Source: an uncultured cyanobacterium (lineage in GTDB: Bacteria; Cyanobacteriota; Cyanobacteriia; CAKZMO01). From it: DNA of 64,000 nt. The stretch lies in contig CAVRCJ010000003.1 in assembly GCA_963719515.1 (NCBI GenBank), positions 160,001 through 224,000 on the forward strand. Direction: 5' to 3'. A program made the position numbers and the translations under genes. Below the pieces are notes generated by a model. It saw only the letters and a program-made list of their open reading frames with translations. It made no database searches and was not told the origin of the DNA. Below, one piece after another: positions 1 to 64,000 of the stretch; positions within the stretch are counted from its first letter, which is position 1, and each line of letters begins with the position of its first letter.

Positions 1-435
1 TGCGAGCTCGGGCTGGCCAGGCGCGAGGCGCTCCTGCTCGCTGCGAGTGTCAGTCGGAGGGTCTGTAGGCGAATGCTGGCCGCCTTGGCTGGACTCTGGA
101 GAGACCTGCGGTGGCTTCTGGGATAGAGTCGAGGGCGAACGAGCGGCGTCATTGGCTGCATCAGGAGAGTAGGCAACTCCCTCCTGCTGAGCCATTAGCC
201 GCAGCCGATTGCCTAAAGTGATGTAGAGCACCACCGAAGCGACAACAAGAAACAGCACGACGGCCAAATTAGGGAACAGGCCCAACAGCGGCAGCCCGAA
301 CAGAACAAGCCACGGCAACAGCAGAGCAACAGACTGCAGCCAAGAGAGTATTCCTGCTTGGCCGTATGGTTTGGCGCGGTAGAAGCCCCAGCCCAAAACG
401 AGCAGTGCGCCCAGAAAGATCAACGCTGTAGCCAT
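1..435 (-). CDS. Site-2 protease (M50) family protein, N-terminal part; runs off the left edge
   Basis: Not in ORF track. Manual translation from ATG at 435 gives MATALIFLGALLVLGWGFYRAKPYGQAGILSWLQSVALLLPWLVLFG..., open to base 1. This resembles the N-terminus of cyanobacterial S2P proteins; the HExxH motif is not in the window. Confidence 0.65.
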   Translation of the reverse strand, partial: MATALIFLGALLVLGWGFYRAKPYGQAGILSWLQSVALLLPWLVLFGLPLLGLFPNLAVVLFLVVASVVLYITLGNRLRLMAQQEGVAYSPDAANDAARSPSTLSQKPPQVSPESSQGGQHSPTDPPTDTRSEQERLAPGQPELA

Positions 436-771
436 GGTTTATCGCTCAAGCTTTTTCTGTCCCCTGATTAAGTTCCGTAATGCAACGGATGCGGAAGTAA
501 CTGGTCTTATATTCTAAACCAGCTTTTGCGGATGACCTAATCGCTACAGCTCCAAGACCGGGTCTGCAGCCTTTTCTTTATGTTCTCAAAATGTTCTCAA
601 ATTCAAAAGAATGCACCAAAGCGAAAGGCTTTCGCCCCCTCGGCCTCTTTTGTAAGCGCCCTGTCTGTAATAAAGAGTAAACCATCTCGGTGAGCTAACT
701 TTGGCAAGGTGATTCTGTTGTATAAAGAGAATCTGGACCGCTAGTGATTAGACGTGGGAAGAGGATAGGGC

Positions 772-1461
772 ATGAAGCTGATTTTGATCGGGCCACCAGG
801 AAGCGGTAAGGGAACGCAGGCCAAGCGCCTAGAGCGAAATCACGAGCTGGTTCAGCTCTCGACAGGGGACATGCTGCGAGCGACCGCTGCTTCGGGCTCA
901 GAATTTGGTCAGCAGGTGAAGGCGATTATGACGTCGGGCGAACTGGTCTCTGACGACGTTATGGTTGCCATGATCGAAAGTCGTATCGCCCAGCCCGACT
1001 GCGCCTCGTCTGGATTTATCCTAGACGGGTTCCCCCGAACTGTGGCCCAAGCGGCGGCCCTAGACAAAATGCTGTCCAATCGCGGCATTCAAATTGACAG
1101 CGTCATTGAGTTTGCAGTTGACAGCGCCATCTTGGTGAAGCGGATCTCGGGGCGCTTTACCTGTGCCCAATGCGGTGAGGGATATCACGACGAGTTTAAG
1201 CAGCCGCACAAAGACGGCATTTGCGATGTGTGCGGTTCTACAGAGTTCAAGCGGCGTGCGGACGATAACCCAGAAACCGTTGCCACTAGACTCAAGGCTT
1301 ACCAAAAGCAAACCGCACCGCTGCTGCCGTACTACCAGTACAAGGAAATATTGACCCGCATTGACGCCATGGCTGACATTGATGTAGTCACCAGCCAAAT
1401 CAATACGCTCCTAGAGCGACTCAAAGCCGAAGCGGCTCAGTCCGATGCCCCTTCTGAGTAG
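772..1461 (+). CDS. adk: Adenylate kinase, long type with Zn-binding lid
   Basis: GPPGSGKGTQA P-loop, STGDMLR, GFILDGFPRT, lid CAQC...CDVC, RRADDN; GAGGA RBS upstream. Confidence 0.95.
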   Translation: MKLILIGPPGSGKGTQAKRLERNHELVQLSTGDMLRATAASGSEFGQQVKAIMTSGELVSDDVMVAMIESRIAQPDCASSGFILDGFPRTVAQAAALDKMLSNRGIQIDSVIEFAVDSAILVKRISGRFTCAQCGEGYHDEFKQPHKDGICDVCGSTEFKRRADDNPETVATRLKAYQKQTAPLLPYYQYKEILTRIDAMADIDVVTSQINTLLERLKAEAAQSDAPSE

Positions 1462-1469
1462 GATGCCGT

Positions 1470-3152
1470 CTATCGTCGCCGTAGCCATAAAGCGATCGCT
1501 CCTCCAAAGCCAATCAGCGGGAGGATTACCACGGCGCTCAGTGCGGTCGTGATCCAGCGCTGCGGCGTGAGAACGATGCGGCGATTAACGGCTTCTTTAG
1601 GCCGGACGGTCAACCCTTGCTCAGGGGATTGAGCCAGCCAGCCCACGGTGTTGAGCAACAGGTCGCCGTTGAGCTGCTGATTGACTAGGCCATTGATGGC
1701 AAAGCTAGAGTTGCCGATGGCAACCAGGCGGGATTCTACTAACTCATCTGAGGTTGAGTCATCTGGGGCGCTAGGCGTTGCGTCTTCTGGAGGCAAATCA
1801 GGCGCTGCTGCGGTGCCGTCACCCGAAGGACCTTCAGCGTCAGGCTCTGATTCTGATAAGTTTTCTGACGCATCTGCAGGGTCATCGCTGGGAATTTCAC
1901 GGCTCAAGGCTACCCCCAAGACTAGCGGGCCCTGCCAGTCTTCTTCCGGGTTGACCTCAAGCTCGCCGTCCTCCGGAATCTCGAGCGCTTGAGCTTGGGA
2001 ACTGGTAATGAGCAGAGGAGCCGTTTCCGTGTCCTCTAGCTCTCCCAAAAGCTCTACGGGCTGCGATTCAATAAAAAAGGTAAATCCGCTAAAGGCGGCG
2101 GTAATTGGGTGTTCGCCGTAGTCCTGGACTAGGGCCGTCGTCACCCCCAAATTGGCGGCCTGAGCTGTGGGATCTAGCACCAGGCGATCGCTAAACCTGA
2201 TGTTCCAGTCTTCCAGCAGCAGGTCTAGCCCCGCGTCCGTGTCAGGATCTACCAGCAGCAGCAGGCCGCCGCCAGCCTCTAGAAACGATTGCAGCGCTGT
2301 CACCTCGCCCTCCAGCAGCGGTCGAGTTGGCCCCCCTACCACCACAACGCTGGCGTCGTCCGGAACGGTGAAGTCAGTCTGAGCCAGGTTCAAGGGTTCC
2401 ACCTGATAAATCTCGCTTTCCAGCAGCTCCTCGGTCTGGCCAAAGCCACCCTGCCCCGCTTCTAGCGCGCGCTCTCCGTGGCCCTGCAGCATGTAGACCA
2501 AGGGCTGGCGATCGCTTAGCAGGGTGACCAGTCCACTGGTGAGCGATCCTTCTGAGAGGGGCTGCTGAGGCCCAATGGTTTCCACCAGCCGCCGCGCATC
2601 TCCCGCCTGTAGATACACCTCCCCAAAGGTCTGCACTTCAAACTGGCGGGCCACCCCTGGGGACTCTTGGGGATCGATCACCTCGTAGCTAAACTGAGCG
2701 CTTTGGCGCTGGTAGTTGTCCAACAGCTCCTCATTGACGCTGGCGCGATCGCCGCTGTCCCAAAATACCCAGGCCTTGACGGGCTGATCTAGCTCCGCAA
2801 GCACCTGCTGGGTTTGGGGCGAGAGGGTGAACAGCTGGTTTTCGGTGAGGTCGATGCGCTGGCTATAGCGCACTGCCAAGATATTGACGACGCCCAGAAT
2901 GACGATGACCGCTACCGTAGACAGCAGCGCGTTGGTCCCCGCCTGAGTCGAGCGCTGACCCAAAAATGTGGGGAATGAGCGGCTTTCGGAGAGAAGCCAG
3001 AGCGCTAAGATGAGCGCCCCCCCAAAGATGAGGGCCAACGGCAGCGGTCCCCAGGCTCCAGAGACTAAACCAGCGGCAACGCCGACAATGATCACAACAG
3101 GTCCCAACCAAAACAGGTAGCGCAAGCGCTGAATAGATGCGGTGTGTTTCAT
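1470..3152 (-). CDS. GldG-family ABC transporter auxiliary protein
   Basis: DLTENQLFTLSPQT and LQGHGE motifs, N- and C-terminal TM helices, downstream of ABC ATPase and permease. Confidence 0.85.
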   Translation of the reverse strand: MKHTASIQRLRYLFWLGPVVIIVGVAAGLVSGAWGPLPLALIFGGALILALWLLSESRSFPTFLGQRSTQAGTNALLSTVAVIVILGVVNILAVRYSQRIDLTENQLFTLSPQTQQVLAELDQPVKAWVFWDSGDRASVNEELLDNYQRQSAQFSYEVIDPQESPGVARQFEVQTFGEVYLQAGDARRLVETIGPQQPLSEGSLTSGLVTLLSDRQPLVYMLQGHGERALEAGQGGFGQTEELLESEIYQVEPLNLAQTDFTVPDDASVVVVGGPTRPLLEGEVTALQSFLEAGGGLLLLVDPDTDAGLDLLLEDWNIRFSDRLVLDPTAQAANLGVTTALVQDYGEHPITAAFSGFTFFIESQPVELLGELEDTETAPLLITSSQAQALEIPEDGELEVNPEEDWQGPLVLGVALSREIPSDDPADASENLSESEPDAEGPSGDGTAAAPDLPPEDATPSAPDDSTSDELVESRLVAIGNSSFAINGLVNQQLNGDLLLNTVGWLAQSPEQGLTVRPKEAVNRRIVLTPQRWITTALSAVVILPLIGFGGAIALWLRRR

Positions 3153-3174
3153 AGCCCTTTGCGGATAACGCCCT

Positions 3175-3963
3175 CTACGATCGCTGATAGCGGAAAACGT
3201 CGATAGATTGAGCCGTCAAGAATACCCCCAGCAGCACATAGCTGAGCAGCAGCACGATGCTGGCCGGCTCAAAAATGCCCTGGGCTAAATTGCCGTAATG
3301 CCGCAAAAGGGACAGATGACTCAGCACTTCCCCAGCAGGACCGGCGATGCTCTCGGTGAGCCAGTTGATAATCAGCAGCACCGCCATCAGCGCAAAGGTG
3401 AGAATAGCGGCCAAAATCGTGCTGCTGGTGAGGGTGGAAATAAACATGCCCAAAGATAGAATGGCCGCTGCCATCAGCAGTAGCCCTAGATGGCCTAAGC
3501 CTATTAACCCCCACGACAGCGGCGGATCCGCCGGGGCAAAGGCGATCGCCTCATACACCAGCAGAGGCAGCATCATGGTCAAAAAGAAGGTGAGCACTCC
3601 CAGCAGCTTGCCGAGGGCTACTGACCAGTTGGTCAAAGGAGAGGTGGCCAGCAGCTCTAGGGTGCCGAGCTTTCGCTCTTCTGTGTAAAGGCCCATGGAG
3701 AGCATGGGCAGCAAAAATAGCGTCAGCACCGCCAGCCAGCCCAGAAACCCTACCAGCACCTCATAGGGCACATCCACGGGCCGTCCGCCCCCCACCTGGT
3801 CGTTGATGGCCGCAACGTTTTGCACGTCCTGCAGGATACGGAGAAATAAGACGCCGCTCAAAAGCCAGAAAATACCCGCAATCACGTAGGCAAACGGCGA
3901 AGCGAAGTAGCTCTGCAGCTCTTTGCGGTAGATGGCGATGATGTTGCTAAAGATGGTTCCCAT
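3175..3963 (-). CDS. ABC-2 type permease (GldF-like)
   Basis: KELQSYFASPFAY, EERKLGTLELL motif, ~6 TM helices. Confidence 0.9.
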   Translation of the reverse strand: MGTIFSNIIAIYRKELQSYFASPFAYVIAGIFWLLSGVLFLRILQDVQNVAAINDQVGGGRPVDVPYEVLVGFLGWLAVLTLFLLPMLSMGLYTEERKLGTLELLATSPLTNWSVALGKLLGVLTFFLTMMLPLLVYEAIAFAPADPPLSWGLIGLGHLGLLLMAAAILSLGMFISTLTSSTILAAILTFALMAVLLIINWLTESIAGPAGEVLSHLSLLRHYGNLAQGIFEPASIVLLLSYVLLGVFLTAQSIDVFRYQRS

Positions 3964-3971
3964 GGTCGCTT

Positions 3972-4937
3972 TTATTCGCTTTGCTCTAATTCACGCTGAG
4001 GGGGCTCAGAGGTGGTCAACTGGAGGAACACATCCTCTAAGCTCACCTGCACCCGGCGCAGCTCGTGAAGTTTCAAGCCCTCCGCCACTAGGACCTGGGC
4101 CAGATCTGGTCCCGCAGTGGTGCCGCCAGAGAGACTGACCAGCAGGCGATGGGCCCCGCTCGCTGCCGCGGGACGGGGCTCTACCGCCTGGACGGCAGGC
4201 AGCCGCTGGAGCTGCGATCGCACCATTTCTAGCGGCCCCTCAACTTCGACCTCGTAGCCACTGCCGCCCTGAAGCTGGGCCACCAGCTGGTCGGGGGTGT
4301 TGGTGGCAACGATGCGGCCCTGGTTGATGATGGTGACGCGATCGCAGGTCATGCTCACCTCAGGCAGGATGTGGGTCGATAGGATAATCGTGTGGTCCCC
4401 CGCCAGGGATTTGATCAAATTGCGCACTTCGATAATCTGGCGCGGGTCTAGCCCCACAGTCGGCTCGTCCAAGATAATTACGGGGGGATCGTGGACGATG
4501 GCTTGGGCGATTCCTACCCGCTGCCGAAACCCTTTGGAAAGCTTGCGAATCAGGCTATGCTGCTTCTCCGTTAGGTTGCAGCGCTGGATGGCCGAGCGCA
4601 CCCGCTCGGCGCGATCGCCCGCCGCCACCCCTTTGATGCGGGCCACAAAGTATAGGAATCCCTCCACCGTCATCTCGGGGTAGAGCGGGGGCGTCTCTGG
4701 CAGGTAGCCAATCTGCTTCCGCACCGCCATGGAGTTGCCGTGGACGTCTACCCCATCGATGACGGCGGTGCCGCTGGTGGCGGGCAGATACCCCGTCAAG
4801 ATGCGCATGGTGGTGGTTTTTCCCGCGCCGTTGGGACCCAAAAAGCCTAAAATCTCGCCAGCCTCTACAGAGAAGGTGACGTCTTGAATCACCGGCAGGC
4901 TGCCGTACAGCTTGTTGAGATGCTCAACCGTAATCAC
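3972..4937 (-). CDS. ABC transporter ATP-binding protein (GldA-like)
   Basis: GPNGAGKTT, LSKGFRQR, ILDEPT. Start re-called at GTG 4937 (VITVEHL), just after the hisB stop; the ORF-track extension overlaps hisB. Confidence 0.9.
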   Translation of the reverse strand: MITVEHLNKLYGSLPVIQDVTFSVEAGEILGFLGPNGAGKTTTMRILTGYLPATSGTAVIDGVDVHGNSMAVRKQIGYLPETPPLYPEMTVEGFLYFVARIKGVAAGDRAERVRSAIQRCNLTEKQHSLIRKLSKGFRQRVGIAQAIVHDPPVIILDEPTVGLDPRQIIEVRNLIKSLAGDHTIILSTHILPEVSMTCDRVTIINQGRIVATNTPDQLVAQLQGGSGYEVEVEGPLEMVRSQLQRLPAVQAVEPRPAAASGAHRLLVSLSGGTTAGPDLAQVLVAEGLKLHELRRVQVSLEDVFLQLTTSEPPQRELEQSE

Positions 4938-4941
4938 AGGG

Positions 4942-5616
4942 CTATAAAACCCCCTTTGAGCTAGGAATCTCGTGGGCGCGTCGTGGGTCCACCTCGGTGG
5001 CCATCCGCAGCGCCCGGGCAAATGCCTTAAACGTCGCCTCAATGATGTGGTGGGAGTTGAGGCCGTCAAGCTGGCGGACATGTAGCGTCAGCTGAGCGTG
5101 GTTGACCACCGCCACGAAAAACTCCCGCACCAGCTGGGTGTCGTAGGTGCCCACCCGCTGGGTGGGGATGGAAAGTCCGTAGCTGAGGTGGGGTCGCCCC
5201 GAGAAGTCGAGGGTGACCTGCACCAGCGCCTCGTCTAGGGGAGCGAAAAAATGGCCAAAGCGGACAATACCTTTGCGATCGCCGAGCGCTTCGGCCAGCG
5301 CCTGACCCAAGGTAATGCCCACATCTTCATTGGTATGGTGGTCGTCGATGTCGATGTCCCCCGTCGCCACTACCTCTAGATCCACCAGCCCATGGGAGGC
5401 GATCTGCTGCAGCATATGGTTCAGAAACGGCACCCCGGTGTCGGCAACACAGCGGCCCGTACCGTCGAGATTGAGGCTCACCCGAACGTCGGTTTCCTTT
5501 GTCTGACGATGAACCGTCGCGAGCCGCTCTAGCGAACGCTGCTGGGTTGAACGTTCGTCAGCGTGACCGTTCGCGGATGGCGTCGACAGCTCCAGCGAAG
5601 CATCCTGAGTTTTCAT
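4942..5616 (-). CDS. hisB: Imidazoleglycerol-phosphate dehydratase
   Basis: [33 protein letters not shown]. Confidence 0.97.
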
Positions 5617-5750
5617 GAATTAACGACCCCCAAGTCAGCTAAAGTGGTTGGCAAATAGTCCCAGTCTATTGCTCGTTTAAGCAGCTTAGCGCAGCGGCGT
5701 GACCAGCTGCCCAGCCACTTAATTCCAGCAGCCTCTCTGGGCCAGTAGGT

Positions 5751-6527
5751 CTACATCCCCATAATTTCGTAGCCTGAGTCGACGTAGATGACCTGTCCCG
5801 TGATACCGCTAGCCAAGTCGCTGGCCAGAAAAGCGGCGGCGTTACCCACTTCAACTTGGGTCACCGTGCGCTTGAGCGGAGCCACCTCTTCCACGTGGTG
5901 AATCATGTCGAGAATACCCCCCACAGCAGAGGAGGCCAGGGTTCGAATCGGCCCAGCAGAGATGGCGTTGACTCGAATATTCTGAGAGCCTAGCTCGGAA
6001 GCCAAATAGCGCACGTTCATCTCTAGCGCGGCTTTGGCAATGCCCATGACGTTGTAGTTCGGAATGACGCGATTGCCGCCCAGGTAGGTCAGGGTAATGA
6101 TGCTGCCGCCCTCCGTCATTAAAGATTTGGCCCCCTGACTGAGCTGGACGAGCGAGTAGGCGCTGACGTCCAGCGCCGTTTGGTAGCCTTCCCGAGATGT
6201 TTCGCTGAACGCTCCGGTAAGGTCATCTCGGTTAGCAAAGGCCAGACAGTGGATCAGAACGTCGAGCTGTCCCCAATGATCTTTGATGTTAGAAAACAGA
6301 TCCGTCACCTGGGCGTTGTCCTGAACATTGCAGGGCAAAAACAAGCTGGGCTGCAGCGAGTCCACTAGATCTTTAACTTTCTTCTCATTGCGGCCGCGAT
6401 CGTCAGGGAGATAGGTAATGGCAAGCTCCGCGCCTGCTTTGTGAAGCTGCTGCGCAATTCCCCAGGCAATGGAGCGGTTGTTAGCAATACCGGTGACAAG
6501 CGCTTTCTTTCCAGTTAGGTCCAACAT
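5751..6527 (-). CDS. fabI: Enoyl-ACP reductase
   Basis: GIANNRSIAWGIA, YNVMGIAKAALE, SAGPIRTLA. Confidence 0.97.
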   Translation of the reverse strand: MLDLTGKKALVTGIANNRSIAWGIAQQLHKAGAELAITYLPDDRGRNEKKVKDLVDSLQPSLFLPCNVQDNAQVTDLFSNIKDHWGQLDVLIHCLAFANRDDLTGAFSETSREGYQTALDVSAYSLVQLSQGAKSLMTEGGSIITLTYLGGNRVIPNYNVMGIAKAALEMNVRYLASELGSQNIRVNAISAGPIRTLASSAVGGILDMIHHVEEVAPLKRTVTQVEVGNAAAFLASDLASGITGQVIYVDSGYEIMGM

Positions 6528-6738
6528 CTTAGTTTTTTCCGTATAACGGCCACATAATAAACCCTATTGAGAACCCACGCACCCCGCAGCCTAAAACCAG
6601 ATTGGTCCAAGACCGTACTGGACGTGGAGGTCGCCACCGTGCCGGGGGATCCCTAGAGACGCGAGCCATCGCTATCTAGGGTTGACCCACTTCGGAGTTT
6701 AAAAAAATCGCCGAATATAAAAACTGTAGTATGGAACT

Positions 6739-6752
6739 GTATCTTCGAATAC
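6739..6752. promoter_or_regulatory. NtcA binding site (GTA-N8-TAC) in the fabI/ntcA divergent region
   Basis: tGTAtcttcgaaTACa at 6738-6753, ~245 bp upstream of ntcA. Confidence 0.75.
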
Positions 6753-6995
6753 AAAAAGTGGGCGTTAGATTAAGTTTAAGTAATATTAAAGTCAACTCTT
6801 TATCACATACTTGGCCACCGCCAAGATATGGTGGATTAACCTAGCAAAATGACGCACGGACCCTCCACGCTGGATATTCAGGGCTGGCAGGGCGCGCGGC
6901 AGTACCTTACAGATGAGCCGTTTGGCTTTTTGAGGTTGTTTGCAAAAGCTATCGAAGACTTGGTTTGCTGGATATCGTCTGGTGGAGAATAGCCC

Positions 6996-7667
6996 ATGGT
7001 TGCGACACAAAGTCAGCCCCTTGCAGAACTGTTTCGTCAGGTTGGGGGCGGAGCATTCCCGCCTGTAGTAGAAACTTACGAGCGCAGCAAAACGATCTTT
7101 TTCCCAGGGGATCCGGCTGAGCGCGTCTACTTTTTGCTCAAAGGCGCCGTGAAGCTTTCCCGCGTCTATGAGGCTGGTGAAGAGATTACGGTGGCGCTGC
7201 TCAAGGAAAACAGCGTTTTCGGCGTCCTGTCTTTGATTACCGGCCATCGCTCAGACCGCTTCTACCACGCCGTAGCCTTCACGCCAGTGGAGCTGCTGTC
7301 GGTTCCCATTGAGCAAATGGAAAAGGCGCTTCAAGAGCAGCCCGATCTATCTATCATCATGCTGCAGGGGCTATCATCTCGAATTTTACAGACCGAGATG
7401 ATGATCGAAACCCTGGCCCACCGCGACATGGGGTCGAGGCTCGTCAGCTTTTTGCTGATTCTTTGCCGCGACTTTGGCGTCCCGAGCCAAGACGGAATTA
7501 CCATCGATCTCAAGCTGTCCCATCAGGCGATCGCCGAAGCCATTGGGTCCACCCGGGTGACGGTGACCCGGCTGCTGGGAGATCTTCGTCAAGACGAGAT
7601 GATCTCCATTCACAAGAAAAAGATTACGGTTCACAATCCCGTTGCCCTCAGCCAGCAGTTTACCTAA
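6996..7667 (+). CDS. ntcA: Global nitrogen regulator NtcA (CRP family)
   Basis: [60 protein letters not shown]; divergent from fabI. Confidence 0.98.
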
Positions 7668-7787
7668 CGTGGGCTGCGGCTAGGACAAAACACCGATGGA
7701 GAGCGCTGAGACGGAAAAGAGGGGTACTGCCAGCTCCGAAACCAGCGGCAATACGGTACTCTAAGCGTGTAATCCTAGCCATTTGCA

Positions 7788-9278
7788 ATGACCAGTGGCC
7801 TGATTCTAATTGCCGCCATTTTGATCTTGGGGGGTGTGATTGCAACTGCTGGCGATCGCATTGGCATGCGCGTTGGCAAAGCTCGCCTCAGCTTATTCAA
7901 CCTACGGCCTCGTCAAACCGCGACCCTGATCACCATTTTGACGGGAGGCGTGATCTCTGCCTCGACGCTAGGGCTGCTGTTTGCCATTAGCGAGCAGCTG
8001 CGGACGGGGGTTTTTGAGCTGGGGAAAATCCAGGACGATCTGGCTACCGCCAATTCAGACTTAGAGCAAAGCCGCACCAACCTCAACCGGACCCGCCGCC
8101 AAAAAACTCGGGTAGAGCGTGAGCTATCGGAAGCCCAATCTCAGCGGATGGCGGCCCAAGATCGGCTGCGGACCATCAACCGATCGCTGCAGGCCGCCAT
8201 CCGTCAGGAGGAAAAAACCGAGCAGCAGCTCAAAGACACCCAGGCCTCTTTACAACAAACCCAGGAAAACTTTCAGCAGGCCCAGCAGCGCCTGCAGCAG
8301 GCGACGCAGCAGTCCTCGGAGCTGCGGGGCGAAATCGATCAGCTGCAGCAGGAGCGACAGGTGCTCATAGCGCGTCAGCGAGAGCGAGAAGAGCTAGTCG
8401 CACAGCTTGACCAAGAGCTTGCCCAGCGCGATCAAGAAATCGCTCAGCGCGAGCAGCAGCTGGTGGCTCTAGGGCGTCAGCAGCAAATTCTAGAACAGCA
8501 GCGAGCCATCCTGGTCAGTGAGGTGCAGGCGCTCGATCGAGAAATTCAGGCGCTGCGGGAGGGAGATGTGGTCCTGTTCAATAATCAGGTCATCGCGGCG
8601 GGGGTAATCCAGGTTGACACCCCCGATGAGGCGCAGCAGGTCATCGATCAGGTTTTGCGTCAGGCCAATCAAGCGGTGCTCCAGGCCGTTTTGCCCAGCG
8701 TGGCCCCTTTGGAGGCGCAGGTCGTCAAAATTAGAAGCACTGAAGTTGCGGATGTGATTCGCCGCATCAGCGATGGCCAGCCCTACGTCGTTCAAATTTT
8801 GTCTGGCGGCAACTATCTTATCGGTGAGCCCTGCGTTGTTTCGGGGCAATCCTGCATTGACGTCTCGGCCAACGCTGTTCCCAATGAGCTGGTGTTTGGC
8901 TCAGGAGAAACGATTACGTCGGTGACGATTGACCCCAACGAGGATACCGAGACTAAGCTCCAGGAGCGGTTAGAGCTACTGATTTCTGCCTCTCAGCTGC
9001 GATCGCGTCAAGCCGGCGTGCTCCCTAAAACGGTGCAGGTCTCGGGACGGGGCTATGACGACCTCAGGTCTTTTTTAGAGGATCTACGAGATTTCCAGCA
9101 GTCTCAGACAGAGCCCTTTGTGATTCGGGCGGTTTCGGCCCGAGACATCTATACGATAGGGCCTTTGACGCTAGAGCTGAGGGTGCTTCGGGATGGCCAG
9201 TCTGTCATGGATAGCGATGTAGACAGCGATTCGGATAGTGACTCAGGTAGTGACTCGGGTCGCGAGAATGCAAGATGA
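7788..9278 (+). CDS. DUF3084 coiled-coil membrane protein
   Basis: GDRIGMRVGKARLSLFNLRPRQTA N-terminus and long coiled coil; usual ntcA neighbour. Confidence 0.85.
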   Translation: MTSGLILIAAILILGGVIATAGDRIGMRVGKARLSLFNLRPRQTATLITILTGGVISASTLGLLFAISEQLRTGVFELGKIQDDLATANSDLEQSRTNLNRTRRQKTRVERELSEAQSQRMAAQDRLRTINRSLQAAIRQEEKTEQQLKDTQASLQQTQENFQQAQQRLQQATQQSSELRGEIDQLQQERQVLIARQREREELVAQLDQELAQRDQEIAQREQQLVALGRQQQILEQQRAILVSEVQALDREIQALREGDVVLFNNQVIAAGVIQVDTPDEAQQVIDQVLRQANQAVLQAVLPSVAPLEAQVVKIRSTEVADVIRRISDGQPYVVQILSGGNYLIGEPCVVSGQSCIDVSANAVPNELVFGSGETITSVTIDPNEDTETKLQERLELLISASQLRSRQAGVLPKTVQVSGRGYDDLRSFLEDLRDFQQSQTEPFVIRAVSARDIYTIGPLTLELRVLRDGQSVMDSDVDSDSDSDSGSDSGRENAR

Positions 9279-9766
9279 TTGACCAATCCCACAGCGCAGG
9301 TAGGAGAACTATTCTTGGCCTCGACCCAGGCCGAGAAAAGTGCGGGGTTGCTGTGGTGGCGGTCTCTTTCCCTTTTCCCCCCTCGCCCCCTCCTATCGAT
9401 TCGAGCCCTGTGAACATCTTGAATCACGACGTCGTTTCTGCAGAGGTCACCCTCACGGCGATCGCTGCTCTGATTCTCCGCTTTGAGGTTTCGCAGCTCG
9501 TGTTGGGAAACCAAACCAGCTCAAAGGAATGGCTCGCCAAACTCCAGGCGCGATTTGATCCGCTGCCGATTGCCCTGGTCGACGAGCGCAACAGCACCCT
9601 GGAGGCTCGCGATCGCTACTGGCAGCTATACCCCGCCTCAGGGCTAACGCGGTGGGTTCCTAAGTCCCTGCGCTCGATTCCCGGCCCGGTGGATGGTGTT
9701 GTTGCTATCTTGTTAGTTGAGCGATACCTCAAGCAGCTTGCTACCGAAGGAAGCAGCAGCCTCTAA
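9275..9766 (+). CDS. ruvX: RuvX/YqgF-like nuclease
   Basis: LGLDPGREKCG, VDERNSTLEAR, VD..VA.LL.ERYL; ATGA overlap with the upstream gene. Confidence 0.8.
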   Translation: MIDQSHSAGRRTILGLDPGREKCGVAVVAVSFPFPPSPPPIDSSPVNILNHDVVSAEVTLTAIAALILRFEVSQLVLGNQTSSKEWLAKLQARFDPLPIALVDERNSTLEARDRYWQLYPASGLTRWVPKSLRSIPGPVDGVVAILLVERYLKQLATEGSSSL

Positions 9767-9903
9767 CTCACCTGGACCGGCATCCATTAGTAGAGTTAGG
9801 GGAATGGGCGTAGCTCTAATTAAATGAGCTAATTTAATAAAACTTTATTCTTAATCGTAGGTAGCTTATACTACCGAAGGACGGTTAGCAGGAGAGAGTG
9901 TCA

Positions 9904-10803
9904 ATGTCGGAGGCAGTAAGGCCCCTGACGGTGAGGAGTGGAATGGCCCCTAGAGAGCTACTGGGTCCAACTGACAAGTTTTTCAACCTCAACCTGATTA
10001 TGTTTTTGGCGGCGGTGGCGATGGCAATCACCGCCGTCTTTGGCTATTGGCAGTGGAATTTTCCCCATTGGTGCTGCTTTGGCCTCAATGTGTTGGCGCT
10101 GCACCTCGTGGGGACGGTGATCCACGATGCGTCTCACAATGTCGCCCACCGCAACCGCATTATCAATGCCGCTCTGGGGCACGGCAGCGCCCTCATGCTG
10201 GGGTTTGCCTTCCCCGTGTTCACGCGGGTTCATATGCAGCATCATGCCAACGTCAACGACCCCGAGAATGACCCGGACCACTTTGTGTCGACCGGAGGCC
10301 CCCTGTGGATGATTGCCGCCCGGTTCTTCTACCACGAAGTTTTCTTTTTCCGCCGCAGGCTCTGGCGTAAGTACGAGCTGCTGGAATGGTTTCTCAGCCG
10401 CGCTGTGGTGGCGACAATTGTCTATCTGGCGATTCAGTACGACTTTTTGGGCTTCATCTTCAACTATTGGTTCTCGCCCGCTTTGGTGGTCGGCATTGCC
10501 CTAGGCCTGTTTTTCGACTACTTTCCCCACCGCCCTTTCCAGGAGCGCGATCGCTGGAAGAACGCTCGCGTTTATCCCAGTCCGGTGCTCAACCTGCTGA
10601 TTATGGGTCAAAACTACCACCTGATTCACCACCTGTGGCCGTCAATTCCCTGGTACCACTATCAGACGGCGTATCGGGCAACTCAGCCGCTGCTCGACGA
10701 GAAGGGCTGCCACCAGACGCTAGGGCTGTTTCAAGGGAAAGACTTTTTTAGCTTTATGTATGACCTGTTCTTGGGCATTCGCTTCCACGGGCATCGGCCT
10801 TAA
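9904..10803 (+). CDS. crtR: Beta-carotene hydroxylase
   Basis: His boxes HDASH, HMQHH, HLIHH; NDPENDPDHFVSTGGPLW. Confidence 0.93.
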   Translation: MSEAVRPLTVRSGMAPRELLGPTDKFFNLNLIMFLAAVAMAITAVFGYWQWNFPHWCCFGLNVLALHLVGTVIHDASHNVAHRNRIINAALGHGSALMLGFAFPVFTRVHMQHHANVNDPENDPDHFVSTGGPLWMIAARFFYHEVFFFRRRLWRKYELLEWFLSRAVVATIVYLAIQYDFLGFIFNYWFSPALVVGIALGLFFDYFPHRPFQERDRWKNARVYPSPVLNLLIMGQNYHLIHHLWPSIPWYHYQTAYRATQPLLDEKGCHQTLGLFQGKDFFSFMYDLFLGIRFHGHRP

Positions 10804-10805
10804 CT

Positions 10806-11190
10806 CGACTACTCCCATGGCTAAAAAGCGTGGGAGTAGTCAAGCTGCCCGAAGATGTTTCTGCTTCGCAGCACCTGCCTTGCGAGACTTACTCTCTATG
10901 CGCGAAGCGCAGGCTTCGCCAACGGGTCTTACGGTTGCTCGGTATAATGCACCCCGAACAGGCTCTGAGCACTGCTGCTTTTGTCCCATCCATTGCGCGC
11001 TGACAGGTCGGAGACGAGGTCTAAGTGAAGAATACGCTGAACGGGCTCAGCGCCTCCATCCCATATCGACTATTCCTTCCACCGTGCCGGTCCGGTAGCG
11101 CTGTCAGCACCTGGCGGAACGTCCTCTGCTGCTTTGCCACTGACAATCACTCAGGGAGATTTCACCCGTTTCATGCGAAAGGTCTGAATT
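10806..11190 (-). ncRNA. Candidate structured non-coding RNA, family not recognised
   Basis: No credible ORF; several nested hairpins and a long-range helix (11101-11110 with 10997-11006); ends in a strong hairpin. Strand is inferred from G-U pairings. Confidence 0.4.
10807..10841. terminator. Strong hairpin after crtR, possibly bidirectional; resembles an IS605 right-end palindrome
   Basis: GACTACTCCCA-tggctaaaaagcg-TGGGAGTAGTC, 11-bp perfect stem. Confidence 0.65.
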
Positions 11191-11321
11191 TATAGCTTTG
11201 GCCGCATTGCTTCTAAGAAACTGCTAGTTTCTTCTTAGGCTGACCCGCTACGCAGCGGGTCAGTTGATTAGGACAGTGTCGCGGGCTCAAACCGTGACAC
11301 ATCATAGGCAATGCTATAAGC

Positions 11322-11348
11322 AGGGACACGGCATTGCCACGTCCCTAC
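11322..11348. repeat. GTAG-type REP-like palindrome
   Basis: AGGGACacGGCattGCCacGTCCCTAC; a related copy lies at 47526-47554. Confidence 0.6.
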
Positions 11349-11422
11349 TTCTGCTTTGAGAAGCTTCTCAAACAGATGCCCCAATCCTGGACGGGGCTAG
11401 AAATTGATCAGGCCTCGCGAGC

Positions 11423-12616
11423 CTACCCGCGAATTGCCTCACTAGTTTCTTGATCGGCGTAGAGCGGGTAGCGCAGCGTAGCCGCCACGGGCGAATCCGA
11501 GGGCATTGACCGACTATAGACCGCGCCGCTGTTGGCAAGCACCTGAATTACCGCGATATTCATCAGATCGCTGCTCTCGGGGTGGGCTTGTTCATGCAGC
11601 TCGACGTGGGCCGACTTGGCGTCGTAGGTGCCCCACTGCGATCGCTCCGGTTCTAGAAACAGCGTCTCCACCTGACCGCGATGGGCCGCCACTAAAATGT
11701 CCTTGATCTGGTTGGTGATTTTGTCGGTGTCCGATAGGCGCTCGTAGGTTTCCCAAGCCTTGTTCACCTCCTCTTCTATCAACGGTTTAAACAGTGCTAG
11801 GGCCTGCTGCTGCAGGTCAGAAATCTGCTCGGCCTCCGGGTTGCCGCTCAAGCCTGAGCCCATGAGGTTCGGGTACTTGCTGGCCTGCCGGAAAATATCT
11901 TGAACAAATTCAACCCCTGCCAAAACCAGAGGCAGCGGGTTGTCGCGGGCTGCGTCACAAAGGGCATTGTCGATCTGCTGACAGTAGCGCTGAATTCTAA
12001 CCTTTTCGTTTTCGTCGGTAGTCCCCACGCCCTGGCCATGATAGATCGCTGTACGGGCACTCTGGCTTTGGGCCCCGCTGGAGTGATATTGGGTCTGCGC
12101 TTCGGGGTCGTCGTACTTGAGCGCTTCTTCCAGGCTGTTGGGCAGGTCCTCTAGGGAGACCGACTTGATGTGGTTTGGGGACGCGCCGTAGAGCTGCGCT
12201 TCGTTCTGGCTCAGGGACAGCAGCAGGAAATTCCCGGCCTGGTGCAGCACGGGCAATAGAGGAGTGATGTGGAAGCGATCGCCCACAACGACTAGCTCGC
12301 TCAACGCATAGTCAACCGAGTATATTTTGTCAAAGGACTCCCCCAAAAATAGCGCTAGCCCCTGACTTTGGTGCTCCCAAAACTTATACTGGGAATCGTC
12401 CAGCAGCTGGGTGGCGGGTGAGAGAAGACTGTCTATAGCGTCAGCATCACGGCCCAAGCTGATGAGCTGCTGGCGGGCATGGTCCAGAAGATTTTTAAGT
12501 CGGATGGGATCCTGTCTAATTTCCTGGCCCGCGACGTGCGTCGGCATATAGAGAGAGACACAGGTCTCTTTAGCTGCTTCAGCGATGAAGGTAACGTCGG
12601 ACTTTGTAATTGACAT
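11423..12616 (-). CDS. Bacterial archaeo-eukaryotic release factor family protein (baeRF3/baeRF7-like)
   Basis: CVSLYMPTH...QDPIRLKNLL, GLALF, FHITPLLP, HGQG, PLVLAGVE, GQVETL, LRYP. Confidence 0.75.
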   Translation of the reverse strand: MSITKSDVTFIAEAAKETCVSLYMPTHVAGQEIRQDPIRLKNLLDHARQQLISLGRDADAIDSLLSPATQLLDDSQYKFWEHQSQGLALFLGESFDKIYSVDYALSELVVVGDRFHITPLLPVLHQAGNFLLLSLSQNEAQLYGASPNHIKSVSLEDLPNSLEEALKYDDPEAQTQYHSSGAQSQSARTAIYHGQGVGTTDENEKVRIQRYCQQIDNALCDAARDNPLPLVLAGVEFVQDIFRQASKYPNLMGSGLSGNPEAEQISDLQQQALALFKPLIEEEVNKAWETYERLSDTDKITNQIKDILVAAHRGQVETLFLEPERSQWGTYDAKSAHVELHEQAHPESSDLMNIAVIQVLANSGAVYSRSMPSDSPVAATLRYPLYADQETSEAIRG

Positions 12617-12898
12617 GGTTGGAAATTAGCTACTGAAAAAACGGGTCGTACTGTGGCTGAAGTGAGTCAAGCATCGTTAGGCTCCCGCTGCCGTCGCGGA
12701 GCCCAGCTTTTGCTTTCAACAAAGATCAGCAAAATATTTTCCACCTTAACAGCCTTAGAGCGCGCCCCCCTCCCTCAATCGAAAGAAGTTAAAAGATCTC
12801 CCGCCTGACGGGCCATTCCGCCTCGAATTCTGTGATACGCTCTGTGCCATCATCGATTCACCCGATAGCCATACTTCCGACTTAGAGGACGTTACGAC

Positions 12899-13921
12899 TT
12901 GCGCTTAAACCAGTGGATTAGCCTCGTTGCCCTGTTCATCAGCATTTATATTCTTTGGCAAATTCGGCCAATTTTGCTGTTGTTCATCACGGCCATTGTG
13001 CTGGCGACGGCGCTCAATCGGGTGGTCAGCGCGATGCGGTCCACCGTCAAGGTACAGCGGTGGGTCAGCGTTGTCACAGTTCTAATTCTAGTAGTGCTGC
13101 TGCTGACCGCGTTCTCCATTATTGTCGTGCCGCCGTTTGTCGATCAGTTTGAGCAGCTCACTCTGCTCGTGCCGATAGGAGTTGAGCGCATGGGAATTTG
13201 GATTAGAGATCTGCAGGACATCTTGCCTGAGGCGATCGCAGATAACCTCAGGCAGTTCCTCAATCAGTTCTTTCAGTCTCCCCGCTCCATCATTTCCAAC
13301 GTCTTTGATAACTTTTTCTCAATTTTCTCCAACACCCTCAGCGTGCTGCTCGACAGCCTGCTGGTGATCATCTTGACGATTATGCTGCTGTCGAGTCCGC
13401 TGAGCTACCGCAGCGTCTTTCTCAACCTGGCTCCGGCCTCGTACCGCGATCGCTTTGACGAAATTTTGGATAAATGCGAGTCCGCCTTAGGGGGATGGGC
13501 CATCGGCATTATCTTCAATATGCTCGTCATCACGGTACTTAGCGGCATTGGGCTCTGGGCCTTGGGGGTGCCCCTAGCCTTAGTCAACGCTCTAATTGCT
13601 GGAGCGCTGACGTTCATCCCCAACTTTGGCCCGGCTCTAAGCGTTATTCCCCCCGCTATTATCGCGCTGATTGACTCCCCCTGGAAAGCGCTGGCGGTGG
13701 TAATTCTATATGTTGTCATTCAGCAGGTGGAGAGCAACCTGCTGACGCCCCTGGTAATGAGACGCCAGGTGGCGCTACTGCCCGCCTTCACGCTGCTGGC
13801 GCAGGTGGGCTTTGCCGCATTCTTTGGCTTCTTAGGGCTGTTTCTAGCCCTGCCCTTAGCGATCATTGGGCAGGTGCTAATTCGCGAGATTGTGGTGAAA
13901 GATATGCTCAACCACTATTAG
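12899..13921 (+). CDS. AI-2E family transporter
   Basis: FIPNFGP, QQVESNLLTPLVM, GFLGLFLALPL; multi-TM. Confidence 0.9.
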   Translation: MRLNQWISLVALFISIYILWQIRPILLLFITAIVLATALNRVVSAMRSTVKVQRWVSVVTVLILVVLLLTAFSIIVVPPFVDQFEQLTLLVPIGVERMGIWIRDLQDILPEAIADNLRQFLNQFFQSPRSIISNVFDNFFSIFSNTLSVLLDSLLVIILTIMLLSSPLSYRSVFLNLAPASYRDRFDEILDKCESALGGWAIGIIFNMLVITVLSGIGLWALGVPLALVNALIAGALTFIPNFGPALSVIPPAIIALIDSPWKALAVVILYVVIQQVESNLLTPLVMRRQVALLPAFTLLAQVGFAAFFGFLGLFLALPLAIIGQVLIREIVVKDMLNHY

Positions 13922-13960
13922 CGATCGCTCTATGGTTTTGCGGCCCTGGGGACGCTACCC

Positions 13961-14233
13961 CTAAGCAACGGTAGGCTGCTCGCGCACCTGAAGTTGGCTA
14001 CAGGGGACAACCTGGGGAGCAGAGCCAGCATGAGCAAAGATTTCTACCGAGGCCGCGTGCGGGGCGTCAAAGAGCAGGCGCTCGCTTGGGAAGACCACCT
14101 TTTCGAAATAGAAGTTGGCGATACTACTAATTCTCAGCACCTGAATATCTGTACTCTGGTTGACGTAGTAGCAGAGGATGCTGTCTTCAGTCTTGGCGGG
14201 GCTTGAAGCAGATGAAATGATCATAGGGTTCAA
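13961..14233 (-). CDS. DUF1830 domain protein
   Basis: CYYVNQSTDIQVLRISSIANFYFEKVVFPSERLLF...VPCSQL. Confidence 0.8.
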   Translation of the reverse strand: MNPMIISSASSPAKTEDSILCYYVNQSTDIQVLRISSIANFYFEKVVFPSERLLFDAPHAASVEIFAHAGSAPQVVPCSQLQVREQPTVA

Positions 14234-14413
14234 GGAAGGGAAATAATGACGGGCCTAAGGGGGCGATAGTGATCCCACAATATCGTAACCAATTGTTAAG
14301 TCTGATGCCCTGTGGCTGCTCGGCGTGAGCAGTCTAGCTGCGCAGCTGTGGATCAATCGATATCGGCCAAATCGCTGTGGGACCAGCTGCAGTCAACATA
14401 CCCAAGAATCGAC

Positions 14414-14926
14414 CTAAGCTATCTTTGGCGCTATTGCCTGAATTACGCCGAGCTGGGCCGCTGTCGGATGAGCTGCTGGATGAACCTGCTGCACCCACTG
14501 AAGCGCCTGCCAAAGCGGAACCCGGTGATATTGGCATAAGTAGGCCAATACCACCGTAGGCGATCGCTCTACCCCAGCTAAGCAGTGAACGTAGATAGAG
14601 CGACCCGCCTGGACGGTCTGATGGATGAGAAGTACTGCTTCACTGAGGCACTTGGGGTCTAGCCGCTCCGCGTAGCGACTATCGGGGAGCACAATGCGCT
14701 GGCAGTCGAATTGACGCACAACAGCGTCGGACAGTCTGCCTTCGGCTTCACCACAAAGAGACAGCACAACCTGAATGCCGGCAGCGGCCAAGATAGCCCC
14801 ATCGCGGTGGCCAGGAAGACGGCCCAAGGCGACGGTGCCGGGCAGCACCCAGCTCACCTGCAGCGGTGGTGCGGTGGGTTGGCAAAGGCGGCTTAGCCAC
14901 TTGTAAGGACTTTGGGACCGATTCAT
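14414..14926 (-). CDS. Dual-specificity protein phosphatase
   Basis: HCLAGVERS (HCX5R); start re-called at ATG 14926 (MNRSQ). Confidence 0.85.
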   Translation of the reverse strand: MNRSQSPYKWLSRLCQPTAPPLQVSWVLPGTVALGRLPGHRDGAILAAAGIQVVLSLCGEAEGRLSDAVVRQFDCQRIVLPDSRYAERLDPKCLSEAVLLIHQTVQAGRSIYVHCLAGVERSPTVVLAYLCQYHRVPLWQALQWVQQVHPAAHPTAAQLGVIQAIAPKIA

Positions 14927-15140
14927 GCGCTCTTTTATTAATGAATTAATGACGACAGCAAGAAAGCAGCTGCAGAGGGCGATTGGCCGACTGCAGCCGC
15001 CCATAACAGTTGGATGACTACTACTACACTCACTATCAATTTTCAGAGGGGAGCTTGCTCCATCAGGACGGTCCTGAGGTAGGGCGCTGGCTTTCATCCC
15101 TTGAAGACAGACTCAAGAAAGTCATCCACTGTTAAAGCCA

Positions 15141-15240
15141 CCCCACGGTGGCTTAGTCATCCTGACGGTCCTAGTAGAGTCAAAAAGTTACCCCATCATG
15201 GCTGAGTCGTCCTGACGGCCCTAGTGGAATCAAGCAGATA
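15141..15240. repeat. 50-bp tandem direct repeat (2 copies, 39/50 identical) with degenerate copies upstream
   Basis: ccccacggtggcttagtcatcctgacggtcctagtagagtcaaaaagtta / ccccatcatggctgagtcgtcctgacggccctagtggaatcaagcagata. Confidence 0.8.
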
Positions 15241-15291
15241 GAACTTAGGAGCCTGCCACCCCACAACTGCAGTTCGAGGATAGAACACAAT

Positions 15292-16416
15292 ATGCCAGCA
15301 TCCCGACAGACCAGATCTAGGTCAAACGCCACGCCGAATCATCCGGCGCACAGGCGGCCCCGCAACTCTCAGTTGTCTCGGTGGGGACTAGGTTGCCGTG
15401 CGGTGCTGCCTGCTGTGGTCGGTCTAATGGGGCTAGGCTGGCTTGCCCCGACCTACGCTGCTGCCAACGCAATTTATCTCTCCCAGGCTTCTGCGCCGGC
15501 TAGACCAACCGCCTACACGCTGGGGGCCGGCGATCAGGTGCGCGTTGACGTCTTTGATGCCCCGGAATACACCGGAGAGTACCAGGTGCTGTCCGATGGC
15601 ACCATCAGTCTGCCGATGGTCGGCGTTGTCCAGATTTCCGGACTGACTTTAGAGGGGGCTGCGAGCACCCTATCCGCGCGGCTGAGCCCTATCTTACGCC
15701 GACCGATTGTAACGATGCAGCTGCTCAACGCTCGTCCGGTTAACTTTGCCATTGCTGGGCAAATCAACCGCCCCGGAGCCTACACTCTAGACACCGATGC
15801 GATCGACGCCCCAACGGTAACCAACGCGATTCAGCTGGCGGGCGGCATCACCCCAAAGGCTAACATCCGCGATATCCAGGTCATTCGCGTCGACCCGCTA
15901 ACCCGGCAGCCTCAACAGGTATTCGTGGCCAACTTATGGGAGCTGGTTCGGCAAGGGGATTTGCAGCAAGACATGGTTTTGCAGGATGGCGATCGCGTCA
16001 TCATTCCTGAAGCTGCCAACCTCGAAAATGAGGAGCTGACCGAGCTCGCCTCTGCCAACATTTCCCCCGAGGTGATGACGGTAAACGTGGTGGGGGAGGT
16101 CTCTAGCCCCGGCAGCATTGCCCTGCCGCCCAACACGCCGCTCAACCAGGCGATTCTCGCCGCAGGCGGCTTCAGCCGTCAGGCCCGCAAGAAGCGTGTG
16201 GAGCTGCTGCGGCTCAACCCTAACGGCAGCGTTACTCAGCAGGAAATTGAGGTGGACCTAGCGGCGGACGCCAGCAACAGCGTCAACCCGCTGCTGCGGC
16301 CTAACGACACCATCGTGGTTGAGCCGTCTACTTTCTCTCGGGTCACCCGGCGCATTGGGGATGTGGTTGCCCCGATTGGCGGCATCTTTTCTCTATTCAG
16401 AATCTTCGGGCTCTAG
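15292..16416 (+). CDS. Polysaccharide export protein (Wza/OPX family, SLBB domains)
   Basis: YTLGAGDQVRV, DGTISLPMVG, GQINRPG, GEVSSPG, LRPNDTIVV. Confidence 0.9.
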   Translation: MPASRQTRSRSNATPNHPAHRRPRNSQLSRWGLGCRAVLPAVVGLMGLGWLAPTYAAANAIYLSQASAPARPTAYTLGAGDQVRVDVFDAPEYTGEYQVLSDGTISLPMVGVVQISGLTLEGAASTLSARLSPILRRPIVTMQLLNARPVNFAIAGQINRPGAYTLDTDAIDAPTVTNAIQLAGGITPKANIRDIQVIRVDPLTRQPQQVFVANLWELVRQGDLQQDMVLQDGDRVIIPEAANLENEELTELASANISPEVMTVNVVGEVSSPGSIALPPNTPLNQAILAAGGFSRQARKKRVELLRLNPNGSVTQQEIEVDLAADASNSVNPLLRPNDTIVVEPSTFSRVTRRIGDVVAPIGGIFSLFRIFGL

Positions 16417-16569
16417 CCTGTCGGTGCGTCCGCCTAAAGTGGTAGAAAAAGGCAGTAAACTAGCGATCGCAGCAAAGGCCTGAAAAGCTACTATGGGTTA
16501 GGTGTAGTCGTATAAGCTGTCTTTGCGGCGATATCTACTTCTCTAGATTAAGCGATTCTAGATCAAGCA

Positions 16570-17352
16570 ATGCGTGATCCCATTATCGAGCTGAAGGGTA
16601 TCAGCAAGACCTTTGGCAGCAACCGCGTTCTCGACGGTATTGATTTGACCCTACACCGGGGCGAGGCGCTAGCTATCATTGGCCCCTCGGGGACGGGAAA
16701 ATCTACCGTTTTGCGCATCATCGCCGGGTTGCTGCTGCCCGACGAGGGAGAGGTATACGTCGACGGTGTTCGGCGTGAAGGTCTGGTGGAGAACAACCCT
16801 GACCCCATCGACGTGGGTATGGTATTTCAGCAGGCGGCACTTTTTGATTCGCTAACGGTGGACCAAAACGTGGGGTTTTTGCTCTACGAGCATTCGAAGC
16901 TGCCGCGCCATCAGGTGCGCGACATCGTCGACCACAGCCTCAAAATGGTGGGGCTCTCCGACATCGGCGATCGCTTCCCTGCTGAGCTATCAGGCGGCAT
17001 GAGAAAGCGCGTCAGCTTTGCCCGGGCCATCATCTCCAGCCCTGAAAAAGAAACCAAAACTCCCGACCTACTGCTTTACGATGAGCCGACGGCGGGTCTC
17101 GACCCGATTGCCTCAACCGTTATTGAAGACTTAATCCGCGACATTCAGTGCCACGAGTCGGGCTGCGGCACCTACGCCATCGTCACCCACCAGGACAGCA
17201 CAATTCGCCGCACCGCTGACCGGGTGATCTTCCTGCATCAGGGCAAAGTCCGCTGGCAGGGCACGGTTGATGAAATCGACACCACCGACGACCCGGCGGT
17301 GCGCCAGTTTTTCAGCGGGAAGGTCGAAGGGCCGATTCAGGTGGTCAACTAA
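16570..17352 (+). CDS. MlaF/TGD3-like ABC ATPase
   Basis: GPSGTGKST, FQQAALFDSL, LSGGMRKRVSFARA, YDEPTAGLDP; adjacent to an MCE gene. Confidence 0.88.
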   Translation: MRDPIIELKGISKTFGSNRVLDGIDLTLHRGEALAIIGPSGTGKSTVLRIIAGLLLPDEGEVYVDGVRREGLVENNPDPIDVGMVFQQAALFDSLTVDQNVGFLLYEHSKLPRHQVRDIVDHSLKMVGLSDIGDRFPAELSGGMRKRVSFARAIISSPEKETKTPDLLLYDEPTAGLDPIASTVIEDLIRDIQCHESGCGTYAIVTHQDSTIRRTADRVIFLHQGKVRWQGTVDEIDTTDDPAVRQFFSGKVEGPIQVVN

Positions 17353-17499
17353 CCTACCGCTGGGCACCAGCAGTAGCTCCCCCGTGAGCTGATCATCGCG
17401 CTTTGGATCATCGCTATGATGAATGGACCATTGCTCTGGTAGGTTTAAAGCGGCAGAAACCGCAGGTCTCACCCGTCACTTCATTGCAGGCACCGCACT

Positions 17500-18756
17500 A
17501 TGCGATCGCGAATTGTTAGAGAAGGCTCCATTGGCTTACTCATTCTGGTGGGGTTCGTTATTTTGGGAGGACTGGTGTTCTGGCTTCGCGGGCTGCGGTT
17601 AGGCGGGCAGAGCTACCGGATCAACGCAGATTTCAAGACGGTTGCGGGAATGCAGCCGGGTGCTCCGGTGCGCTATCGCGGCGTTCAGGTGGGGCGCATT
17701 CAGGCCGTAGAGCCCGGAACCAACAGCGCCCGCGTCGTCATCGAAATTGCCTCCGGCGATTTGATTATTCCTGAAAACGCGATTGTTGAAGCCAACCAGG
17801 TGGGTTTGATTGGCGAAACCTCCATCGATATCGTGCCGCAGGCTACCCTATCAGCAGCGGCGCTGGAGATGAGCCCCTTAGGAGAATCCTGTGACCCAGC
17901 GCTGATTTTGTGTGATGGCGCTGTTGTGAGCGGGGTCGAGGGCGTGAGCTATGACACTCTAATTCGCACCACGGCCCAGCTAGCGGAGCGGTTTGACAAT
18001 CCCGAGCTTGTGGCAGAAATTGAGGAGCTGGTGACCAACACGTCGGATGCGGCGGCGGGGGTAACCGAGCTGACGGAGGAGGTGACGGACCTCACCGAAG
18101 CCATTCAGGGTGAACTGGGAACGCTTTCAAAATCGGCGACTGCTACTACTGATTCAGTGGCTCGGGCGGCTCAACAGTTTGAGTTAACTGCAGCTCAAAT
18201 TGAAGCGCTTCTCAGAGAAAACCAGTCCTCTCTTGCCTTCACTCTGGCCAATATCGGGCGAGCGAGCGACCAAGTGCAGCTCGTGCTGGCGGGGCTGTCC
18301 CCGGCGGTGGAAGACGGCGAACTCGCCGAAAACCTGGTGGTCCTCTCTGACAACGCCGCCGCCGCCTCTGAGAACCTACGCGAAATTTCCGAATCGTTCA
18401 ATCAGGCTGACACGGTAGTGCAGCTGCAGCGAACCCTAGACTCAGCCTATGAAACGTTTGAGAATGCGCGAAAGATTACGGCTGACCTAGATGCCCTCAC
18501 TGGGGACCCTGAGTTTCGCAACAATTTACGAGACTTGGTGAACGGGCTAAACGGGCTAGTATCCATGACCGAGCAGCTAGAGCAGCAGGCAGAGACAGCG
18601 CAGCTCTTCTTAGATTCGCCGCCTGCATTGCCGACGGTAGACCCAGTGATGGTAGACCCGTTGCGGCCAGAACCAGTCAGACCAGAACCAGCGCGGCGGC
18701 CGCAGCCGCTCGCCCGCCGCGCTGGCGAAAGTCCCTCCAGTGGCTCTTTGCAGTGA
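17500..18756 (+). CDS. MlaD/MCE (TGD2-like) protein
   Basis: N-terminal TM, GAPVRYRGVQVG, GLIGETSIDI, helical C-terminus. Confidence 0.9.
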   Translation: MRSRIVREGSIGLLILVGFVILGGLVFWLRGLRLGGQSYRINADFKTVAGMQPGAPVRYRGVQVGRIQAVEPGTNSARVVIEIASGDLIIPENAIVEANQVGLIGETSIDIVPQATLSAAALEMSPLGESCDPALILCDGAVVSGVEGVSYDTLIRTTAQLAERFDNPELVAEIEELVTNTSDAAAGVTELTEEVTDLTEAIQGELGTLSKSATATTDSVARAAQQFELTAAQIEALLRENQSSLAFTLANIGRASDQVQLVLAGLSPAVEDGELAENLVVLSDNAAAASENLREISESFNQADTVVQLQRTLDSAYETFENARKITADLDALTGDPEFRNNLRDLVNGLNGLVSMTEQLEQQAETAQLFLDSPPALPTVDPVMVDPLRPEPVRPEPARRPQPLARRAGESPSSGSLQ

Positions 18757-18775
18757 GATCAGCCGCAGCGCTTAT

Positions 18776-19273
18776 TTAACTGGCCGTCACGTAGCTCTCC
18801 AAGTTCTCAGACTCGAGCTGCCGCAGCAGGCTCTTCGCCCGGTTGGTGACGTTGGGGGCTCCTTGAACAATCAAGAGGTGCTTTCCCTGCTTCAACCACT
18901 TGGCGTAGGGAGGGGTTGTGGTTTTGCCAAAAGGCGTAATTTTTGAGCTGGTGAACAGGCTGCCCAATAGGCCCGCGATCGCCCCCAGCAGGCCGCCAAC
19001 TATGTGGTTGGCTTGCGGTCCCCAAGCAGCCACCAAATCGTATTGGGTTGATAGGTTGAAGGCGTAGCCTCCCATAAAGCCAAACGGCACTAGCCAATAG
19101 GCCATGAATCGTTTTTGGCCGCTGCGGAGGCCCAGAAAGGCTAGGTCGCTATTGACTGAGGTATTGCGGCCAGCCACGGTCACCTGTTCGGCAGGAATTC
19201 CGTTTTCTTGCAGGTGTGTCTGGGCAGCACTGGCCGCGGCGCTATCGAGAAAGACGGCAATAACGTAGTTCAT
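18776..19273 (-). CDS. Hypothetical membrane protein
   Basis: MNYVIAVF..., WLVPFGFMGG, Gly-rich TM hairpin. Confidence 0.7.
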   Translation of the reverse strand: MNYVIAVFLDSAAASAAQTHLQENGIPAEQVTVAGRNTSVNSDLAFLGLRSGQKRFMAYWLVPFGFMGGYAFNLSTQYDLVAAWGPQANHIVGGLLGAIAGLLGSLFTSSKITPFGKTTTPPYAKWLKQGKHLLIVQGAPNVTNRAKSLLRQLESENLESYVTAS

Positions 19274-19292
19274 GGCTCTTAGTAGGTAAATA

Positions 19293-20357
19293 TTATGGAG
19301 TCGCCTGCGGGTTGGCGTTCTGCGGGTCAGCGTTCTGCCGGGCCGTGGTGCTTTGGCCGGCTACTGCCGTCTGCCACGCCAGCTTAGCGGCTCCCACCAT
19401 CCCCGCTCGGTTGCCGAGCTGAGCGACCAGCAGCTGCACATCAGCGCGGGAGCTGGGCAAAACCCGCTGCTTTAGCTCTGACCACACAGACGGTAAAAAG
19501 AATTCAGCGCTGGCGCTGATGCCCCCGCCGATGATAATGGCTTCGGGCGTCAGCACATAGATGAGGCTAGCTAGACCTACGCCCAGGTGTTTGCCGTAAC
19601 CCTGCCAAAAGGCGATCGCCTCTGGGTTTCCCTCACTAGCCCACTGACCGAGTTCGGCTGGGCTATGGCCGGTACGCCGATGGATGGCCTGCACCGAGAG
19701 ATGCTGCTCTAGAGAGCCGCTGTTACCGCTGTTGCAGGGCGGCCCCTGGGGATCAATCGTAATCAGCCCCAGCTCTCCCGCCGCCCCGTGGGGGCCAAGG
19801 AATAGCTGTCGATTTAGAACAATAGCTCCCCCTACACCCGTACCGAGGGTCAGCATGATCAGGTTTTCGAAGGGACGCCCTGCCCCTAGCCAGGCCTCCC
19901 CCAGTCCGGCGCAATTGGCATCGTTGGCGAGCACCGTAGGGCAGCTGGTGGCCGCCTCAATCCAGTCTGCAAGGGGAACATTACTCCAGCCTGCCAGATT
20001 AATTGCCACCCGCGCCACGCGTCTCGTCTGGTCTACAGGGCCAGGGGTGCCAACACCAATGGCGGCGATCGCGTAGCGAGCCTGTAGTCCTCTAATGAGC
20101 TCCGAAAGCTTGTCGAGGACGGTGCGGGGTTCTGAGGGCTGAGGCGTGGCGCAGGAGAGCGCCTTTAGGCAATGTCCGTCCTCTCGAAAGCAGCCCAGTT
20201 TGATAGCTGTACCGCCCAAATCTACCCCAATGACGGCTCGAGGTTTGCCGGAGTGTTTGCCCCGGGGGTCTTCATCGTATCGAATTTCACCGTATTGGCC
20301 TTCACGGTGTTGGCTTTCGCTGTGCTGACCCCCATGCGCTGGAGAGACTGAACTCAT
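19293..20357 (-). CDS. ROK family sugar kinase
   Basis: GVDLGGT, NDANCA, LTLGTGVGG, GELG...CNSGNSGSLE; start uncertain. Confidence 0.9.
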   Translation of the reverse strand: MSSVSPAHGGQHSESQHREGQYGEIRYDEDPRGKHSGKPRAVIGVDLGGTAIKLGCFREDGHCLKALSCATPQPSEPRTVLDKLSELIRGLQARYAIAAIGVGTPGPVDQTRRVARVAINLAGWSNVPLADWIEAATSCPTVLANDANCAGLGEAWLGAGRPFENLIMLTLGTGVGGAIVLNRQLFLGPHGAAGELGLITIDPQGPPCNSGNSGSLEQHLSVQAIHRRTGHSPAELGQWASEGNPEAIAFWQGYGKHLGVGLASLIYVLTPEAIIIGGGISASAEFFLPSVWSELKQRVLPSSRADVQLLVAQLGNRAGMVGAAKLAWQTAVAGQSTTARQNADPQNANPQATP

Positions 20358-20487
20358 ACCACCTGGTCGCGTAACGTCCGCCCTTCAGTGTCGCATTTTT
20401 TTAGCCCCTTATTGTAGATGGCCTGCGCCCGGGCCCTGAGCGCGAGCCTTAGGCGCAGGCTGCAACCTACTCTAAGACTAGCGGCCA

Positions 20488-21126
20488 TTAAGCTTCTGGC
20501 AGCGGGATAGGACTCACCTTCGCCCGGTGCAGCAGAGTATCAGCTTGGCGATAGCCGACGTATCGCACCCGCACCGGCTCCCCTAGCTGTGCCTGTCCCG
20601 CCATCAGCTGATGTACCCGAGGGTCATAGGGCACCTCCTGCCCGACGTCGCCAATGGCCACAACACCCCACGACTGAATTAACGCTATGACCGGGGCGAC
20701 CAGGGGAACGACCCGAGACGCGGGGATGTCCTCGCCGGTTTGAGCCGCATTTTGAATGGCGTACAGCGCCGTGGGCCACTGCAGCAGCCAGGACTCCAGC
20801 ACCTGTAGGCTCAGCCGCTGAAACTGCTGTGGCGATCGCGCCTCCGGCGGTTGAGGCTGGGGGGCAAGGGATTGGGGCGCTGTCGGCTCCACCGCATTTT
20901 TTTCTTGCCCATCGACCCTGGTCGAAAACTGCTGAATCAGTTCCGTCAGCGACAGGTCGAGGGCCCGGCTCAGCTTGAGGAGCGTGTCTAGTCGCATTTG
21001 CGGGAGCTGACCGTTCCGCAGCCGCCTCACTGAGCCCGGAGACACTTGAGCCGCCGCGCAGAGCGCTTTCAAGCTTACGAGCCCAGTCTGCTGCATTTGC
21101 CGCCGGAGTTGGTCACTATAGTCCAT
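20488..21126 (-). CDS. Xre-type HTH protein with a GrpE-like C-terminal domain
   Basis: N-terminal HTH (LCAAAQVSPGSVRRLRNG...LLKLSRAL); C-terminal YDPRVHQ...VRVRYVGY...LHRAKV. Confidence 0.7.
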   Translation of the reverse strand: MDYSDQLRRQMQQTGLVSLKALCAAAQVSPGSVRRLRNGQLPQMRLDTLLKLSRALDLSLTELIQQFSTRVDGQEKNAVEPTAPQSLAPQPQPPEARSPQQFQRLSLQVLESWLLQWPTALYAIQNAAQTGEDIPASRVVPLVAPVIALIQSWGVVAIGDVGQEVPYDPRVHQLMAGQAQLGEPVRVRYVGYRQADTLLHRAKVSPIPLPEA

Positions 21127-21472
21127 CTATCGCACCCTTCCTCAGAAAACAGTTCGGATTATCCGCTACTCCGGCGAAGATCTGAGCGAGCTGAGGAGGA
21201 TTCACAAGACCGTCGCTAGTCATAAGGGGGGCAGAGGTCATAAGGGTGACATCTACAGAAGGAAATAAATATATCGGTTAAAACGGAGGGAGTTGGGCTA
21301 GCATTTAAACACTGGTCTGACCCTGATCACCTAAAACCAATGGGTCAAGATGATGGTCTAGCCCAGGGTATCAATGGCCATCTCCCTTATACGGTCTATC
21401 CTCCATCTACAGCTCACGACTAGATCGATCCATCGCTCAAAGCGATCGCTGGAACCTTAATCAATTTTTGTT

Positions 21473-23326
21473 ATGGTACTGCAAAACTGCTTGCGCCTTC
21501 GCCGCTCGCTCGGATGCCTCACCGCTGTCGCTATTGGCGCGATGGCTCCTTTCTCTGCAGCGGCGCAGAGCACCTCCGAGCCCGCTAACGCTACCCCTGA
21601 GCCTCAGCTGCTGGCTGAGCCAATCATCGATGTGGGCGTTATTCAGCGGTTTGGGGAAGATAATGCAGACCAGCTGACTATCGAGCCGATGGCGGGCGAT
21701 CGCCTCACGGTGACCTTTACGGTCGGCGATCAGTCCCAGACGGTGACTACTGACGAAGCGGTGGTCAAAATCACTCGTCAGCCTCTGCCTGAGCCTGTCC
21801 TAGATGAGCGCATTGTTCTGAGTAGCCATCGGAGTTTTGAGAGCGCTGAGGATAGCGCACGCTACTGGAGAGAGCAGGGCCTTGAGGTAGAGCTGGCCCA
21901 GCCTGAAAAGTGGCAAGTATGGGCCAAACGCGAGGTCTACAGGACGCCGCTGATGCGCCGCTTGGCCCTGCATAACGCCCAGGCTCAGGGGGCCAAGACA
22001 GCGTTTCTCGATACTAAAATTCGCCGCGATCTGCCCCAAACCACTTTCATTATTGACGGCTATAGCTACAGCCGCGACTTCGCCAAGATCGAAACGCAGC
22101 GGGGTCAGATGCAGATCGACCAGCTCAACGACAACACTGAATCCCGGCGCTATGGCGGGAACGTCACGCTGCAGCCCAACGCCTACGGCACCTACACCGT
22201 TGTTACTCACGTTCCTATTGAGACCTATCTGCGGGGTGTTGTTCCCCATGAGATTGGCCCCTCAGCCCCAACTGCAGCCATCGAAGCCCAAGCTGTTTTA
22301 GCGCGCACCTACGCCCTGCGGAATTTACGGCGCTTTGAAATCGACGACTACGAGCTGTGCGCCGATACCCAGTGCCAGGTCTATTTTGGGCTCAATGAGA
22401 CCAGCGAAGTCAGCGATCGCGCCATCGAGGCAACTCGGGGTCAGGTGCTCACCTACCAAAACCAGCTGGTTGACGCTCTCTACTCCTCTACTACCGGGGG
22501 AGTGACGGCTCCCTTTAGCGACGTTTGGAATGGCGACAACCGTCCCTACCTACGAGCGGTGGTTGATTCAGTCTACGGTCTATGGGACATTTCGCAACAC
22601 AGCCTGGCCAGTGAAGAGAACTTCCGTCGCTTCATGTCGATGTCAGAAGGCTTCAACGAAGCCGGGTGGGAGCGGTTCCGCTGGCGTAGAGAAGAAAAGC
22701 TGCCTAAAATCGCGGCCGATATGCAGGCTTACCTGGCGGCAATTCAGCACCCTTCCGCAGGGTTCTCTGAGCTGATTGAGCTGAAGATTACTGAACGGGC
22801 TGATTCTGGCCGCATTCAGGTGCTAGAGGTGGTCACCGACAAAGGGACCGTCAAGCTAAAGAAAGACGAAATCATTCGGGCGCTCTACCCGCCTATCAGC
22901 ACGCTGTTTTATCTGGAGCCTCTGTACGAAAAGCCGATGGCGCCGCCTTCACCTGAGCAACCTGCAGCGCCCGCAGCGTCTTCGCCCGAGTCGACACAGG
23001 CCGCCAAGGCAACGACAGCCTCGAAGGCGCTTCCACCCGGCACGTCTCCAGCGGCGTCAGAGGCCGATCCTACAGCTAACAAGGTGGAGGCCGATATCCC
23101 GTTCCCGTCGTCTGCCCCCGTTGCTCAAATTCCGACTGAGACCGTTCTGGCGGGCTATGCCTTTGTGGGTGGAGGCTTTGGCCATGGCGTCGGCATGAGC
23201 CAAACTGGAGCCTACAAGTTGGGAGAGCTAGGGTGGACGAGCGATCGCATTCTTAGCTTTTACTATCCTGGCAGCGTTCTGCAGCCGCTGCATGACCGGC
23301 TCGTCTTCTGGCGCGCGTCTCAATAA
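21473..23326 (+). CDS. SpoIID/LytB domain protein
   Basis: Signal peptide, ETYLRGVVPHE, AQAVLARTYA, CADTQCQVY, GGGFGHGVGMSQTGA. Confidence 0.92.
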   Translation: MVLQNCLRLRRSLGCLTAVAIGAMAPFSAAAQSTSEPANATPEPQLLAEPIIDVGVIQRFGEDNADQLTIEPMAGDRLTVTFTVGDQSQTVTTDEAVVKITRQPLPEPVLDERIVLSSHRSFESAEDSARYWREQGLEVELAQPEKWQVWAKREVYRTPLMRRLALHNAQAQGAKTAFLDTKIRRDLPQTTFIIDGYSYSRDFAKIETQRGQMQIDQLNDNTESRRYGGNVTLQPNAYGTYTVVTHVPIETYLRGVVPHEIGPSAPTAAIEAQAVLARTYALRNLRRFEIDDYELCADTQCQVYFGLNETSEVSDRAIEATRGQVLTYQNQLVDALYSSTTGGVTAPFSDVWNGDNRPYLRAVVDSVYGLWDISQHSLASEENFRRFMSMSEGFNEAGWERFRWRREEKLPKIAADMQAYLAAIQHPSAGFSELIELKITERADSGRIQVLEVVTDKGTVKLKKDEIIRALYPPISTLFYLEPLYEKPMAPPSPEQPAAPAASSPESTQAAKATTASKALPPGTSPAASEADPTANKVEADIPFPSSAPVAQIPTETVLAGYAFVGGGFGHGVGMSQTGAYKLGELGWTSDRILSFYYPGSVLQPLHDRLVFWRASQ

Positions 23327-23327
23327 A

Positions 23328-23368
23328 GAAGAGGGAGAGTAGGATCATCTCTTCCACTCTCCCTCTTT
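23328..23368. terminator. Bidirectional terminator between SpoIID gene and petF
   Basis: AAGAGGGAGAGT...ACTCTCCCTCTT 12-bp stem between convergent stop codons. Confidence 0.7.
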
Positions 23369-23390
23369 CAAGCTGACTATTTAGGCTGAC

Positions 23391-23690
23391 TTAGTACAGC
23401 GCTTCTTCCTGGTGAGTCGTGATTGTGCAATCAGAGGTGGGGTAAGCCACACAGGTCAGAATGTAGCCGGCGGAAATCTGGTCGTCGTCGAGGAACGATT
23501 GGTCAGACTGATCGATAGTTCCAGATTCTAGCTTACCGGCACAGGTCGAGCAAGCGCCTGCACGGCAGGAGAAGGGAAGGTCAATACCTTTTTCTTCAGC
23601 AACATCAAGGATGTACTCGTCATCGGGCACTTCAATCGTGGTATTTAGCCCTTCAGCCTCGCTGACTAGAGTAACTTTATACGTAGGCAT
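23391..23690 (-). CDS. petF: Plant-type [2Fe-2S] ferredoxin
   Basis: MPTYKVTL..., [24 protein letters not shown] before ATG 23690. Confidence 0.96.
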
Positions 23691-24063
23691 GAAAATCCTC
23701 TCAAATATCAATTAACACTGCAATGGTCTGAGACAAATTTGAGTTCTGAAGAACACGTGAATGACGCGCGGTGGGCTTATTATACCTACTTCAGAACAGC
23801 TGTCTATATCCGATATTAAATGAAAACTTAAGATAAGCAACGTTAAAAGGTGGAGGATGGCCAACGGGATTTATAATGAGTCGGGCTAATTTAGGCTGAA
23901 ATTACTTATGGCTGGCGTCATACAGCGCAGTTCAAGCGTAAGTGCCTCAATAAATGAGCGTATAGGTAGATGTCGTTTGGGGCTGAACGAGGTGCGAGAC
24001 AGGGACGCCAAGCGATCGCCTACTCTAGATGAGCATAGGCTGGGGCACAAATCTGCTTTGCAA

Positions 24064-24135
24064 AGCCCGTGACGAGGATTGAACTCGTGACCTCACCCTT
24101 ACCAAGGGTGCGCTCTACCACTGAGCTACACGGGC
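24064..24135 (-). tRNA. trnT: tRNA-Thr(GGT)
   Basis: GCCCGTGTAGCTCAGTGGTAGAGCGCACCCTTGGTAAGGGTGAGGTCACGAGTTCAATCCTCGTCACGGGCT cloverleaf. Confidence 0.97.
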
Positions 24136-24210
24136 GGATTTTTGTTGTCAATAAGCGGCGTCATCTGGCTCATGCCGCTGAGTCGCTTTATAAATAGAGG
24201 CTATAAAGTG

Positions 24211-24295
24211 TGGTGGGCCGGGTTGGATTCGAACCAACGTAAGCTTAGCTAGCGGATTTACAGTCCGCCCCCATTAACCACTCGGGCACCGACCC
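24211..24295 (-). tRNA. trnY: tRNA-Tyr(GTA), CCA encoded
   Basis: GGGTCGGTGCCCGAGTGGTTAATGGGGGCGGACTGTAAATCCGCT...GGTTCGAATCCAACCCGGCCCACCA. Confidence 0.97.
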
Positions 24296-24373
24296 ATTTC
24301 ACACGGATTCCTATCGTAACATGGGATTTCCTCAGTTTGACGTTGAGCTGTCAAATTTTTCAGGGCAGCAGGT

Positions 24374-25546
<1,173 letters not shown>

Positions 25547-25632
25547 TCAGGATAGTGAGGTCTTTATCTTACTGGGGAAATCCCTGTCGTGAGAGGCTCT
25601 CTTGAGATAAAAGTGCGGCGATTGCGCGGGCT

Positions 25633-27839
25633 CTACCGCAAATTTAGCTCTCCGGTTTCCTGCAGGGCGTGGAGGCGGTGATAGATGCCGCCGCGATCTA
25701 ACAGCTGCTGGTGCGTTCCCACCTCGGCGATCGCCCCCTGGTCGAGCACCACAATCTTGTCGGCCTCCCGCACCGTGCTCAGGCGGTGGGCGATAATCAA
25801 GGTGGTGCGGGTGCGTGACATCCTCCCGACGCTGACAGCAAGCTGTACAGCGCGGGCTTCCTCAGTGACTCCCAGCTATTGCCGAGACATATCCTGAGAT
25901 AGGTTTATACTCCGCCTGATGCCCCACGGCAGAGTTTTGAATTTTCATCTCCGCGAGGGAGGATACGCACTATGTGTCGCAGATACATTTGCAAACTGAG
26001 GAACGGGTGACTTGCAGCTTTCGCCTACGGGCCCGTCACACTCTTTGCGGGGTGTATCACCTTGCTATCTCTATCATACCAACTGCTAGCCTCAGCGCTG
26101 AGCGCACTATCCGCTGTGCATCATTTTGCGGGCGCACTTCGGCTAGCGCGACTCTCATCCCGACGCACACCCTGACGGGTAGAGCGCGGGGCTTCCTGTC
26201 TAGTAGCTAAAATGCTGCCCATGGCCAGCTGAATCGCCCGCTCGGACTCGTAGTCCAAGCTAGAGGTGGCCTCGTCGAACACCAGCACATCGGGGTTGAC
26301 CAGCAGCGCCCGCGCAATGCCTAGCCGCTGCCGCTGGCCGCCCGACAGCCGCACCCCCCGCTCCCCCACCATGGTGCCGTAGCCCCGGGGCAGGCGGTGG
26401 ATGAAGTCGTCTACCCGGGCCACGCGGCAGGCTTCTTCTACGTCTTCTAAAGAAGCCTCGGGTCGCCCGTAGGTGAGGTTTTCTAGCAAGGTGCCGTTGA
26501 ACACGTCCACCTCCTGATGAACGATGGCCAGCCGTCTGCGGTAGCCCGTGATATCTAGGGTGCGGATATCTTGACCATCGATGCGGATGCCGCCCTGGTT
26601 GGGATTGAAATAGCGAAACAGCAGCTTCACCAGCGTAGACTTCCCCGAACCCGAGCGTCCCACTAGCGCCACGGTCTGGTAGGGCTCAATTAGCAGGTCG
26701 ATGCCTTTGAGGACGGGGCGCTCCTGCGCGTAGCCGAAGGTGAGGCGAGAAAACTCTAGCTTGCCGGTGAACTGGTATTGGGGAACGGCGGCGGGATCGT
26801 TGAGGCTAGCCGCATCCTCGCCCACGGGCTCTGCCATCAATTCGTGAAACCGCAGCATAGAGGCGTAGCGGCGGGCAAACACCTCGACAACCACGCTGAT
26901 GGGCTCTAGCTCCGAGTAGGCCATGCTGGAGATCGTCAGCGTCGTGACGAAATATCCCAGGGAGATCTGATTGTTGAGGGCCGCCACCAGCGTCAGCATC
27001 AAAATAGCAAACACGCAGCTTTGCACAAACGTTCGCTGCCAAGTAAACAGCACCACGTAGCCCCTATGGATACGATAGTTCACCATCTTAAACTCCCGCT
27101 GCAGCCGCTGCTGCTGGTGGGTCAGCTCTCGCTGTTCGGTGGCGAAGGCCTTTACGGTTTTGATATTGGTGACCACTTCGGCCATGCGGCTCTCGGTATT
27201 TTCGATGTGGTGGTCGAGCAGCGTCTCCTTGGTGATCAACCGCCGCAGGTGAGCCACAGTGAACCCCAGAATCAGGGTAAAAGAGACCAAAAACAGCAGG
27301 GCAATGCGCCACTCAATCCACCAAATTACCGCGAAGATACCGGCGATGCGAACGAGTTTGGGCACCAGCTGTCCCGCAACTTCGGGGTAGGTCCAGGTGT
27401 GGTTTGAGAGTCCTTTGGCGACGCGGCCCGCAATCCGCCCGGGATTGTTCTCATCGTAGAACTCCAAGGGCAGCGTCAAAATCTTCTCCATCACCCGCGC
27501 TGCTTGGTCCCGCCGCGATCGCAGGGGAATGTCCCAGTGGAACCAGGTGCTAATCCAGGGCTGTAGGGGGGCGCGCAGGACGGTGACCATAAACGTCAGG
27601 CCAAGCAGCACGATCAGTTCGGCGTTGGGGCTATTCTCGAGGCCCAGGGGAGCCGCGATCGCAACCAGTCCTCGGACTATCGCGTCCGTTGGCTGCTGAG
27701 ACAAGATGTTGAGAATTTGCCCCGTTGCATAGGGTATCAGCAGGTCAATAAGTTCGAAGACGCTGCTGGCTGCTATGCTGGCTATTCCCAAAGGCCAGTA
27801 TGGGCGAAAGTAGCTCAGCATATCTCGAAATGTAGCCAT
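25633..27839 (-). pseudogene. ABC exporter (TMD+NBD) interrupted by a 392-bp insertion
   Basis: GRSGSGKST, LSGGQRQR and FDEATSSLD lie in 26207-27839; the H-loop [11 protein letters not shown] lies in 25633-25814. Deleting 25815-26206 gives in-frame ...[15 protein letters not shown]... Confidence 0.9.
25815..26206 (-). mobile_element. Non-autonomous IS200/IS605-family element (PATE/MITE-like), no transposase
   Basis: Related subterminal imperfect hairpins in direct orientation (GGAAGCCC(C)GCGCT.TAC...GCGTCGGGA) at both ends; right end ...GGATGTCAC; inserted 3' of TTTAG; no target-site duplication or terminal inverted repeats. Confidence 0.85.
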
Positions 27840-28058
27840 GAGCTTTCACCAGAACTGCACCGCCCTATCTGTTTAAACCAAAAAATCAACAACCAAAAAA
27901 TCAACAGCGCTTTCCGCAAACGCTGCTGATTGACAACATTCGTCTAAGTCGAGACGTGGAGCAGCCCTCAGGGAGAACTCCATTTCTCAAAATTGCTTCG
28001 ACCTATCAGCACGCTGCCGTTGTTGTAAACGGCCTATTAGACTGAAGACAGACTCGCG

Positions 28059-28199
28059 CTAGCCGAGCGCATAGGCACCCTGCAGCGCCCAAACGACCAA
28101 AAAGGCAATGCTGCCAAAAATCAGCAGGGCAGCGGCTAGGACGTTGATGGGCGAATCGACGCGGCTCAGATCGGTTGTGCTACGGTTTGGTTCGGCCAT
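28059..28199 (-). CDS. Small 46-aa single-TM protein, not in ORF track
   Basis: MAEPNRSTTDLSRVDSPINVLAAALLIFGSIAFLVVWALQGAYALG; GAGGGA upstream; co-oriented with neighbours. Confidence 0.6.
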   Translation of the reverse strand: MAEPNRSTTDLSRVDSPINVLAAALLIFGSIAFLVVWALQGAYALG

Positions 28200-28308
28200 G
28201 GATAGCTATCCCTCAGACATTAAAGTGCTGTCAACGTGGAGCAACTCCATTCTAGGCGGGCCGCGAAAATTTGGCGACCCGCCTGACCCAATCCCAGTTT
28301 CAAAAGAT

Positions 28309-29961
28309 CTAGCCTTGCCAGACAAAAACCTGAGCCTCGTACTCTCCCAAATCTAAAAGCAGCCCGTCTTCACCAGAGGTGACGTCGTAATCTCTGGTCC
28401 ATTCGTGCCAGTTGCCCGCCTCCGGAAAGCCGGGGACATGATACCCCTTGAGGAAGGACTCAGAGAAGTTGGCCACAACTGCCACCCGAGACCCCTCATC
28501 ATTCCAGCGGACGTAGGCCAGCACCTTGGCCTCTGGATCTTCGTGAAAGAAGTCAACGTTCTCTGTGTAGAGCGCGTGGTTATCGCGCCGCAGCCGGGTC
28601 AGCCCTTTGTAGTACTGCAGCAGGTTTTGGTTCGGGTCATTGCGCAGCAGCTGCCAGTCAATTTTTGAGGGCTCAGGGTCTAGCGGCTGGTAGGACCCGA
28701 ACTCCTCTCCCATCCAGATTAGGGGGACGCCCACCGCCGTCATCAAAATGGCGCTGCCCAGCCGCAGCCGCCGGAAAGCCGCTTCGTCAAAGATATCGCG
28801 GTTGGACAGCTCTACCATGACGCGCTCATGGTCATGGTTGGTCAAATAGTTGACGACATTAGTTGACCCCAAAAAGCCTTGGCGACGGCAGTCGATAACA
28901 GACTTCAGCTCTTCTAGGTTAAAGCTGTCGCCGCAGATGTGGGCTTTGACCGTATGGTAAAAGCTGTCGTGCCAGCAGCTATCCATAGGACCATCGACGT
29001 TGGTGATGGTCGGGGTTTCTGGAATGTGCTCAGCGACATTGAAGAAGGGCTTGGCGCCAGCCGTTTCCTTAGTTTTGTTGACGGCCCAGTGCATGAAGTC
29101 GTAGTTGGCAATCTGGCGAGCGGCGTCGTAGCGAATGCCGTCAATGTGGTATTCCCTGACCCAAAACTCGACGGTGTCGCCGATGAATTTCCAGGCAGGC
29201 TTGACGTCTAGGTTCTCGTCGTAATGCTCGTAGTTAAACTCGGGTCCCCAGTTGTTGTCGGGGTCACGGGGCTCGTGATGATACCAGTAGTCGTGGTCGA
29301 TTTGGGTGAGGGGGGAAGAGGACTCCGAGTGGTTGAAGATGCCGTCCATAATCACGCGGATGCCGCGACCGTGGCACTCGTCGATTAGGCGCTTGAGCTC
29401 TTCAGTGGTGCCGTAGCTAGATTCAGAGGCGAAGAAGTAGCGCGGGTTGTAGCCCCAGCTGTAGTCCCCTGGGTATTCCTTGACCGGCATCAGCTCAATG
29501 GCGTTGATGCCCAGATCCTGCAGGTAGTCCAGCTTTTCCACCACGTGCTTGTACTGGCCGCGCAGGGCTGAGTCGGCCTCTCCCCCCGAGAAGTCATGGA
29601 CGTGGGTTTCGTAGATGACGAGCTCGTGGTCGGCGGGCAGCGGGTTATCGTCGTGCTGCCAGACGTAGGTGTCCGTAATGCGATCGCCGTCCTTGATGCG
29701 CGCAATGCCGTTTTGGCTGGGGTCATCGATATCGGTGAGGTAGGGGTCGTTGACGTCCACCCACTCGTCGGGCTCAAAAAACCAGGACTTCGACTGCACC
29801 CGAAACTTGTACTGGTATTCCCCATCTTCTAGGTCAACGGTGGTCCGAAAGTAGCCGTCTTCCCCTTTCTCCATGGGAACTGTTTCCCAGTCGGAGAAAT
29901 CACCAATCAAAGCTGCACCTAGGTTATACGGCGCAAATAGCTTAAATTCTACCGAAGACAT
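28309..29961 (-). CDS. GH13 alpha-amylase-family enzyme with N-terminal CBM48 (branching-enzyme-like)
   Basis: LGINAIELMP, WGYNP, DGIFNH, DGIRYDA, VAEH, NHDH. Confidence 0.88.
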   Translation of the reverse strand: MSSVEFKLFAPYNLGAALIGDFSDWETVPMEKGEDGYFRTTVDLEDGEYQYKFRVQSKSWFFEPDEWVDVNDPYLTDIDDPSQNGIARIKDGDRITDTYVWQHDDNPLPADHELVIYETHVHDFSGGEADSALRGQYKHVVEKLDYLQDLGINAIELMPVKEYPGDYSWGYNPRYFFASESSYGTTEELKRLIDECHGRGIRVIMDGIFNHSESSSPLTQIDHDYWYHHEPRDPDNNWGPEFNYEHYDENLDVKPAWKFIGDTVEFWVREYHIDGIRYDAARQIANYDFMHWAVNKTKETAGAKPFFNVAEHIPETPTITNVDGPMDSCWHDSFYHTVKAHICGDSFNLEELKSVIDCRRQGFLGSTNVVNYLTNHDHERVMVELSNRDIFDEAAFRRLRLGSAILMTAVGVPLIWMGEEFGSYQPLDPEPSKIDWQLLRNDPNQNLLQYYKGLTRLRRDNHALYTENVDFFHEDPEAKVLAYVRWNDEGSRVAVVANFSESFLKGYHVPGFPEAGNWHEWTRDYDVTSGEDGLLLDLGEYEAQVFVWQG

Positions 29962-30237
29962 AAACTACCTCAGAGCAAATTTAGAGATGAACAAAAGAAC
30001 CAAAGTCGCTGGCGATCGCTTCACCAAAGTACCCGCTGTGCTGACGTCTGCCCGAGCGCCAAGGCTATGCCTAGAAGTAGTTCTGAGCACTTCTTAAATT
30101 ATCCTGAAATTTCGCGAAAGCACACTCCTCCCCCGGGATGGTCGTATCGCACTTTCAAAAATCCCTAGATAGAGGCCCGTACGATCAACAGCCCCGTGAG
30201 GCGATCGCGGCGTCGAGCTTAGCGAAGCGGAGCAGCG

Positions 30238-33069
30238 TTAGGACTCTAGCTCATCTTCGTCTTCGTAGTCTTCGTCTTCGTAGTCTTCGTCTTCGTAATC
30301 TTCGTCGTCCTTGTCGTCCTCGTTGAGATCGTCTTCAATTTCGAGTCGCTCATCCTCAACGGTATCCTCGGGTTCCTCAACCGCGACAGCCGCGCCTTTG
30401 CTTTCCTCAATCGGGGCGCGGTTCATCAGCTTGATGGCCCAGCTAGCGCTCTTCTTGATAGAGCGCGGCAGGTGGGGCATATGGGGCAGCTGAGACAAGA
30501 GGTCCATGGTGCGCCGCAGGATGCGCACGATATCCCCTTCATCGAGACTGGTGTTGGCGCAGAGTTCATTCCACTCTGTTTCGAGGACCCACTGCTCCAC
30601 CAAGCCGACAATTTCATACTCCAGCCACACCGGCAAGGCGACGCTGCGGCGTCGCTGCACCTGAAAGATCTGCCGTCGCAGGTTGCGCAGGCCGTTGAGG
30701 GCAGACTCAGTGTCAACAGAGGCGCGGTAGTTAATCCAGGTATCGGGCCGCATCGTCTCGGTGACTAAGGCGGCACAGGCGCCAGCGAGATGATGGGGGG
30801 CCAAGTCGTCAAACTCTCCGGACATCAGAGCGAGCCCTAGCCACAGCTCGTTGTCCCCTCGAATGGCGGCGGCGGCTTCTCCTAGGGACGTGGGCTCCAC
30901 CTTATCCAAGCAGTCGAAATGTCTGAGAATCGAGATCAAGCTGAGAAAGTCTTGCCAGTAGTGGTGGATGCGCTGGCCGAGCTTTTGCTGGCGATCGCTG
31001 ATCTCCGATTCAATTTTGGTGATGCGCTGCTGCCGCTTAATTAGCTTGCCGGGGTTCCCCCACCTTTGGGCCGGATGGTTGATCAGCCGAGACTCTACGG
31101 CCGCGATCTGCTCGGCCTGGGCCTGCACCTCGGGCGGCGTGGGAGGGCCTGGCAGATCAGGAATCTGGTCTGCCACCGTTTGAGACACTTCGGTCCCGGG
31201 ATCGAACTTGCCGGGTTTGACCAGCAGGTCTGCCGGGGGCTCAACGGCGGTGATAGCGGTGAGCAACGGTATATCGTTGTGCAGCCCCACCACGTCTTTG
31301 ACGGTAATCACATACCAGCGGTTGTCCTGGGTGAGGGTCAGGAGGTAAGGGGCCAGCCCTGGGCTGGGAAGGCGCATCGCGAGGACCCCCGGTATCGCTT
31401 TTCCTGGCGGTCCGGTGACATGCACGCCCCGTAGCGACAGCACCGACCCCACGGGCGCATTGACCATGGCGGCGGCGATCTCCTTGGTCCGCAGCTCTTT
31501 GGCCTGCTGCTGTAAGGTTTTTAGCAGACGACGCTCTTCTTTTAGTCGCCCTTTCACCTTTTGAAAGTCGGCCAGCAGGTCGAAGTCTTCTACCACAGCT
31601 AGCTGCTCGAGATGGTGCTGCAGGTCGTTTTCTAGATTGGCGATCGCCTTTTGCTGGGGGGCCAGGTGCAGCGTGGCTAAATACTGGCCGAAGCTGCGCT
31701 CTACTAGGTCGCGGGCCTCCTCCAGGGTGTGGATCTGCAGCAGGTTGAGCACCATCCCGTAGCTGGGGTTAAACTGACTCACCAGCGGATCAGGTCCGGA
31801 GGTGATTAAGTACGAGGCTTCCCCTGGGCCTTCGAACCGCGTCTGCACGGTCACGGCGTAGCCCACTTCATCCATGCCCCGTCGCCCAGCCCGGCCCGCC
31901 ATCTGCAGGAACTCCGAGCCATTGAGCAGCCGGTGCCCCCGGTCGGTGCGCTTCGACAAACTGGAGATGACGGTGCAGCGAGCAGGCATGTTGATGCCTG
32001 CAGCCAGGGTCTCTGTGGCAAAGACCACTTTGATCAGCCCCTGCTGAAATAGCTGCTCCACCAACCCTTTCCAGGCCGGCAAAACTCCGGCATGATGGGC
32101 TGCAATGCCCCGGTAGAGGGCGTCCACCATATCGCTGTGACCGATGTCGGGGTTTTGCGCTAAAAATTCGTCAATTTGCCGCTTTAGCGACGCGGCTTCT
32201 TCAAGTGATACCAGGGTCTGCTGCGCCATGCTGCCCACTGCCTTATCGCAGCCTCGACGGCTAAAAATAAAGTAGATAGCCGGCAGCATCTGCCGCTGAA
32301 TCAGCTGCCCAACCACAAAAGCAATGGACGGCGGCTTTTGCTTCTCTCGCTGCTTGCGGCGCTGGCGTAGCCGGGGGTTGAGGCCCGTGCCCTTGTCGTT
32401 GAGCAGCGGAAACAGCCCTTTTTCGTTGCAGTGGTAGTACTCCAGCGGCACCGGGCGGTAGTCAGAATAGATCAGCTCGGTGGGGCCGTGAACCTGAGAA
32501 ATCCAGTCGGTGAGCTGCTCACTGTTGGCGACGGTGGCGGACAGCCCTACCAGCTGAATCTCCGGCGGCGCGTAGATAATTGACTCTTCCCACACCGTTC
32601 CCCGCTGACGATCGTTCATGTAGTGGCACTCGTCTAGCACCACCGCCTCGACCGACTGCAGCGAGAGGCCCACCTGACCAATGGCGGTGCCGTAGAGCAT
32701 GTTGCGAAATACCTCCGTGGTCATGACCACGATGGCGGCGTTGCGGTTGACCGACAGATCCCCGGTCAATAGGCCGACGTTCTCTTCGCCAAACTTTTCT
32801 CTGAAGTCCCGTAGCTTTTGGTTCGACAGTGCTTTGAGGGGCGTAGTGTAAAACACCCGGTGGCGCCGCGCCAGAGCCCGGTAGATGGCGTATTCCCCCA
32901 CCAGGGTTTTACCTGAGCCTGTGGGCGCACAGACCACCACAGACTTTCCCGCATCTAGGGCGGCGATCGCCTGCTTCTGAAACTCATCGAGCTGAAAAGG
33001 AAACAGCGTTTCTAGACTGGTTATGTCGGTGGTAGTCGTTTTTGAGGAGGCTGGGGGGGGAGTATTCAC
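30238..33069 (-). CDS. Ski2-like (HelY-type) DExH RNA helicase with DSHCT domain and acidic tail
   Basis: APTGSGKT, TPLKALSNQK, DECH, LSAT, ATETLAAGINMP, QMAGRAGRRG, DEGDIVR. Confidence 0.93.
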   Translation of the reverse strand: MNTPPPASSKTTTTDITSLETLFPFQLDEFQKQAIAALDAGKSVVVCAPTGSGKTLVGEYAIYRALARRHRVFYTTPLKALSNQKLRDFREKFGEENVGLLTGDLSVNRNAAIVVMTTEVFRNMLYGTAIGQVGLSLQSVEAVVLDECHYMNDRQRGTVWEESIIYAPPEIQLVGLSATVANSEQLTDWISQVHGPTELIYSDYRPVPLEYYHCNEKGLFPLLNDKGTGLNPRLRQRRKQREKQKPPSIAFVVGQLIQRQMLPAIYFIFSRRGCDKAVGSMAQQTLVSLEEAASLKRQIDEFLAQNPDIGHSDMVDALYRGIAAHHAGVLPAWKGLVEQLFQQGLIKVVFATETLAAGINMPARCTVISSLSKRTDRGHRLLNGSEFLQMAGRAGRRGMDEVGYAVTVQTRFEGPGEASYLITSGPDPLVSQFNPSYGMVLNLLQIHTLEEARDLVERSFGQYLATLHLAPQQKAIANLENDLQHHLEQLAVVEDFDLLADFQKVKGRLKEERRLLKTLQQQAKELRTKEIAAAMVNAPVGSVLSLRGVHVTGPPGKAIPGVLAMRLPSPGLAPYLLTLTQDNRWYVITVKDVVGLHNDIPLLTAITAVEPPADLLVKPGKFDPGTEVSQTVADQIPDLPGPPTPPEVQAQAEQIAAVESRLINHPAQRWGNPGKLIKRQQRITKIESEISDRQQKLGQRIHHYWQDFLSLISILRHFDCLDKVEPTSLGEAAAAIRGDNELWLGLALMSGEFDDLAPHHLAGACAALVTETMRPDTWINYRASVDTESALNGLRNLRRQIFQVQRRRSVALPVWLEYEIVGLVEQWVLETEWNELCANTSLDEGDIVRILRRTMDLLSQLPHMPHLPRSIKKSASWAIKLMNRAPIEESKGAAVAVEEPEDTVEDERLEIEDDLNEDDKDDEDYEDEDYEDEDYEDEDELES

Positions 33070-33248
33070 GTGATGCTTGGAGTAAACCTGAGTGGAATAG
33101 TAGGGGCTTGTGAGGCTGCCATCTAACCTCTAACGGTGCCGCACGAGATTCAGCAGGACTGATCAGCGCAAGCGACTATAGCATAAGAAGATCGTAGCGC
33201 AAGGAACTATAGGGTACGAAACCATAACATTAAGTTGCAGGTCTACCG

Positions 33249-34052
33249 TCAGCTTAGCCCCAGCAGCGTCGACAGTCGCTGGGGCTCGAAGCTTCGAGGA
33301 TCCTGCTTGTGGCCTGATCGATCCACAGAGCGGTGGGTAGTGATCCGCTCTTGGGGCACAGGCAGCTGGGCAATTAGCCAGGCCAAAGAGCGATATTGGG
33401 CATCGGTATAACCGCTGTGGCGAGACTGATTGCCCCGTCCATCGCCTGGCGTTTCTAGAGAGGTATGGTAGGCAAAGTTGTTGACGGAGGGGGGAAACGC
33501 TGGATTCGTCTGGACCGCCTCTGGACCGTTAGGCCCGTCGAAGGTGGAGTTGCCCGCCCCAAAGGCCCGCATCTGAGGGTGCACGAGGTGCACGATTGTG
33601 CCGTCCCGCTTAATGAGGCTGTGGTAGCTGACCTGGTCTTGGTCTTGGGGGTGATAGGCCTGAAAAAGGTTGATGGCGCTGCTGGCAGACCCCACCGTTT
33701 CGTGAATGACCACGATCAATGGGTAAAGGGCCGGCTGACCGTAGACGTCGGTTTCGTAGCGCGAGCCATAGTTGCTGGGATCGGCTGGAATAATTTCTTC
33801 TCGCGGGGTATACGCGGCGGACGAAATGAGCAGGCGCCGCCCTGAGGCTTCCTTGGTCATGCTGCCGCGCCGATAGCGCCAGTCGAACTGCGCAGTGGAT
33901 ACTGGCGCTAAAACGCTGACGGCGGGCTGGGGCTGGGCATAGGTGCCGGGACCGTTGGGCAAGGCGATCGCCAGAGCCACGGCGGTAAATAGCGCTAGCC
34001 AGGCGGCTAGGCGCATTATTTTGAAGGGGGGCGGTGTAAATCTTGACAGCAT
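33249..34052 (-). CDS. N-acetylmuramoyl-L-alanine amidase (Amidase_2)
   Basis: VVIHET, SYHSLIKRDG, AFGAG, HTSLE, TTHRSVD...DP; start uncertain. Confidence 0.85.
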   Translation of the reverse strand: MLSRFTPPPFKIMRLAAWLALFTAVALAIALPNGPGTYAQPQPAVSVLAPVSTAQFDWRYRRGSMTKEASGRRLLISSAAYTPREEIIPADPSNYGSRYETDVYGQPALYPLIVVIHETVGSASSAINLFQAYHPQDQDQVSYHSLIKRDGTIVHLVHPQMRAFGAGNSTFDGPNGPEAVQTNPAFPPSVNNFAYHTSLETPGDGRGNQSRHSGYTDAQYRSLAWLIAQLPVPQERITTHRSVDRSGHKQDPRSFEPQRLSTLLGLS

Positions 34053-34363
34053 GATGTTACCAATACGACGTTCGTTATACCTTTTACTCAATCGCCCATC
34101 AGGCTCAGTGTTCGCAAGAAAACTCGATAGCCAATCATAGGCCAAAACTATCGCAGAAAATAGGCCTTCTCTTTAAGACAAAAGCGGTTCAGGGTTTCCG
34201 AAAACTGTGAAGAGCTCTTCGGACGCAATTCTTGGTGGCTCATCAGAAACCCTATAAACTGGCAAAGCTTGATAGTTTATTCCCATAAGAGTCCAGTTAG
34301 GAGCGATCGCGGGCACAATCGTTTCTTTTGGAATAGAGAACGCTACCAGACGACGGATTACCT

Positions 34364-35086
34364 ATGGTTAAGCAACGCAAAGGGCATATCGCATTCATTG
34401 CTATCGACGATGGCAGCGCCATTTCGCAGCCGCCCCGTTCGGGCCCGAATTCACCGGGCGTCCCCATCGGCTATAGGCAGGCGGCTTGGCAACTGGCGGA
34501 ACAGGGGTGGCATGTGGATGTCTTTGCCCATCACTCTGAGCCATTCCAGGTCGACCATCCGCGCTACCGCGAGATCTTTCTGCCGATTACCCTCAAGGGT
34601 GACATAGATCGCGTTCTAGAGGCTTTAGACGTAGCGGCCCAGGCTTTCTTACGCTACCAAGAATCGCAGGGCGTTCTCTACCCGATCATTCACACCCACT
34701 GCTGGGCGTCAGCTTGGGTGGGGGCGCAAATCAAGCAGCGCCAGCTGCTGCGGCTTGTTCAAACCTATCAAGGACCAGCGTCTCTGGCAGACTGGCCCAG
34801 GCTCGATGGCTCTACTGAGGGGTCTCAATACCTCGACAGCGCCGACTGCCTGGTCACCACCGACCCCAGCCACCTCAGCCGCCCTGTACCGGGAAGCATG
34901 GACAGCGCCCACAAGCTGCGGCTGGTCAGCTCCACAGAGCCTGAGCTGTCGAGCGCCGCGCTGGCAGAGCAGCTCAATAGTATCTACCGAGAGCAGATTA
35001 ATCTGCTCTGCCGGCAGTTTTTCTTTACCTCCCCCGTCCCTTCGGAGACTCAGCCTACGCCTCCCCAAAGTTCGCTGATCGGTTAG
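34364..35086 (+). CDS. Short GT4 glycosyltransferase-like protein (N-terminal domain only)
   Basis: LAEQGWHVDVF, YPIIHTHCWASAWVG...LVQTY; only 240 aa, no EX7E motif. Confidence 0.65.
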   Translation: MVKQRKGHIAFIAIDDGSAISQPPRSGPNSPGVPIGYRQAAWQLAEQGWHVDVFAHHSEPFQVDHPRYREIFLPITLKGDIDRVLEALDVAAQAFLRYQESQGVLYPIIHTHCWASAWVGAQIKQRQLLRLVQTYQGPASLADWPRLDGSTEGSQYLDSADCLVTTDPSHLSRPVPGSMDSAHKLRLVSSTEPELSSAALAEQLNSIYREQINLLCRQFFFTSPVPSETQPTPPQSSLIG

Positions 35087-35342
35087 CGGCAGGGTCTCGG
35101 GGACGCAACCTGCGGCGCTGCGGCGCAATCAATTTTATAAAGTAAAGCATTGCCCAAAACGCTGCCTAGAGCATGGCCCCGAGCACTGCAACGGACTGGC
35201 GCGGACTCATCTTTCCAAGCGAGCTGCACCCCAGCGGAATCGTCTCTCTAAAGCGGTACGGTGAGCCGGTAGGCAGACGCCTATAATCCAAACACCATAC
35301 TTGTACTGACTTTCATTTTAAGCAATGTCTTGACCTGAATCT

Positions 35343-37550
35343 ATGCCTCCTCCGACAATTCAAGATCCCCAATCATCACCTCAGGTGGTTCCTGCCGCAG
35401 AAACCGGACTCGGTACCTTTGGCGGGGTCTACACCCCCTCGATTCTGACCATTTTGGGGGTGATCATGTACCTCCGGTTTGGCTGGGTTGTCGGCAACGT
35501 GGGGCTGCTGGGCACCTTCTTGATCGTTACCTTGTCGGTGAGCATCACCCTGCTGACGGCCCTGTCCATCAGCGCGATCTCCACGGACCGGGTGGTGCGG
35601 GTGGGAGGGGCCTACTATATGATCAGCCGCTCACTAGGGATTGAAACCGGGGGGGCGGTCGGCATTCCCCTCTACTTTGCCCAGGCTCTGTCGGTGGCCC
35701 TCTACACCCTGGGCTTTGCCGAGAGCGTGGTCAGCGCCTTTGGCCGCTTCGACCAGACCTATGTGGCGCTGATTGTCACCATTGCGGTGGCGGGGCTAGC
35801 CCTGACGTCAGCCGAGCTGGCCATCAAGGCGCAGTATTTCATCATGGCGGCGATCGCCCTCTCCCTGCTCTCTTTGGCCTTCGGGTCTTCCCTAGAGCCC
35901 ACCCAAGTGGAGCTGTGGGGCACCTCGGGCGGGGAGCCATTTTGGGGGGTGTTTGCGGTCTTTTTCCCTGCCGTCACCGGCATCATGGCGGGGGTCAACA
36001 TGTCTGGCGACCTCAAAGAGCCGACTAAGTCGATTCCCAAAGGGACGCTGGCAGCCGTGTTGACGGGCTACGTCATCTACATGGTGCTCCCCTTCTTCCT
36101 GGCGACGCGGGCCGATGCTGCGACATTGGTTTCAGACCCGCTGATTATGCAGCGGATCGCTCTCTGGGGGCCGGCCATCCTGCTGGGGGTTTGGGGGGCG
36201 ACCCTCTCTAGCGCCCTGGGCAGCATCTTGGGCGCCCCCCGGATTCTGCAGGCGCTGGCGCGGGACGGCGTGCTGCCCAAGTGGCTTTCTTTTTTGGGCA
36301 AGGGCAGTGGCCCGGCGGATGAGCCCCGCATTGGCACAGCTGTCACCCTGGGCGTGGCGATCGCGGCGGTTTGTCTGGGGGATCTCAACCTGATTGCCCC
36401 GGTGCTGACGATGTTCTTTCTCACTACCTACCTGGTCCTCAACGTTTCGGCGGGCATCGAGCGCTTCTTGAACAGTCCGTCGTTCCGGCCGCTATTTTCG
36501 GTTCACTGGTCGCTGTCGGCTTTGGGTGCCATCGGCTGCCTGGCCGTGATGGTGTTGATCAACCCTTTGGCTACTGGCGTGGCCGGCGTGATTGTTCTGC
36601 TGATCTTTTTCTGGATTCAGCGGCGTGAGCTGAAGAGCACCTGGGGCGACGCCCGACGCGGCCTGTGGATGCTGCTGCTGCGGACCAGTCTGTTTCAGCT
36701 GGGACATCACTCCGACGCCAGAAACTGGCGGCCCAACATGCTGGTGTTGTCGGGGGCTCCCATGCGCCGCTGGGGGCTGATTGAGCTAGCCAACGCCCTC
36801 AACCACAACCGAGGCATCTTTACGGTCACCAGCATTCTGCCCACGGGCTCTCGGGACGTGAATCAGCAGGAGGACATGGAGCTGCGCATTAGCCAATACC
36901 TCAAGGACAGAGGCGTGCAGGCACTGGTGCGCGTGCTGACGGCCCCTGACCCATTTGAAGGGGCGGAGCGACTGGTGGAGATTTACGGCTTGGGGCCTTT
37001 GGTGCCCGACACGATTCTGCTGGGGGACAACGACAATTTGGAGAACCGCGATCGCTACTGCGAGCTGATTGCCCACCTGCACCAGGCGGAGCGCAACGTG
37101 ATTGTCTACAGCGATAAAGAGACCTCACCTGAGCAGTTCCGTCAGATTGACGTGTGGTGGGGGGGACTGCAGGCCAATGGGGCGCTGATGCTGATTATTG
37201 CCGAGCTGCTGCGGGACGATATTCAATGGCGTAACGCCCGCATTCACCTGAAGCTGGTGGTGCCTGACGACGAAGCGAAGGAGGCCGCTAAGGACAACAT
37301 GAAGGCCTTAATCGAGGAGCTCTACGTTGACGCTGTGCCCCATATTCTGGTAGCCAATGGCCGCGATTTTGGAGAGATTTTGCAAGAATCGTCCCGCAGT
37401 GCCGATCGGGTGCTGTTGGGTTTGGCTGACCCGACTGAGGAATTTCGCGAGCATTACGATGTGATGCAGGGGTGGATTGCTGAGCTGCCGTCAACGATTT
37501 TGGTGCTGGCCGCACCGAGCTTTGCGTTTGCGGATATTTTGGAGAAATAG
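35343..37550 (+). CDS. Cation-chloride cotransporter (SLC12-like) / APC permease
   Basis: ILGVIMYLR, GGAYYMISRSLG, FFPAVTGIMAG, SGDLK, NWRPN, IDVWW. Confidence 0.88.
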   Translation: MPPPTIQDPQSSPQVVPAAETGLGTFGGVYTPSILTILGVIMYLRFGWVVGNVGLLGTFLIVTLSVSITLLTALSISAISTDRVVRVGGAYYMISRSLGIETGGAVGIPLYFAQALSVALYTLGFAESVVSAFGRFDQTYVALIVTIAVAGLALTSAELAIKAQYFIMAAIALSLLSLAFGSSLEPTQVELWGTSGGEPFWGVFAVFFPAVTGIMAGVNMSGDLKEPTKSIPKGTLAAVLTGYVIYMVLPFFLATRADAATLVSDPLIMQRIALWGPAILLGVWGATLSSALGSILGAPRILQALARDGVLPKWLSFLGKGSGPADEPRIGTAVTLGVAIAAVCLGDLNLIAPVLTMFFLTTYLVLNVSAGIERFLNSPSFRPLFSVHWSLSALGAIGCLAVMVLINPLATGVAGVIVLLIFFWIQRRELKSTWGDARRGLWMLLLRTSLFQLGHHSDARNWRPNMLVLSGAPMRRWGLIELANALNHNRGIFTVTSILPTGSRDVNQQEDMELRISQYLKDRGVQALVRVLTAPDPFEGAERLVEIYGLGPLVPDTILLGDNDNLENRDRYCELIAHLHQAERNVIVYSDKETSPEQFRQIDVWWGGLQANGALMLIIAELLRDDIQWRNARIHLKLVVPDDEAKEAAKDNMKALIEELYVDAVPHILVANGRDFGEILQESSRSADRVLLGLADPTEEFREHYDVMQGWIAELPSTILVLAAPSFAFADILEK

Positions 37551-37563
37551 GGGGGCGATCGGT

Positions 37564-39243
37564 TCAATCATTTGCCGCCGCTTCAATTTTTCTGGGAGCT
37601 TCGATCCGCTTATCCGCTTGCTCGGCTTCGCTGGGGTCGCGGAAAGGCTTTAAGAGCGTCCACCCATTTACCTTGCCGGCAATTCGCGCTTTGCTCGCCC
37701 AAGGCTGCAGCGCCGCCTCATCCAGCAGCAAATACGCCCCGCGCCGCCACTGCCGCCGCAGGCGCTGATTGTCCGCCGAAATCACGCGGCGATCGCTGTA
37801 AAAATCCAGGGAGGGGCGATGGTGGGGGTGAGAGGTGAAAACTGCTGCATTGGGCGGCGTCTGGTTTTGCACCAGCGCCGCCACGGGTTTCACCGGGTAA
37901 TCCTCCGCCAGCTCCCACACCCACTGGTCCGACGAAACAAACAGCAGCAGCGACAGGAGCATGCCCCACACCAGCACCGGCACGGCCATGGGGTCTCGCT
38001 GGCCCAGCCGCCACAGAGCGGCGCTCAGGGTCAGCCCAATGCTGCCCAAGCTCAAGGTGAGTAGGGGGGACCCTCCGGAGGTAAAGAAATAAGCGCAGCC
38101 CGCCCAGGCCAGCAGCGCCAGCAGCCCTAGACCCAAGCTTAAAACTAAGCAGTAGCGGTCAGAGGGCCTGAGCTTGGCCGAGTCGCCCGCCAGCGTCTCC
38201 CACAGCCGCCGCAGCTCCACCCCCGCCAGCAGCGCGATCGCCGGGTAGAGGGGGTACACATACCAGGGCAGCTTGGTTCCCATGGCGGAAATGACGACAA
38301 AATAGCTCGCCGTCCACACCAGCAGCAGCTTGCCCCAGCTCAAATCCCGGTTGCGCCAAGCTGCCTGCAGCCCCAGCGGCACAAATAGCAGCCAGGGCCA
38401 GCTCGTTTCCAGCAGTTCCACCGCGTAGAACCAAGGCGGCCCCTGGTTCTGCTCCACCGCCGTCCACAGCCGCTCTAGGGACTGGTCAAATAGATGCACC
38501 GCCCAAAACTCGCCGCCGTAGCGCAGGCCCTGCAGCCCGTACCAGGCGATCGCCGGCAGCAGCCCCAGCAGTATCCCCGCCCAGGCATACCGCGACCGCA
38601 GCAGCCGGGGCGAGTCCCACAAAAGAAACGCCCCAGCGATCGCCCCCAGCAGCACCCCCAAAATCCCTTTCGTGAGCACCATCAGGCTCAGCCCCAGCCC
38701 CACTCCCAGTCCCCAGCGAGGATGGTGGCGCGATCGCAGCAGGCTCACCAGCGTCATCAGGAAAAAGCACGCTACCGCCCCATCCAGCATCGCCAGCCGC
38801 CCGTGGCGCACCACCGGTAGTGAGGCTAGATACACCAAAGCGCCCAGGAGCGCCGTACTGCGACCCGGCCACAGCTGGCGGCCTAGACAATACAGCAGCG
38901 GCACCGACAGGGCGCTCAGTCCGGCCCCCGGCAGCCGCGTCGTCCATTCACTGACGCCGAAGCTCCGGTAGCAGAGGGCGATGAGGCCGTGCATCAAGGG
39001 CGGCTTATTCAGATAGGGTTCGCCGTAGAGCGTGGGATAGGGCCATTGAGAGAGGGGAGCGCGGGACAGCTCGCGGGCGACCCCGGCAATCGTGCCCTCG
39101 TCCCAGTCCCGGAGGGGAAGGCCCAAGTTGACGGTCAACAGCAGCAGCGAGGCCACCGTCAACCCCAGTAGAACCAGCCGTTCTGAATGGTGGTCGATCC
39201 AGCCTGCCGTCTGCTGAACCAGGGCGTGCGGTGAGCGATTCAC
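37564..39243 (-). CDS. ArnT/PMT-family (GT83/GT39) membrane glycosyltransferase
   Basis: RDWDE, NKPPL, TKG, KLPWYVYPLYP. Confidence 0.88.
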   Translation of the reverse strand: MNRSPHALVQQTAGWIDHHSERLVLLGLTVASLLLLTVNLGLPLRDWDEGTIAGVARELSRAPLSQWPYPTLYGEPYLNKPPLMHGLIALCYRSFGVSEWTTRLPGAGLSALSVPLLYCLGRQLWPGRSTALLGALVYLASLPVVRHGRLAMLDGAVACFFLMTLVSLLRSRHHPRWGLGVGLGLSLMVLTKGILGVLLGAIAGAFLLWDSPRLLRSRYAWAGILLGLLPAIAWYGLQGLRYGGEFWAVHLFDQSLERLWTAVEQNQGPPWFYAVELLETSWPWLLFVPLGLQAAWRNRDLSWGKLLLVWTASYFVVISAMGTKLPWYVYPLYPAIALLAGVELRRLWETLAGDSAKLRPSDRYCLVLSLGLGLLALLAWAGCAYFFTSGGSPLLTLSLGSIGLTLSAALWRLGQRDPMAVPVLVWGMLLSLLLFVSSDQWVWELAEDYPVKPVAALVQNQTPPNAAVFTSHPHHRPSLDFYSDRRVISADNQRLRRQWRRGAYLLLDEAALQPWASKARIAGKVNGWTLLKPFRDPSEAEQADKRIEAPRKIEAAAND

Positions 39244-40571
39244 GGCGTCTGGTTTGTCCCGTTGGCATCCGCCTGCAGACCTGTCTGCTCTGCAGCGTCA
39301 TAGACTGCGGAGCGGGACGCTTGAGCACGGGACCGGACACGAGACTGGGCGCGGGAAAACAGCCGGAAATAGAGCAGGCTAAAGATCTCTTTTAAGGGAA
39401 TTAGCGCGTAGGTCAGGGGGTTCACCGTGACGATAATTAGCCTCACGTCCCGCTTTGCCAAGGCAATCACCATCTTGGCCACCCAGGGCGCGCTCATAAC
39501 GCCGTATGGGTTGAGCTGACTCTTGAATGGACCCAGCACGATTTTGCGCACAATACAGGGGGCATCTAGCCGCCGTAGGGTGACCAGGTTGCCCAGCAGC
39601 CGCTTTGAGATTTCGTATAGCGGGCTGAGGGCGGGGGAGACTTCCGCCTCTGAAGTATTCACCCACAGCTCTTTCGTGGCGCGATCGCTCGGCCCGCTCA
39701 CGGTGGTAAAAAAGAGCTCTGCCAGCCGCCAGCTGGATAGGGCGTTCACCTCCAGCGAGTTTTGAATCGCCTCCGGGGTGCGATCGCCTTGGACATTGAT
39801 GCCGTGGTTCAAAATCAAAATATCGGTGCGCTGTAGGCAATCCCGCAGATTTTCTTCTTGTCCCACCGTCCAGGCCACTACCTCAGCCCGCTCGTGGGTA
39901 AATTCGGAAGAGGTCAGGGCAATGGGCCTAGCTCCCTGCTGCACCAGCTGGTCAATCAAGGCCTGCCCCAAGGTGCCAGAGGCTCCGGTGACCGCCACCG
40001 TCTTATTCTTCAGCGCCAGACTCGTGCCCAATAGCTTATCCATCAAGGTAAAGTGCCCCCCATAGTAGGCTGTGGTCTCGTCGAAGTGGTGCCGCCAGTG
40101 GTAAGCGCGGTTCACCCGCCAAACGTTGGGACGGGCGTCGAGCGCTCCGGGCTTGTGGGTGAGGTCACTTTCAATCAGCCAGCCCTGGGAGCGGGCGATC
40201 GCCCCGGCGAAAAAGCCAAAGGCGTACAGCACCCCCAGCCCTATGGCGTTGGCCTCTAACCCCGTGGCATAGCGCTGAACGGCCCACCACAGCAGCCCCC
40301 CTGCCGCCATCATAGCGATCGCTTCTGGGGCGTCGTTGTAGATCTGCGCTTTGCGGTAGGTGTTGAGGTTGATGATGCTGAAGTCTTTGCGGTAAAGCTG
40401 GTGGTGCAGCTTATGCAGTCGCAGCAGGGGAGGCCAATAGTGACTGACGACGTGGTAGACGTCTCGGACGAGCTCGACGAAAACGACAGAGCCCAGCCCG
40501 AGCCCGATAGCCCCAATCAGCGACGGGTCTATCAGACCTAATGTGGCCTGGAGTAACAGTTCCCTGCTCAT
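39240..40571 (-). CDS. Bifunctional sterol desaturase/short-chain dehydrogenase
   Basis: His clusters HKLHH, HWRHH; TGASGTLG; YEISK; start re-called at ATG 40571. Confidence 0.85.
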   Translation of the reverse strand: MSRELLLQATLGLIDPSLIGAIGLGLGSVVFVELVRDVYHVVSHYWPPLLRLHKLHHQLYRKDFSIINLNTYRKAQIYNDAPEAIAMMAAGGLLWWAVQRYATGLEANAIGLGVLYAFGFFAGAIARSQGWLIESDLTHKPGALDARPNVWRVNRAYHWRHHFDETTAYYGGHFTLMDKLLGTSLALKNKTVAVTGASGTLGQALIDQLVQQGARPIALTSSEFTHERAEVVAWTVGQEENLRDCLQRTDILILNHGINVQGDRTPEAIQNSLEVNALSSWRLAELFFTTVSGPSDRATKELWVNTSEAEVSPALSPLYEISKRLLGNLVTLRRLDAPCIVRKIVLGPFKSQLNPYGVMSAPWVAKMVIALAKRDVRLIIVTVNPLTYALIPLKEIFSLLYFRLFSRAQSRVRSRAQASRSAVYDAAEQTGLQADANGTNQTP

Positions 40572-40885
40572 AAAGTAGTGATCCGGTAATCGTAGTTTGA
40601 CGATGCGTTGATAAAAAGGGGCGACGCGCAAGCAACACCCATTAAATTTTGTACACAATCCGTTGGATTGCACCAGGTTTCTTAACGGTCGTTTCTGCTC
40701 GCTGACGCAAAAAATTGCGCTCCAGCCCTCAGGCCAGAGCGCAACTCATAGCAAAAGCAATGTGGCCAAAGCTAGAATACAAGCCGCGCTAACGCGATAG
40801 TCTTTTGGTGCTTCAGCGGTAGCCCCTTCACCGGCTTAAAGCGAGCCAGCCTTAACTGAGGCTTGAATCTCGGCGTTCTGACCGG

Positions 40886-41962
40886 TTAGCCCACGAAGCT
40901 GACAGCATCGCTGCTGAGGTTCAGGTCACCGCCATCTCTCACGACCGCCACCAGTTCAGCGCTGTCCCCTTCCGACAGGAAGATCCCAACGGTCTCGGTA
41001 CGAGACATCGACCCCAGGCGGTAGTCCTCCGCATCGCCGTGAAGCTGGATCACATCGCCAGCCGCCGCGTCAAAGTCGCGGATTACGGCGCGATCGCGGC
41101 GTCCCAGGCTGCCAGCGTCACCGTCGTTGTAGTAGGCCCCGCTCTCGTCGCCCAGTACAAAAATATCGGCGTCATCGCCGCCGCGCATGACGTCGCGCTC
41201 GCCCCGGCCCGCCGTCTCCAGGTCAACGCCGATCAGAAGATCGCTGCCTTGATTTCCCTTGAGCACGTCTGAGCCTCGACCGCCCATCAAGATGTCGTCT
41301 CCAGCTTCTCCTCTGAGAGCGTCGCTGCCTTCAAAGCCTTGAATCAGCTCATTGAGCGCTGTCCCCCGCAGGCGATCTTGACCATCGGTGCCCCTGATTA
41401 CCGTCAGTTCAGCGACAGAGGGCTGATCTAGAGGAGACTCAGGCCCAGCTTCGGGCATCGGCTCGGACGTCGGAGCTGGTGCTGGCTCGGATTTAGGCTC
41501 AGGCTTGGGCTCGGGCTTGGACTCAGACCCCGCCACATTGCTCTCAGGGTTGAGGTCGCCGCTGCCAAACACCTGCGTCCAGTAGCGCTGATAATTGACG
41601 CTGCCGGTGTCGTTTTCTAGCAGGTGGTAGCCAACACCAAGCTCGGTAAAACTCTCGTTGAGCAGGTTGGCTCGGTGCCCCGGGCTGTCGATCCAGCCCT
41701 GCACCACCTGCTCAGGGGTGCGGTAGCCCGCCGCAATATTCTCGCCCATGCTTCTGGCTTCGTAGCCGAAGGTCTCGGCCCGGTCCCAGGGCTTAGAGCC
41801 GTCCTGGCCGGTGTGGTCGAAGTAATCTTGATCTGCCATGTCTTTAGAATGGGCGGTCGCGGTGGCGTCAAGCTCGTCGTTGGCTACCAGCGGATTCAGT
41901 CCATTTTTAGCCCGAAATTCGTTTGTCAAGCGCAGAACTTCGGCAGTAAATTGAGTTTCCAT
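40886..41962 (-). CDS. CAP (SCP) domain protein with RTX-type Ca-binding repeats
   Basis: LTNEFRAKNGL, HSKDMA, GENIAAG, WIDSPGHRANLL; GGxGxD repeats; start re-called at ATG 41962. Confidence 0.88.
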   Translation of the reverse strand: METQFTAEVLRLTNEFRAKNGLNPLVANDELDATATAHSKDMADQDYFDHTGQDGSKPWDRAETFGYEARSMGENIAAGYRTPEQVVQGWIDSPGHRANLLNESFTELGVGYHLLENDTGSVNYQRYWTQVFGSGDLNPESNVAGSESKPEPKPEPKSEPAPAPTSEPMPEAGPESPLDQPSVAELTVIRGTDGQDRLRGTALNELIQGFEGSDALRGEAGDDILMGGRGSDVLKGNQGSDLLIGVDLETAGRGERDVMRGGDDADIFVLGDESGAYYNDGDAGSLGRRDRAVIRDFDAAAGDVIQLHGDAEDYRLGSMSRTETVGIFLSEGDSAELVAVVRDGGDLNLSSDAVSFVG

Positions 41963-42202
41963 AGGGGTTGTATGACTTGGTTTACCGTAGGCCGTTGCTA
42001 AACCATGGGAGGTTTTGACGGCTGTGGTAGAGCCCTGCTGCACCCTGACGGTGGGTCAGGGTGATCTTGTTATTCAACCTAGTACTCGTGGATGCGCTGC
42101 GCAGCGATCGCCTTCGCAATTGTAGTCCTTGAGACGGTTTTGTCCGGACAAGGTTCCAGAGCGCCTCGAGGCAGGGGCTTTCCCAATCTAGGCGAGTATC
42201 AT

Positions 42203-44046
42203 ATGAGAGGTCTTGTATCACCATGGGGAATGACGTCACTTTTGCTGAGACGAATTGGGCTGAGACGAATTGGGACCGCCTGCTTAGGCCTTGGGCTAGC
42301 GCTTGGGGGAGGGCACCCCGGCTTCGCCGCTGACCGGATAACCCTGACGGCAGGTCCCCTAAAAGCCTCTATTTCTCGTCGCTCTCTAGAAGCTTTTGCT
42401 GAGGGTGAGCCGCCTGCAGGCGACTTAGCTTTCGTTCTCAATTCCTTAAATAGCGAGACTCAAGACTATATCCGTAGACAGCTGCGTGACGCCACCGACG
42501 CAACGCCCACCGTCGTGCTTCAGCTGGTCAATTCGGCCATGGGGGACGACCTGCTGCGGCGCTTGGGGACGCTGATTGAGGCTAAAAGCAATGCTGAAGA
42601 CAGCGCCACCGGCGCTGCGGCGCTGCGCAAGGCGCTAACTGCGGCGGCTGAAGACCCAGCGGGCCTGTCTCCGCTGACGGTACTGCGCCACTTTCCGGGT
42701 GAGGTCCAGATTCGCGCGGCAGCGCTGCCTACCCTATTGAGCAACATTGACCAGTTCACCCGCCAAAATCAGCAGGCCGTTGAGGCTATCCAGCAGTCCC
42801 ATAGGCGATCGCTGGCATCTAGTCTGTCTAGTGGCTCAGCCGCCGTGCAGCGCCATCCAATGCCTCCAGATTTGCCCCCAGACCTGCGGCAGCCAGGAGC
42901 CTACAGCGTTCTCAAGCGAGAGCTTGCTACCCCGCCGCCACTGGGGAGTCACTGGGTGAGTCACTGGGTGAGTCACTGGGCAAGTCGCCGGGCGAGTCGC
43001 TGGGTGAGGTCGCCCAGCCGCTTCTCAGCAGTCTCTACCTTCCGCAGGCCGACCATCTCGTCCCGCTGGTGGTTGTGTCCCACCCGCTCGCCTCCACCCG
43101 CGCCAACTTTGCCTACCTGGGGGAGCAGCTGGCCTCCCACGGCATCGCGGTTGCCATTCCAGAGCATCAGGGCAGCAATACCGCCCGACTACAGGCCTTT
43201 CTGCGGGGTGAGCACCAAAATCTTATCGAAGCTGACGAATACCTCCTGCGATCGCTGGAGATTTCTGCTCTCCTTGACGCGCTTGACCAGCATCCGGATC
43301 TAGGGCAGCGACTCAGGGTAGACCAAGTTGGAGTGCTCGGAGCCTCCTTCGGGGCTACGGCGGCCCTAGCCCTGGCGGGAGCCGAAATCAATCGCGATCG
43401 CCTGGCGCAGGACTGCGAGTCTCCCAAGCTGACCCTCAACCTATCGGTCTTGCTGCAGTGCCGGGCAAACGACCTTCCCCCCGGTGACTTTCCGCTGCAG
43501 GATCCTCGGGTTCAGGCTGTGTTCGCCCTATTTCCGCTGACCAGTACCGTCTTTGGGCCAGAGGGCTTGAGCAAAGTGGAAGGACCGACGCTCTTCCTTT
43601 CCGCCAGTAGAGACCTGCTCGTCCCCGCCTTGACGGAGCAGATTCAGCCGTTTGAGGCGCTCACGGCTACGTCAGCGGATGACCGCTATTTGATGCTGCT
43701 CGACCCAGCAAATCACTATGTCTTAGAAGATCCTGCCGCAGAACAGGAGATTCCGAGCTTCTTGCTCAGCGATCGTCCCGATCCTATCGTGGCCCGGCGC
43801 TATGTGCAGGCCATGGCCGTGGCGTTCTTCAAAGCCTACCTGGACGACGCAGTGGCTGATGCCCCAGTTGACTACAGCCCCTATTTGAGGGCAAGCTACG
43901 CTCAGTCAATTCGCCAAGACGATTTGGCACTCTACGTTGCCTCAGCGCCGCAGCGAGCTCCCCATGCTGCAATAAGACCGTGGTTCTATCGTTATGCGCT
44001 CTCCTACCTAAAGCACCTCAAGATATTTGGGCAGTGCCGAAACTAG
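42203..44046 (+). pseudogene. DUF1400 + alpha/beta hydrolase, split by a 1-nt frameshift near 42943-42946
   Basis: DUF1400-like N-terminal half in one frame; hydrolase half (VVVSH, GASFG) in another. One added base in the G4 run joins them via (SLGE)n. Confidence 0.75.
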
Positions 44047-44193
44047 ACAAAGTGCGCGATTATCAGTTCTTTGACGGGAAAATCTCCATCTTTTGTTAAG
44101 ACATGCACTACCGAGCGCAAGACCATGCATTAGAATAAATGGGGTTTAAGGTGCACCAAGCTCGGGCCTAAGGTAAATGATGCACTTCGAAAA

Positions 44194-47100
44194 ATGCCTT
44201 CAGCTTTAGTGACGTCGCTTGTAGCTCTAGCGGTTAGCATCACAGAATTTTCTGGGCTGTTTTGCGCCATTCGGTTTCCAGAGCACAGTCATCCACTCTA
44301 TCTCGCTGTAGCAGCCAGAAAGCTGCTGATTTTTTCGGGCGCGCTGGGGGCTGTAGGTATAGCCTGGCGACTGGTCCGCGATCGCGCGCCGCATATTCTG
44401 CGCGGAGGGCCTAAATATCATCCGCTCTATGAGCAGGCGGCTGTGGGAATCCTGTACATTGGCGATCGCGACGAGCTGCTGAGCTACAACCAAAAGTTTT
44501 GCGATATGCTCGGCTACTCTAGGGAGGACCTGGCCGGCAAGACCATTGGCGACATAACTTATTTGCGCGACGTCGAGCAGCCCGAGCCCCTATTCTCGCG
44601 ATTTTTGGCAGGAGAAGCGGAGCTTTTGTCCGTAGAGACGCCGTATCTGTGTAAGGGCGGCTCAATCTTCTGGGGAAATGTAACAGTGTCTCTGCTGCCG
44701 GCAGGGAAGAGCCCGCCCGCTCGCCTCCTGGCCGTTGTTCAAGACATCAGCAATTGTAAGCGAGCCGAAGCCGAACGTCAGGCCGCTGAGCAACAGCTTC
44801 AGCAGCTCAAACAAGATCTAGAGAGTCGGATCACCGAGCGGACCAAAGCACTGGAGCAAAGTGAGGCCCGCTGGCAGTTTGCGCTCAATGGGGCAGGAGA
44901 TGGGATCTGGGACTGGAACGTTCAGACCAACTTCGTTTTTTTCTCACGTCAATGGAAAGCAATGCTGGGCTACAGCGAAGATGACATTGGCGATACCCTC
45001 AGTGAGTGGGATAGTCGCGTTCATCCTGACGACAAACCTCAGTGCTATGCCGATATTCAGCGGGCCTTGAGGGGCGAAACGACGAGCTACCGAAACGAGC
45101 ATCGACTTCGGTGTAAAGATGGAAGCTACAAATGGATTCTTGACCGGGGCAAGGTTATCGAATGGTGCGCCAGCGGTCAACCGCTGCGGATGATTGGCAC
45201 CCATTCGGATATCAGCGAGAGGAAGCGCCTAGAGGCCAATAGCAAAGCCGCTGAGCGGCAGATGCAGACCATTGTTGAGGCCACAGCGGCAACGACGGGA
45301 CAAGATTTTTTCTCCGCTCTGGTTCAGTACACAGCTCAGGCCCTCAACGTTCCCTACGTGGTGGTAACCGAGCGAATTGGAGACCATCTGCGGACTTTAG
45401 CCTTTTGGAGTGATGGGAGTTGCCAGTATGGCGTTGTCTATAGGATCGCCAATACGCCCTGCGAACAGGTCTTCCGAAAGGGAAAATTTTACTGTGAGCG
45501 GCAGCTGCATCAGCGATTTACCTCCGACGTCGATTTGCTTCCTGCGGATGCCGAGAGCTATCTGGGCGTTGCTCTGTGCGGCAGTGATGGCGCTGTTGTA
45601 GGTAGTCTAGTCGTTTTAGATAGGCAACCTTTGGCTGAACTACAGCGGCGCGAGGATATTCTTCGAATCTTCGCGGCCCGCGCTGTAGCGGAACTAGAGC
45701 GGCAGCGGGCAGGGCTCGCCCTAGAACGGCTCAACCAGGACTTAGAAGCCAAGGTCAAAGCGCGTACGGCGGAGCTGCAGGAGCGAGAGCAATTTTTGCA
45801 GACGGTGCTAGATACGGCTCCCCTCTGCGTTTTTTGGAAGGACCGCAATTCGGTCTATCTAGGCAGCAATCGTAGATTTTTACAAGACGTGAATTTGAGC
45901 TCGGCGGCAGAGCTTATCGGTAAGATCGACTACGACCTGCCCTGGGGGGTCAGCGAAGCAGAAGCCTATCGCACCCGCGATCGCCAAGTGGTGGACTCCG
46001 GCATTCCCCTACTGGGAGTTGAGAATCTGCGCCTGCGCTCAGACGGGAGCCAGCAGTGGCTTGAAACCAGCAAACTGCCGCTTCGAAATTTGAAGGGAGA
46101 GGTGATTGGTGTCCTGGGCACTTACCAAGACATCACCGCCCGTAAACAGGCCGAGCTAGCGCTACAGCAAAGCGAGGCTCGACTGCAGCTCATGATCAGC
46201 GACCTCAAGCTCACTCAACAGCGGATTGCTCACAACGCCCTGCACGACCCGCTCACTGGTTTGCCCAATCGGGCGCTGATTATGGAGCGGCTTGAGCAAG
46301 CGATCGCCCGCTCGCAGCAGATCGAAGGCTACCACTATGCTGTCTTGTTTATCGACCTCGACCGCTTCAAGGTAATCAACGATAGCCTAGGCCACGCCAC
46401 AGGGGACCAGCTGCTCATAGCGATCGCCAATAGATTAAGCATGGCTATTCCTGATAACGGATGCGTGGCGCGGCTAGGCGGCGATGAGTTTGTCATCCTG
46501 CTAGAGGAGATCAGAACGATTGAGGCGGTGACACAGCTAGTCAGCAGTATCCTCGCTGATGCCCAGACACCGCTAACCCTCAGTGGACAGCAGGTCTTTA
46601 CCGGCGTCAGCATTGGCGTCGTGATGGACAGGCCGACCTACCAGCAGCCCGCCGATTTAATTCGAGACGCGGATATCGCCATGTACGAGGCGAAAGCTCA
46701 GGGCGGCAACAGATACCAACTGTTCGATAGGGCGATGCATGCCTGCGTGCTCAGGCGTCTTACGCTGGAAACAGACCTGCATCGGGCGATGGAGCAGGGA
46801 GAGTTTGTGGTCCACTATCAACCGATTGTCGAGCTGGCCAACCTGCAGCCCGTTGGGTTTGAGGCCCTAGTTCGGTGGCGTCACCCCACAGGGGAGCTGA
46901 TTCTCCCCGACAAGTTTGTGCCCGCCGCAGAAGAGATGGGAATGATCACAGCGTTGGACAGCTGGACTTTTAAAGCGGCCTGTAAGCAGATGGCCTACTG
47001 GCAAAACACATTTGCCGCCACGGCCGTCTGGAGAATCAGCGTCAATCTATCGACACAGGATTTGCGCCGACCCAGCTTAGTGGCGGATATTGACGCCATT

Positions 47101-47529
47101 TTGTCTGAAACGGGTCTTGCTGCTAGCGCCGTCACCCTGGAGATTACTGAAAGTCTGCTCATTGACGATATCCACAGGACGGTGAAGATTTTAGAGCAGC
47201 TCGCCTTACGGGGGATTCGCATCAGCATTGACGATTTTGGCACCGGGTACTCGTCTTTGAGCTATTTGCACTACCTACCGATCAACTACCTAAAGATCGA
47301 TAGCTCTTTCATTGAACGGATGGAGGCCCACAACCATCAGTATCAGATCATAGACACCATCATTACCCTGAGCGATCGCCTGGGGTTGACGACTGTCGCC
47401 GAAGGTATCGAGGTCATAGAGCAGCTGCAGATTCTCCAGCGGCTCGGCTGCGAGCTGGGTCAGGGCTATTTATTTTCGGAAGCCGTCACGGCCCACGAGG
47501 TCGAGGCACGCTTTTTGAGAATTCGGTAG
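44194..47529 (+). CDS. PAS-PAS-GAF-PAS-GGDEF-EAL c-di-GMP signalling protein
   Basis: [41 protein letters not shown]. Confidence 0.95.
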
Positions 47530-47554
47530 GGACATGACGCCGCCATGTTCCTAC
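47526..47554. repeat. GTAG-type REP-like palindrome
   Basis: GTAGGGACATGacgccgcCATGTTCCTAC overlapping the stop codon. Confidence 0.6.
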
Positions 47555-47864
47555 CGCCTGACTTTTGGCCTAGCCCACAGCTCCTTTTGACGCAGACGAT
47601 GTAATAGGGCAGCAAAGTGGGTATGTTTCCCTATGACGGTCTGCATCAGGCTACCCATTCTTGTTGGTCTTCTCTCAGTAAGTCTCCTGAGTAAAGCTTT
47701 TCGCCAGTGGGACGAAAATCTAAACGAAATCTAAACAGACGACTATTGCAGCACCCCTTAAGCTAGTGCTGGCGGCGATCGCCAGTAGCTTGAGAATTGA
47801 TGCGGCGTTCACAATCGGCTTTATTCACACAGCGACGGTTATCCAGCGACATAAGGGCTCTACC

Positions 47865-50800
47865 ATGACTATCAACTTAGGCGTACTTGGAACTTACGCA
47901 ACGGGAATATTTGACGGCGGGGCCGCACAGGTCTCGGCTTATGAACCGGTGTCGCAGCGGCTGTTCGTCGTCAACGGCAGCACGTCAGCTATCGATGTGA
48001 TTAGCCTGAGCGACCCCACCACCCCCTCCTTGCTATTTTCCGTTGATGTCGCCTCATTTGGAACCCAGCCCAACAGCATTTCGGTGAGCAGTACTGGCGT
48101 TATCGCTGTCGCCCTTGACGGTCTCGATCCCCAACAGGCTGGTACGGTCGTCTTTTTGGATAATTTGGGAACCGTTTTGGGAACGGCCCCGGTGGGAGCA
48201 ACGCCTAAGGCGCTTGCCTTTACCCCCGACGGCAGTCGCCTATTAGTTGCCAACGCCGGAGAGCCCAACGAAGGCTATACCGTTGACCCCGGAGGCTCCA
48301 TCGGTATTATCGATCTCACCGCTGGCCTGGCGGCTCCGCCTGTCGCCTTTGCAGGCTTTGGAGCGTTTGATGCGCAGCGAGAGGCGCTGATCGCCGCTGG
48401 GGTACGAATTTTTGGGCCGGCAGCTTCGGTGGCGCAAGATCTAGAGCCGGAGTCCATCACCCTGTCTGAGGATTCTTTGACGGCGTATATTACCCTGCAG
48501 GAAAACAACGCGATCGCCGTTCTAGACCTTACCACCGCCACCATCACCGACATCCTGCCTCTGGGCACCCAGGACCACAGCCTCTTGGGCAACGAGCTTG
48601 ACCCGAGCGACCTTGATGGCGGTATCAACATCGCCACGGCTCCTATTCAAGGCCTGTATCAGCCCGGTGCGATCGCCTCCTACCTAGTGGGCGGGGAAAC
48701 GTTTCTGGTGCTGGCCAACGAAGGCGCAAGCCGCGTCTCCCTGGGCTTCAACGAGGCGGCGATCGTAGCGGATCTGGCGCTGGACCCTGTCGCGTTTCCC
48801 CCCGCTCCAGTGCCGCCGGTTGTGGTGCCGACTGTACCGCCCGCGGTACCGCCAGTGGCCACTCCTCCCGTCGCCCTACCGCCCGTCACGCCGCCGCCCG
48901 TCACACCGCCACCAGTGGCCACTCCTCCCGTCGCCCTACCACCAGTCACACCGCCGCCCGTCACACCGCCACCAGTCGCCCCGCCCGCGGGCACCGTCAG
49001 CGCTCAGCAGGTCGCCGCCAACCTGGACAACCTCACCGTATCGACCGTGAACGCTGACCTAGACGGGGATGGCGACGTCGATCAGCTGCTGACGTTTGGC
49101 GCGCGCTCTTTCTCGATTCGCGACGCGGCGGGCAACGTGGTCTACGACAGCGGCGCGGACTTTGAGCAGATTACGGCAGCGGCGTTTCCGCAGTTCTTTA
49201 ACTCAGACAGCAACAGCAACACCTTTGATACCCGCAGCGACGACAGCGGACCCGAGCCTAGCGCTGTCGCGGTAGGGCAGGTGGGCGATCGCACCTATGC
49301 TTTCACGACCCTAGAGGGTATCGGCGGCGTCATCACGTACGATATCACCGACCCTCTTGACGTTAGTTTCGTCGAGTACATTAACAATCGCGACTTTAGC
49401 GGCGTTCCGGAGCTGGGCACTGCCGGTGACTTAGGCCCAGAAGGGGTGACGTTCATTGCGGCGGAGGACAGCCCCACCGGAGGCGCACTGCTAGCCGTAC
49501 CCAACGCCGTCAGCGGGACGACGACGGTCTACGGCCTCTTTACCCCAGTGGACGAGTCCACTGAAATCGTGATCAACGAAATTCGGACCGACCAGCCCAG
49601 TACGGACACAGATCAATACTTTGAGCTACTGGGCACGGCCAATACTTCCCTAGAAGGGCTCACTTACCTTGTGATTGGCGATGGCCTGATTGATACTGAC
49701 GGCGACGGCATCGCTGACACCGATGGTGGCAGCGGCGTCATTGAGGCCGTTGTTGATTTGAGTGCGGGGGCGCTGAACGGAGAGGGGCTGTTTGTTGCCG
49801 CCGAGAATACGTTTACCCTCGGGCGGGCAGACCTAATCACCTCCCTCAATTTTGAGACGGGAGATAACGTAACTCACCTGCTCGTCCAAAACTTTACGGG
49901 CGGCCTCAGCGAAGATTTGGATATTGACGATGACGGCATCCTTGATGCGACGCCCTGGACACGGGTTTTTGACTCAGTGGCGCTTGTACAGTCGCTGACC
50001 ATTGGAGAGAAAGTCTACAGCGAGACAATTGTCGGGCCGGAGGCTGGACGATTTGCGCCCGGTCACGTTTTCCGGCTTCCGGTGGAGGAGCCTGAGGTGC
50101 CGGTCGGCGAAGTGCCAGTACCAGGTGGCGAAGTGCCAGTACCAGTTGTTGAAGTGCCAGCACCCGGGATCGAAGTGCCAGTGCCGGGCGGTGAAATGCT
50201 AGCCTCAGCTGTTGAAGTGCCAGCCCCAGCTGTTGAAGTGCCAGTACCGGGTGGCGAGGTGCCAGCCCCAGCTGTTGAAGTGCCTGATGGTGGGCTACGC
50301 CTCAGCGCCGGTGAATTTCAGATTGGGAGCTTCAACCCCCTCCTAGGAACAGATACGCCTGGCCGACCCAACGACGAGATGGCGCTGCTCCTTCCTATTT
50401 ATGAAATTCAGGGGGCGGGTCATACCTCTGCATTCGAAGGCCAAATCGTAATCACCACCGGCATCATTACGGGTATTGCCGCCAATGGGTTCTTCCTCCA
50501 GGACGCGATTGGCGATGGCAATATCGCCACCTCTGATGGCCTATTTGTCTTTACAGGCGAAGGCCTGCTCAACTTACTGGTGGGCGACGAGGTCACCGTC
50601 CAGGGTACGGTGAGTGAATTTATCCCCGACGGCATCGAGTCAGGCAATCTATCGACAACGCAGCTGATCAGTCAGAGGATAACCCGCCTTTCTGGCGGCA
50701 ATCCTCTACCGGCGGCGGTGCTCATTGGCGAAGGAGGGCGCATTCTGCCCACTGAGATCATTGACAATGACCCAGTTATCGAGGAGCCGGTCACTGAAGG

Positions 50801-52820
50801 GCCAGTCACTGAAGGGCCAGTCACCGAAGAGCCAGTTATCGGAGAGCCAGTCACTGGAGAGCCAGTCACTGAAGGGCCAGTCACTGAAAAGCCGGTTACT
50901 GAAGGGCCAGTTATCGGAGAGCCTATCACCGAAGAGCCTATCACTGAAGAACCAGTCGTCGAAACCCCCGTCGCCGTTGTTCCCTACAACATCCTCACCG
51001 AGGATCTGGAAGTCTACCAGCCCGAAACAGACGGCATCGACTTTTACGAAAGCCTGGAGGGAATGCGCGTCACCGTAGTCGCCCCGCAGGTTGTGGGAGC
51101 CACAAACCGCTTCGGTGAAATCTATGCCTACGCTGGCGGCACCCAACCCACCGGCCTCAGCGATCGCGGCACCCTCAACATTAGCCCCACCGACTTCAAC
51201 CCTGAGCGCATCCAAATCGACCCCGACAGCACCCTTAGCCCCACCGCTGCCCCGCTGGTCAACGTCGGCGCAACCCTCAGCGATGTCACCGGGGTTGTGG
51301 GCTACAGCTTTGGGAACTACGAGGTGATTCCAACCGAGGCTTTTGCGGTGGCTGAGCCGCCAATAGCTGAGTCGCCAGTAACTGGGCCCCCGGCAGTCGA
51401 GCCCCCAGCCGTACCGGTAATCGAGGAACTGGCCAAAGAAGTGAGCGCTCTAGCCCCCACTGCGAACCAGCTCACCATCGCCAGCTACAACGTCCTCAAC
51501 CTCGACCCTGTGGTGGAGAATATTGCCAACGTCGAAGGCCAGGACATCGGCGAAGTTGACGATGACTTGGGCAGCGGACGCTTTGCGGCGATCGCCACCG
51601 ACATTGTGACCAACCTCAATGCCCCGGATATCATTGGCCTCCAGGAAATCCAGGACAGCGACGGCGCTGAAATCACCGCCGTCAGCGGCGCGGACTTCAC
51701 CTTCCAAACGCTGATTGATGCGATCGCCGCAGCGGGAGGACCGACCTATCAGTTCATCGACACCCCAGGAATTGTTCCCGCCTCCGCTGATGCTGAAGGC
51801 AACATCCTGCGGCCCACCGGGGGACAGCCCGGCGGCAACATCCGCACGGGTTTCCTTTATAACCCAGGGCGTGTCTCTTTGGTAGAAGATTCAGTGGTGC
51901 CGCTGACCGACCCCGCCGACCAAGCGGTCAACCCGGCCAACCCCTTCTTCGGCAGCCGCATTCCGCTGGCGGCGTCCTTCCAGTTCAACGGCCAGGACGT
52001 GACGGTGGTCAACAACCACTTCTCCTCCAAGAGCGGTAGCGCCCCGCTATTTGGTCAGCTGCAGCCCGCTGTGGCGCTGCAGGATGACCCAGAAGCAGGG
52101 GTAAACGGCGGCTTGAGCGATCGCATTGCCCAGGCTGAGGCGGTGCAGTCTTTCGTAGGCGGCCTGCTGGCCACCGACCCTAGCGCTAACGTTGTGGCCC
52201 TCGGCGACTTCAACGAGTTTGAGTTCCTGCCGCCGCTGGAGATTTTAGAGCAAGACCTAACGAACTTGACGAACACCTTGGCAGAAAATGAGCGCTATAG
52301 CGTTATCTTCCAGGGCAACTCCCAGTCCCTCGACCATATTCTGGTGAGCGACAGCCTCCTTGAGGGCGCAGAGTTCGACGCAGTCCACATCAATTCCGAG
52401 TTTGCGGCTACCGCTGAGCGGTCCAGCGACCACGACCCGCTGCTGGCCCGCTTGACGATCGCGCCGCCGGTTGGCTTGCCCCCTATAGCACCCCCAACGA
52501 CGCCTCCGGAGCGCGATAGCGCCCCCGACGACGCCTCCGGTAGCCCCACCCCCAGTGACTCCATCCCCAGCGACTCCATCCCCAATGGTTCCGCCCACAG
52601 CAGAACCCCCAGCGATCGCCCCACCTGTAGTCTCTCTCCCTGCCCTCCCGTCTATCATTGCCCCACCCTTGGGGATACTCGACGGCGTAGCCTCCCCCGA
52701 GGCGCAGCCCGACCCGCTAGCGCTAGGAATTTCGGCCATCGGCACGTCTTCAGCACCTCTGGGGTAGGGCCGTCCTTCAGGTCTATTTGGCTTTTATCCG
52801 GCTGCCGCAATTCGGTATAA
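47865..52820 (+). CDS. Large multidomain protein: choice-of-anchor-I phosphatase-like propeller + lamin-tail-like + OB-fold + ExeM/NucH EEP nuclease; native C-terminus may end at 52767
   Basis: ANAGEP, QDLEPE, LQENNA, ANEG, GARSFSI; VINEI; IYEIQG, GFFLQD; YESLEGM, SYNVLN, LQEI, GDFN, LDHIL, SDHDP; start re-called at ATG 47865. Confidence 0.8.
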   Translation: MTINLGVLGTYATGIFDGGAAQVSAYEPVSQRLFVVNGSTSAIDVISLSDPTTPSLLFSVDVASFGTQPNSISVSSTGVIAVALDGLDPQQAGTVVFLDNLGTVLGTAPVGATPKALAFTPDGSRLLVANAGEPNEGYTVDPGGSIGIIDLTAGLAAPPVAFAGFGAFDAQREALIAAGVRIFGPAASVAQDLEPESITLSEDSLTAYITLQENNAIAVLDLTTATITDILPLGTQDHSLLGNELDPSDLDGGINIATAPIQGLYQPGAIASYLVGGETFLVLANEGASRVSLGFNEAAIVADLALDPVAFPPAPVPPVVVPTVPPAVPPVATPPVALPPVTPPPVTPPPVATPPVALPPVTPPPVTPPPVAPPAGTVSAQQVAANLDNLTVSTVNADLDGDGDVDQLLTFGARSFSIRDAAGNVVYDSGADFEQITAAAFPQFFNSDSNSNTFDTRSDDSGPEPSAVAVGQVGDRTYAFTTLEGIGGVITYDITDPLDVSFVEYINNRDFSGVPELGTAGDLGPEGVTFIAAEDSPTGGALLAVPNAVSGTTTVYGLFTPVDESTEIVINEIRTDQPSTDTDQYFELLGTANTSLEGLTYLVIGDGLIDTDGDGIADTDGGSGVIEAVVDLSAGALNGEGLFVAAENTFTLGRADLITSLNFETGDNVTHLLVQNFTGGLSEDLDIDDDGILDATPWTRVFDSVALVQSLTIGEKVYSETIVGPEAGRFAPGHVFRLPVEEPEVPVGEVPVPGGEVPVPVVEVPAPGIEVPVPGGEMLASAVEVPAPAVEVPVPGGEVPAPAVEVPDGGLRLSAGEFQIGSFNPLLGTDTPGRPNDEMALLLPIYEIQGAGHTSAFEGQIVITTGIITGIAANGFFLQDAIGDGNIATSDGLFVFTGEGLLNLLVGDEVTVQGTVSEFIPDGIESGNLSTTQLISQRITRLSGGNPLPAAVLIGEGGRILPTEIIDNDPVIEEPVTEGPVTEGPVTEEPVIGEPVTGEPVTEGPVTEKPVTEGPVIGEPITEEPITEEPVVETPVAVVPYNILTEDLEVYQPETDGIDFYESLEGMRVTVVAPQVVGATNRFGEIYAYAGGTQPTGLSDRGTLNISPTDFNPERIQIDPDSTLSPTAAPLVNVGATLSDVTGVVGYSFGNYEVIPTEAFAVAEPPIAESPVTGPPAVEPPAVPVIEELAKEVSALAPTANQLTIASYNVLNLDPVVENIANVEGQDIGEVDDDLGSGRFAAIATDIVTNLNAPDIIGLQEIQDSDGAEITAVSGADFTFQTLIDAIAAAGGPTYQFIDTPGIVPASADAEGNILRPTGGQPGGNIRTGFLYNPGRVSLVEDSVVPLTDPADQAVNPANPFFGSRIPLAASFQFNGQDVTVVNNHFSSKSGSAPLFGQLQPAVALQDDPEAGVNGGLSDRIAQAEAVQSFVGGLLATDPSANVVALGDFNEFEFLPPLEILEQDLTNLTNTLAENERYSVIFQGNSQSLDHILVSDSLLEGAEFDAVHINSEFAATAERSSDHDPLLARLTIAPPVGLPPIAPPTTPPERDSAPDDASGSPTPSDSIPSDSIPNGSAHSRTPSDRPTCSLSPCPPVYHCPTLGDTRRRSLPRGAARPASARNFGHRHVFSTSGVGPSFRSIWLLSGCRNSV

Positions 52821-52896
52821 TCGCTGTGCCTGGCGAAAGGGCTTTGCAACCGGGCTGGCCCAATCGCCAAATAGTGATGTACTGCACCACACCGTC

Positions 52897-53487
52897 ATGA
52901 CCCACGCTACCGACATCAAAACTCTGGCCCGCTGGATGGCGGCTGACTTTAGCAATCAGGCCCAGGCCTTTGATAATCCGCCTTTGTTCGCCCATATCCG
53001 GGTTTGTATGCGACCTCTGCCGACTGAGGTTTTGTCGGGGGTTGGGTTTTACGTTGAGCAGGCTTATGACTACGCTTTGCATCGCCCCTACCGGGCGCGG
53101 GGGCTAAAGCTAGTTGAGGTAGAGGGGCACATCGAAATCGAGAACTACCTCATTACAGGGGGAGAGGCCCTTTTCGGCGCGTCCCGCGACCGGGATCAGC
53201 TGGCGCAGCTCAGCGGCGATCAGCTGGAAAAAATGACGGGCTGCAACATGGTTGTGGAGTGGACGGGCCACAGCTTCAAGGGACAGGTTCAACCCGGAAA
53301 AGCCTGCTTTGTGAACCGCAAAGGCCGCAACACCTATCTAGACAGCGAATTTGAGATTGACGACAAGCGGTTTGTCAGCTTAGATAGAGGGCGAGATCCA
53401 GAGACGCATGAGCACGTCTGGGGGTCTGTGGCGGGGGCGTTTGAGTTCGTCCGCTGGCATACGTTTGCTGATGAGGTTGTAGTTTAG
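52897..53487 (+). CDS. cpcT: Phycobiliprotein chromophore lyase CpcT/CpeT
   Basis: LARWMAADFSNQAQAFDNPP.FAHIRVCMRP, EQAYDY, DRGRDP, VWGS. Confidence 0.92.
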   Translation: MTHATDIKTLARWMAADFSNQAQAFDNPPLFAHIRVCMRPLPTEVLSGVGFYVEQAYDYALHRPYRARGLKLVEVEGHIEIENYLITGGEALFGASRDRDQLAQLSGDQLEKMTGCNMVVEWTGHSFKGQVQPGKACFVNRKGRNTYLDSEFEIDDKRFVSLDRGRDPETHEHVWGSVAGAFEFVRWHTFADEVVV

Positions 53488-53492
53488 CTGCC

Positions 53493-53822
53493 ATGCCCGA
53501 TCTATTTTGGCTACCGGCGCTTCCTTTACCCGTGATGATAGGGACTGCCCTCCTGTTGGCGTTTGCGTCCAACTGCACGAAGCAGGTTAAAGTCGCGCCT
53601 GCCACGAGGAAGCCCGCCCCCGCGCCATCGGCTGCTTCCCAGGCGGTGACCCAGGCGGTGACCCAGCCGACAGCGACCCCTGCCGCAGGTTCTGCCTGCG
53701 ATGCTACGCCCTCTGCGAAAATTCAGCTACCCCAATCTCCCCAGAAAAGCGATCGCCCCCTCGGCCAGATTCGCCTAACCCGCTCTATTTCGTTCGATAT
53801 TCGAGGCGATCGCCCGTCGTGA
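53493..53822 (+). CDS. Hypothetical protein
   Basis: ATG 5 nt after cpcT; N-terminal hydrophobic stretch then Pro/Ala-rich. Confidence 0.4.
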   Translation: MPDLFWLPALPLPVMIGTALLLAFASNCTKQVKVAPATRKPAPAPSAASQAVTQAVTQPTATPAAGSACDATPSAKIQLPQSPQKSDRPLGQIRLTRSISFDIRGDRPS

Positions 53823-53854
53823 CGGTGGGTTTAGGCGTGGCGTGGCTGCCGTCC

Positions 53855-55315
53855 CTACGCCGCCAACGCCTGCGCCAGCCGCTGGACTCCCTCCACTATC
53901 TGCGCCTCATCTAGCTCAGCGTAGCCAAAGATGAACTCCCCGCTGCTCGGCGTGGCTAGGTAGTAGTCTCGGGCACTAGTCAAGCCAACCCCTCGCCGCT
54001 GCGCCCTTTGAATCACGACTTCGTCGGGTAGCCCGGTCTCTAGCTTTACCATCAGATGAATACCCGCATTCTCGCCCAAAATAGTCACCCGCGAGCCTAA
54101 GCAGCGCTTTAGGGCACCCACCAGAGCTTGGCGGTGCCGGTCGTAGCGGTGGCGCATCCGGCGAATGTGGGCCTCAAAGTGTCCTTCAGTAATGAAGTCG
54201 GTGAGTGCATATTGCTCCAAAAGCGGCGAGTAGCGATCGCATAGCCCCTTGGCCCGTCTCACGAGGGGCACCCAAGCGGGGGGAACAACGAGATAGCCCA
54301 TGCGCAGCGACGGAAACAGCACCTTGGAGAAGGTGCCCACATAGAGGACCACGTTTGCCTGGTCGAGGCCCTGCAGCGCCGGCACCGGGCGACCGCTGTA
54401 GCGGTATTCGCTGTCGTAGTCGTCTTCGAGGATCAGTGTGCCCTGCTGCTGGGCCCACTGAAGCAGAGACAGTCGGCGAGATAGGGATAGGGTGACTCCC
54501 GTGGGGAACTGGTGGGACGGGGTGACGTAGAGCAGCTTAAATGTCTGCGGAGACTGCCTGAGGGCGTCTACTTCTATCCCCTGTGAATCGACGGGTATAC
54601 CCTGCAGGTTAGCGCCCTGCTGCTGAAAGCAGTGACGTGCTCCCCGGTAGCCCGGATCTTCCATCGCCACCCAGTCCCCCCGGTTGACGGTCAGCCGCGT
54701 AATCAGGTCTAGGGCTTGCTGAGACCCGCTCACGATAATCACCTGCTCTGCATAACACTGCACCGCCCGACAGCGGCCTAAATAGTCTGCGATCGCTGCC
54801 CTGAGGGGCATATATCCGGCTGCATCGGCGCTGTAGTTCAGCAGGGCGGCGGTTTTCTGGCAATGGCGGGACAGCAAGCGCCGCCACAGCGCCATGGGGA
54901 ATTGCTCAGCCGCAGGGCTTCCGTAGCGGAAGCTGATGTCATCCTCAGGTTCCCCTACCGCTAGCGGGCCGGCTGTCAGCAGGCCGGTACCAAAATGAGA
55001 CAGCCTAATCGGCCCAGCCTGTGGCGATCTTCCCCCGGCGAGCTGCTCAGGCTGCAGGTAGTCTTCCGGCAGCCGAGAGCTGACAAACGTTCCGGAGCCG
55101 CGCCGAGTCTCGAAGTACCCTTCGCTCAGCAGTAGCTCATAGCTTTGGGTGACCGTGGTCCGCGAGAGTTCTAGGGACTTTGCTAGGGTGCGGGACGGCG
55201 GTAGCTTTTGGCTGGGTTTTAGCCGCTTCTGCAATACCGCGCGGCGCAGCGCAGCGGCCAGCTGCTGATACAGCGGGGTGCTGGACGCACTGTCTAGGGA
55301 AATGGCGAGGTCCAT
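53855..55315 (-). CDS. MocR/PdxR-like GntR-HTH + PLP aminotransferase-fold regulator
   Basis: LPPSRTLA..L.LSRTTV, TPSHQFPTG, EDDYDSE, GTFSK.LFP.LR. Confidence 0.93.
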   Translation of the reverse strand: MDLAISLDSASSTPLYQQLAAALRRAVLQKRLKPSQKLPPSRTLAKSLELSRTTVTQSYELLLSEGYFETRRGSGTFVSSRLPEDYLQPEQLAGGRSPQAGPIRLSHFGTGLLTAGPLAVGEPEDDISFRYGSPAAEQFPMALWRRLLSRHCQKTAALLNYSADAAGYMPLRAAIADYLGRCRAVQCYAEQVIIVSGSQQALDLITRLTVNRGDWVAMEDPGYRGARHCFQQQGANLQGIPVDSQGIEVDALRQSPQTFKLLYVTPSHQFPTGVTLSLSRRLSLLQWAQQQGTLILEDDYDSEYRYSGRPVPALQGLDQANVVLYVGTFSKVLFPSLRMGYLVVPPAWVPLVRRAKGLCDRYSPLLEQYALTDFITEGHFEAHIRRMRHRYDRHRQALVGALKRCLGSRVTILGENAGIHLMVKLETGLPDEVVIQRAQRRGVGLTSARDYYLATPSSGEFIFGYAELDEAQIVEGVQRLAQALAA

Positions 55316-55324
55316 TAGGGCTTT

Positions 55325-55372
55325 AATTGGACTGATATAAAAAGCATAAATTGGCTATTGAGTAAGACCAAT
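55325..55372. promoter_or_regulatory. Probable MocR-family operator
   Basis: AATTGG (55325), AATTGG (55349) and inverted CCAAT (55368) between the divergent regulator and target gene. Confidence 0.55.
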
Positions 55373-55513
55373 CTAACCTTTACAGTAGCGCCAGTATGCA
55401 TTGTGTAGGGATATAGCGCTGCCATGGCTCTACCGCCTGACTTTGGGTTTATCCAATGCAGCGACATACCTCGATTCAGCGATACCACCCTCAAACCAAA
55501 AAGGATGGATTTT

Positions 55514-56176
55514 ATGTCTAGCGCAGACCTTCAGACCACCGACCGCAGCACCCTCAAAACCCGCTCCCGGCGCGGACATATCGACCGGGCGCTCATTAAC
55601 CAAATTCTAGACGAAGCTCTCGTAGTCCACGCGGGCTTTGTGGTTGACGCTCAGCCCTTCGTCATTCCCATGGCCTATGGGCGAGACGGCGATCGCCTCT
55701 ACCTCCATGGGTCAACGGCGAGCCGGATGCTGAAAACCCTGGAAGAAGGGGTTGAGATGTGTGTTACCGCAACGCTGCTCGACGGCATTGTGCTGGCGCG
55801 ATCGCTCTTTCATCACTCCATGAACTACCGCTCGGTGGTGCTGTTTGGTCGGGCCACCCTCGTCGACGCTGCAGATGAGAAAAATCGTGCCCTTGAGGTG
55901 CTGTCGGAGCATATCGTCCCTGGGCGTTGCGAGCAGGCCCGCAGCGCTACTCTTCAAGAAATTAAGGCGACGAGCGTGCTGACGTTTCCGATTGAAGAGG
56001 GGTCCGCCAAAATCCGTAGCGGTGAGCCGGTGGACGCTGCAGAAGATTACGCGCTGCCGGTTTGGGCGGGACAGCTGCCGCTCACGGTAACGGCGGGAGA
56101 GCCCATTCCCGATTCTAAGCTGCCTGCTGGCATTCCCGTCCCTGAGAACGTGACGCACTATCGCCGGGGGGTCTGA
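55514..56176 (+). CDS. Pyridoxamine 5'-phosphate oxidase-like (NimA-type) flavin-binding protein
   Basis: LYLHGS, DGIVLARSLFHHSMNYRSVV, SAKIRSG, WAG; start re-called at ATG 55514. Confidence 0.88.
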   Translation: MSSADLQTTDRSTLKTRSRRGHIDRALINQILDEALVVHAGFVVDAQPFVIPMAYGRDGDRLYLHGSTASRMLKTLEEGVEMCVTATLLDGIVLARSLFHHSMNYRSVVLFGRATLVDAADEKNRALEVLSEHIVPGRCEQARSATLQEIKATSVLTFPIEEGSAKIRSGEPVDAAEDYALPVWAGQLPLTVTAGEPIPDSKLPAGIPVPENVTHYRRGV

Positions 56177-56450
56177 GGGTTGAGCGATCTGGTAGGCGCT
56201 ACGCCCACTTCCTCAACACTCAACCGCTCGCCTCCTGCTGCACATGGGGTGAAGATTACCCATGAGGAAGGGGAGGTACTGTTTTACCTGATGCGGCTGC
56301 GCTCCCTGGACGTAGCCCAGTAATCACGCGCCCGTATTCCATGGCCTTTGGCGCAAGTCTGCCTTTGGGACAAAGGCCATGGGGATAGACCGTACCCACC
56401 CGGCTCACCCCCCGCTCTGCAAGCCTCCACCTCCCGGTTTCAGCCTTACG

Positions 56451-56964
56451 CTACAGCAGCTCTTCCCCATAAAGGGTCATGGCTTTGTGGAGCGGTACCT
56501 TCTCCGCTTGCGCAGACACCGAGATATAGATGCCAATCAGCACAACCGCAAACGCCATCCAGTTGAGTACGCTCAAGGTCTCGCCAAAAACCACCATTGC
56601 CACCATTGCCGCTACCACCGGAATCAGCAGCATCGACACCGACACCAAGCTCGCCGAAAAAGCCTTCAGGCAGTAAGTCAAGAGCCCCTCTCCCATCACC
56701 TGAGACAAAACGGCAAGGGCCACAACAGCCGCCCATCCCACCGCCGCGCGGAAGAATCGAGTCCTGCCGCGCCCGCAGAACGCCGAGCAGGACGCCGCTG
56801 CCGATGAAACTTGTCCACATCATGATCCAAATCGCGTCGAATCGCTTGCGGAGCTGCTGCACACAGAGAATATTTATCGCAAACAGCATCGCTGCAGTAA
56901 AGCGGCTCCATCGCCCATCAGACCCTCTGTCACCTGTAGGTCTTGGGAGCATTAGTGTTGGCAT
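56451..56964 (-). pseudogene. Decayed EamA/DMT transporter
   Basis: Pieces GLMGDGAALL / AAMLFAINIL..QQLR / GWAAVVALAVLSQVMGEGLL...FGETLS are separated by two frameshifts; N-terminal EamA repeat is absent. Confidence 0.75.
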
Positions 56965-57554
56965 TAGCGCATATTGCGCTTCAGGTTTTCAAGCTCTTCC
57001 TCCGTTTCCCAGTCTTTGAACGACTGCTCAAGGGGGTCGAAGCTGCTAGCCGTGTTGGCCTTTTCCCCGAAAGAATAGCCCGCAGGCTGCGACCATCCCG
57101 GCGTTTGCGAAGACTGGGCTTTTGACGCCGCCCGCGCCGCCTCCGCCTGCTGCAGCTTCTCTTTTAGTTCGCGGCGGCGCTCCTGGGTGCGCTGCGCAAG
57201 CTCCTTCGACTGGGCAATGCGCTGCTGCACCCCTTTCATTTGGCCCCAGAGCTGGTTTCCCTGGCGCAGCAGCGTAGCTTCCCTCGTCTCGGCAGCGCTG
57301 GCCAAGTCTGTTCGCCCTGCCGCCCTGGCCTTTTGCACCCGCTCGTGCCAGCGCTGCACCTCTTGCGCGGTAGCAAGAATCTCGTTTTGCAGCTGTTTCT
57401 CGCGCCCCTGGAAGCTGGCAATCAGGCGTAGGGTTTCTGCCTCCTGCTCCCGCAGCTGCTCGTCGAGCGCCTGTAGCTCAAGGTGTGGATTGTTGCGCAG
57501 AAATTCTTCCAGCCGCGTTTCTAAAAAACGGCTCAGGTCTTCAAATAGGCCCAT
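56964..57554 (-). CDS. TIGR04376 family (PspA-like coiled-coil) protein
   Basis: MGLFEDLSRFLETRLEEFLRNNPHLELQAL, GNQLWGQM, WETEEELE.LK. Confidence 0.85.
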   Translation of the reverse strand: MGLFEDLSRFLETRLEEFLRNNPHLELQALDEQLREQEAETLRLIASFQGREKQLQNEILATAQEVQRWHERVQKARAAGRTDLASAAETREATLLRQGNQLWGQMKGVQQRIAQSKELAQRTQERRRELKEKLQQAEAARAASKAQSSQTPGWSQPAGYSFGEKANTASSFDPLEQSFKDWETEEELENLKRNMR

Positions 57555-57631
57555 CAGGAGTGTTAAACCTCGTCTAGGTCGGAGCGTGAAGCGCCCTCCT
57601 CGGGGGCTCCAGGTTTGAAAACGGTTTCAGT

Positions 57632-58810
57632 CTAAATGCGTTGACCGATATAGATAGAGCGTACCTCACCATTGCGGCGGATGATCGCCTCATCTTGAGA
57701 CACCGACACCAGACTCCAGCCGCTGCTGCCGATCGCTTCCCCGGTGCGCACGCGGCGGGCACCGTCATCAAACTCGAAAATGGCGGCAGAGCGATCGCCC
57801 AGCTGGAGTAAGCCGACCAGCACGTGGGGCGAGGGCAAAATATTGGGGATGACGGTCTCTTCGGGAGCGGCTGCCGTGGGTGCGGGTGCGGGCTGCGTCT
57901 GGGGCGCGGGAGCTACAGGGGCAGGAGCCGCAGGGGCGGCGGGCGCAGGCGCGACGGGGACAGGGGGGGCAACGACGACAGGGGCAGGCGCAGTGGGCTG
58001 AGGGGCGAGCCGGATCGGCGCCGTCTGTACCGGAGCAGGTGAGAGGGGGCGCGGCGGGGCAGCCGCTATAGGGACGCTGGGAAGGGGCAGCAGCCCCGAG
58101 CTAGAGGCTCTCTCGAAGGGGTTGACGGACAAGATTGAGGAGGAGCCCGGTACCGGCAGCTTGCCGTCTTCAGCGTCGCTGGGGGTCTGCCGCTCGATGG
58201 TCTCCAGAGACTGATCGAGGTAGGTCATAAACTCCTCGTCTTCCGAGGAGGGGGCAGGCGCGGCATCGGGTTGGGCCCCGAAGAGGGGAGTGGTTTGCCG
58301 TCCGCTCAGCACAATGCCCAGCGCTAGCCCTAGCCCCAGGCACAGCCCAATGGCGATCGCCGGGAAAAGCCCCCACAGCATCACCAAAGAATTTAGGGGA
58401 GCCGGGCTGTCGGTAGCCGCCGAGCGGTGAGGCGGCGCTGGCATAAAAACGTTAGTCGTAAACGAAGGGCCCTCACCGGGGAAGCCGCCTCTTTGCGGTA
58501 GGGCTGCCCCATCGAGTAGAGAGTCGACATCTTCAAAAACTTCGTCGATGACCCGGAGGGCAGAGGCTTCCAGCGCCGTGCTGTCGACATGCTTAACAAT
58601 GCCGCTTTGGCGGGGCGGCGGGGGCGGCGGAACTGCCCGCGGGGCGGCAGCTCTCTCTGAGGCTGAGGGCTGGGACGCTGACGAGTGATTGCCCCGCGCT
58701 GTTGAGGATGACGCTGGGGGTGACGCTGGTGCGTCGGTATGTGCCTCACCTGCGGCATAGAGCGTTAGCGCAGAGGAGTCGTGAGATTGTCGGTTAGCAT
58801 CCTGGGGCAT
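57632..58810 (-). CDS. Pro-rich single-TM hypothetical protein with a PilP/GspC-like C-terminal beta domain
   Basis: LVGLLQLGDRSAAIF...GEAIGSSGWSLVSV...RRNGEVRSIYIGQ. Confidence 0.65.
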   Translation of the reverse strand: MPQDANRQSHDSSALTLYAAGEAHTDAPASPPASSSTARGNHSSASQPSASERAAAPRAVPPPPPPRQSGIVKHVDSTALEASALRVIDEVFEDVDSLLDGAALPQRGGFPGEGPSFTTNVFMPAPPHRSAATDSPAPLNSLVMLWGLFPAIAIGLCLGLGLALGIVLSGRQTTPLFGAQPDAAPAPSSEDEEFMTYLDQSLETIERQTPSDAEDGKLPVPGSSSILSVNPFERASSSGLLPLPSVPIAAAPPRPLSPAPVQTAPIRLAPQPTAPAPVVVAPPVPVAPAPAAPAAPAPVAPAPQTQPAPAPTAAAPEETVIPNILPSPHVLVGLLQLGDRSAAIFEFDDGARRVRTGEAIGSSGWSLVSVSQDEAIIRRNGEVRSIYIGQRI

Positions 58811-58890
58811 CGGTTCTTTGGTTACAGCTATGACGTCGCTAAGGTTAAAGGGTCACTCGCGTTTGCTATTCACCCATGGGTGACCCAACG

Positions 58891-60819
58891 TTAAGATGCA
58901 GCACCTGACATTAGGGTCGATTTTACCCCACGGCGACTGCGAACTTCGAGGTAGACCAACAGAGCATTGATGTCGGCAGGGTTGACCCCGCCGATGCGGG
59001 TCGCCTGCCCCACGGTGAGGGGCTTGACCTGCATGAGCTTCTCCCGCGACTCCTTAGACAGGGTCTCAATGCCGTTGTAGTCGAGATCTTGGGGGAGGGG
59101 GCGGTTTGCCTGGCGGCTGACCTGGTCAATGTGGTTTTGCTGCCGCTGGATGTACCCGGAGTATTTAATATCGATTTCGGCCCCTTCCCGTTCGGCGGTA
59201 GCCAAACTTGGGTCACCCAACCCATGCTGAATCAGGTGGGCGTAGTGAAACCCAGGGCGGCGCAGCAGTTCGGCTAGGGTTGCTGACCCTTTGATGCGCT
59301 GCTTCATTTGAGCGGCGATCGCCTCCCCCACTGCCTCGTGCTCTTTCACCCGCGTGGTCTCTAGCCGGGCTTTCTCAGCAACGATGTTGGCCTGCTTGCG
59401 CTCGAATAGATCCCAGCGGCGATCGTCGATTAGCCCCAGCTTCCGCCCTAGAGGGGTGAGCCGCTGATCGGCGTTGTCGGACCGCAAAAGCAGCCGGTAT
59501 TCTGAGCGGGAGGTGAGCATGCGGTAGGGCTCCCGCAGGTCTTTGGTGCAGAGGTCGTCCAGCAGGGTGCCGAGGTAGCTCTGCTCGCGCGGAAAAACCT
59601 GCATCGCCTGACCCTGCACAAAGCGGGCGGCGTTGATGCCCGCCACGATGCCCTGGGCGGCGGCCTCTTCATACCCCGTGGTGCCGTTCACCTGCCCCGC
59701 CGCAAATAGCCCCTCCACTCGCTTAGTCATCATCGTGGGGTAGCACTGGGTTGCGGGCAGGTAATCGTATTCCACCGCGTAGGCCGGACGCATCATCCGG
59801 CAGTTCTCCAGGCCGGGGAGCGATCGCAGCATTTGCAGCTGCAGAGATTCGGGCAGGCCCGTAGAAAAGCCCTGAATGTAGAGTTCTGGGATGTCGCGCC
59901 CTTCAGGCTCGATAAAGATTTGGTGAGACTCCTTATCGGCAAAGCGGACGATTTTGTCCTCAATGCTGGGGCAGTAGCGCGGCCCCTTAGAGTCGACCCA
60001 GCCGCCGTAGATGGGCGATAGGTGCAGATTGTCGCGAATCAGCTTGTGGGTTTCAGGGGTAGTGCGGGTTAAGTAGCAGTTCATCTGCTCTTGCTCGACC
60101 CAGGCTTCGGGGTCAAAGCTAAACCAGCGTACCGTTTCGTCAGGAGGTTGGGGCTCCAGGTGGGTGTAGTCTACGGTGCGGCGGTCCACGCGGGCAGGCG
60201 TGCCGGTCTTTAGCCGCCCGGTTTCAAAGCCCAAGCGGTTGAGGGTCTCCGTCAGCCCCACCGCCGCGAACTCTCCGGCGCGGCCAGCGGGCATCGACTT
60301 ATTGCCCACCCAAATGGTGCCGCCTAAAAAGGTGCCGGTGGTAAGGATGACGCTGCGGCAGCGGAACGCCGCCCCAAAGTAGGTCTCAACGCCCAGCACT
60401 TCCTCGTTTGAACCCAGCACTAGGTCCGTCACCATCCCCTCACGCACCACCAGGTTCTCTTGCCCTTCCACCACCTCGCGCATCACCCGAGCGTACTGTC
60501 GCTTGTCGGTTTGCGCCCTCAAGGCCCAGACGGCAGGGCCGCGGGAGAGGTTGAGCACCCGCTTTTGCAGGTAGGTGCGGTCGGCCATCTTGCCGATTTC
60601 CCCCCCCAGGGCGTCAACCTCATGAGTAAGCTGAGACTTGGCAGGTCCGCCCACCGCAGGATTGCAGGGTTGCCAGCCGATGCGATCGAGATTGAGGGTC
60701 AGCATCAGCGTATGACATCCCAGACGAGCAGACGCCAGCGCCGCTTCGCACCCCGAGTGACCCGCGCCGATGACAACGACGTCAAATTCTTCTTGAAAGT
60801 CTAGCTTGGGTGCAGTCAT
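58891..60819 (-). CDS. mnmG: tRNA U34 carboxymethylaminomethyl modification enzyme MnmG/GidA
   Basis: [51 protein letters not shown]. Confidence 0.97.
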
Positions 60820-60934
60820 GCCTGGCTCTCGTATCACAATAGCAGTCCAGCAAAGCGGCGCTGGGCATCGCTAAAGCGACTGGGCGCGGCCCGCTGAGAC
60901 ATCCCTCCATCGTAGATCAAACCGCTTGAGGCCG

Positions 60935-61714
60935 TTAGGCCTGCTGAGAGCCCGACATAATTTGCTGGAGTGAGCTGAGTCCCTTCTTGAGGCGGCGAGA
61001 CACGGTCACGACGCTGACGCCGAGGCGCTCCGCCGTCTCCCTTTGGGTGAGGTCATGCAAAAAGACAAATTCTAAAATCTGGCGCGTTCGGTTCTCAAGC
61101 TGCACCATGCCCTGCTGCAGGCGAATGCGGTCTTCTTGAGCCAGCTGAAAGCTGCGGTAGCGGGCGTCGGGAATCAAGTCCCCCAGACTAGTCGCCCCCT
61201 CCTCTTCGTCGTAGGCGGGTGCATCGAGGCTGAGGGGCGACCGGTTCCGGTAGGAGAGCTTCACCTCTTGCCACTCTTCAATAGAGACCTCGAGGGCTGC
61301 TGCTAGCTCTAGGTCGGTGGGCTGCCGGTTAAGCTGACTCCGCAGCTCGCGGGCTTTAACCGTAGCTTTGTGCTGCAGCGCCTGCCAGCGGCGGGGAATC
61401 CGGATCGTGCAGCCTTTGTCTCTGAGGTAATGCTGAATCTCGCCGCGAATGTAGGGCAGCGCGAACGAGCTAAAGGCGTTGCCCTTGGAGATGTCAAACC
61501 GCTCAATAGCGTTAATCAGCCCTAGACTACCCACCTGCACCAAGTCATCGTAAGACTCGCTGCATTGATTGATCCAGTGATAGGCTTCACGGCGCACTAG
61601 GCCATAGTTGAGCTGAACCAGCTGGTTTCTCAACGCGCAAGAGGGCGATCGCCGGTACTCTGAGAGCAGCACCAGACTCTGGCTACGGACTGTCGTTTTT
61701 TCTGTAGTTACCAT
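60935..61714 (-). CDS. sigF: Group 3 sigma factor SigF
   Basis: RNQLVQLNYGLV, FSSFALPYIRGEIQHYLRDK, YRSFQLAQEDRIRLQQ. Confidence 0.88.
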   Translation of the reverse strand: MVTTEKTTVRSQSLVLLSEYRRSPSCALRNQLVQLNYGLVRREAYHWINQCSESYDDLVQVGSLGLINAIERFDISKGNAFSSFALPYIRGEIQHYLRDKGCTIRIPRRWQALQHKATVKARELRSQLNRQPTDLELAAALEVSIEEWQEVKLSYRNRSPLSLDAPAYDEEEGATSLGDLIPDARYRSFQLAQEDRIRLQQGMVQLENRTRQILEFVFLHDLTQRETAERLGVSVVTVSRRLKKGLSSLQQIMSGSQQA

Positions 61715-62113
61715 AGGGTAGAGCGGAGTAGCTGCACAGAGGGAATGCGATGATGACGCTTGGCCATCTCTAGGCCTGTCTGACTGAATTCTGTTGGGGG
61801 TTCTCCTGGTCGATGCTGCCGCTGATTTGGCGACCAGCAGGACGCAGTTGTTCTATATTCTAGACGCTAGTTCCGTAAAATTACCGATTTCAACATTGAA
61901 CCGCAAACGCAATCAGATATCTCTGGGATGTCAGGAAACTTCACGGAAAGTTTATTCCAGCCTGTCGGGTTTACTCAATATGGACCCCCTGGATCTAGAA
62001 TCACGAGTCTATAGAACCCAAGTGACAGCCTATTGTTCCCAAACTTTAAAGAGATTTTCAACTTCTAAGAAGAAGTTTGGAATTATCTGCACAATTGGTG
62101 CCGCCCTCGCAAT

Positions 62114-63076
62114 ATGAGCTATAATCTCCCACCGGTTTGGCAGCAAGAGCTGCAGGACATTCTACGGGGCGCTTCGGGGGGATTCTTGTTTGGCATTCCG
62201 CTGCTCTACACCGTCGAGGTGTGGTCTATTGGGTCCGCTGCCGCCGCCCCGCAGCTGCTGTCGGTGCTGGGTGCGACGTTCATGGTGGTGCTGCTGCTCA
62301 CCCAAGCGGTGGGGTTCCGGCGCACCCTGACGCTGAATCCGGTGGATGCTCTGCTGGAGAGCGTCGAAGCGCTGGGAATTGGCGTCATCTGTGCGGCGAT
62401 CGCCCTGGTGCTGCTGCGGCGCGTCACCCTAGACACTCCCCTGAGTGAAACCCTAGGCAAGCTTGTGTTTGAAGGCGTACCCTTTTCCCTAGGGGTGGCG
62501 CTGGCCCGCTCTACGCTCACCCAGCGGGGGGAGGCTCGTACAACGTCCGGCCGCCTCGCACTGGGGCCATCAGACGAGACGCTGCCTTCTATGGCCCAGT
62601 CTTCTATACCTCAGCCTTCTATGGCCCAGCCCTCCGCGCCTCAGGCTGTGCTACTGGCCTCTGCCGCCTCTTCCCTCAGCCTCAGTGAAACGCTGATCGA
62701 CCTAGACGCCACCCTGCTGGGGGCGATCTTGATTGCCTTTAGCATTGCTCCTACAGAGGAGATTCCCATCCTGGCGGCGGCAATTCCTCCCCTATGGCTA
62801 CTGCTGATTATGGCGGCGTCCTTGGTGCTCTCCTATATGATTGTGTTTGCCTCCGGCTTTGCCGACCGCTGGGAGCGGCAGCAGCGGGGTCTTCTCCTAG
62901 GTCCGGGAACAGAAACCCTGGTGGCCTACCTGGTGGCGCTGGCGGCGTCGGTGGTAATGCTCATTTTCTTTCAGCAGCTCAACCTACAGACGCCCTGGCA
63001 GGAGTGGCTGAGCAATGCAGTAGTGCTGGGACTCCCGGCGTCGGTGGGCGGAGCCGCTGGGCGAATCTTGCGCTGA
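62114..63076 (+). CDS. TIGR02587 family membrane protein
   Basis: RGASGGFLFGIPLLYT.EVW, IAPTEE, LGLPASVGGAAGR. Confidence 0.85.
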   Translation: MSYNLPPVWQQELQDILRGASGGFLFGIPLLYTVEVWSIGSAAAAPQLLSVLGATFMVVLLLTQAVGFRRTLTLNPVDALLESVEALGIGVICAAIALVLLRRVTLDTPLSETLGKLVFEGVPFSLGVALARSTLTQRGEARTTSGRLALGPSDETLPSMAQSSIPQPSMAQPSAPQAVLLASAASSLSLSETLIDLDATLLGAILIAFSIAPTEEIPILAAAIPPLWLLLIMAASLVLSYMIVFASGFADRWERQQRGLLLGPGTETLVAYLVALAASVVMLIFFQQLNLQTPWQEWLSNAVVLGLPASVGGAAGRILR

Positions 63077-63106
63077 GTTTGTTTTGACAGCAAAATCTCG
63101 CAGCTG

Positions 63107-63280
63107 TCAAAAACGCCTGAAGTCTTTCAAAAATTGGAGGGTCGCTTTTGATGACCAGTCAACAACGGAGCCGCGCAAAGCCACTTTGTGGCCGCGAGAG
63201 GTGCCAAATAGACCTGAATCAGCGGTCTCAATAGTGGTGTAGATCTCGAAGGGAATGCTGCGATAGGTGAGTTTCGTCAT
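63107..63280 (-). CDS. DUF4278-like small protein
   Basis: MTKLTYRSIPFE...GTSRG resembles the (L)xYRG double motif; start re-called at ATG 63280. Confidence 0.5.
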   Translation of the reverse strand: MTKLTYRSIPFEIYTTIETADSGLFGTSRGHKVALRGSVVDWSSKATLQFLKDFRRF

Positions 63281-63418
63281 GACCTGGGGGAACTTGCTTA
63301 GAAGGCAGGGAAGCGGCGCTCGCGCTCTCAATGACCTTATTGTTACAAGCCCCCCCGGCAGAAAAAACCCCGAAGAGTTGAGGTTTATTCAGGAGTCGCT
63401 TAAGGTTTGTTCAGGAGT

Positions 63419-64000
63419 TTACCGGGCGCTCTCACCCGGCGGCGGAGTAGGTATCCCCAGAATCTCCGCCAGTTCAGCCTCGCTCACCCCAAACTGCTCT
63501 GCCGCCCCCGCAATGTCAAGACGAGGTCGCGAGCCTCCTCGACGGCCCCCGCGACGGTCTCCCGCCTCCGGGGATCCAAACGCCGCTCTTAGCTCAGCTT
63601 CTGTTACATTCAGCTGCTCTGCTGCTGCCGCCAAGTCTGGGCGAGTGCGAGGCCGCTGGGGCCGCCCCTCCGGGTCAAGGGTAATGCCGAGAGCCTCCCG
63701 CAGCGCTTCTGACGTCACTCCTAACTGGGTCGCGGCCCCTTCAAATCGAGCCTGTCTTTCTCGGCGCTCTTCCTGATGGTTCTCGGGAATGCCCAGCGCT
63801 GCCTTCAGCTCAGCCTCCGTTGTATTGAGCTCGGCGGCAGCAGTTGTGAAATCGATGCGCTGGTGCCTTCCCCGGCTATGGCCTCCGCGGTGGCCTTCTT
63901 GGGGCTGTTCAGCGCTGGGAGAACTTTGGGCGACCAGGGTGTCGCCAGAGTTGGCACTGCTGAGGTTAGCAATACCCATTGATCCAAGCAAAACGGCAGA
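63419..64000 (-). CDS. Putative secreted repeat protein; start lies beyond the right edge
   Basis: Frame open to base 64000; four repeats of AA.QLGV(T/S)EA.L..ALG separated by Arg/Gly-rich linkers. Confidence 0.7.
   Translation of the reverse strand, partial: SAVLLGSMGIANLSSANSGDTLVAQSSPSAEQPQEGHRGGHSRGRHQRIDFTTAAAELNTTEAELKAALGIPENHQEERRERQARFEGAATQLGVTSEALREALGITLDPEGRPQRPRTRPDLAAAAEQLNVTEAELRAAFGSPEAGDRRGGRRGGSRPRLDIAGAAEQFGVSEAELAEILGIPTPPPGESAR

Follow-up and report, generated by a model that had tools for sequence, protein, structure and literature searches.

A gene-less IS605-type mini-element with a putative TnpB guide-RNA scaffold interrupts an ABC transporter gene in an uncultured cyanobacterium

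The window analysed here, a stretch of 64,000 nucleotides from the genome of an uncultured cyanobacterium (G000), contains an ABC transporter gene that is interrupted by a short mobile element, designated mini A. An earlier note, made from the letters alone, had placed a guide-RNA cassette at 25795..26081. The feature is real, but these coordinates proved too short, as the cassette is the 3' part of a 392-bp insertion (26206-25815). The element and its surroundings, in the direction of the interrupted gene, are as follows.

26207..27839, minus strand: ABC transporter gene, 5' part, with an MsbA-like fold (below every family cut-off shown), interrupted by mini A.
26207..26211, minus strand: insertion motif TTTAG, host DNA and predicted TAM (motif before copies; TAM by analogy with ISDra2).
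25815..26206, minus strand: mini A in full, a gene-less IS200/IS605 mini-element of 392 bp that duplicates no target sequence (the 53 copies share these boundaries).
26139..26206, minus strand: left end with subterminal hairpin 26190-26159, predicted TnpA site (similarity to resident tnpB elements; DNA fold).
26082..26138, minus strand: spacer between left end and promoter, with a predicted hairpin (fold; alignment, a similar stretch occurring in minis C and D of G000).
26073..26081, minus strand: extended -10 promoter-like site TGGTATGAT, with its key bases conserved in G011 and G010; predicted start near 26066.
25936..26066, minus strand: leader, about 130 nt, dissimilar to local tnpB (BLAST, tblastx, homologs, Rfam); its parts are a 5' GGU/ACC hairpin (26065-26049), a conserved core (26046-25980) and a CUCC/GGAG hairpin (25961-25949).
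25909..25935, minus strand: omegaRNA stem 1, lengthened form (covariation; layout as in ISDra2).
25923-25919 with 25821-25817, minus strand: pseudoknot between the stem-1 loop GGCAU and AUGUC (covariation).
25860..25908, minus strand: linker and omegaRNA stems 2 and 3, CUCAG 25898-25894 pairing with CUGAG 25865-25861 (fold and covariation).
25815..25859, minus strand: right end, with subterminal hairpin 25856-25825 (omegaRNA stem 4) and terminal GTCAC (similarity to tnpB elements; covariation).
25795..25814, minus strand: predicted guide, 16-20 nt of host DNA directly beyond the right end (placed as in published TnpB systems; differs in every copy).
25633..25814, minus strand: ABC transporter gene, severed 3' part of about 60 codons with the AHRL switch motif (continuous in relatives).

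A BLAST search of the genome recovered 53 full-length copies of mini A at 96.7-100% identity; 38 alignment columns vary among them, 26 through a difference in a single copy. All 53 copies lie downstream of TTAG, and 47 of them downstream of TTTAG, a fixed motif of 4-5 bases being a feature of IS200/IS605 elements. The flanks of the 53 copies place a GTCAC terminus in every one and a target duplication in none. The termini CTAC and GTCAC are not inverted repeats, and palindromes lie near both of them (26190-26159 and 25856-25825), each a PATE feature. No reading frame is conserved across three variants of the element, and 392 bp is too short for a transposase. On sequence grounds, mini A has all of the PATE features that sequence could check.

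The genome also holds 19 longer elements that carry both mini A ends, 16 with tnpB only and 3 with tnpA and tnpB. By BLAST, the left end of mini A is 94% identical to that of resident tnpB elements over 68 nt and its last 85 nt are 85-88% identical to theirs; across the two-ended elements, the left 68 nt mostly match at 93-94% and the right 85 nt at 85-88%. These tnpB elements likewise sit after TTAG, and 17 of the 19 retain an unbroken TnpB frame with all three RuvC motifs (VDVG, HEKL, RDHN), so that the cognate tnpB with the same right end, which the earlier note had suggested looking for, is present in this genome. One element (G000:C10:312171-313970) encodes an intact TnpA of 159 aa (NF033573, 128 bits, cut-off 55) adjoining a TnpB of 398 aa (NF040570, 298 bits, cut-off 100). 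TnpA from such intact IS605 copies is likely to move mini A. A further tnpA-tnpB copy (G000:C5:98448-100227) encodes a TnpB of 391 aa, seven residues shorter in a repeated RQLS stretch. A TnpB of 398 aa is also encoded at G000:C3:50666-51862. Besides the end type shared with mini A, at least 10 other tnpB end types occur in G000.

The reading frame of the ABC transporter 5' part continues into mini A and meets a stop at 26121. In two of three aligned relatives (G009 and G011) the gene is unbroken at the junction; in the third, G010, the alignment of the locus starts only beyond it. The empty allele that had been postulated is thus found in G009 and G011, where the gene runs uninterrupted. The interrupted allele, deprived of about 60 C-terminal residues including the switch motif, is probably inactive. 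Only 5 of the 53 mini A sites fall within an open frame of at least 200 codons, compared with 229 of 400 random TTTAG sites, which makes the window copy one of few that break a gene. Since the TTTAG target includes the stop codon TAG, it provides harmless landing sites; six of the 53 copies lie exactly behind the TAG stop of a long frame, as do 10 of 400 random TTTAG sites. At the interrupted gene itself, the right end of mini A supplies an ATG right after GGAGG, in frame with the severed 3' part (62-codon ORF, 25821-25633, minus strand). Chance, at 1 in 3, probably accounts for this arrangement, and the distance is unfavourable for ribosome binding. An IStron that splices itself out of the ABC gene was considered and rejected: IStrons, which combine a group I intron with IS605, follow a terminal G rule, and mini A ends in C and has no Rfam match at E <= 5.

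The last ~121 nt of mini A are homologous to the 3' end of tnpB, and the 3' 121 nt of both fold alike (z = -3.75 for mini A, z = -4.15 for the tnpB end). Ends of tnpB were gathered from 251 genomes, 30 of which gave a match. From 31 scanned tnpB loci, two were left out for inserts or near-duplicate sequence and two because they were cut short, and the final alignment contained 33 sequences (27 tnpB ends and 6 gene-less elements). Under a model of four stems and a pseudoknot, 93.5% of cells in these sequences are paired, and 17 of 28 pairs show compensatory change; none of 500 shuffles scored as high, and slid controls reached 35-51%. The pseudoknot is 92.6% paired, with two pairs changed on both sides. 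The covariance comparison with TnpB omegaRNAs that had been proposed thus reveals a shared scaffold that covaries in 33 sequences. These data support the assignment of the last 121 nt of mini A as a TnpB omegaRNA scaffold with stems 1-4, ending at the right end.

The expectation of about 250 nt of structured RNA holds for this 3' portion, but not for the leader, which when folded alone is no better than shuffles (z = -0.74). Likewise, the description of a self-contained, protein-free guide-RNA cassette fits insofar as the element is mobile, contains no protein gene and bears a promoter-like site and an intact omegaRNA scaffold, although the omegaRNA proper is confined to the last ~121 nt. All of the motifs in the earlier note lie where it had put them. 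The GTGAC/GTCAC arms around GC-GAAA-GC lie at 26039-26035 and 26011-26007, and the CTCTGCC/GGCGGAG hairpin is present where it had been placed. The terminal GTCAC was said to be able to form a pseudoknot with the 5' GTGAC; this pairing is unsupported, and the pseudoknot that covaries uses the stem-1 loop. Both arms of a supposed 9-bp long-range helix, TTCCTCAGT (26003-25995) and ACTGAGGAA (25866-25858), are present, but their pairing is unsupported and not conserved. This helix has a pairing probability of 0.000; forcing it costs 5.7 kcal/mol, and it would disrupt the conserved stem 2, which is itself predicted with probability 0.99. Among 2000 shuffles, 6.6% contain a perfect inverted repeat of at least 9 bp. 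The TTCCTCAGT arm is kept in G010 and G011 and is absent from all 11 leader copies checked in four other genomes.

The predicted guides of the 53 copies were also compared with other sites in the genome. TTAG followed by a 10-nt guide match was found for 3 of the 53, when about 1 would be expected by chance (our own estimate), and a 12-nt match for none.

The extended -10 element TGGTATGAT lies at 26081-26073, as had been noted, and its key bases are kept in two relatives. Its counterparts are TGCTATACT in G011 and TGGTATAAT in G010; TG, TA and the last T are fixed, and the free bases vary. Leader homologs of other families have a similar -10 site immediately upstream. The pattern occurs in 2.9% of 2000 shuffles, a figure to be read with the fact that we made the pattern ourselves and fitted it after the site was seen. 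A strict sigma-70 scan made no call at this site because it requires a -35 hexamer. At a 0.05 word share, three metatranscriptome runs yielded short contigs of related elements at 80% likeness. One of these extends into the promoter region, a DNA origin is possible, and the contigs reveal neither RNA ends nor strand; they were given no weight as evidence of transcription. Mini A is likely to be transcribed from its own predicted promoter.

Between this site and the scaffold lies the leader, for which no BLAST match was found in the resident tnpB elements. A small ORF or captured coding fragment was rejected, as no frame is kept in three variants and the best tblastx match has E = 0.3. Rfam gave no match at E <= 5 for the window region and nine sub-threshold matches, none informative, for 11 related loci. 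A search of 151 genomes with a sequence model of the leader found it in G345, G499, G466 and G494. With a refined model, 14 matches were obtained in 7 of 150 genomes, G551 being new, although six of the seven genomes had contributed to building the model; in G000 it gave 53 matches, equal to the number of mini A copies. The resulting homologs (G345, G499, G466, G494, G551, G010 and G011) represent four other cyanobacterial families besides that of the host, and every homolog examined resides in a gene-less element. A match of the leader model in G016 was discarded, as it is not an element. Elsewhere, the leader-bearing elements include eight copies of 426 bp in G499, which follow TTAG, and elements of 419 bp in G345 and 416 bp in G466. 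Four of these genomes combine the leader with a different scaffold, in which the loop and 3' end again pair (GGCGU/ACGUC).

In the leader core, a GAY/GUC stem encloses a small GGC/GCY hairpin, and CCCGU follows. In seven sequences 41 of the core's 69 columns are invariant, unpaired stretches included. Covariation is confined to 1 of 14 predicted pairs, and the sequences do not preserve the GAAA loop. By this comparison, conservation of the leader lies mostly in its sequence, and its fold is tentative. Its 5' motifs are partly shared with mini family B. The cyanobacterial boxA (PMC8461337), in the form given there, was tried as a candidate and does not match the mini A leader. A 16-base motif scan of genome contigs returned 98 loci, and among the 80 listed 3 are real mini-elements and the others chance-like; a 20-base scan of metagenome contigs returned 2 loci, neither inside such an element; and a gapped leader pattern matched no viral contig and only 5 mini-B copies in 401 genomes, though its gap was too short for mini A, on which these negatives have no bearing.

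The scaffold covariance model was then applied to one large family, in which it matched 41 of 61 genomes. Among 41 matches examined by tblastn, tnpB adjoins none of the 23 of 121-126 nt and 17 of the 18 others. By eye, about 15 of the 23 long matches display the layout of left end, promoter-like site, leader and scaffold, and three (L255, L261 and L282) have lost promoter and leader. In 28 gene-less elements taken alone, 98.6% of cells are paired and 5 of 9 stem-1 pairs are compensatory, but the pairing is inflated, since 23 of the 28 were selected for the length of their match to a model that itself scores these stems. The remaining five, and the G011 copy, were found by BLAST and have the same form of stem 1 and linker. 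The pseudoknot is 99.3% paired in the 28, with a switch from A-U to G-C in two sequences. The spacer from pseudoknot loop to stem 2 measures 18-20 nt in all 28 gene-less elements, against 10-16 nt in every one of the 27 tnpB ends. Mini A and the resident tnpB follow this division (20 versus 14 nt) and differ in stem 1 and linker. In the draft genome of G011 (93% complete), the scaffold model matched the mini only. A lengthened stem 1 and linker is, in these alignments, typical of gene-less copies.

Further gene-less IS605-type families of the same layout occur in G000: mini D (G000:C3:610786-611236, 18 copies), mini B (G000:C10:332124-332545, 6 copies, after TTAA) and mini C (G000:C1:7104-7546, 1 found by end pattern). 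Minis C and D have a common leader motif, different from that of minis A and B, which also occurs in G084 (L175). The scaffolds of minis B, C and D have no close match to any resident tnpB end. Other gene-less elements have leaders unrelated to that of mini A. One type, widespread in other cyanobacteria, combines a covarying stem with a boxA-like motif that lies about 231 nt upstream of the right end (L271, L272, L274, L275, L277, L278, L283, L286, L262, L008 and L152). The boxA pattern as given in PMC8461337 falls within the leader of 11 of 28 gene-less loci, and 7 of 20 pairs covary in the fold of this type. Such a motif may recruit Nus factors to a non-coding transcript. At L273, L280, L284, L287 and L288 there is a further leader type, whose reverse strand resembles, by eye, the frame of an ankyrin-repeat fragment; if that frame is real, this leader would be captured DNA.

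Taken together, these observations make it probable that mini A is a PATE-like gene-less mini-transposon, likely moved by TnpA and likely transcribing a guide RNA for the resident TnpB. We infer transcription, TnpB loading, trimming, cleavage and the role of the leader along the following lines. A transcript would start near 26066 and, with a leader of 130 nt, a scaffold of 121 nt and 16-20 nt of flank, reach about 270 nt. TnpB made by other copies would bind the scaffold and probably trim off the leader, as the account in PMC10278001 indicates for other TnpBs. After excision, TnpB would cut chromosome copies at TTTAG followed by a guide match, and recombination with a copy that bears the element would restore mini A, in keeping with the model as outlined in PMC8612924 and 10.1101/2023.03.14.532601. 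The leader most likely replaces the missing translated tnpB message, acting at the 5' end to shield the RNA and allow folding of the scaffold until TnpB arrives. This protective or folding role is the weakest step of the mechanism. In addition, the differences between mini A and resident tnpB in stem 1 and linker leave the fit to the resident TnpB uncertain.

TnpA needs only terminal hairpins, and mini A could accordingly be a passenger whose end hairpins suffice for mobility, with promoter, leader and scaffold as leftovers that TnpB never uses. Minis B, C and D have spread without a closely matching resident tnpB end, which counts against the guide-RNA reading and in favour of a passenger; core-deleted copies exist in other genomes, and the 53 copies differ too little among themselves to reveal selection on their own. 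The guide-RNA reading is further weakened by the G011 draft, in which the scaffold model matched the mini only, by the loss of promoter and leader from three of the 23 long matches, and by the weak predicted structure of the leader. However, stem 1 and the pseudoknot are kept although TnpA needs only the end hairpins, which points to selection on the RNA. The compensatory changes there among gene-less elements, the 18-20 nt spacer that separates all 28 of them from the 27 tnpB-overlapping scaffolds, and the retention of leader and promoter across five families make a mere passenger unlikely. It is also improbable that the long RNA serves a different partner or purpose, loading another TnpB lineage or acting as a TnpB decoy, with no cutting of the empty site by the resident enzyme. 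The alike remodelling of the scaffold across gene-less elements, the joining of one leader to two scaffold types, the at least 10 other tnpB end types in G000, and the prospect that RNA from 53 copies could outnumber tnpB messages would all be consistent with such a role. Yet mini A matches the resident tnpB end at 85-88% over its last 85 nt and agrees with that element in target motif and at both ends, the guide-positioning pseudoknot is intact, and no alternative partner was found.

An active role of the leader as an RNA device appears highly improbable; in that case it would cleave itself or work as a switch, and so free or gate the guide RNA, for instance through the 9-bp helix with its disruption of stem 2. 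In favour of this, the core is conserved even where it is unpaired, with 41 of 69 columns invariant, G010 and G011 retain the 9-nt arm, and AmaTnpB, as reported in PMC10278001, offers a precedent in the inhibitory pairing of tnpB message with scaffold. Against this, the leader has no Rfam match and does not retain its GAAA loop, the 9-bp helix is energetically costly with an arm absent from homologs in other families, and by eye the leader is unlike hammerhead or HDV layouts.

If mini A works as a guide-RNA source for the resident TnpB, it would be a clean natural test of a published idea for which the accounts consulted describe no experiment, namely that gene-less PATEs are parasites of both TnpA and TnpB. 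One nuclease, 53 guides and known empty alleles make a direct experiment possible. The gene-less form of stem 1 and linker would be a natural redesign of the TnpB guide, freed from coding, from which guide engineering might benefit. The leader, a conserved RNA, has no Rfam match, and no description of it was found in literature surveyed largely at abstract level. A bolder and rather doubtful possibility is that these elements form a distinct cyanobacterial class of guide-RNA-only transposons, their RNA rebuilt for existence without its gene, with their own promoter, an exchangeable conserved leader as a new functional RNA module for maturation, stability or TnpB capture, and a longer stem 1 by which this RNA out-competes the native guide. 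Were that class real, a single genome would supply one shared nuclease with a library of more than 50 natural guides.

Much of this picture has precedents. PATEs, PATE omegaRNAs for use in trans and stand-alone omegaRNAs acting in trans are all already published, as far as the sources cited here set them out. PATEs were defined in Haloquadratum walsbyi (PMC3119063), and the PATE VNG_R0052 of Halobacterium is transcribed (PMC4615843). In the features that these accounts list, mini A is similar: it has near-terminal palindromes, no terminal inverted repeats and no target duplication, is too short for a transposase, and forms a homogeneous high-copy family. The archaeal elements are described there in part as fused ends that remained after a core was deleted, whereas the interior of mini A is no deletion product of the local IS605. 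Closer still are the PATEs of Geobacillus stearothermophilus (Meers et al., 10.1101/2023.03.14.532601), which 'often encode omegaRNAs' for use in trans. According to the available text they too have no protein gene, share IS605 ends with the tnpA/tnpB elements of the genome, and are proposed to act in trans and to be retained via cutting of the empty site; that same text, in the part available, includes no internal promoter, leader, altered stem 1 or test of PATE RNA.

Stand-alone omegaRNAs of OMEGA systems function in trans (Altae-Tran et al. 2021, via PMC10691335), and by that summary they resemble mini A in being mobilised without effector or transposase, with the effector elsewhere in the genome. 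The mini A scaffold differs in being TnpB-type, with a 3' guide and a 130-nt front segment. The OMEGA stand-alone RNAs are reportedly mainly IscB RNAs with a 5' guide. A HEARO or IscB omegaRNA was rejected for mini A, given the lack of an Rfam match and the homology of the scaffold to tnpB 3' ends. In literature surveyed largely at abstract level, we found no description of the promoter-leader-omegaRNA layout in cyanobacteria, nor of a leader of about 130 nt restricted to gene-less elements or of the lengthened stem 1 and linker.

For TnpB itself, an IS607 enzyme is stated to work with omegaRNA expressed in trans (10.1101/2022.10.12.511977, 10.1101/2023.11.20.567912), and TnpB is reported to trim its RNA on the 5' side (PMC10097598, PMC10278001). 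The best structural guide is ISDra2, for which the sources consulted give a TAM equal to the insertion motif (PMC8612924) and an omegaRNA whose bases -6 to -2 pair with the stem-1 loop (PMC10097598). As described in PMC10097598 and PMC8612924, the ISDra2 RNA shares with mini A four stems, a loop-to-end pseudoknot, a length of about 120 nt and a guide taken from the flank. It overlaps tnpB and has a removable, coding 5' part, whereas the 5' part of mini A is a conserved non-coding leader; mini A further differs from the ISDra2 described there in its longer stem 1 and in its target motif, TTTAG.
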